A stretch of 60,550 bases of DNA, from the IMG/VR virus record IMGVR_UViG_2844443253_000004. The stretch is one strand, 5' to 3'. Numbering within the stretch: the first letter of the stretch is position 1; each line of letters opens with the position of its first letter. Shown one piece after another: positions 1 to 60,550 of this stretch. The stretch comes from a virus (lineage: Duplodnaviria; Heunggongvirae; Uroviricota; Caudoviricetes). A program made the translations under genes and the position numbers. The notes under the pieces are model-generated. The model was not told the DNA's origin. It saw only the letters and a list, made by a program, of their open reading frames with translations, and did not search any database.

Positions 1-21815: not shown

Positions 21816-22607
21816 TTAAGCAGCCATCTGATGATATTTTTCCCTGAAGGCTGCCGGGGAGATATTCCCCAGACGAGAGTGACGACGCTGACGATTGTAG
21901 AAAATCTCAATGTATTCCCGTATTACTGAGATGGCTTCATCCCGGTTATTAAAACGATAGTGGCTCAGGCTCTCATTTTTCAGCGTTCCCCAGAAGCTTT
22001 CCATCGGAGCGTTGTCGTAACAGTTACCTTTACGCGACATTGATGTTTTCAGACCAGACTGCTCCTGTATGACCCGGTAATCGTATGCGCAGTACTGTGA
22101 ACCTCGATCAGAGTGGTGGATTAGCCCGGCAGGTGGGCGCTGGCTCCTGAGCGCCATAAACAGGGCTTTACCTGTCAGCTCTTTTGTCATGCGCTCTCCC
22201 ATGGCGTAGCCGACAATTTCGCACGTATAAACATCTTTGATGCCAGCAACATACGTCAGGTCCGCCACCCAGACCTGATTTGGTGCTGTAGGAGCGAACG
22301 TCTGGTTCAGCAGATTTGGCGCAACTGGCAGATTGTGGTTCGGGTTCGTAGTCGCTCTGAACTTGCGTTTCTGCTTACAGCGTAGCCTCAGCTCCTTACG
22401 AAGACGTGCCAGTCGGTCACGACCAACGATGATGCCATTCTCTGCCAGCTCCGTCTGGAGCCGCCGGGTTCCATATGTTTCGCGAGTGCGGATATGTGCC
22501 ACCTTAATCTCCAGTTTTAGCCGCTCATCACTTTGTTTTCTGTCTGAGGGTTCATGCTGTACCCAGTTGTAATAACCGCTCCTGGATACACCAAATACCT
22601 GACACAT
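21816..22607 (-). CDS. IS600 OrfB, 9-aa internal deletion variant
   Basis: identical to copy 1/3 OrfB except the missing 9 residues. Confidence 0.8.
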   Translation of the reverse strand: MCQVFGVSRSGYYNWVQHEPSDRKQSDERLKLEIKVAHIRTRETYGTRRLQTELAENGIIVGRDRLARLRKELRLRCKQKRKFRATTNPNHNLPVAPNLLNQTFAPTAPNQVWVADLTYVAGIKDVYTCEIVGYAMGERMTKELTGKALFMALRSQRPPAGLIHHSDRGSQYCAYDYRVIQEQSGLKTSMSRKGNCYDNAPMESFWGTLKNESLSHYRFNNRDEAISVIREYIEIFYNRQRRHSRLGNISPAAFREKYHQMAA

Positions 22608-22642
22608 CGCTTCAATGGGAAATTGTTGTCGCCATTGTTCGA

Positions 22643-22945
22643 TTAACGCGTATTTTTCAGCGACTCCTGTGCAAAATACGCTGTTGCTTTTTTTAATATA
22701 TCGCGCTCAAGGCGAGCTTCATTTAACGCCTTACGCAGTTGCAGAATTTCAGATTCCAGTTCAGCCACCGTGCGGGAACCAGGAGTACCGAGCCCTTTTC
22801 TGGCGGCGGTAACCCATTGTCCTAAAGTGCCTTCAGGAAGGGATAATCGGGAAGCGCCTTCACTGATCGAAAGTTGATTTTCAAGAACCGTTCTGACAGC
22901 TTCGGCTTTGAACTCTTTAGAGTAACGTTGGGTTTTTCTGCTCAT
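22643..22945 (-). CDS. IS600 OrfA
   Basis: identical to copy 1 OrfA. Confidence 0.88.
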   Translation of the reverse strand: MSRKTQRYSKEFKAEAVRTVLENQLSISEGASRLSLPEGTLGQWVTAARKGLGTPGSRTVAELESEILQLRKALNEARLERDILKKATAYFAQESLKNTR

Positions 22946-23009
22946 TATTAGCTCCTTCTGATGCCATTCTATTTCAGGAAGGAGTGTCCGTTAAACTCAG
23001 GCTACCTCA

Positions 23010-23117
23010 GTCAGCGCTGGAACGACGAGAAGCCAGAAACCATTCAACCACAATCCAGACCATCATCCGCAATCACCGTATCGAAAACTGGCTATGTGTT
23101 TTTCGACAGGTGAACCA
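23010..23117 (+). pseudogene. 3' remnant of an unidentified gene cut by IS600
   Basis: open frame ...QRWNDEKPETIQPQSRPSSAITVSKTGYVFFDR-stop begins at the IS600 boundary. Confidence 0.3.
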
Positions 23118-23220
23118 TGAAATCAAAAATCAAATCGCTACTGGTCGCTGGTTATAACCACGGCTGGTTAAGTATTTCGTTTGTCGATTTCTGGTTTAAA
23201 AATCTCAATCTGAGGGAATC

Positions 23221-25046
23221 ATGAGGCCAAGTGAACTTAGCGACCTGCTTTGGGCGCAGGTTGACAGGGTGGCTCCGCACCTGTTGCCAAACGGCAAGAT
23301 AGAGGGGCATGAGTGGGTTGCCGGTAACGTCAACGGTGACAAGGGAAACAGCCTTAAGGTCAACCTTATCGGCAAGAAAAAATGGGCTGATTTCGCTGAG
23401 GGAGACGGCGGTGACATGCTTGATTTGTGGATGGCATGTCGTGGAATTAACCTGCATCAGGCTATGCAGGAAGCGAAAGCATTTCTCGGTATCAAGGATG
23501 ACGATCACCATTTCGATGCCAGACGTGAGAAGAAATTCTCCAGACCTGATCGTAAGAAAATCGCCCGCTACGTTACCAGAACAGAATCCCATCTTGAGTA
23601 CCTGCAATCGCGTGGCATATCGCCAGAAGTCGTAAAGCGCTACGAGGTTGTCAGCGGCAAGGTGTGGAATGGAGAACGAGAACTGGATGCTCTGGTGCTT
23701 CCGTACAAACGCGATGGTGAGTTGTTGCAGGTCAAGCGAATCAGCACTGAGCGCCCGGACGGGAAGAAAGTCATTATGGCAGAAGGTGATTGCGAACCTT
23801 GCCTGTTCGGATGGCAGGCTCTGGACGCTGGCGTGAGGGTGGTTGTGCTTTGCGAAGGCGAAATTGATTGTATGAGCTATGCGCAATACGGCATCTCGGC
23901 GTTATCCGTGCCGTTTGGTGGCGGGAAAGGCGCTAAGCAACAGTGGATTGAGTTTGAGTATCACAACCTCGACAGGTTTGAGGAAATATTCATCTCGATG
24001 GACGTTGATGATGTTGGTCGTGAAGCCGCAAGGGAAATCGTAAGCCGACTCGGTGAACATCGTTGCCGTCTTGTTACTCTGCCGTACAAAGACATCAACG
24101 AATGCCTGATGAACGGTGTTACCGAGGATGAAATCTGGCAGTACATCGGCACGGCATCCTACTTCGATCCTGAAGAACTCTACAGTGCGCGAGAGTTTTA
24201 CCAGGACACTATCAACGCTTTCTACGGCAAGCAGCAGTATCTGTTTAATCCACCGTGGGAATCTCTGGCAGATAAATTCCAGTTCCGTGAGGCAGAGTTG
24301 ACGCTGGTCAATGGTGTGCACGGTCACGGAAAGGCATGCCCACTGAATGAGCCTATTCTTTTAGCTGATGGGACATGGACTACTCACGGGAATGTAAAAA
24401 TTGGCGATCAGGTGGCGTCAGTAGACGGCAATCCGTCAACTGTCACTGGGATATTCCCGCAGGGTGTTAGAGATGTTTACCGAGTCACATTTGAAGATGG
24501 TCGTTATGTTGATTGCGCAGGCGATCACCTATGGGAGGTCACTAGTCGTGGATTCACGAAAGGCGAGAAACGCCGCGTGATAGATACCTTCGGGTTGAAG
24601 CGGTTGAGTGAAACGAAGAGGCACAAAAATGGCGTTAGGATTCCTGAAATAACTGGTGACTTTGGCGACCACTCAGAGCCATTAGCATGGGTTATCGGCT
24701 CCCTTCTCGGGGATGGTAGTCTTAGCAATGGGAGCGTGAAGTTTTCAAACGTCGAGCCATACATGATCGAGCGTATGAAGGCTGAACTGCCTGATTACAA
24801 CTTCTCTGGAGATGGTAAGGACTGGCTGATATCAACGGCGCGTGGTCAGGTAAATCCACTCATGGAGACCCTGCGAGGTTATGGACTAATGGGGTGCACA
24901 GCAAAAAACAAATTCATCCCTCGTGTGTTTTTTTCCGCAAATAAATCAACGCGTATAGGCATGCTGTGTGGTCTGCTTGAAACGGATGGGTATGTCGAGA
25001 AGGATGGAACGCTTGTTTTTTCCTCAGCAAGTGAAGAACTGCGCAA
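23221..25046 (+). pseudogene. phage DNA primase/helicase (TOPRIM + P-loop helicase) with intein-like insertion at the Walker A motif; 3' end removed by IS911
   Basis: TOPRIM motifs (VVVLCEGEIDCMS, ISMDVDDVG); Walker A LVNGVHGHGK followed at Cys373 by Hint/LAGLIDADG blocks; last codons come from the IS911 terminus. Confidence 0.7.
24337..25046 (+). other. intein (Hint domain + LAGLIDADG homing endonuclease), N-terminal about 237 aa retained
   Basis: Cys at the first position directly after GHGKA; block B-like DCAGDHLW; LAGLIDADG motifs LAWVIGSLLGDGSL and IGMLCGLLETDGYV about 90 aa apart; KFIP block D between them. Confidence 0.65.
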
Positions 25047-25054
25047 TGAAGTGG

Positions 25055-28493
<3,439 letters not shown>

Positions 28494-28585
28494 TGGAGCA
28501 CCTGTGTTGTTCTGAGGTGAGCATATCACCTCTGTTCAGGTGGCCAAATTCAGTGTGCCACTTCAGACATTCTGAGGTGACAGCG

Positions 28586-29464
28586 ATGATGACGTTTAAC
28601 CTGCGTGAACAACAAAAAAGACTACAGGCGCGAATGGATGAGTTACGGGCAGAGATTGCATTTGCTCAGAAGGGCGAAAAGCCATGGCCTTATCGTTCCT
28701 GCCTGATGCGTGAAGGTCGCGGATATTGCGAAAAACATGGCGAATATCACACGCATATACTGGTGTGGAGCGATCGTAATGGCGAGGACAGAGAAGAAAT
28801 TTCATGCTGCCCTGACTGCTTAATCGCTGAGGCCAACGATTTGACCATGGAGCTGTCGTCCATCAAGGCGGAAGAGCTGACTGATAACGCCGGAATTGCC
28901 CTGCGTTTTCGGGACTGCGAGTTTGATAATTATCTGGAGGTTAATCCTGGCGCAGCCAGAAATCTTGCGGCCTGTCGCCGCTATGCGGAGAACTGGCCAG
29001 ATATGCTGGAGAACGGTACCAGTCTTGTTATGACCGGCAGTTGTGGTACCGGAAAAAATCATCTGGCTGTGGCTATGGCAAAACACATCATCCGTAACTA
29101 TCTGGCCAGTGTGGAGATCACCGACGTGATGCGCCTTACCCGTGCTGTGAAAAATTGCTGGCGGAATGACAGCGAAAAAACAGCGGATGAAGTTATTGAG
29201 CGTTATGCGTCAATGGATTTGCTGATCATCGACGAAGTTGGCGTTCAGTTTGGCAGCGCGGCTGAAATGGCTATTTTGCAGGAAATTATCAACGCCAGGT
29301 ACGAAAGTATCTTGCCCACCATTCTGATCAGTAACCTCTCACCGGAAGAGTTGTGGGCGTTCATCAGTCCCCGAATTGCCGACAGGATCACAGACGGGGG
29401 ACGCAACTGGTTGTCGTTTAACTGGCCCAGTTACCGTTCTCGTATCAGAGGTGTGGCTGCATGA
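28586..29464 (+). CDS. phage replication protein, DnaC-like AAA+ helicase loader
   Basis: Walker A GSCGTGKNHLAVAMA and Walker B DLLIIDEVG; N-terminal Cys-rich region. Confidence 0.7.
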   Translation: MMTFNLREQQKRLQARMDELRAEIAFAQKGEKPWPYRSCLMREGRGYCEKHGEYHTHILVWSDRNGEDREEISCCPDCLIAEANDLTMELSSIKAEELTDNAGIALRFRDCEFDNYLEVNPGAARNLAACRRYAENWPDMLENGTSLVMTGSCGTGKNHLAVAMAKHIIRNYLASVEITDVMRLTRAVKNCWRNDSEKTADEVIERYASMDLLIIDEVGVQFGSAAEMAILQEIINARYESILPTILISNLSPEELWAFISPRIADRITDGGRNWLSFNWPSYRSRIRGVAA

Positions 29465-30852
29465 CAACTCCAGTATGGCGTAACGATGACCTTGAAGGCG
29501 CTGTCATCGGCGCGTTCTTTCTGCGCGGAGCAGATCCTGAAGTGATGGATATTCTGGCCACACTGCCAGCGGACGTTTTTTCTGTACGAGCGTATCAGGA
29601 TATCTATACAGGCATCTGCAGACAGGCCCGTGTTTCAGGAGTGATTGACCCCGTGCTGTTGTGTAATGAGATGCCGGAACTTGCCCCGGTGATTACTGAT
29701 ACCGGGCGTAAAACCTGGGTGAAGTCTTCACTGGAGCACTATGTTGCAGCGTTGCGGCGCAATGCCGCACTGCGCGATGCAGAAAAAACACTGAATGAGG
29801 CGCTGCAGAAATTACGTGATGCGCATACCTGTGAAGCAGCTGAAGATGCCCTGAAGGATGCGCAGAACATGATGGTCACACTGTCGACAGGAAAGGGCGT
29901 CATTCAGCCGGTACATATTGATGATGTGCTTCCGGAAGTGGTTGAGCGTGTTGAATGCCGGAATCAGGGGCTGGAGAAATCCAGGACGTTGATGACCGGT
30001 ATTGATGAACTGGACGCAAAAACAGGCGGTATGGAGCCCGGAGACCTGGTATTCATTGCCGCCCGTCCTTCGATGGGGAAAACCGAACTTGCGCTGGACA
30101 TCATCGACAAGGTGACTGAGCAGGGGCATGGTGTGCTTCTGTTCACCATGGAGATGGCGAACATCCAGATTGGTGAACGTATGGTGTCTGCGGCTGGAGG
30201 GATGCCAGTATCACGCCTGAAATCTGTGGCTCACTTTGAAGATGAAGACTGGACGCGTTTCTCACAAGGGGTGGGGCGGATGACCGGGCGCAATATCTGG
30301 ATGGTGGACCAGGCGAACCTGGCCATTGATGAGATATGCGCAACAACGAAACACCACCTGATTAAATATCCGGAAACGGCGCTGGTGGTGGTTGATTATC
30401 TCGGGCTGATAAAAACCCGAACCACGGGGCGTCATGACCTTGCCGTGGGTGAAATCTCAAAGGGGCTTAAAGGCCTGGCAAAATCCGGTGGTTTTCCGTT
30501 GATTGCGCTGAGCCAGCTCTCCCGCGGTGTGGAGTCCAGACCCAATAAACGTCCCATGAACTCAGACCTGAAAAATTCCGGAGAAATAGAGGCGGATGCA
30601 GACATCATTCTGATGCTTTACAGGGATGAAGTGTACAACCCGGATACGCAGGCCAGGGGCATCGCAGAAATCAATATCACGAAACAACGTAACGGTTCTC
30701 TGGGAACGATTTACCGGCGTTTTTATAACGGACATTTTCTGCCTGTGGACCAGGAAAGTGCACGGGTGCTTTCCACTCCCATGAAGCCCGGCAATCCGCG
30801 CAGATACAGTAATAAACGAACTGACAGCAGTAAGATGGAGCGTTTCTTTTGA
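29461..30852 (+). CDS. replicative DNA helicase, DnaB-like
   Basis: 463 aa with DnaB-type motifs (...FIAARPSMGKTELALDI..., ...VVVDYLGLI...). Confidence 0.8.
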   Translation: MTTPVWRNDDLEGAVIGAFFLRGADPEVMDILATLPADVFSVRAYQDIYTGICRQARVSGVIDPVLLCNEMPELAPVITDTGRKTWVKSSLEHYVAALRRNAALRDAEKTLNEALQKLRDAHTCEAAEDALKDAQNMMVTLSTGKGVIQPVHIDDVLPEVVERVECRNQGLEKSRTLMTGIDELDAKTGGMEPGDLVFIAARPSMGKTELALDIIDKVTEQGHGVLLFTMEMANIQIGERMVSAAGGMPVSRLKSVAHFEDEDWTRFSQGVGRMTGRNIWMVDQANLAIDEICATTKHHLIKYPETALVVVDYLGLIKTRTTGRHDLAVGEISKGLKGLAKSGGFPLIALSQLSRGVESRPNKRPMNSDLKNSGEIEADADIILMLYRDEVYNPDTQARGIAEINITKQRNGSLGTIYRRFYNGHFLPVDQESARVLSTPMKPGNPRRYSNKRTDSSKMERFF

Positions 30853-31106
30853 ACAACCAGACAATGACTTTTACCCCTGAACAATTGCGTAAACACGCGC
30901 AGGAAATGCTGCGTCATGCTGAACAACTCGAAAAAACGGGCATAACAAAAGATGCTATCCGTAAAGATATGGTACCCGCGCTTCGGGAACTGATGCAGGC
31001 GAAGCATCGCGCACAGAAAGCAGTAGATGAGCTGGTGGACTGTGTGGCAGAGCTGGAAACCAGAGTCGGAAAGTTTGAAAAACTGGTGCAGGAGGCGCTG
31101 CGCTGA
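30849..31106 (+). CDS. hypothetical small phage protein (coiled-coil)
   Basis: 85-aa ORF translationally coupled to the helicase stop. Confidence 0.4.
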   Translation: MNNQTMTFTPEQLRKHAQEMLRHAEQLEKTGITKDAIRKDMVPALRELMQAKHRAQKAVDELVDCVAELETRVGKFEKLVQEALR

Positions 31107-31197
31107 TGCGCCATGAGTTTGTTTTGCCCTGGCTTGTGCGCGATCATTATGTCCCTGGTGGAAAGCCCGGGATAAAAATCACCGAACCGGAGAGTAT

Positions 31198-31401
31198 TTG
31201 ATGAGCGTCAAAATTCAAACGATACCGGAACTGCTTATCCAGACACGAGGTAATATGACCGAAGTTTCACGAATGCTGAACTGTAATCGCGCCACGGTAA
31301 GAAAATATGCTGAAGATAAAGAGGGCAAAGGGCACGCCATTGTTGATGGTGTTCTGATTGTTCATCGTGGATGGGACAGGGGTAAAGACAGTGATGCGTG
31401 A
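31198..31401 (+). CDS. ninH: NinH-like protein
   Basis: [37 protein letters not shown]...IVHRGW, resembles P22/lambda NinH as recalled. Confidence 0.65.
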
Positions 31402-31774
31402 TATTCAGCAGGTTCTTGAGCGCTGGGGCGCGTGGGTGGCTAATAATCATGAGGATGTGACCTGGTCGTCCATTGCTGCCGGTTTTAAGGGATTAATCCC
31501 TTCAAAAGTAAAATCCCGCCCGCAATGCTGTGACGATGACGCGATGGTTATATGTGGGTGTATGGCCCGCCTTAACCGGAACAACAACGATCTACATGAC
31601 TTGCTGGTTGACTACTACGTGTTTGGGATGACATTCATGACGCTGGCGCGGAAGCATGGATGCTCAGATGGTTATATAGGAAAGAAGCTACAAAAAGCCG
31701 AGGGGGTGGTGGAAGGAATGTTGATGATGTTGGGTGTCCGGTTAGAAATGGACAAATATATTGAACATCCCTGA
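31394..31774 (+). CDS. Q: late antiterminator Q (phage 21/933W-type)
   Basis: [24 protein letters not shown]...CCDDDAM...; followed by a tR'-like terminator and tRNA cassette. Confidence 0.7.
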
Positions 31775-31863
31775 TGGTAAGGGGCGACTTTCTAGAAAAT
31801 ATTTTACGTACGTAAAAAACGGGATATTCTGTTAAGAGTGGTTGCTTCGCCACACAGCTTAAA

Positions 31864-31886
31864 CCCGCCTCCGGGCGGGTTTTTTA
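31864..31886 (+). terminator. tR'-like rho-independent terminator downstream of Q
   Basis: CCCGCC-tccg-GGCGGG followed by TTTTTTAT. Confidence 0.65.
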
Positions 31887-31973
31887 TGCCTGAAAAACGG
31901 TACAGGACGTTAAACACGCTGGTGGTCAGATGAGTTTGCAGATGTGATGACATATGGTTATTATTCTGCCTCC

Positions 31974-32050
31974 GGCCCTTTAGCTCAGTTGGTCAGAGCG
32001 AGCGACTCATAATCGCCAGGTCGCTGGTTCAAGTCCAGCAAGGGCCACCA
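31974..32050 (+). tRNA. tRNA (CAU anticodon; Met or Ile2-type)
   Basis: identical to 20693-20769. Confidence 0.8.
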
Positions 32051-32051
32051 A

Positions 32052-32128
32052 CCACCACTAGCTCATCCGGATAGAGCATCAACCTTCTAAGTTGACGGTG
32101 CGAGGTTCGAGTCCTCGGTGGTGGGCCA
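32052..32128 (+). tRNA. tRNA-Arg (UCU)
   Basis: identical to 20771-20847. Confidence 0.8.
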
Positions 32129-32130
32129 GC

Positions 32131-32206
<76 letters not shown>

Positions 32207-32209
32207 TAT

Positions 32210-32284
<75 letters not shown>

Positions 32285-32576
32285 GTCAGAGTCTTTCAGT
32301 CTGCGATGATGGGAAATCCCGGAGTGACTGAAAGACGTTTAAGTTATGAATGATCGCCTTTTTTTGCAAAATTGCTGTGCAGAAATACTAACCTTCGGGC
32401 GTGCGATCATTCATAAGCACTCTGCTTTTATTCCGATTAACTGTGGGTGGTTTGTTGGATAGAGTGCTTTCCTTACTGTATATATCGTTTCGCCCGCTTT
32501 TGCGTTTTTTTCTTTTCAAATCCCTTTCATTTCTCAGTGTAAAACTACGCCATCCGTTATTTGCGGAGGTGAGGCT

Positions 32577-32792
32577 ATGAAATCCATGGACAAAATTTCA
32601 ACGGGCATTGCCTACGGCACCTCCGCCGGCAGTGCCGGCTACTGGTTTTTGCAGTGGTTGGATCAGGTCAGGCCATCACAGTGGGCTGCGATTGGTGTGC
32701 TGGGAAGTCTGCTTCTGGGGCTTCTGACTTATCTGACGAATCTGTATTTCAAAATAAGAGAAGACAAGCGTAAGGCTGCACGGGGAGAGTAA
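32577..32792 (+). CDS. S: class II holin / pinholin S21-type
   Basis: [31 protein letters not shown]...; dual-start Met1/Met4; two TM segments. Confidence 0.85.
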
Positions 32793-32795
32793 ATA

Positions 32796-33425
32796 ATGAA
32801 GCATGAAGAAATGAATCAGCGATTCAATCACCTGGAAAATGAAATCACTGAGCTTAATAAAAAATTGTCGGCGTTGGTGAGTTCTGAAGATGAAAACAAA
32901 CGCCGCGATGAGCATTATGCGGCGATTTACGATTACTGCCACAAAGTCGCTCACGAGACTTTTATGAAGTTTTTGCAGGAAAAGTTTTTACCGGCCGCAT
33001 TGTCAGAAAAAGAGGCGGCTTACCTGCGGCCTGAGTACGTCATTACGGTTAACAGTGCCGGAGAGGAAGAGCATAAAAGTGATTTTATTGCGTCTGCACC
33101 GGATAAAGACCAGGAACCCCATCGGCCTTTCAGGGTTTCCTGTGAAGAGGGTGAGTTCGTCGTTTATGAGAACGGAAAACCTGTCCGGGCATCGCATCAT
33201 CACTGCCTGAAAATTATTAATCTCGCTATCAGATGCCTGAAAGACGAAAACACCAGAGTTATGAAACGCATTGGCCGTTGCATGGGGTATTTGCAGGTGG
33301 CGGCAGAGATTGAAGCACTTGCCAGTGGTGCAGACATGGATGCTGCGGTGCGGGAGGCTCTTCTTCGTGATTTCAATACTCCCCCTTTAAGAAAGAGCCT
33401 GATGACTGGATCCAGCCGGGGCTGA
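32796..33425 (+). CDS. hypothetical protein embedded between holin and endolysin
   Basis: 209-aa ORF, tightly packed (4 bp after S stop); no recognisable motif. Confidence 0.5.
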   Translation: MKHEEMNQRFNHLENEITELNKKLSALVSSEDENKRRDEHYAAIYDYCHKVAHETFMKFLQEKFLPAALSEKEAAYLRPEYVITVNSAGEEEHKSDFIASAPDKDQEPHRPFRVSCEEGEFVVYENGKPVRASHHHCLKIINLAIRCLKDENTRVMKRIGRCMGYLQVAAEIEALASGADMDAAVREALLRDFNTPPLRKSLMTGSSRG

Positions 33426-33490
33426 CTTATCTTAAAAGGCGTATATAAGTTGGCTCGTTATTTGTTGCCGATAAATCCTGATAAATATCC

Positions 33491-34024
33491 ATGAGCGCAA
33501 AAATCAAATACGGCCTGTCGGCTGCTGTTCTGGCGCTGATTGCCGCAGGCGCGTCTGCTCCCCAGATACTTGACCAGTTTCTGAACGAAAAAGAGGGTAA
33601 TCACACAACGGCATACCGTGATGGTTCTGGCATATGGACCATCTGTCGTGGTGCCACAATGGTGGATGGTAAGCCTGTCATACCGGGAATGAAGCTGTCG
33701 AAGGAAAAATGTGACCAGGTTAACGCTATTGAACGTGATAAGGCGCTGGCATGGGTGGAGCGCAATATTAAAGTACCTCTGACCGAACCCCAGAAAGCGG
33801 GTATAGCGTCATTTTGCCCCTATAACATTGGCCCCGGTAAGTGTTTCCCGTCGACGTTTTATAAGCGGCTGAATGCCGGTGATCGTAAGGGCGCATGCGA
33901 GGCGATTCGCTGGTGGATAAAAGATGTTGGGCGCGATTGCCGCATACGTTCAAATAACTGCTATGGACAGGTTATTCGTCGTGACCAGGAAAGCGCATTA
34001 GCCTGTTGGGGGATAGATCAATGA
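33491..34024 (+). CDS. R: SAR endolysin (lysozyme, R21-type)
   Basis: N-terminal signal-anchor-release segment [16 protein letters not shown] then lysozyme catalytic region ...[25 protein letters not shown]... Confidence 0.85.
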
Positions 34025-34422
34025 GCAGAGTCACCGCGATTATCTCCGCTCTGGTTATCTGCATCATCGTCTGCCTGTCATGGGCTGTTAATCATTACCG
34101 TGATAACGCCATTACCTACAAAGAGCAGCGCGACAAAAACGCCGGAGAACTGAAGCTGGCGAACGCAACCATTACTGACATGCAGCAGCGCCAGCGTGAT
34201 GCTGATGCACTCGATGCTAAATACACGAAGGAGTTAGCTGATGCGAAAGCTGAAAATGATGCTCTTCGGCGCAAGCTTGATAATGGTGGTCGGGTGCTCG
34301 TCAAAGGAAAATGCCCTGTGCCATCCTCAGCCGAAACCTCCAGCGCCTCCGGCATGGGCAATGATGCCACCGTCGAACTCTCTCCAGTTGCTGGACGAAA
34401 CGTTCTCGGTATCCGGGACGGG
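34006..34422 (+). pseudogene. Rz: i-spanin Rz, C-terminus cut by IS600
   Basis: N-terminal TM then coiled-coil; the other copy (16296-16541) extends about 22 aa further. Confidence 0.75.
34241..34422 (+). pseudogene. Rz1: o-spanin Rz1 (embedded, +1 frame), last codons replaced by IS600
   Basis: lipobox [16 protein letters not shown], proline-rich. Confidence 0.7.
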
Positions 34423-34486
34423 TGAGGTAGCCTGAGTTTAACGGACACTCCTTCCTGAAATAGAATGGCATCAGAAGGAGCTAATA

Positions 34487-34789
34487 ATGAGCAGAAAAAC
34501 CCAACGTTACTCTAAAGAGTTCAAAGCCGAAGCTGTCAGAACGGTTCTTGAAAATCAACTTTCGATCAGTGAAGGCGCTTCCCGATTATCTCTTCCTGAA
34601 GGCACTTTAGGACAATGGGTTACCGCCGCCAGAAAAGGGCTCGGTACTCCTGGTTCCCGCACGCTGGCTGAACTGGAATCTGAAATTCTGCAACTGCGTA
34701 AGGCGTTAAATGAAGCTCGCCTTGAGCGAGATATATTAAAAAAAGCAACAGCGTATTTTGCACAGGAGTCGCTGAAAAATACGCGTTAA
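34487..34789 (+). CDS. IS600 OrfA
   Basis: one substitution versus copy 1. Confidence 0.88.
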   Translation: MSRKTQRYSKEFKAEAVRTVLENQLSISEGASRLSLPEGTLGQWVTAARKGLGTPGSRTLAELESEILQLRKALNEARLERDILKKATAYFAQESLKNTR

Positions 34790-34824
34790 TCGAACAATGG
34801 CGACAACAATTTCCCATTGAAGCG

Positions 34825-35643
34825 ATGTGTCAGGTATTTGGTGTATCCAGGAGCGGTTATTACAACTGGGTACAGCATGAACCCTCAGACAGAAAACAAA
34901 GTGATGAGCGGCTAAAACCGGAGATTAAGGTGGCACATATCCGCACTCGCGAAACATATGGAACCCGGCGGCTCCAGACGGAGCTGGCAGAGAATGGCAT
35001 CATCGTTGGTCGTGACCGACTGGCACGTCTTCGTAAGGAGCTAAGGCTACGCTGTAAGCAGAAACGCAAGTTCAGAGCGACTACGAACCCGAACCACAAT
35101 CTGCCAGTTGCGCCAAATCTGCTGAACCAGACGTTCGCTCCTACAGCACCAAATCAGGTCTGGGTGGCGGACCTGACGTATGTTGCCACACAGGAGGGAT
35201 GGTTGTACCTCGCTGGCATCAAAGATGTTTATACGTGTGAAATTGTCGGCTACGCCATGGGAGAGCGCATGACAAAAGAGCTGACAGGTAAAGCCCTGTT
35301 TATGGCGCTCAGGAGCCAGCGCCCACCTGCCGGGCTAATCCACCACTCTGATCGAGGTTCACAGTACTGCGCATACGATTACCGGGTCATACAGGAGCAG
35401 TCTGGTCTGAAAACATCAATGTCGCGTAAAGGTAACTGTTACGACAATGCTCCGATGGAAAGCTTCTGGGGAACGCTGAAAAATGAGAGCCTGAGCCACT
35501 ATCGTTTTAATAACCGGGATGAAGCCATCTCAGTAATACGGGAATACATTGAGATTTTCTACAATCGTCAGCGTCGTCACTCTCGTCTGGGGAATATCTC
35601 CCCGGCAGCCTTCAGGGAAAAATATCATCAGATGGCTGCTTAA
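34825..35643 (+). CDS. IS600 OrfB
   Basis: 272 aa. Confidence 0.88.
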   Translation: MCQVFGVSRSGYYNWVQHEPSDRKQSDERLKPEIKVAHIRTRETYGTRRLQTELAENGIIVGRDRLARLRKELRLRCKQKRKFRATTNPNHNLPVAPNLLNQTFAPTAPNQVWVADLTYVATQEGWLYLAGIKDVYTCEIVGYAMGERMTKELTGKALFMALRSQRPPAGLIHHSDRGSQYCAYDYRVIQEQSGLKTSMSRKGNCYDNAPMESFWGTLKNESLSHYRFNNRDEAISVIREYIEIFYNRQRRHSRLGNISPAAFREKYHQMAA

Positions 35644-35686
35644 AAAAAGAACAAATGGTAGTGTCCGCTATTGCCAGTACACCTCA

Positions 35687-45965: not shown

Positions 45966-48900
45966 TTTGGGGATTGATGCGGCAGAGTTTAAAAATGAAA
46001 TTCCCCGTATCAAAAACCTTCTGAATGGTGCAGCCAGCGATGCAGAACGGTCTTCTGCCCGTATGCAGCGTTTTATGGAGCGTCAGACTCAGGCGGCCCG
46101 GCAGACAATGCAGGCGGCTTCTTCGGCTGCAACAGCAGCATCAGCCCATGCGCAGACGGTGGAGAAGAATGCACGGGCTCATGAACGCATGGCCCGTGAG
46201 GTGGAACAAACCCGTCTGCGCGTGGATGCCCTGAATCAGAAAATGCGCGAGGAACAGGCGCAGGCCAGGGCACTGGCGGAGGCGCAGGATAAAGCGGCTG
46301 CCGCCTTTTATCGCCAGATTGACAGTGTGAAACAGGCCGGTGCGGGGCTTCAGGAATTACAGCGTATTCAGCAGCAGATCCGACAGGCCAGAAACAGTGG
46401 CGGGGTTGGTCAGCAGGATTATCTGGCGCTGATTTCGGAGATCACGGCGAAAACCCGTGCCCTGACGCAGGCAGAGGAACAGGCCACCCGGCAGAAAGCG
46501 GCGTTTATCCGCCAGCTTAAAGAGCAGGCAACCCGCCAGAATCTGTCGTCTTCTGAGTTGCTTCGCGCCAGGGCGGCTCAGCTGGGGGTAAGCAGTGCTG
46601 CAGAAGTGTATATCCGCAAAATGGAGCGGGCAGGAAAAGCCACACATTCGCTGGGGCTGAAAAGTGCGGCAGCCCGGCGGGAGCTGGGGGTGTTAATCAG
46701 TCAGATGGCGCGAGGCAATTTTGGTGCGCTGAGGGGATCCGGGATAACGCTGGCTAACCGTGCCGGATGGACAGGCGCACTGATGTCGCCGAAAGGCATG
46801 ATGACTGGCGGCGTTATTGGCGGACTTGTCGCGGCGGTCCTGGGTCTGGGTAAAGCCTGGCATGACGGCCGGAAGGAGGGCGAGAAATTTAACCGTCAGC
46901 TGGCGCTGACGGGACATTATGCCGGTGTCACTGTCGGGCAGTTGTGGAAACTCAGCCGGGCCATATCCGGGAATGGTATCACGCAACATGCGGCAGCCGG
47001 TGCGCTGGCACAGGTGGTGGGCAGTGGGGCATTTCATGGAAACGATATTGGTATGGTGGCGAAAGCTGCCGCACAGATGGAGCGATCGGTTGGCCAGTCG
47101 GTCAGCGATACCATAAATCAGTTTAAGCGGCTGAAGGATGATCCTGTAAATGCCGCGAAGGCGCTGGACAATGCGCTGCATTTTTTGAATGCCACTCAGC
47201 TTGAGCAGATACGCGTCCTTGGGGAGCAGGGGCGGTCCAGTGATGCGGCCCGGATCGCCATGTCTGCGCTGGCAGAGGAAACCGGTAAACGCACATCTGA
47301 TATTGATAATAATCTCAATGCGCTGGGTAGTACGCTGCAAACCTTGTCTGACTGGTGGAAGCAGTTCTGGGATGCGGCCATGAATATTGGTCGTGAAGAC
47401 TCGCTGGATGCGCAGATTGATGCGTTACAGGAAAAAATTCAGCGCGCGAAAAAATATCCGTGGACAAACGCCTCCACACAGGTGGAGTACGATCAGCAGC
47501 GTCTTAACGATCTTCAGGAGAAAAAACGCCGGAAGGATTTGCAGGATGCAAAAGCGCAGGCAGAACGGAATTACCAGGAGCAACAGAAACGCCGGAATGC
47601 TGAAAATGCCGCGCTGAACCGGATGAATGAAACGGAAGCTGCACGACATCAGCGGGAAATTGCGCGTATTAATGCCATGCAGTACGCCGACCAGGCTGTC
47701 AGGGATGCGGCGATACAGCGTGAAAATGAACGTTACGAAAAAGCCATTAAGAAAAATACACGGGCAACCCGTAATGATGAGGCCACCCGGTTATTGCTGC
47801 AGTACAGTCAGCAGCAGGCACAGGTGGAAGGGCAGATTGCTGCTGCCAGACAGTCAGCAGGCATTGCCACTGAAAGGATGACTGAAGCGCATAAACAGCT
47901 TCTGGCCCTGCAGCAGCGCATCAGCGACCTGGACGGGAAAAAGCTGACGGCAGATGAAAAGAGTGTGCTGGCCCGTAAGAATGAGCTGATTCAGGCGCTG
48001 ACGCTGCTGGATGTGAAACAGCAGGAGCTGCAGAAACAGACAGCGCTTAACGACCTGAGAAAAAAAACGGTTCAGCTGACCAGCCAGCTGGCAGACAAAG
48101 AACGTGCACTGCGTGAGCAGCACAATCTGGATATTGCCACTGCAGGTATGGGGGATAAGCAGCGGCAGCGCTACCAGGCACAGTTGCGCATCCGGCAGGA
48201 ATACCGGCAACAGTTGCAACAGCTTGAGAATGACAGTCGCCAGAAAGGCACTTACGGGACGGAGGACTACCGGAGGGCTGAGGAGGTGCTGAAGGGGAGC
48301 CTGAAGCGACAACTGAATGAAAACAAACGCTACTGGCAGGAACTGGAAGTGGCGCAGGGCGACTGGAAAAACGGTGCCATGCGGGCGTTTCAGAATTTTA
48401 CGGCGGATGCGGATAATGCGGCGGGAACGGCAGAACAGATGTTTACAGTGGCATTCAGCAGTGCCGGTAATGCACTGGCGACATTCTGTACCACCGGTAA
48501 GCTGAATTTTAAATCCTTCACCTCTTCCCTGTTGTCAGATATGGCCAGAATTATGGCACAGATGGCCATGATGCAGGCGGTAAAGGGCGTCGGTTCTTTA
48601 TTCGGCTTCACGACTAATGCTGATGGCGGTGTTTACCAGTCTGCTGATTTGAGTCGCTACAGTGGCACGGTGGTTAACCGTCCGACGTTTTTTGCTTTTG
48701 CAAAAGGCGCGGGTGTGATGGGGGAAGCGGGACCTGAAGCCATTCTGCCACTGCGTCGCGGTGCTGATGGTAAGCTGGGGGTTGTGGCGGATACTGGTGG
48801 TTCAGGCATGGTGATGTTTGCCCCGCAGTACAACATTGAGATCAATAACGACGGCACGAACGGGCAGATAGGTCCGGCTGCCCTGAAGGTGGTTTATGAC

Positions 48901-48978
48901 CTCGGGAAAAAAGCGGCCGCGGACTTTATGCAACAGCAGGCCCGTGATGGTGGCCGGTTAAGTGGAGCATACCGGTAA
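45937..48978 (+). CDS. H: tail tape measure protein gpH
   Basis: about 1013 aa, coiled-coil rich; C-terminal ...NNDGTNGQIGPAALK... as in lambda H. Confidence 0.88.
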   Translation: MDQIANLVIDLGIDAAEFKNEIPRIKNLLNGAASDAERSSARMQRFMERQTQAARQTMQAASSAATAASAHAQTVEKNARAHERMAREVEQTRLRVDALNQKMREEQAQARALAEAQDKAAAAFYRQIDSVKQAGAGLQELQRIQQQIRQARNSGGVGQQDYLALISEITAKTRALTQAEEQATRQKAAFIRQLKEQATRQNLSSSELLRARAAQLGVSSAAEVYIRKMERAGKATHSLGLKSAAARRELGVLISQMARGNFGALRGSGITLANRAGWTGALMSPKGMMTGGVIGGLVAAVLGLGKAWHDGRKEGEKFNRQLALTGHYAGVTVGQLWKLSRAISGNGITQHAAAGALAQVVGSGAFHGNDIGMVAKAAAQMERSVGQSVSDTINQFKRLKDDPVNAAKALDNALHFLNATQLEQIRVLGEQGRSSDAARIAMSALAEETGKRTSDIDNNLNALGSTLQTLSDWWKQFWDAAMNIGREDSLDAQIDALQEKIQRAKKYPWTNASTQVEYDQQRLNDLQEKKRRKDLQDAKAQAERNYQEQQKRRNAENAALNRMNETEAARHQREIARINAMQYADQAVRDAAIQRENERYEKAIKKNTRATRNDEATRLLLQYSQQQAQVEGQIAAARQSAGIATERMTEAHKQLLALQQRISDLDGKKLTADEKSVLARKNELIQALTLLDVKQQELQKQTALNDLRKKTVQLTSQLADKERALREQHNLDIATAGMGDKQRQRYQAQLRIRQEYRQQLQQLENDSRQKGTYGTEDYRRAEEVLKGSLKRQLNENKRYWQELEVAQGDWKNGAMRAFQNFTADADNAAGTAEQMFTVAFSSAGNALATFCTTGKLNFKSFTSSLLSDMARIMAQMAMMQAVKGVGSLFGFTTNADGGVYQSADLSRYSGTVVNRPTFFAFAKGAGVMGEAGPEAILPLRRGADGKLGVVADTGGSGMVMFAPQYNIEINNDGTNGQIGPAALKVVYDLGKKAAADFMQQQARDGGRLSGAYR

Positions 48979-49307
48979 TGGAGACGTTTCACTGGAAAGT
49001 GCGCCCGGATATGAATGTGGTATCAGAGCCGAAAGTGGTGACAGTGAAGCTGGGCGATGGTTATGAACAGCGTCGTGCGGCGGGACTGAATAACCAGTTG
49101 TCGACTTACAGCGTGACGATACGTGTTCGTAAAGGTGAACACCCATCTTTAAAAGCCTTTCTGGAACGGCACGGTGGCGTCCGCGCATTTCAGTGGACGC
49201 CACCTTATGACTGGAAACTGATCAGGGTGGTTTGTCGTAAATGGTCGGCAAGCGTGGGGGCGTTATGGGTGACTGTAACGGCCGATTTTGAACAGGTGGT
49301 GAACTGA
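48978..49307 (+). CDS. M: minor tail protein gpM
   Basis: 109 aa. Confidence 0.85.
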   Translation: METFHWKVRPDMNVVSEPKVVTVKLGDGYEQRRAAGLNNQLSTYSVTIRVRKGEHPSLKAFLERHGGVRAFQWTPPYDWKLIRVVCRKWSASVGALWVTVTADFEQVVN

Positions 49308-50005
49308 TGCAGGATATCCGGCAGGAAACACTGAATGAATGCACCCGTGCGGAGCAGTCAGCCCGGGTGGAGCTCTGGGAAATCGATCTGACAGAGGTCG
49401 GTGGTGAGCGTTATTTTTTCTGTAATGAGCAGAACGAAAAAGGTGAGCCGGTCACCTGGCAGGGGCGGCAGTATCAGGCATACCCCATTCAGGGGTCGGG
49501 GTTTGAACTGAACGGCAGGGGCTGTGCTGCCCGTCCGACACTGACGGTCTCTAACCTGCACGGCATGGTCACCGGGATGGCGGAAGATCTGCAGAGTCTG
49601 GTCGGCGGAACGGTGGTCCGGCGTAAGGTTTACGCCCGTTTTCTGGATGCGGTGAACTTCGTCAACGGAAACAGCGACGCCGATCCGGAACAGGAGGTGA
49701 TCAGCCGCTGGCGCATCGAGCAGTGCAGCGAACTGAGCGCGGTCAGTGCCTCTTTTGTGCTGGCCACACCAACGGAGACGGATGGCGCGGTTTTCCCGGG
49801 GCGTATCATGCTGGCGAATACCTGTATGTGGACTTACCGTTCTGATGAGTGTGGTTACACGGGCAGGGCAGTGGCTGACGAGTTCGACAAACCAACAACG
49901 GATATCCGGAAGGACAAATGCAGCAAGTGTATGCGCGGGTGTGAGTTGCGCAACAATACCGGTAATTTCGGCGGTTTCCTTTCCATCAATAAACTTTCTC
50001 AGTAA
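49307..50005 (+). CDS. L: minor tail protein gpL
   Basis: 232 aa. Confidence 0.85.
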   Translation: MQDIRQETLNECTRAEQSARVELWEIDLTEVGGERYFFCNEQNEKGEPVTWQGRQYQAYPIQGSGFELNGRGCAARPTLTVSNLHGMVTGMAEDLQSLVGGTVVRRKVYARFLDAVNFVNGNSDADPEQEVISRWRIEQCSELSAVSASFVLATPTETDGAVFPGRIMLANTCMWTYRSDECGYTGRAVADEFDKPTTDIRKDKCSKCMRGCELRNNTGNFGGFLSINKLSQ

Positions 50006-50009
50006 ATCC

Positions 50010-50753
50010 ATGACACAGACAGAATCAGCGATTCTGGCGCACGCCCGGCGATGTGCGCCAGCGGAGTCGTGTGGCTTCGTGGTGAGAACGCCGGAGGGAG
50101 ACAGGTATCTTCCCAGCGAGAATATCTCCGGTGAGCCGGAGGAACGGTTCCGGATGGCTCCGGAGGACTGGCTGCGGGCACAAATGCAGGGTGAGATTGT
50201 GGCACTGGTCCACAGTCATCCCGGTGGTCTGCCCTGGCTGAGTGAGGCTGACCGGCGGCTGCAGGTGCAGAGTGATTTGCCGTGGTGGCTGGTCTGCCGG
50301 GGGACGATTCACAAGTTCCGCTGTGTGCCGCATCTCACCGGGCGGCGCTTTGAGCACGGGGTGACGGACTGTTACACGCTGTTCCGGGATGCTTATCATC
50401 TGGCGGGGATTGAGATGCCGGATTTTCATCGCGGGGATGACTGGTGGCGTCACGGTCAGAATCTCTATCTGGATAATCTGGAGGCCACAGGGCTGTATCA
50501 GGTGCCGTTGTCATCAGCACAACCGGGCGATGTGCTGCTGTGCTGTTTTGGTTCATCGGTGCCGAATCATGCCGCCATTTACTGCGGCGATGGTGAGCTG
50601 CTGCACCATATTCCTGAACAACTGAGTAAACGAGAGAGGTATACCGACAAATGGCAGCGACGCACACACTCCCTCTGGCGTCACCGGGAATGGCACGCAT
50701 CTGCCTTTACGGGGATTTGCAACGATTTGGCCGCCGCATCGACCTTCGTGTGA
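50010..50753 (+). CDS. K: tail assembly protein gpK (JAB/MPN + NlpC/P60)
   Basis: MTQTESAILAHARRC...VALVHSHPGG... Confidence 0.85.
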   Translation: MTQTESAILAHARRCAPAESCGFVVRTPEGDRYLPSENISGEPEERFRMAPEDWLRAQMQGEIVALVHSHPGGLPWLSEADRRLQVQSDLPWWLVCRGTIHKFRCVPHLTGRRFEHGVTDCYTLFRDAYHLAGIEMPDFHRGDDWWRHGQNLYLDNLEATGLYQVPLSSAQPGDVLLCCFGSSVPNHAAIYCGDGELLHHIPEQLSKRERYTDKWQRRTHSLWRHREWHASAFTGICNDLAAASTFV

Positions 50754-51292
50754 AAACGGGGGCTGAAGCCATCCGCGCACTGGCCACACAGCTCCCGGCG
50801 TTTCGTCAGAAACTGAGTGACGGCTGGTATCAGGTGCGCATTGCCGGGCGTGATGCAGGTGAAACCGAATTGTCTGCCCGTCTTAATGAGCCGCTGGCAA
50901 ATGGTGCAGTGATCCACATAGTACCGCGTCTGGTGGGAGCTAAAAGTGGCGGTGTGTTTCAGGCGGTGCTGGGGGCAGCTGTTATGGCGGTTGCTATATG
51001 GATGCCGGGGGTAGGAATTATGGCGAGTAATCTGCTGTTTTCTCTCGGTGCCAGTATGACGCTTGGCGGTGTTGCACAGATGCTGGCACCGAAAGCCAGA
51101 ACTCCCCGTACACAGACAACGGATAACGGCAAACAGAACACCTGTTTCTCCTCACTGGATAACATGGTTGCCCAGGGCAATGTTCTGCCTGTTCTGTACG
51201 GTGAAATGCGCGTGGGGTCGCGGGTGGTATCTCAGGAGATCAGCACGGCAGACGAAGGGGATGGTGGTCAGGTTGTGGTGATTGGTCGCTGA
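50651..51292 (+). CDS. I: tail assembly protein gpI
   Basis: MAATHTLPLASPGMARICLYGDLQRFG... matches lambda gpI as recalled. Confidence 0.88.
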   Translation: MAATHTLPLASPGMARICLYGDLQRFGRRIDLRVKTGAEAIRALATQLPAFRQKLSDGWYQVRIAGRDAGETELSARLNEPLANGAVIHIVPRLVGAKSGGVFQAVLGAAVMAVAIWMPGVGIMASNLLFSLGASMTLGGVAQMLAPKARTPRTQTTDNGKQNTCFSSLDNMVAQGNVLPVLYGEMRVGSRVVSQEISTADEGDGGQVVVIGR

Positions 51293-51352
51293 TGCAAAAT
51301 GTTTCATGTGAAACCGCCTGCGGGCGGTTTTGTCGTTTATGGAGCGTGAGGA

Positions 51353-54300
51353 ATGGGTAAAGGCAGCAGTAAGGGGCATACCCCGCGCGAAGCGAAGGAC
51401 AACCTGAAATCCACGCAGTTGCTGAGTGTGATTGATGCCATCAGCGAAGGGCCGGTTGACGGTCCGGTGGATGGATTAAAAAGCGTGCTGCTGAACGGTA
51501 CGCCGGTCCTGGATAGCGAGGGGAAGACAAACTTTTCCGGTGTTACGGTGGTGTTCCGCGCCGGCGAGCAGGAGCAGACACCGCCGGAGGGGTTTGAATC
51601 TTCCGGCTCAGAGACTGTGCTGGGTACGGAAGTGAAATACGACACGCCGATCACCCGGACCATCACGTCGGCAAACATTGATCGTCTGCGCCTGACCTTC
51701 GGTGTGCAGGCACTGGTGGAAACCACCTCAAAGGGGGACCGGAATCCGTCGGAAGTCCGCCTGCTGGTTCAGATACAGCGTAACGGTGGCTGGGTGACGG
51801 AAAAAGACATCACCATTAAGGGCAAAACCACTTCGCAGTATCTGGCCTCGGTGGTGGTGGGTAACCTGCCGCCGCGCCCGTTTAATATCCGGATGCGCAG
51901 GATGACACCGGACAGCACCACAGACCAGCTGCAGAACAAAACGCTCTGGTCGTCGTACACCGAAATCATCGATGTGAAACAGTGCTACACGAACACGGCG
52001 CTGGTCGGCGTGCAGGTGGATTCAGAGCAGTTCGGTAACCAGCAGGTGAGTCGCAATTATCATCTTCGCGGGCGCATTCTGCAGGTGCCGTCGAACTATA
52101 ACCCGCAGACGCGGCAATACAGCGGTATCTGGGACGGAACGCTTAAGCCAGCATACAGCAACAACATGGCCTGGTGTCTGTGGGACATGCTCACTCATCC
52201 GCGCTACGGCATGGGGAAACGTCTTGGTGCGGCAGATGTGGACAAATGGGCGCTGTATGTCATCGGCCAGTACTGCGACCAGTCAGTGCCGGACGGATTT
52301 GGCGGCACGGAGCCGCGCATCACCTGTAACGCTTACCTGACCACACAGCGTAAGGCGTGGGATGTTCTCAGTGATTTCTGCTCGGCGATGCGCTGTATGC
52401 CGGTATGGAACGGGCAGACGCTGACGTTCGTGCAGGACCGACCGTCGGATAAAGTGTGGACCTATAACCGCAGTAATGTGGTGATGCCGGATGATGGCGC
52501 GCCGTTCCGCTACAGCTTCAGCGCCCTGAAGGACCGCCATAATGTCGTTGAGGTGAACTGGATTGATCCGGACAACGGTCATGAGACGGCGACAGAGCTT
52601 GTGGAGGACACGCAGGCCATTGTCCGTTACGGTCGTAACGTCACGAAGATGGATGCCTTTGGCTGTACCAGCCGGGGACAGGCGCACCGCGCCGGGCTGT
52701 GGCTGATTAAAACGGAACTGCTGGAAACGCAGACCGTGGACTTCAGCGTCGGCGCAGAAGGGCTTCGCCATGTACCGGGTGATGTCATTGAAATCTGCGA
52801 TGATGATTATGCCGGTATCAGCACCGGTGGTCGCGTACTGGCGGTGAACAGCCAGACCCGGACGCTGACGCTCGACCGTGAAATCACGCTGCCGTCCTCC
52901 GGTACCACGCTGATAAGCCTGGTTGACGGAAATGGCAATCCGGTCAGCGTGGAGGTTCAGTCCGTCACCGACGGCGTGAAGGTGAAAGTGAGCCGGGTTC
53001 CTGACGGCGTTGCAGAATACAGCGTGTGGGGGCTGAAGCTGCCGACGCTGCGCCAGCGCCTGTTCCGCTGCGTGAGTATCCGTGAGAACGACGACGGCAC
53101 GTATGCCATCACCGCCGTGCAGCATGTGCCGGAAAAAGAGGCCATCGTGGATAACGGGGCACACTTTGACGGTGACCGGCGCGGCACGGTGAATGGTGTC
53201 ACGCCGCCAGCGGTGCAGCATCTGACCGCCGAAGTCACCGCAGACAGCGGGGAATATCAGGTGCTGGCGCGATGGGACACGCCGAAGGTGGTGAAGGGTG
53301 TGAGCTTCCTGCTTCGCCTGACCGTGGCAGCGGACGACGGCAGTGAGCGGCTGGTCAGCACAGCCAGGACGACGGAAACCACATACCGCTTCAGGCAGCT
53401 GGCGCTGGGGAATTACAGTCTGACAGTCCGGGCGGTAAATGCCCGGGGGCAGCAGGGCGATCCGGCGTCGGTATCGTTCCGGATTGCGGCACCGGCAGCG
53501 CCTGTCACTATTGAACTGATACCGGGGTATTTTCAGATAACGGTGGTCCCGAAACTGGCTGTATATGACCCGACGGTGCAGTTTGAGTTCTGGTTTTCGG
53601 AAAAGCGGATTGCGGATATCAGGCAGGTTGAAACCAGCGCCCGCTATCTTGGCACGGCGCTGTACTGGATAGCCGCCAGTATCAATATCAGGCCGGGCCA
53701 TGATTATTATTTTTACGTTCGCAGTGTGAACACCGTTGGCAAATCGGCATTTGTGGAGGCCGTCGGTCGGGCGAGCGATGATGCGGAAGGTTATCTGAGT
53801 TTTTATAAAGGGTTGATCAATAAAACGCATCTCGGCAAGGAGTTGTGGACGCAGATTGATAACGGTCAGCTTGCGCCGGACCTGACTGAAATCAGGACGT
53901 CCATTACGAATGTCAGCAATGAAATCACGCAAACCGTCAATAAAAAACTGGAAAATCAGAGTGCTGCAATCCAGCAGATACAGAAAGTTCAGGTTGATAC
54001 AAATAATAACCTGAACAGCATGTGGGCTGTGAAGCTGCAACAGATGAAGGACGGACGCCTTTATATTGCGGGTATCGGTGCCGGTATTGAGAATACGCCA
54101 GCAGGAATGCAGAGTCAGGTGCTGCTGGCGGCAGACAGGATTGCGATGATTAATCCTGCGAATGGCAACACAAAGCCGATGTTTGTTGGTCAGGGCGATC
54201 AGATATTCATGAACGACGTGTTCCTGAAACGCCTGACGGCTCCGACCATTACCAGCGGCGGTAATCCTCCGGCATTTTCCCTGACACCTGGCGGACGGCT

Positions 54301-54832
54301 GACGGCGAAAAATGCCGATATCAGCGGTAACGTGAACGCGAACTCCGGGACGCTCAACAACGTCACGATTAATAAGAACTGTCGGGTTCTGGGAAAATTG
54401 TCCGCGAACCAGATTGAAGGCGATCTCGTTAAAACAGTGGGCAAACCTTTCCCACGGGACTCCCGGGCACCGGAGAGGTGGCCATCAGGGACCATTACCG
54501 TCAGGGTTTATGACGATCAGCCGTTTGATCGGCAAATTGTTATTCCCGCGGTGGCGTTTCGCGGTGCTAAACATGAGCGGAAGAATAACAATATTTATTC
54601 GTCATGCCGCCTGATAGTGAAGAAAAACGGTGCTGAAATTTATAACCGAACGACCCTGGATAATACGCTGATATATACGGGTGTTATTGATATGCCTGCC
54701 GGTCACGGTCACATGACGCTGGAGTTTTCTGTATCGGCATGGCTGGTAAATGGCTGGTATCCCACAGCAAGTATCAGCGATTTGCTGGTTGTTGTGATGA
54801 AGAAATCCACAGCAGGTATCAGTATCAGCTGA
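51353..54832 (+). CDS. J: tail tip / host specificity protein gpJ
   Basis: 1159 aa collinear with lambda J. Confidence 0.9.
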
Positions 54833-54899
54833 ATTTTATAACCCAGATACGGGCACCAGAAATGGTGCCTTTTTTATTGCAGAAAAGCGAGAGGTAATT

Positions 54900-55499
54900 A
54901 TGCGTAAACTTTATGCTGCCATTTTGTCCGCAGCCATCTGTCTGGCTGTATCCGGTGCGCCTGCATGGGCGTCTGAACATCAGTCCACGCTGAGCGCGGG
55001 GTATCTTCATGCCTCGACGAACGCTCCCGGCAGTGATGATCTGAACGGGATTAACGTGAAATACCGTTATGAGTTTACGGACACGCTGGGGCTGGTGACG
55101 TCATTCAGCTATGCCAACGCTGAAGATGAGCAAAAAACGCATTACAGTGATACCCGCTGGCATGAGGATTCCGTGCGTAACCGCTGGTTCAGCGTGATGG
55201 CGGGGCTGTCTGTGCGCGTGAATGAATGGTTCAGCGCGTATGCGATGGCGGGCGTGGCTTACAGCCGTGTGTCGACCTTCTCCGGGGATTATCTCCGCGT
55301 AACTGACAACAAGGGGAAAACGCACGATGTGCTGACCGGGAGTGATGACAACCGCCACAGCAACACGTCTCTGGCGTGGGGGGCTGGCGTGCAGTTTAAC
55401 CCGACCGAATCCGTGGCCATTGACCTTGCTTATGAAGGTTCCGGCAGTGGCGACTGGCGCACTGACGGTTTCATCGTGGGTGTCGGTTATAAGTTCTGA
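54900..55499 (+). CDS. lom: Lom outer membrane protein (Ail/Lom family)
   Basis: signal peptide plus beta-barrel pattern; position after J. Confidence 0.85.
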
Positions 55500-55562
55500 T
55501 TAGCCAGGTAACACAGTGTTATGACAGCCCGCTGGTTCAGGCGGGCTTTTTGTGGGGTGAAT

Positions 55563-56624
55563 ATGGCAGTAAAGATTTCAGGTGTACTGAAAGATGGGGC
55601 GGGTAAACCTGTCGTAAATTGTGCGATTGAACTGCGGGCCAGAAGAACCAGTCCGACCGTTGTGGCACACGTTGTTGCCACTTGCGTGACGGACAATAAC
55701 GGTGCTTATGTGATTGAGGCTGAGCCGGGGTATTACGAGGTTGCGCTTCACTGTAACGGCTGGCAGCCAACCCGTGTCGGGGATATTGATGTGGCACCGA
55801 CTGATGCACCGGGGACACTGAACGCGTTTCTGAATGCACCAAAGGATGGTGATTTACGTCCGGAGGTGATGAAGCGCTTTGAGGAAATGGTGGCGCAGGC
55901 GCAGCAGAGTGCCGGGGCTGCAGCCGGAAACGCACAGCAGACGGCGCAGGATGTGGCGGCAGCCGCAACGGCCCGTGATGATGCACAACGTTTTGCGGAG
56001 AAAGCCCGACAGGATGCAACCGTCACAGCTGAGGACAGAAAGGCCACTGCGGAAGATGTGACAAGCACAGGAGCAAATGCAGCCGCAGCCGGACAGAGCG
56101 CACAGGATGCCGCAGGTTATGCCCGCGCAGCAGAACAGGCCAAAAATGACATTGATGCTGCGCTGACCGGCACTCTGAAAATGGCTAACCATCTGTCAGA
56201 AATCGCAGCAGCAGGCGAAAAGGCACAACAGAAGTCCCGGGATAATCTGGGGCTGAAAAGTGCGGCCACGATGGAAGCACAGAGCGACATTTACGACCGG
56301 ACAAAAGGCCGTCTGGCGATACCCGGCGCATTCGGCTTTGGGTGTGCTTTTCTGCCTGAAGATGTTATCCGTTTTGACACTAAGAGTGATTTCCTGGCCT
56401 GGGTAAGGAATGCGCTGCCAGGTGAATATTCCGTTGCTGGCCCCTACGGCATCATCATACCCGACACACGGTTTGAAGGGGTGCTCAGCATCCGGTGGAC
56501 TGATGCACGCCCTGAGACAACAGAACCGCGGTACAGAGCCAAATCCCTTACTTTTTACGGCATTAACGGCCCCATTTATCACACCCGCTACCGCTACTGG
56601 CCCATATCCAGACTGACTGGGTGA
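55563..56624 (+). CDS. side tail fibre-like protein (Stf N-terminal domain, divergent C-terminus)
   Basis: MAVKISGVLKDGAGKPVVNC... equals the lambda Stf N-terminus; C-terminal 110 aa unrelated to lambda Stf as recalled. Confidence 0.65.
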   Translation: MAVKISGVLKDGAGKPVVNCAIELRARRTSPTVVAHVVATCVTDNNGAYVIEAEPGYYEVALHCNGWQPTRVGDIDVAPTDAPGTLNAFLNAPKDGDLRPEVMKRFEEMVAQAQQSAGAAAGNAQQTAQDVAAAATARDDAQRFAEKARQDATVTAEDRKATAEDVTSTGANAAAAGQSAQDAAGYARAAEQAKNDIDAALTGTLKMANHLSEIAAAGEKAQQKSRDNLGLKSAATMEAQSDIYDRTKGRLAIPGAFGFGCAFLPEDVIRFDTKSDFLAWVRNALPGEYSVAGPYGIIIPDTRFEGVLSIRWTDARPETTEPRYRAKSLTFYGINGPIYHTRYRYWPISRLTG

Positions 56625-56974
56625 AAATAAATATAACCACAGAAGATATTATTTACAGAATCGTGGCGAGCTCTGTCCGCAACAGATGGGGAGACCCTGA
56701 CATTGGCGGGCTGATTATTGCTGCGTACCAGGGAGAAGCTGACGGTGATAAAGTCATCAGACTTGTCAGGGGGCAGTCATACAGAGGCTCACGACTGGGA
56801 CCGGTGGGGATTTCAGTGCCCGGTACTCCCACCGGAACGTATATAGCATCCCCACAATTTTTCATTACGGGATGTTCAGAGCATTCATTACCGGGGTCAT
56901 ATTGCGCCCTGTCCGGGGTGCCGGATGCACATGTCTCTGGCGCAATGCCCGGGCTTTTTATTCGCACATCGTGA
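56621..56974 (+). CDS. hypothetical protein (tail-fibre region)
   Basis: 117-aa ORF coupled to the stf-like stop. Confidence 0.35.
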   Translation: MKINITTEDIIYRIVASSVRNRWGDPDIGGLIIAAYQGEADGDKVIRLVRGQSYRGSRLGPVGISVPGTPTGTYIASPQFFITGCSEHSLPGSYCALSGVPDAHVSGAMPGLFIRTS

Positions 56975-56983
56975 GGAATGCAC

Positions 56984-57548
56984 CGTGGAAATTAAAAAAA
57001 TCATTAATCCCCGTTATACCGAAAGTGGCGCAGTAGACTGTGACGTTTTTTTTGACGACAGGGACCAGGCAGTTCCCTACACAGCCACCGCTGATGATGT
57101 TGCACCGACGGGTCAGCAAATCTGGCAGGAACTGCAAAGTGGCAAATGGGGTGAGATAGCCCCATTCACTGTGACACCAGAAATGCTGGAAGCGGCCAGA
57201 GAGGCCAGACGTCAGGAAATTGAAGCATGGCGCACAGAACAGGAGGCGAAGCCGTTCACGTTTGAATGGAACGGCCGCACGTGGAACGCTGACGCCTCGT
57301 CAGTGGCCCGCCTGTCCCCGGTGGTCATGCTGGCAAAATCTGTCGCGGCACAAACACATATGGTGTGGAGTGATGCGGATAATCAGCAGGTGAAACTGTC
57401 GATGCCGGAACTGGAAGAACTGGCGGCAGCAATGGTGCAGGCGCAGGTCGATCGCAACGATGAGATTTATCGCCGTCAGCGTGAAATGAAAGAGGAGCTG
57501 AGCGGTCTGGATGATTTGGCTTCAATTCGGGCGTTTGACGTTGAGTAA
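56984..57548 (+). CDS. hypothetical protein, possibly tail fibre assembly/chaperone-like (GTG start)
   Basis: 188 aa; GAGGA RBS 7 nt before GTG; position where tfa usually lies. Confidence 0.35.
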
Positions 57549-57664
57549 TGAATAAGCCGCAACTGGCGGAATCACAGAAGACCGCTTTGCTTACCGAAGC
57601 GGAGTCTGTCATCCGGCCGCCGGGGCGTGCTGTCAGGCTGAACAGGGAAACGGATGAATCCGGG

Positions 57665-57691
57665 GAGGCCCGGGGGCGGGCCTCTGTTTTT
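57665..57691. terminator. rho-independent terminator between tail-fibre genes and convergent ipaH
   Basis: GAGGCCCG-gggg-CGGGCCTC followed by TGTTTTT. Confidence 0.65.
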
Positions 57692-57727
57692 CCGGAGTCA
57701 GTCCGGTCTGTGGTTTATGCGATGTGA

Positions 57728-60550: not shown

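Follow-up and report, generated by a model that had tools for sequence, protein, structure and literature searches.

Probable relic of a class 3 LAGLIDADG intein in the Walker A motif of a lambdoid-phage primase-helicase, cut off at an IS911 end

The first residue of most inteins is Cys or Ser. Class 3 inteins are defined by the lack of an N-terminal nucleophile and by a WCT signature (PMC3196547; PMC6195587); for example, the intein DnaBi1, located in the P-loop of DnaB, begins with Ala1 (PMC6195587). The closest structural relatives of the element described here, DnaBi1 of Mycobacterium smegmatis (6BS8) and DnaB1 of M. chimaera (6RIX/6RIY), likewise come after the Walker A Lys in a replicative helicase of the SF4 type, use the P-loop Ser/Thr as the +1 nucleophile, and carry Ala1 and the WCT triplet at positions equivalent to those found here. 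The mycobacterial DnaB inteins are mini-inteins without an endonuclease, with Ser at +1 and DxxH in block B, whereas the intact alleles of the intein studied here contain a complete LAGLIDADG domain, Thr at +1 and AxxH in block B, and their host is a gp4-like primase-helicase of enterobacterial phages. This intein was described in the P gene of phage phi24B, with an orthologue in a Shigella flexneri prophage, by Smith et al. (2012; BMC Genomics 13:311, PMC3430580), who gave it as residues 372-702, with its function not experimentally determined and with no mechanistic class. No other relevant paper was retrieved by a literature search combining intein with Stx or Shiga toxin, and no paper that assigns a class 3 signature to this enterobacterial phage intein was found in the literature searched. 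InBase has an entry 'EP-Min27 Primase'; a literature search for 'EP-Min27' gave no match.

The stretch of viral DNA analyzed here (IMG/VR record IMGVR_UViG_2844443253_000004; 60,550 nucleotides, referred to as the window) carries the same element, in the same gene and at the same site, as phages phi24B and Min27 and the prophage P gene of S. flexneri 5 str. 8401. At the protein level, the copy in the window shares 97-98% identity with these three alleles, and its intein part shares 99.2% nucleotide identity with that of phi24B; unlike the phi24B-type alleles, it stops at intein residue 238 at the end of an IS911 element and is not followed by a C-extein. It lies in the ORF 23221-25080 on the plus strand, which codes for the Toprim primase portion of a primase-helicase of lambdoid phages, as far as K371 of Walker A. 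The host protein is the one called replication protein 'P' in lambdoid phages of the phi24B/Min27 type. The features of the locus are listed in Table 1.

Table 1. Features of the P gene fragment and of the adjoining mobile elements in the window
Feature	Position	Strand	Description
IS600 copy	21773-22999	-	99.8% match to 'IS3-like element IS600 family transposase' features
N-extein	23221-24333	+	N-terminal 371 aa of gp4-like primase-helicase: Toprim primase domain and linker, Walker A at end
Putative intein fragment, residues 1-238 of 342	24334-25047	+	Alignment with intact and empty alleles, Pfam, NCBIfam, PDB search
Block A ACPLNEPILLADG	24334-24372	+	In frame in ORF 23221-25080
Block B DCAGDHLW, His65 and Trp67	24511-24534	+	In frame; D-H65-L-W67 at 24523-24534
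LAGLIDADG motif 1 LAWVIGSLLGDGSL, Asp127 (LLGD127G)	24682-24723	+	
KNKFIP block	24904-24921	+	
LAGLIDADG motif 2 IGMLCGLLETDGYV, Asp218 (LLETD218G)	24955-24996	+	
Ten-codon tail and stop codon	25048-25080	+	Read from the IS911 inverted repeat; outside the intein
IS911 (IS3 family)	25047-28565	-	IRR 25047-25073, IRL 28539-28565; orfA and orfB ORFs
Group II intron in IS911 orfB	25534-27803	-	Domain V/VI 25534-25620; RT/maturase ORF 25624-27147

The N-extein matches the Pfam family Toprim_2 at amino acids 209-296 (E=2.5e-11) and is 97-99% identical in nucleotide sequence to the P genes of E. coli prophages and Stx2 phages. It has five private amino-acid changes, one of which, N367H, falls in the P-loop, versus seven synonymous substitutions. 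The Walker A motif GVHGHGK occupies positions 24313-24333 in the frame of the ORF, and the Toprim domain with this first half of Walker A is all that the window retains of the putative SF4 (T7 gp4-like) primase-helicase. An intact intein-less homologue, gp55 of phage mEp043, is recognized in Pfam by Toprim_2 (47 bits) and by AAA_25 (28 bits, over the cut-off), with DnaB_C at 23.8 bits remaining under the cut-off. The annotation of intact P genes varies: RefSeq names the 968-aa product merely 'toprim domain-containing protein', and the P gene is split in the Min27 record.

The limits of the intein were established by comparing occupied and empty alleles of P. Intact alleles from phage phi24B and E. 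coli prophages encode 968 aa including an insertion of 342 aa, and two of them, when aligned, read GHGK|ACPLNE...YVATHN|TEVVGH, the C-terminal end of the intact intein being ...ECLCIMVDHPRHLYVTRGYVATHN|T, whereas the intein-less alleles of mEp043, Sf101 and others read continuously as GHGK|TEVVGH. The N-exteins of the intein-less homologues are 96-98% identical, and the proteins of mEp043, Sf101, epsilon34 and others match the query only up to amino acid 372, one residue past the Walker A Lys371. The mEp043-type empty site reads ...GGTCACGGAAAA|ACGGAGGTTGTC... at the nucleotide level and the flanks of the occupied alleles read AAG|...|ACC, the differences being synonymous. Because occupied and empty alleles differ by a clean insertion, both splice junctions are defined: the intein extends from A1 to N342, with Lys at -1 and Thr at +1, and corresponds to residues 372-713 of the precursor, compared with residues 372-702 in Smith et al. 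(2012). Its first codon is that of Ala (24334-24336) and Cys (24337) is residue 2, which corrects the original prediction of a Cys-initiated element. The prediction of a Hint and LAGLIDADG intein within the Walker A motif of a prophage-encoded primase-helicase is itself borne out by these intact and empty alleles: the conserved motif is interrupted in frame by a segment that close orthologues lack exactly. The check that had been named as able to refute the prediction thus came out for it, the intact homologues having the 342-aa insertion and those 96-98% identical over the N-extein being uninterrupted at GHGK|TEVVGH.

Every motif listed in the original prediction is present in frame in the ORF; the Hint and LAGLIDADG profile matches across the 238-residue segment are weak. 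For the fragment alone, the LAGLIDADG_3 match lies above its Pfam cut-off (E=6e-5, 23.6 vs 22.5 bits), whereas the Hom_end_hint match, which is aligned from intein residue 8 onward, does not reach the gathering cut-off (E=9e-6, 26.2 vs 32.1 bits); of the two profile types that had been expected, the former was thus recovered above threshold and the latter below it. The intact intein scores 35.1 bits with LAGLIDADG_3 (1.6e-8, above the 22.5-bit cut-off) and 9e-6 with Hom_end_hint, which is again below the cut-off. NCBIfam aligns the segment to the intein regions of DnaB, RecA, RNA polymerase A'' and other intein-bearing proteins, and a phmmer search of PDB matched 6RIX (4.8e-10), 6BS8 (3.9e-7) and PI-SceI (8e-7). 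The likeness to 6RIX and 6BS8 is confined to the splicing blocks, and the N-terminal Hint blocks A and B, with the His of block B, are present at 24334-24534 and align with both structures. The two LAGLIDADG motifs, whose catalytic residues Asp127 and Asp218 are 91 residues apart, align with PI-SceI (the VMA1 intein), where the match to the endonuclease covers the K-N-(x)-I-P block and the second LAGLIDADG motif (LAGLIDSDGYV in PI-SceI vs LCGLLETDGYV here). PI-SceI differs in being a class 1 intein of a eukaryotic V-ATPase, and the likeness is restricted to the endonuclease core. The intein part of the window copy is identical to the intact allele of E. coli FDAARGOS_944 (protein WP_038341800.1) over 713 of 713 nucleotides. 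Judged from these alignments, the features of the segment are not due to chance, and the element is a full-size intein with a putative homing endonuclease rather than the mini-intein initially proposed.

The residue at intein position 1 is Ala, which leaves no Cys, Ser or Thr nucleophile there. His65 and Trp67 (the latter at B:12) align with His65 and Trp67 of M. smegmatis DnaBi1 (6BS8), and in the intact alleles Cys322 (F:4) and Thr340 (G:5) align with Cys118 and Thr137 of the same structure; Cys322 and Thr340 are both among the residues that the window copy has lost. From the WCT signature and the nearest solved structures, the intein would belong to class 3, with the block F residue Cys322 probably acting as the first nucleophile. 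A further relative is found in the DnaB-type helicase of other Stx2a-converting phages (e.g., LC487996, BBL33594.1). This intein is 50% identical over all 342 residues, shares Ala1 and the HLW, ECLCIMV and THN motifs, and is likewise inserted at GK|T (GMGK|AMALSE); it differs at residue 2, which is Met there and Cys here and is thus unconserved, and its host DnaB-family helicase has no significant pairwise similarity to P (E=0.16).

The right inverted repeat of IS911, TGAAGTGGTCAACAAAAACTGGCCACC, starts at 25047, and homology to the intact phage gene of Min27 ends at 25048, the dinucleotide TG at 25047-25048 being common to both sequences. The window copy lacks the last 104 intein residues, namely the last part of the endonuclease domain and blocks F (Cys322) and G (T340-H-N342), and it also lacks the whole C-extein; no C-terminal splicing block F or G and no His-Asn end is present in the copy, which stops at intein residue 238. 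The endonuclease domain is broken off 17 residues past motif 2, and the Pfam match on the intact protein extends to residue 263. The missing intein C-terminus and the helicase domain were not found elsewhere in the window, where the Min27 replication region matched only 23001-25048 and 31151-31265 by blastn. The second of these matches is a ninB-like stretch. The cut-off by IS911 at 25047 and the fossil state of the gene were thus predicted correctly.

The element at the junction, whose terminal inverted repeats begin TGAAGTGG, is presumably IS911, as judged from its inverted repeats and OrfA sequence; RefSeq features at 99.7% matches read 'IS3 family transposase' and ltrA and give no finer IS name. 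It is interrupted by a group II intron of 2270 bp (Rfam RF00029, 64.9 bits, E=2.7e-11) with an RT ORF of 507 aa, and the limits of the intron were set against two sequences that have the same P'::IS911 junction and lack the intron. The IS ends were located by direct pattern search; a generic inverted-repeat scan of 21400-28700 gave merely two weak pairs of no significance. The IS911 copy is flanked by CAA and GAC and thus lacks the 3-bp target duplication; therefore, the junction arose from a rearrangement or deletion and not from simple insertion. A second, inverted IS911::intron copy is present at 16542-20060. A simple inversion between the two copies was considered and rejected, as their flanks (TTT/GTG and CAA/GAC) give matching duplications neither in the present pairing nor in that restored by an inversion; the history of the IS911 junction is more complex than that. 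The identical P'::IS911 junction occurs in two public genomes, one labelled S. flexneri and one E. coli. On the other side of the fragment, IS600 stands in place of the upstream phage O gene, and homology to the phage module begins at 23001, nine bases short of the end of O.

Taken together, the segment is very probably a pseudogene fragment comprising residues 1-238 of a 342-residue class 3 LAGLIDADG intein, inserted between Lys371 and Thr372 in the Walker A motif (GxxGxGK|T) of the lambdoid-phage P protein. Two observations weigh on the other side: block B has AxxH where M. smegmatis DnaBi1 has DxxH, and the Hom_end_hint score stays below its curated threshold. By homology, the intact precursor would have a broken P-loop and be inactive. 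Cys322 would attack the Lys371-Ala1 peptide bond because residue 1, Ala, is no nucleophile, and the N-extein would then be handed over to the side chain of Thr+1. Cyclisation of Asn342 would free the intein, and an O-to-N acyl shift would restore GHGKT and an active helicase. The endonuclease domain, with Asp127 and Asp218, is predicted to cut intein-less alleles at AAA|ACG, by which the element would spread through homing. In the window, intein residues 239-342 and the entire helicase C-extein were lost through an IS911-associated rearrangement, and O was lost to IS600. The window copy is devoid of blocks F and G and of the C-extein, therefore it cannot splice, home or give rise to a helicase; it is an inert relic in an IS-riddled, S. 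flexneri-type chromosome.

Two other readings of the intact element were weighed against a class 3 intein. If the intein were of class 1 and started at Cys (24337), Ala would be the last N-extein residue and an N-S acyl shift the first step. Such a start would suit the usual preference for Cys or Ser, the Cys adjoins the junction (ACPLNE), and the Hom_end_hint match leaves the first residue unfixed; yet the spliced product would read GHGK-A-TEVV, with one residue too many within GK[T/S] of Walker A, whereas the empty alleles read GHGKT. Moreover, the 50%-identical relative has Met in place of this Cys (GMGK|AMALSE), and 6BS8 and 6RIX, class 3 inteins that have been characterised by experiment, align with the intein studied here at Ala1 and at all three WCT residues, which makes a class 1 intein very unlikely. 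We give even less credit to the possibility that the segment is a normal accessory domain that is not spliced out, or a free-standing gene for a homing endonuclease that has become fused in frame, although splicing was never demonstrated for P (Smith et al., 2012; PMC3430580) and the 968-aa product bears a mere Toprim name in RefSeq. A Walker A motif split between K and T is incompatible with ATPase function unless the insertion is removed, the insertion ends in His-Asn followed by Thr, both of its halves match Hint splicing blocks of solved inteins, and it is cleanly absent from orthologues 96-98% identical over the N-extein.

A separate question is whether the 619-aa truncated product, i.e., Toprim with the N-terminal part of the intein, has been kept for a function, for example as a dominant-negative factor in replication or a factor in superinfection exclusion, or as the N-terminal half of a split intein. 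The ORF is open through 619 codons, the intein part has zero substitutions relative to an intact allele, and the same junction persists in two public genomes; however, a recent event would equally give zero substitutions, and the extein has seven synonymous substitutions and five private nonsynonymous ones, that in the P-loop among them. In addition, the upstream O gene is replaced by IS600, a C-terminal partner was not found in the window, and the break lies inside the endonuclease domain, at no natural split site. Retention of the truncated product for a function is thus extremely improbable, and the window copy is best read as a decayed gene carrying part of a class 3 intein.

The original prediction considered inteins rare in Enterobacteriaceae. 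This does not hold for their prophages: 79 of 5426 complete E. coli genomes and nine records of Stx2 and related phages carry this intein, and its 50%-identical relative occurs in a further 30 genomes and in about 49 records of Stx2a phages. The intein is thus already known, the intact element having been described in 2012 and being present in many E. coli prophages, and the window copy is an ordinary relic of it. It is of little import in itself, being a decayed prophage gene and a marker of an IS911-associated rearrangement in an IS-rich Shigella-type chromosome. Intein-aware annotation would help with the RefSeq 968-aa protein and the split Min27 record. A further idea, bearing on the intact relatives rather than on the truncated window copy, is that these are conditional, e.g., redox-gated, class 3 inteins, and that the two enterobacterial inteins reflect P-loop-directed jumping between genes; we consider it improbable. 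The model for redox gating is M. smegmatis DnaBi1, whose block F Cys enters a disulfide bond when H2O2 is present, and in the intact intein Cys2, Cys61 and Cys320 are near the predicted catalytic Cys322 in sequence. If true, conditional splicing would gate the replicative helicase of Stx2 phages and thereby affect phage replication and Shiga-toxin output after induction, and the 50%-identical inteins at the GK|T site of two helicases lacking detectable pairwise similarity would represent P-loop-directed jumping within one phage pool. The intact P intein appears to combine a class 3 signature with a retained homing endonuclease in a genetically tractable E. coli phage.

The ORF at 23221-25080 on the plus strand is open for 619 codons, and every motif listed in the original prediction was recovered in it at the predicted position. 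For ORF residues ~376-611, NCBIfam alignments were only to the intein parts of intein-containing proteins, namely DnaB PRK07773, RecA PRK09519, RNA polymerase A'', radical-SAM proteins, and ribonucleotide reductase. The short opposite-strand ORFs at 24525-24764 and 24879-25061 are without support.

Features of the truncated P gene, its surroundings and related loci (window coordinates unless a phage or residue range is named; a slash marks the insertion point)
Feature	Location	Strand	Evidence or remark
Toprim_2	ORF 23221-25080, residues 209-296		Pfam E=2.5e-11
Hom_end_hint	ORF 23221-25080, residues 379-424		Pfam E=3e-5, 24.5 bits, under 32.1-bit cut-off
LAGLIDADG_3	ORF 23221-25080, residues 579-611		Pfam E=4e-5, 24.1 bits, over 22.5-bit cut-off
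Walker A GVHGHGK	24313-24333	+	
Intein N-terminal block ACPLNEPILLADG	24334-24372	+	
Block B DCAGDHLW	24511-24534	+	
LAGLIDADG motif 1 LAWVIGSLLGDGSL	24682-24723	+	
KNKFIP	24904-24921	+	
LAGLIDADG motif 2 IGMLCGLLETDGYV	24955-24996	+	
Insertion-flanking codons	24331-24336; mEp043 (L002) 5111-5116; phi24B (L003) 3611-3613 and 4640-4642		
50% relative, class 3-type LAGLIDADG intein (AMALSE...VTHN/T)	Stx2a phage 981509 (L007) 1898-4291		BBL33594.1
Second, inverted IS911::intron copy	16542-20060	+	
Four tandem tRNA genes, between the 16542-20060 IS911 copy and IS600	20693-20999	+	Rfam RF00005, 56-70 bits
IS600 copy, in place of phage O gene upstream of P	21773-22999	-	
Group II intron, 2270 bp, splitting IS911 orfB	25534-27803	-	
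Rfam match of group II intron	25534-25620	-	RF00029, 64.9 bits
RT/maturase ORF of intron, 507 aa	25624-27147	-	
DnaC/IstB-like ATPase gene, upstream of DnaB	28586-29464	+	Pfam IstB_IS21 1.5e-15
Intein-less DnaB-type helicase, 463 aa, empty site ARPSMGK/TELALDII	29461-30852	+	

A tblastn search of phage genomes returned 9 records matching all 608 residues at 98%, including the Stx2a phages Stx2_16002, F403, and F451, as well as Min27, vB_EcoP_24B, phiXuzhou21, and Klebsiella phage phiKp_30. The 96-98% match to mEp043, Sf101, APC_JM3.2, epsilon34, SEN22, Oslo, and others ends at residue 372, one past the Walker A Lys371, and these alleles are intein-less. Protein alignment of the window ORF, phi24B P (968 aa), and the E. 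coli FDAARGOS_944 allele (968 aa) against mEp043 gp55 (626 aa) contains a single clean 342-residue gap. The occupied alleles read ...NGVNGHGK/ACPLNEP...HLYVTRGYVATHN/TEVVGHMALEA..., versus ...NGVNGHGK/TEVVGHMALEA... in the empty allele, placing the insertion between Lys and Thr of GxxGxGK/T, and the proposed intein in the Walker A motif of a prophage primase-helicase is thereby borne out. The empty allele has Toprim_2 and AAA_25/DnaB_C domains, which identifies the host protein as a gp4-like primase-helicase. The flanking codons differ synonymously (AAA/ACG in the empty allele, AAG/.../ACC in occupied alleles), which would be expected if occupied alleles have an altered homing endonuclease site, or if the flanks were co-converted. 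P is a single 968-aa ORF in phi24B and E. coli prophages; the Min27 record (NC_010237, 4001-6909) has it as two overlapping CDS, of 860 aa and a 111-aa 'DNA primase', a split that probably reflects a frameshift, or else a sequencing error, within its C-extein.

Because the empty allele restores GHGKT, the intein runs from A1 to N342, flanked by Lys (-1) and Thr (+1); the Cys initially taken as its first residue is residue 2, and the element starts at Ala (24334). Among PDB sequences (phmmer), the intact intein best matches the M. chimaera DnaB1 intein (6RIX/6RIY, E=4.8e-10 and 2.1e-9), followed by M. smegmatis DnaBi1 (6BS8, E=3.9e-7) and, over the endonuclease part, PI-SceI (E=8e-7). DnaBi1 is a class 3 intein with Ala1, characterised by crystallography and biochemistry, that resides in the DnaB P-loop and uses the P-loop Ser as +1 nucleophile (PMC6195587). 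Its His65 and Trp67 pair with His65 and Trp67 of the phage intein, its Cys118 with Cys322 (in ECLC322IMVD), and its Thr137-His138-Asn139 with Thr340-His-Asn342; block B, however, has AxxH in the phage intein instead of DxxH. An intein counts as class 3 if it has no nucleophile at its N terminus and carries Trp B:12, Cys F:4, and Thr G:5 (PMC3196547); Ala1, Trp67, Cys322, and Thr340 match this definition, so that the intact allele, as judged from its sequence, carries every class 3 hallmark. In such a pathway, Cys322 would attack the Lys371-Ala1 bond, the N-extein would then be moved to Thr+1, and Asn342 cyclisation would follow, and then an acyl shift. Rather than the mini-intein originally proposed, the element is thus a class 3-type, full-size intein of 342 residues in intact alleles.

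With the intact intein as query, tblastn detected a full-length relative of 50% identity in about 49 records of Stx2a-converting phages, and also in 30 complete E. coli genomes. Its host is a DnaB-type helicase (...IIAARPGMGK/AMALSEGILLADGTW...ECLCIMVSHPSHLYVTTDYIVTHN/TELALKIA...); under these matches, RefSeq annotates the N-terminal and C-terminal domains of a DnaB-like helicase as separate features. The two inteins have Ala1, HLW, ECLCIMV, and THN/T in common, whereas position 2 is Met in the relative, and therefore Cys2 is not a conserved catalytic residue. Once stripped of its intein, the DnaB-type helicase does not significantly resemble the P protein in a pairwise comparison (E=0.16); thus, the P-loop position taken by related inteins is the same in two SF4 helicases that are highly divergent. 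Aligned with its intein-containing counterpart from Stx2a phages, the window's own DnaB-type helicase shows 30-46% identity, with the alignment interrupted precisely between K207 and T208. The adjacent DnaC/IstB-like gene begins immediately beyond the left end of IS911.

The predicted truncation by IS911, and hence the fossil state of this copy, held up: phage-gene homology stops at 25048, and 25047 is the first base of the IS911 right inverted repeat TGAAGTGGTCAACAAAAACTGGCCACC; the element, on the minus strand, reaches to the end of its left repeat at 28565. Asn238 (25045-25047) is the final intein codon, followed by ten IS-derived codons and a stop. The copy is without 104 intein residues, comprising the last part of the endonuclease domain plus blocks F and G (Cys322, Thr340, His341, and Asn342), and without the whole C-extein, neither of which was found elsewhere within the window; it is inert. 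The intein fragment is identical to the intact FDAARGOS_944 allele at 713/713 nt. The N-extein (23221-24333) differs from that allele by 7 synonymous and 6 nonsynonymous codons, numbers too small for a selection test; five changes are private among the alleles compared (K27I, S50I, A207V, A274V, and N367H), the last inside the Walker A/P-loop.

The two IS911::intron copies differ at 7/3519 positions, and the inverted pair encloses a 5-kb segment with the four tRNA genes, IS600, and the truncated P gene; the combination occurs in about 781 complete E. coli genomes. Neither IS911 copy has 3-bp target duplications (flanks TTT/GTG and CAA/GAC). A simple inversion between the copies was considered and rejected, as a notional inversion does not restore flank duplications. 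The P'::IS911 junction reflects a rearrangement or deletion, not plain insertion. Upstream, homology to the phage sets in at 23001, nine bases ahead of the O stop, and the IS600 copy abuts these last nine bases; therefore, O of the replication module is gone. This IS600 is ~27 bp short of its E. coli matches (1227 vs. 1254 bp, aligned in two pieces). Of 185,579 species-representative genomes, 2 have the exact P'::IS911 junction, namely those of Shigella flexneri SFBU1023 and 'E. coli' ECMA0423, and in neither does the junction IS911 copy contain the group II intron. The window thus seems to derive from a chromosome of the Shigella flexneri type.

Of 5426 complete E. coli genomes, 295 have the P gene and 79 of these also the intein DNA; every intein match shows at least 99% identity and falls under a 'toprim domain-containing protein' annotation. 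Given these counts and those of the 50% relative, the family is common in Stx-type prophages, and not rare as first supposed. Presumably, InBase has an entry for the Min27 primase intein. The phi24B P intein, putative in function, was described with an orthologue in a Shigella flexneri prophage (955/968 residues identical) and in Min27 (Smith et al., 2012; PMC3430580); the empty-site alignment refines its limits to 372-713. The intein is therefore already known, and the literature searched yielded no mechanistic class assignment for the phi24B-type P intein. What is mildly new concerns only the intact alleles: they have the class 3 signature alongside an apparently complete LAGLIDADG endonuclease, and the 50% relative occupies the same site in the P-loop of a DnaB-type helicase within that phage pool.

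Follow-up and report, generated by a model that had tools for sequence, protein, structure and literature searches.

The 209-residue open reading frame (ORF) at positions 32796..33425 (+ strand, ATG start) of our window, the 60,550-nucleotide stretch of viral DNA analyzed here, is very probably an accessory gene of PHROG 1085, carried in the late operon by lambdoid prophages of E. coli, Shigella and Salmonella. It represents a form of this family without the DUF1327 domain and ends in an aberrant 12-residue C-terminus, and the alignments give good support to reading the window copy as a decayed allele. The prophage in which it lies is defective. Family identity, an impaired copy and the mechanism proposed below, taken together as one explanation, make up an account that we regard as reasonably probable.

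The ORF directly follows the gene of an S21-type class II holin, the 71-residue pinholin S (32577..32792, +), which matches PF04971 (‘P21 holin S’, E=5.5e-35) and PHROG holin families and whose N-terminus reads as an M1-K-S-M4 dual-start motif. The ORF start codon lies 3 nt past the pinholin TAA stop, and its Shine-Dalgarno (SD) sequence, GGGGAGAG at 32782-32789, falls within the 3′ end of S. Translational coupling to S is thus well supported, and the description of a tightly coupled ORF between pinholin and SAR endolysin given in an earlier, sequence-only reading of this DNA stands. After a gap of 65 nt comes R, which encodes an R21-type SAR endolysin of 177 aa (33491..34024, +; PF00959 lysozyme, E=5.4e-24; PHROG 7 endolysin) with a weakly hydrophobic, Gly/Ala-rich, SAR-like N-terminus and an E-x8-D-x5-T motif. 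It is followed by a 3′-truncated Rz i-spanin gene (34021..34425, +; PF03245), which encodes 134 aa compared with 155 aa in the intact relative L001, and by an Rz1 ORF embedded in Rz (34241-34435, +). The lysis genes are preceded by Q, an antiterminator gene (PF06530), and by four tRNA genes; an Rfam scan returned these four tRNAs and nothing else. Neither a promoter nor a terminator belongs to the ORF itself, and the locus shows no excess of either. Because the ORF is also coupled to S, genes of this family must be expressed along with the lysis genes, on the late transcript that depends on Q.

Two claims of the sequence-only reading, that the ORF is unannotated and that nothing in the sequence identifies it, do not hold. 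An identical 630-nt gene is already present in RefSeq as WP_001300760.1, a ‘hypothetical protein’ of E. coli CFSAN029787, and the allele occurs in at least six complete E. coli genomes, namely CFSAN029787 and five others (99.8% identity). Moreover, ORF residues 1-209 directly match positions 117-288 of the 296-position profile of PHROG 1085 (E=1.2e-73, 249 bits; sub-fragments PHROG 36381, 26186 and 15975), a family catalogued as being of unknown function. Among 5.8 billion proteins searched, 132 are homologues at E<=1e-3, and every one comes from E. coli or Shigella. Those of 287-333 aa, named ‘YdfR family’, carry DUF1327 (PF07041) at the N-terminus, as in P0004, P0078 and P0090, and align through their C-terminal two thirds with the ORF, the whole sequence of which is contained there. 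The 333-residue protein P0004 is 82% identical over 94% of the ORF, long forms of 287-296 aa are 43-44% identical to it, and the intact member P0090 matches the full-length PHROG 1085 profile. Relative to that profile, the window copy is missing the N-terminal DUF1327 part and has lost its last residues by frameshift; PF07041 does not match the ORF even at E<=1, and Pfam and NCBIfam scans of the ORF gave nothing above cut-off. Whether the ORF is translated at all had been raised as a possible objection. When the window allele is paired with each of four homologous alleles, dN/dS is 0.16-0.37, with lower values in the C-terminal half, which indicates a real protein-coding gene under purifying selection; with 132 homologues, this is more than a chance ORF.

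Three segments can be distinguished in the product. Residues 1-64 (32796..32987, +) form a predicted helical hairpin or coiled-coil module, with AlphaFold2 (AF2) helices at residues 3-28 and 31-64, supporting PHROG matches and a pLDDT of 51-81 per 10-residue block that is highest at residues 1-20. This module is common to proteins that combine DUF1327 with a coiled coil (PHROG 2091, 36381 and 15975), and tblastn matches residues 1-62 to further variants of the same genomic slot that lack the remaining parts. Residues 65-110 (32988..33125, +) make up an acidic (pI 4.7), variable and probably disordered linker (pLDDT <50 across residues 63-110), which the alignments show to be the most indel-rich region of the family. 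Residues 111-197 (33126..33386, +) are the conserved C-terminal domain, or C-domain, up to the frameshift, as defined by alignments and AF2. The alignments also support, and support well, a unit of coiled coil, linker and C-domain that likewise occurs behind DUF1327 in the long YdfR family proteins.

The complete C-domain is ~110 aa long and consists of a three-stranded beta-meander followed by helices, with the motif GR-x-MG-x-LQ-x-AAEIE. An intact homologue’s domain models at pLDDT 88.3 and pTM 0.80 (AF2), and in this model a C-terminal tail with pLDDT of about 87-91 packs against the domain. The family has ten invariant residues: G, R, L, Q and A of the motif, a P and a K, and W, P and Y of the tail, whose consensus is PPFK..P..W..PG..YLK.R (alignment columns W100, P103 and Y107). 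The modeled C-domain matches none of the solved and viral folds against which it was compared, and its designation as an orphan fold is well supported at the level of the model; the AF2 model of the whole ORF, built from a shallow alignment (pLDDT 51.9), was left out of this fold search. Searches of PDB chains with single sequences and profiles returned only coiled-coil or low-complexity noise. The profile and structure searches suggested by the sequence-only reading have thus found the family and no fold match for its C-domain. A C-domain profile run against 1.84 billion representatives gave only 23 matches, of which the long repeat proteins (HEAT, SRCR and LRR) are spurious. The remaining distant relatives, some of them Salmonella enterica hypothetical proteins, are 25-38% identical and come in two architectures: the coiled coil and C-domain either stand by themselves or follow a DUF1327-like part. 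Judged from these sequences, coiled coil and C-domain form a unit that is autonomous in two or more genera.

The earlier observation that the product lacks a transmembrane (TM) segment and a recognizable catalytic motif is borne out by a maximum 19-residue Kyte-Doolittle mean of 0.76 and by the empty Pfam and NCBIfam results; we also find no periplasmic targeting in the ORF product. The protein is probably cytoplasmic and oligomeric, as judged from its sequence. A conserved H-x-H...C pattern might be read as a metal or catalytic site, but Cys162 is replaced by Ser or Ala and only one His, not the first of the H-x-H, is kept in distant members. A DNA-mimic or anti-restriction reading fails on an overall pI of about 6, only mildly acidic, and a basic C-domain.

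The sequence-only reading further held that S21-type cassettes normally run from S directly to R. This describes about three quarters of the 438 GenBank phage records with an S21-type holin, which have neither DUF1327 nor the ORF, but 101 (about a quarter) carry a DUF1327/YdfR gene, 20 contain parts of the ORF, and the slot is occupied in K-12 Qin. Here the gene order is essQ-ydfR-rrrQ-rzpQ, as it is holin-YdfR-lysozyme-Rz in phage mEp460, so that DUF1327 may fill the slot alone. In the 80 top IMG/VR loci for the C-domain, an S21 holin is followed by a gene that joins either DUF1327 or a coiled-coil start to the C-domain and then by R, wherever the flanks are informative, and the start codon is always a few nucleotides past the S stop. 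Complete genomes show the same order of S21 holin, C-domain gene and R. The survey of synteny that the earlier reading called for thus finds the slot recurrently occupied in phages, IMG/VR loci and complete genomes, and an occupied S-R slot is a familiar, well-populated mosaic variant.

At its 3′ end, the ORF as originally called does not follow the native reading frame. DNA alignment places a 1-nt deletion in a C5 homopolymer (33381..33385, +), at which intact alleles have CCCCCC, CCGCCC or CCACCC. These alleles read ACT CC(C/G/A) CCC TTT AAG... and end in FKKEPDDWIQPGLTYLKRRI; the window has one C fewer, and its tail becomes LRKSLMTGSSRG with a stop at 33425. The ancestral tail, FKKEPDDWIQPGLTYLKRRI, persists out of frame at 33386..33448 (+; frame +2 translation) together with its TAA stop (33446-33448), and tblastn divides the window’s C-domain between the two frames. 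The relic holds the invariant W, P and Y, so that three of the ten invariant residues are missing from the 209-residue product. The same frameshifted allele is found in 12 IMG/VR contigs and is therefore a lineage allele rather than a sequencing error. Independent frameshifts or truncations of the tail have arisen in other alleles (P0042, P0074, P0008 and P0013).

The deletion leaves the heptamer C|CCT|TTA (33383-33389) in the phase X|XXY|YYZ, and a -1 slip at this site would give TPPFKKE..., identical to the intact alleles. An in-phase slippery heptamer is, however, a near-automatic result of a homopolymer deletion. Programmed -1 frameshifting can be set aside: no downstream stimulatory RNA structure is evident (MFE -10.9 kcal/mol, z=+0.48 versus shuffles), and the tail is in frame in intact alleles, marking a lesion and not a design. 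Low-level -1 slippage that rescues the native tail is possible.

The window copy also appears to have lost a neighbor. In a number of relatives, including Stx2 phage 86, 12E129, several genomes and the closest intact allele, P0002 (89% identity to the window), the C-domain gene is followed on its 3′ side by a convergent ORF of ~104 aa, a member of PHROG 1853 (unknown function). A tblastn search for this partner gene found no match in the window. What is present is a 14-nt sequence, CGTTATTTGTTGCC (33456..33469, - strand), that matches the last codons and stop of the partner in loci L005, L014 and L096. This remnant meets the R leader, GATAAATCCTGATAAATATCC, at junction 33469/33470, where there is a short GATAA repeat, and the arrangement suggests that the partner was deleted from the window locus. 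Other partner-less lineages have a different junction.

Further damage lies downstream. Comparison with the reference locus L001 identifies a 1265-bp IS3-family element of IS600 size (34423..35687, +; orfA 34487-34789, orfB 34825-35643), which stands in place of ~2.5 kb of the near-identical CFSAN029787 prophage. With this segment went parDE and a KilA-N gene, along with ~22 codons from the end of Rz and ~67 from the beginning of the terminase small subunit gene. The window has more IS copies besides this one, and it also contains two group II intron ORFs along with a second late region that an IS has truncated. The lost tail, the partner remnant and the IS-associated loss of prophage genes together make it probable, if by no means assured, that the window copy is impaired or non-functional. 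They bear as well on the earlier proposal that the ORF would be co-expressed at lysis, which holds for the family, whose genes are coupled to S and have no promoter of their own; the frameshift, the lost partner and the IS disruption make it doubtful for the window locus.

The strongest rival to any functional account takes this argument one step further and holds that, regardless of what the family does, the window ORF has no function today and is a pseudogene or an inert remnant. We give this reading slightly better than even standing. The residues dropped by the frameshift are invariant and belong to a tail that, in the model, packs against the fold; the NCBI pipeline labels another allele of the gene a ‘frameshifted’ pseudogene, tails are shifted or truncated in still others, and, in a window riddled with IS elements, the prophage has lost the stretch that ran from the 3′ end of Rz up to and including the start of the terminase small subunit. 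On the other hand, 197 of the 217 codons are intact, the start codon and SD are kept, and the allele is unchanged across many genomes, as would befit a stable lineage allele whose truncated protein may have residual function. The low-level slippage described above could yield some native protein. Finally, Q, the tRNA cluster, S and R are all intact ORFs or genes in the window, and the late transcript may still be made at this locus.

For intact family members, we tentatively propose a role as late cytoplasmic binding or adaptor proteins for a host factor, possibly one involved in RNA decay; as a specific function, this is itself on the unlikely side. Such proteins would be made only late, from the Q-antiterminated transcript and in step with the holin. 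They would be soluble in the cytoplasm and oligomerize through the coiled coil, and the C-domain could be a protein-binding module that recognizes some target in the cytoplasm. Our best guess is that intact members are not a core lysis component. The choice of host RNA metabolism as a target area comes from the link to DUF1327. The repeated fusion of the unit to this domain suggests that the two probably work in the same pathway, and K-12 YdfR bound the catalytic (N-terminal) half of RNase E in two-hybrid and co-purification experiments in which RNA also co-purified (PMC13232886). When overexpressed, K-12 YdfR altered few transcripts (PMC13232886). The YdfR/DUF1327 proteins, such as K-12 Qin ydfR (b1555) and mEp460 gp55, resemble the window ORF in occupying the same slot from S21-type holin to lysozyme and in sharing its late-operon coupling. 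The RNase E and RNA data, however, concern precisely the domain that the window ORF lacks (PMC13232886), and the mechanism is thus built on domain fusion and one interaction study of DUF1327. Literature searches on YdfR, DUF1327 and lysis cassettes turned up nothing on the C-domain.

The genomic neighborhood of the family fits a lysis-related role at least as well, and the alternative that the protein regulates lysis timing deserves equally tentative standing. A soluble antagonist or modulator of this kind would act from the cytoplasm on the holin or on endolysin release, in the manner of P1 LydB. Several observations point in this direction. In E. coli the gene is always directly 3′ of S and translationally coupled to it. 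Beyond the S21-type cassettes, homologues adjoin other lysis genes, so that the C-domain gene stays beside lysis genes of three different families: at two Salmonella loci (L007 and L010), homologues lie 5′ of an HP1-type holin, with Q and a DUF4406 gene preceding them, and on contig L100 the order is a more distant homologue, the partner (40% identity) and a GH108 endolysin. P1 provides a precedent in a soluble holin antagonist encoded after the holin (PMC9025707). LydB resembles the ORF product in position, as a soluble protein without a TM segment encoded in the late operon right after the holin gene lydA.

This likeness does not extend to homology, as LydB and the ORF have no sequence or profile similarity (hhalign probability 0.14%). 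Neither of the marks looked for in antiholins and lysis regulators such as S21-71, T4 RI and P1 LydB, a membrane or periplasmic topology or homology to a known regulator, is seen in the ORF: it has no TM segment or periplasmic targeting, and it matches none of the Pfam lysis families. In addition, S already carries a dual-start antiholin motif, about three quarters of the S21-holin phage records manage with neither DUF1327 nor the ORF, and the slot is equally able to hold DUF1327 alone. In Salmonella, the gene comes before the holin rather than after it, and a reverse gene stands between the two. Last, the whole region from Q to the lysis genes is a general cargo zone that includes stx, nanS-p, DUF826 and DUF1378 genes. 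Like the family studied here, lambdoid late cargo is mosaic and non-essential, whether upstream of S, as with these genes, or between R and Rz, as with ant; parDE and a Tad2-like gene after Rz are likewise variably present at gene boundaries of the late transcript. The late-cargo genes with known roles are unrelated to the ORF in sequence. The ORF family differs from other late cargo in being unusually tightly coupled to S and in having a dedicated partner in about a quarter of loci.

This partner underlies a third alternative, in which the C-domain gene and PHROG 1853 form a two-gene cassette with a toxin/antidote-like, exclusion or counter-defense function, with lysogenic expression of the reverse gene and late expression of the forward gene. 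We consider this still less probable than a role in lysis timing. The partner is kept at 40-77% identity, immediately downstream and convergent, across E. coli, Salmonella and the distant contig, with 47% identity at Salmonella locus L007; at L010 an unrelated DUF1883 gene takes its place. Wherever the partner occurs in IMG/VR, a C-domain gene is adjacent, upstream and convergent (45 of 45 partner-bearing loci), and all four records with the partner in the phage collection also have the C-domain. The closest intact allele, P0002, has the partner, the window keeps its 3′ remnant, and relatives carry defense or anti-defense cargo nearby in the form of parDE and the Tad2-like gene. Against this, the partner is present in roughly 45 of 183 IMG/VR C-domain loci, and among the top 80 such loci a reverse ORF of any kind appears in only five, four of which are the partner. 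Most C-domain genes therefore lack the partner and are under purifying selection nonetheless, which implies that the forward gene works by itself and that it is no addictive toxin. It also lacks its own promoter, and PADLOC-DB v2 contains no model that matches the ORF, the long homologues or the partner proteins at E<=0.1, apart from a PbeC match on P0090 (E=0.018) that is spurious. A classical moron expressed in the lysogen, as suggested by the sequence-only reading, is unlikely for a gene whose expression is late and stoichiometrically tied to S and that has no promoter of its own.

The locus itself is largely ordinary, since the prophage is dead and the ORF encodes a hypothetical protein that is already catalogued and here frameshifted. 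The family offers more of use. An extra gene between S and R is now tied to the YdfR family and to a definable ~110-residue domain of orphan fold, and this C-domain has a strictly co-occurring convergent partner. In E. coli, in Salmonella and on a contig more distant still, the pair adjoins lysis genes, and these belong to different families. The association complements the report that the YdfR domain binds RNase E (PMC13232886), and it offers a concrete two-gene experimental target in the inducible Stx phages 86 and 12E129. More broadly, there is a slim chance that the C-domain protein and its strictly dependent PHROG 1853 partner make up a functional module, based on an orphan fold, that has so far gone unrecognized in temperate enterobacterial phages. 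If so, the module could be a cytoplasmic controller of lysis timing or late gene expression, or a counter-defense pair, and the window copy would be its degenerate relic.

The ORF between the S21-type pinholin and the R21-type SAR endolysin belongs to a family whose conserved C-terminal domain is in some loci accompanied by a conserved, convergent partner gene of ~104 aa, PHROG 1853 (unknown function), which carries the motif YLDCEWD. This partner lies exclusively beside a gene encoding the C-terminal domain (45 of 45 IMG/VR loci), and its range extends from E. coli and Salmonella to a distant contig that encodes a GH108 endolysin. Among our comparison loci, it occupies the reverse strand at 2993-3307 in L005, 4521-4838 in L007 (Salmonella), 495-812 in L100 and 749-1060 in L096; in the window, a remnant is present at 33456-33469. 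In some slot variants, different small reverse-oriented genes replace PHROG 1853, namely DUF1883, PHROG 10490 and PHROG 2572 genes, at L010 4651-4941, L013 2402-2689 and L004 2643-2903 (all on the minus strand). This makes the convergent position a variable sub-slot in its own right.

Precisely where a 1-nt deletion in a C-run shifts the frame of the window ORF, the sequence C CCT TTA (33383-33389) is in phase for a −1 slippery heptamer. Reading of the frames indicates that a −1 slip there would regain the native ORF tail; a search for a stimulatory structure downstream of the heptamer found none.

An IS3-family element of 1265 bp, the size of IS600, is present in three copies in the window: at 34423-35687 in the late region, at Rz; at 5779-7043 (+); and at 23009-21773 (−). 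Compared with the near-identical prophage of E. coli CFSAN029787, ~2.5 kb is absent at the 34423 copy, covering the 3' end of Rz, parDE, a KilA-N gene and the beginning of the terminase small subunit, and the window prophage is thus defective. Directly before this IS junction, a 121-nt stretch of Rz (34301-34421, +) has a 100% identical inverted copy ~18 kb away (16366-16486, −), which suggests IS-mediated inversion or duplication. Two group II intron reverse transcriptase/maturase ORFs, each of 507 aa with RVT_1 and GIIM domains, are also inverted copies (17960-19483, +; 25624-27147, −) and enclose a Toprim-domain gene and an IS. The window also holds a remnant of a second lambdoid late region (19982-21772), which encodes a DUF1133 protein and repeats the Met(CAT)/Arg/Thr/Gly tRNA cluster (20693-21002, with 98% identity to the region at 31880-32284). 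Its S21-type holin gene is interrupted by the IS at 21773, so that just the initial 30 codons are left (21683-21772).

The related CFSAN029787 prophage carries parDE and the KilA-N gene at the post-Rz position. A Tad2-like gene (PF11195; L097 4592-5113) instead lies directly 3' of Rz in the E. coli OU349846.1 prophage, which also carries the closest DUF1327-containing homologue of the ORF (P0004, 333 aa). From this difference in content, we conclude that the post-Rz position is another cargo site.

Follow-up and report, generated by a model that had tools for sequence, protein, structure and literature searches.

Gene order at the right arm of the prophage

The window, i.e. the whole stretch of 60,550 nucleotides that was analysed, carries a lambda-like prophage at att-lambda in Shigella flexneri; over 11 kb it shares 99.83% identity with S. 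flexneri 2a 2457T (AE014073, 735907-748968). A lambda-like tail operon with L, K, I, J and lom lies 5' of the genes considered here, which follow in the order J, lom, stf, DUF4376 gene, tfa remnant and, on the opposite strand, ipaH. The features of this region are as follows:

51353-54832, plus strand: J, 1159 aa
54900-55499, plus strand: lom (Pfam Ail_Lom, 6.6e-125)
55526-55547, plus strand: terminator-like hairpin in the lom-stf interval
55563-56974, plus strand: stf, read as a pseudogene of 471 codons after 4 bp are restored, now present as ORF1 and ORF2
56985-57548, plus strand: ORF3, the intact DUF4376 gene, GTG start, 187 aa
57548-57727, plus strand: ORF of 59 aa, lambda-type tfa remnant (phrog_7784, 1.7e-44)
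57664-57685, plus strand: strong terminator-like hairpin with a T-run (9 pairs, 7 of them G-C), within the 59-aa ORF
57728-59491, minus strand: ipaH, intact, T3SS effector E3 ubiquitin ligase of 587 aa (Pfam LRR_TTSS and NEL)
59969-59983, plus strand: lambda att core GCTTTTTTATACTAA, the right prophage-chromosome junction, adjoining ybhB

The att core has one exact match in the window, with 0 expected by chance, and is the same as the lambda attP core (27724-27738). Since it sits at 59969-59983, just before ybhB, the genes of the fibre module belong to the right arm of an att-lambda prophage, and the locus is the distal end of its late operon, which is probably ended by the hairpin at 57664-57685. 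The prophage is in decay beyond stf: the portal gene, of the lambda type, is broken up between two ORFs, at 38077-39132 and 39047-39670 (profile positions 2-288 and 288-354, respectively), and several IS3-family insertions interrupt the prophage.

The ipaH gene is cargo that abuts the fibre module, placed between this module and attR, and its product scores 562 bits against the NCBIfam model IpaH_Shig (cut-off 550). Lambdoid prophages, such as those of E. coli O157, carry exchangeable effector ('moron') cargo loci 3' of their tail-fibre genes. The present locus is similar in that the fibre module is separated from attR by a T3SS effector gene on the opposite strand; however, the effector is here an IpaH-family E3 ligase of the Shigella/EIEC type, in place of the Nle or Esp effectors of O157-type loci. 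A search of the literature for ipaH together with tail fibres returned nothing directly relevant. The 59-aa ORF at the boundary is labelled 'tail fiber assembly protein' in the sources, and matches an internal part of the Caudo_TAP profile (positions 66-98) below threshold (17.5 bits against 22.1). A simple insertion of ipaH that split tfa into this ORF and a downstream fragment found in EIEC was considered and is unsupported, because the two fragments cover overlapping Caudo_TAP positions (66-98 and 77-130).

The side-tail-fibre gene and its interruption

The stf gene begins straight after J and lom, as in a lambda-like tail operon, and is now divided between two ORFs with the following parts:

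55563-56624, plus strand: ORF1, 353 aa, ATG start
55563-55955, plus strand: N-terminal tail-attachment domain of the lambda Stf type (aa 1-131)
55851-56270, plus strand: Ala/Gln-rich alpha-helical shaft (approximately aa 97-236; long helices in the AF2 model)
56283-56974, plus strand: distal tip domain, presumed receptor-binding, approximately 230 aa, interrupted by the frameshift
56611-56620, plus strand: site of the 4-bp deletion, GACTGACTGG in the window and GACTGACTGACTGG or GACTGACTGGCTGG in intact alleles
56621-56974, plus strand: ORF2, 117 aa, comprising the final 117 codons of stf as a 3' fragment read in the -1 frame

The three ORFs are present where an earlier, sequence-only reading had placed them, and the lengths that it gave for the first two, 353 and 117 aa, hold. 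Its 188-aa third ORF does have a GTG start and does end at 57548, but encodes 187 aa, the figure of 188 codons being reached only with the stop. An ATG further upstream, at 55521, which would extend the stf reading to 367 aa, was rejected: the hairpin at 55526-55547 falls inside this extension, so that ATG 55563 is taken as the true start, and homologues start at MAVKISG.

The assignment of the locus to the lambda side-tail-fibre type, already made in the sequence-only reading, is borne out by its position and by the N-terminal domain, which matches Pfam PF08400 (phage_tail_N) over residues 1-131 with 165.1 bits (cut-off 26.6; 1.1e-48). On sequence grounds, the homology of this domain to that of lambda Stf is certain. 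It had been described as equal to lambda Stf for about 60 residues; the two are indeed homologous, but the identity with lambda orf-401 is complete only in the first 12 residues and amounts to 50% over residues 1-121. The Stf chain of the Ur-lambda tail tip (PDB 9e7m, chain 9e7m_Ta) was matched by the domain both in sequence (E=3.4e-22) and, using Foldseek, in fold (E=1.6e-6, TM 0.82 normalised to the target). A domain of this type would dock the fibre on the tail tip. The intact product, of about 470 aa, would thus consist of the docking domain, followed by the helical shaft, the length of which varies among alleles (indels in the 30-member alignment described below), and a beta-rich tip of about 230 aa (approximately residues 240-471; AF2 pLDDT about 65-89 as a monomer).

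The likeness to lambda (Ur-lambda) Stf lies in the position after J and lom and in the homologous attachment domain. Conversely, lambda Stf has 774 aa as compared to about 470 aa here, and the shaft and tip of the present protein are unrelated to lambda orf-314. Alignments of lambda orf-314 and Tfa with the ORFs of the locus gave nothing significant, in agreement with the dissimilarity noted earlier, and a lambda-type distal part was thus not found. The partner gene differs as well, being a DUF4376 gene here and the Caudo_TAP gene tfa in lambda, of which only the 59-aa remnant is present at this locus. In laboratory lambda stf is likewise broken by a frameshift, into orf-401 and orf-314, and the lambda annotation is consistent with such a split.

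The relation between ORF1 and ORF2 is clear from their relatives. Both ORFs match phrog_2636 (tail fibre, a profile of 568 positions), ORF1 with 5.5e-164 and ORF2 with 7.5e-45 on positions 456-567; the matches are colinear, and the two ORFs together give the full-length match that places them in PHROG 2636. Likewise, they are colinear with single proteins of 467-475 aa in relatives, and an alignment of 30 full-length relatives (421-580 aa, from E. coli, Shigella, Salmonella and metagenomes) runs colinear across the break, with a near-invariant Trp at the junction. When ORF2 was searched alone against 1.84 billion representative proteins, 61 clusters were obtained, in nearly all of which the match lies at the very C-terminal end of a longer protein, and the few short matches look like fragments. 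ORF2 is the continuation of ORF1 in the -1 frame and no separate gene; the overlap of the ORF1 stop with the ORF2 start had been overlooked in the sequence-only reading.

The cause of the break was located by comparison with intact alleles (L001, L002, L014 and L015). The intact alleles of EIEC and other Shigella, encoding 467-470 aa, have exactly 4 bp more than the window at 56611-56620, and it is this deletion that interrupts the reading frame of stf. Base by base, the window reads AGACTGACTGGGTG at this site, where the intact alleles have either AGACTGACTGACTGGGTG, translated as RLTDWV, or AGACTGACTGGCTGGGTG, translated as RLTGWV; the lost unit corresponds to a reduction of (ACTG)3 to two copies or, equivalently, of (CTGG)2 to one. 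Putting the 4 bp back yields a 471-aa protein near-identical to the intact ones. As the loss of one tandem tetranucleotide unit is a classic footprint of slippage, one unit was most likely dropped by replication slippage. The reading frame shifts at codon 352 and meets a stop two codons on, cutting the fibre short in the middle of its tip and leaving the last 117 codons as an apparent separate ORF. Since a fibre truncated in mid tip domain is the outcome, stf is regarded as a pseudogene.

The sequence-only reading had instead seen a genuine short fibre of 353 aa whose C-terminal domain is new, and beyond it two accessory genes independent of the fibre, one for an adhesin or chaperone (117 aa) and one for a further protein (187 aa). 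The three successive ORFs, with their overlapping or closely spaced stops and starts, do have the look of an operon, and the 117-aa ORF is called 'phage tail protein' by public annotation pipelines. However, every relative has a single protein of 467-475 aa in place of ORF1 and ORF2, and relatives of ORF2 are almost always C-termini of longer proteins. Furthermore, GTG is the sole possible start of ORF2 and is not preceded by a Shine-Dalgarno sequence, and the break falls in the middle of the domain predicted by AF2 for the tip. We consider three separate genes very improbable, and the short fibre with a different end domain to be an artefact of truncation by the frameshift. It is very probable that ORF1 and ORF2 are one side-tail-fibre gene, frameshifted by the loss of 4 bp, with the DUF4376 gene encoding its likely cognate chaperone.

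The split allele among S. flexneri and its relatives

An exact copy of the 353-aa protein is present in S. flexneri 2a 301, in 2457T and in several drafts. For the 117-aa ORF, exact copies were found on 311 contigs, and the exact proteins of the split gene occur in hundreds of further assemblies besides 301 and 2457T. The two-unit allele was present in each of the eight S. flexneri loci fetched, and these loci span two chromosomal contexts, one with a ybhB-bioA flank and the other with a DinI/IS110 flank. The frameshift is real and fixed in S. flexneri. An error of sequencing or assembly, leaving stf intact in the organism itself, would be conceivable insofar as 4-bp indels in short repeats arise at error-prone spots, but the recurrence of an identical split allele in independently sequenced strains and at two different chromosomal contexts renders this exceedingly improbable.

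The closest E. coli genomes are those of enteroinvasive strains with ipaH adjacent, and these carry at the position of stf a single 470-aa CDS named 'prophage tail fiber N-terminal domain-containing protein'. Alleles of this kind, exemplified by WP_197939858.1 (E. coli FDAARGOS_943, PHROG 2636), share with the window both the gene and its neighbours, with lom on the 5' side and the DUF4376 gene and ipaH on the 3' side. The nucleotide identity between the window and the PHROG 2636 alleles of E. coli, EIEC and Shigella is 98-99%; the latter are intact and encode 470 aa, whereas the window lacks 4 bp and shows in addition a 3-bp in-frame difference at 56450-56452.

Since the deletion lies in a tandem tetranucleotide repeat, of which two- and three-unit alleles are both natural, and since the stop of ORF1 overlaps the start of ORF2 in the motif GTGA (56621-56624), a functional or two-piece fibre might still be made, via a phase-variation switch, frameshifting or re-initiation at GTGA. 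Re-initiation at this motif could in principle yield low-level translation of ORF2. However, a tract of two to three units does not have the length that efficient slippage requires, and no array was detected at the locus with Tandem Repeats Finder. A long tract, a slippery heptamer at the deletion site and heterogeneity of length within the lineage were all looked for, and none was found; the S. flexneri loci are fixed at two units, as described above. Moreover, no particles could be formed in any case if the split portal gene is non-functional. Regulated expression of the fibre thus appears highly unlikely, and the frameshifted pseudogene is the reading retained.

With respect to novelty, the sequence-only reading had treated the ORFs as unassigned. 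This view is not sustained, as GenBank already contains the exact proteins from S. flexneri 301 and 2457T, databases already name ORF2 'phage tail protein', and the locus is already known, its products being in public databases. Because phrog_2636 and phrog_1141 cover all three ORFs, clear full-length profile matches, which had been named beforehand as evidence against the reading, exist at the PHROG level, albeit not in Pfam for the tip.

The DUF4376 gene and the fibre tip

ORF3 begins 10 nt past the stop of stf, so that the DUF4376 gene follows the fibre gene directly. GTG 56985 coincides exactly with the start of its 187-193-aa homologues, and the sequence GAGGA is found at 56973-56977, 7 nt 5' of this codon; for these reasons ORF3 is taken to encode 187 aa from GTG 56985. 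The alternative start at ATG 56925, annotated by PGAP and giving 207 aa, was rejected, as the E. coli homologues of 187-193 aa start at the GTG. The protein scores 62 bits against Pfam PF14301 (DUF4376; cut-off 25) and 1e-88 against phrog_1141, and more than 1,800 relatives were found. In the AF2 model (pLDDT 85) a small N-terminal sheet is followed by a helical body with two beta-hairpins, and in BFVD Foldseek matched this model to numerous DUF4376 proteins, from phages of great diversity. Against the PDB, Foldseek gave no match for the monomer model at E<=0.001 (best E=0.04; a marginal match to prefoldin-beta at E=0.14).

Functional fibres of Alteromonas phage V22 and the H-fibre of Campylobacter CJIE1 need a DUF4376 protein encoded downstream, and in models such proteins cap the fibre tip as trimers (PMC7289586, PMC10579305, PMC7882524). 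A resemblance of the Alteromonas DUF4376 chaperones to intramolecular chaperone domains, those of T5 pb1 and of the K1F tailspike, has also been reported; neither the T5 nor the K1F chaperone domain was within the top 50 PDB matches of Foldseek for the ORF3 monomer model. As in ORF3, PF14301 lies in the C-terminal half of V22 gp27, A5 gp9 and the CJIE1 H-fibre partner, which have approximately 190-240 aa and are encoded directly 3' of the fibre gene, and an alpha-helical body with beta-hairpins is predicted for ORF3 and for these chaperones (PMC10579305) alike. The likeness to the V22, A5 and CJIE1 chaperones is at the level of the shared Pfam domain, whereas the partner fibre tips differ. From its family membership and the gene order, ORF3 is most likely the assembly chaperone of the fibre. 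It would act as an intermolecular chaperone that helps the tip to trimerise and fold, in the role that Tfa has in lambda. The suggestion that the downstream ORFs are receptor-binding or chaperone replacements is thereby upheld in part, with ORF3 most likely a chaperone replacing Tfa, but the 117-aa ORF is simply the last 117 residues of the fibre.

The tip is presumed to bind the host receptor on account of its position in the fibre. No Pfam family was matched by the tip domain, either in the scan of the locus or in that of 12 tip domains, a profile HMM of the tip found nothing significant among PDB sequences, and the Foldseek matches of the fibre model in the PDB were to the N-terminal domain, with none for the tip. 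In NCBIfam, no model was matched by the fibre, the DUF4376 protein or the 59-aa ORF. Nevertheless, the tip domain is common in phages of E. coli and Shigella, and a DUF4376 gene follows it wherever this was examined. The same pairing of fibre and DUF4376 gene is seen in the EIEC and Shigella loci. Fibres that end in a related tip, at 28-34% identity, occur in Av-05, a lytic member of the Vequintavirinae, in Goslar, a jumbo phage, and in the prophage SerU-LTIIb; in Av-05 and SerU-LTIIb, the gene directly 3' of the fibre gene encodes a DUF4376 protein. As the pair recurs in these two unrelated phages, the tip and the DUF4376 protein travel as a cassette. A search of the literature found no experimental characterisation of the pair in enterobacteria. 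A more far-reaching proposal, that of a mobile receptor-binding-plus-chaperone cassette spread across lambdoid prophages, Vequintavirinae and jumbo phages, and perhaps kept near ipaH in Shigella for a non-phage use, e.g. as a GTGA-coupled two-piece fibre or through a DUF4376 protein that is still expressed and functional, is regarded as a slim prospect.

The locus is a case of ordinary pseudogenisation, in which a common fibre gene of Shigella/EIEC prophages has been inactivated by a frameshift next to its usual DUF4376 partner. It carries little biological weight in itself, adding another instance of prophage decay in Shigella in which ipaH, the virulence cargo, is preserved intact whereas the genes for phage morphogenesis are eroding. 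It also advises caution, in that a truncated fibre gene with adjacent ORFs and an overlapping stop and start should be tested for a frameshift first. The two-gene cassette made up of the tip and its DUF4376 partner is widespread and has no solved structure; structural studies of fibre-chaperone pairs could reasonably start from an intact allele.

Prophage junction and Mu-like remnant

The 15-bp lambda att core occurs once as an exact match, adjoining ybhB, and this site is the right-hand junction of the prophage; the 60,550-nt window has no other copy (attL). Towards the other end, the stretch at 3255-15500 is the remains of a second, Mu-like phage, which comprises a Mu transposase, a Mu repressor-like DNA-binding ORF and, on the minus strand, a head module of major capsid, DUF2213, Mu F-like, Phage_portal_3 and Terminase_3 genes.

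1048-2535, dcuC
4147-5781, Mu transposase
59969-59983, lambda att core
60074-60550 (-), ybhB

Portal frameshift and mobile elements

The portal gene, of the lambda type, is broken into two ORFs that overlap, 351 and 207 aa long, which cover positions 2-288 and 288-354 of the Phage_portal_2 profile, respectively. The prophage that carries the broken side-tail-fibre gene (stf) thus has a second frameshift here. The lambdoid early/replication region is bracketed by two 507-aa ORFs in opposed orientations with the same domain matches, probably one group II intron in two copies. IS3-family transposase ORFs (rve, HTH_21) are dispersed across the phage DNA, one of them directly upstream of the large terminase gene, and the interval from ipaH to the att core holds a short ORF that may be an IS256-family transposase fragment.

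38077-39670 (+), split portal gene
17960-19483 (+), reverse transcriptase and group II intron maturase
25624-27147 (-), reverse transcriptase and group II intron maturase
6181-6999 (+), IS3-family transposase
12798-13703 (-), IS3-family transposase
21816-22607 (-), IS3-family transposase
34825-35643 (+), IS3-family transposase
59595-59780 (+), short ORF

The fibre-ipaH block in other genomes

The EIEC loci L001 and L002 (the latter from E. coli CFSAN029787) present the reverse of the window: the fibre gene is unbroken, whereas the adjacent ipaH (L001 8230-9875, L002 5230-6872) carries a frameshift annotation. Approximately 17 substitutions are clustered within about 100 bp of the DUF4376 gene (window 57275-57377 versus L002 4777-4879), with near-identity on both sides, a pattern that looks like a small recombination patch.

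In S. flexneri GCA_900457175 (L015, 1-6921) the same cassette, consisting of an unbroken stf (467 aa), DUF4376, the 59-aa ORF and ipaH (587 aa), is placed immediately after a module of P2/Mu-type baseplate and fibre genes (Baseplate_J, Gp34_trimer, Caudo_TAP). Consequently, the fibre-ipaH block has moved between prophage remnants that are unrelated to each other.
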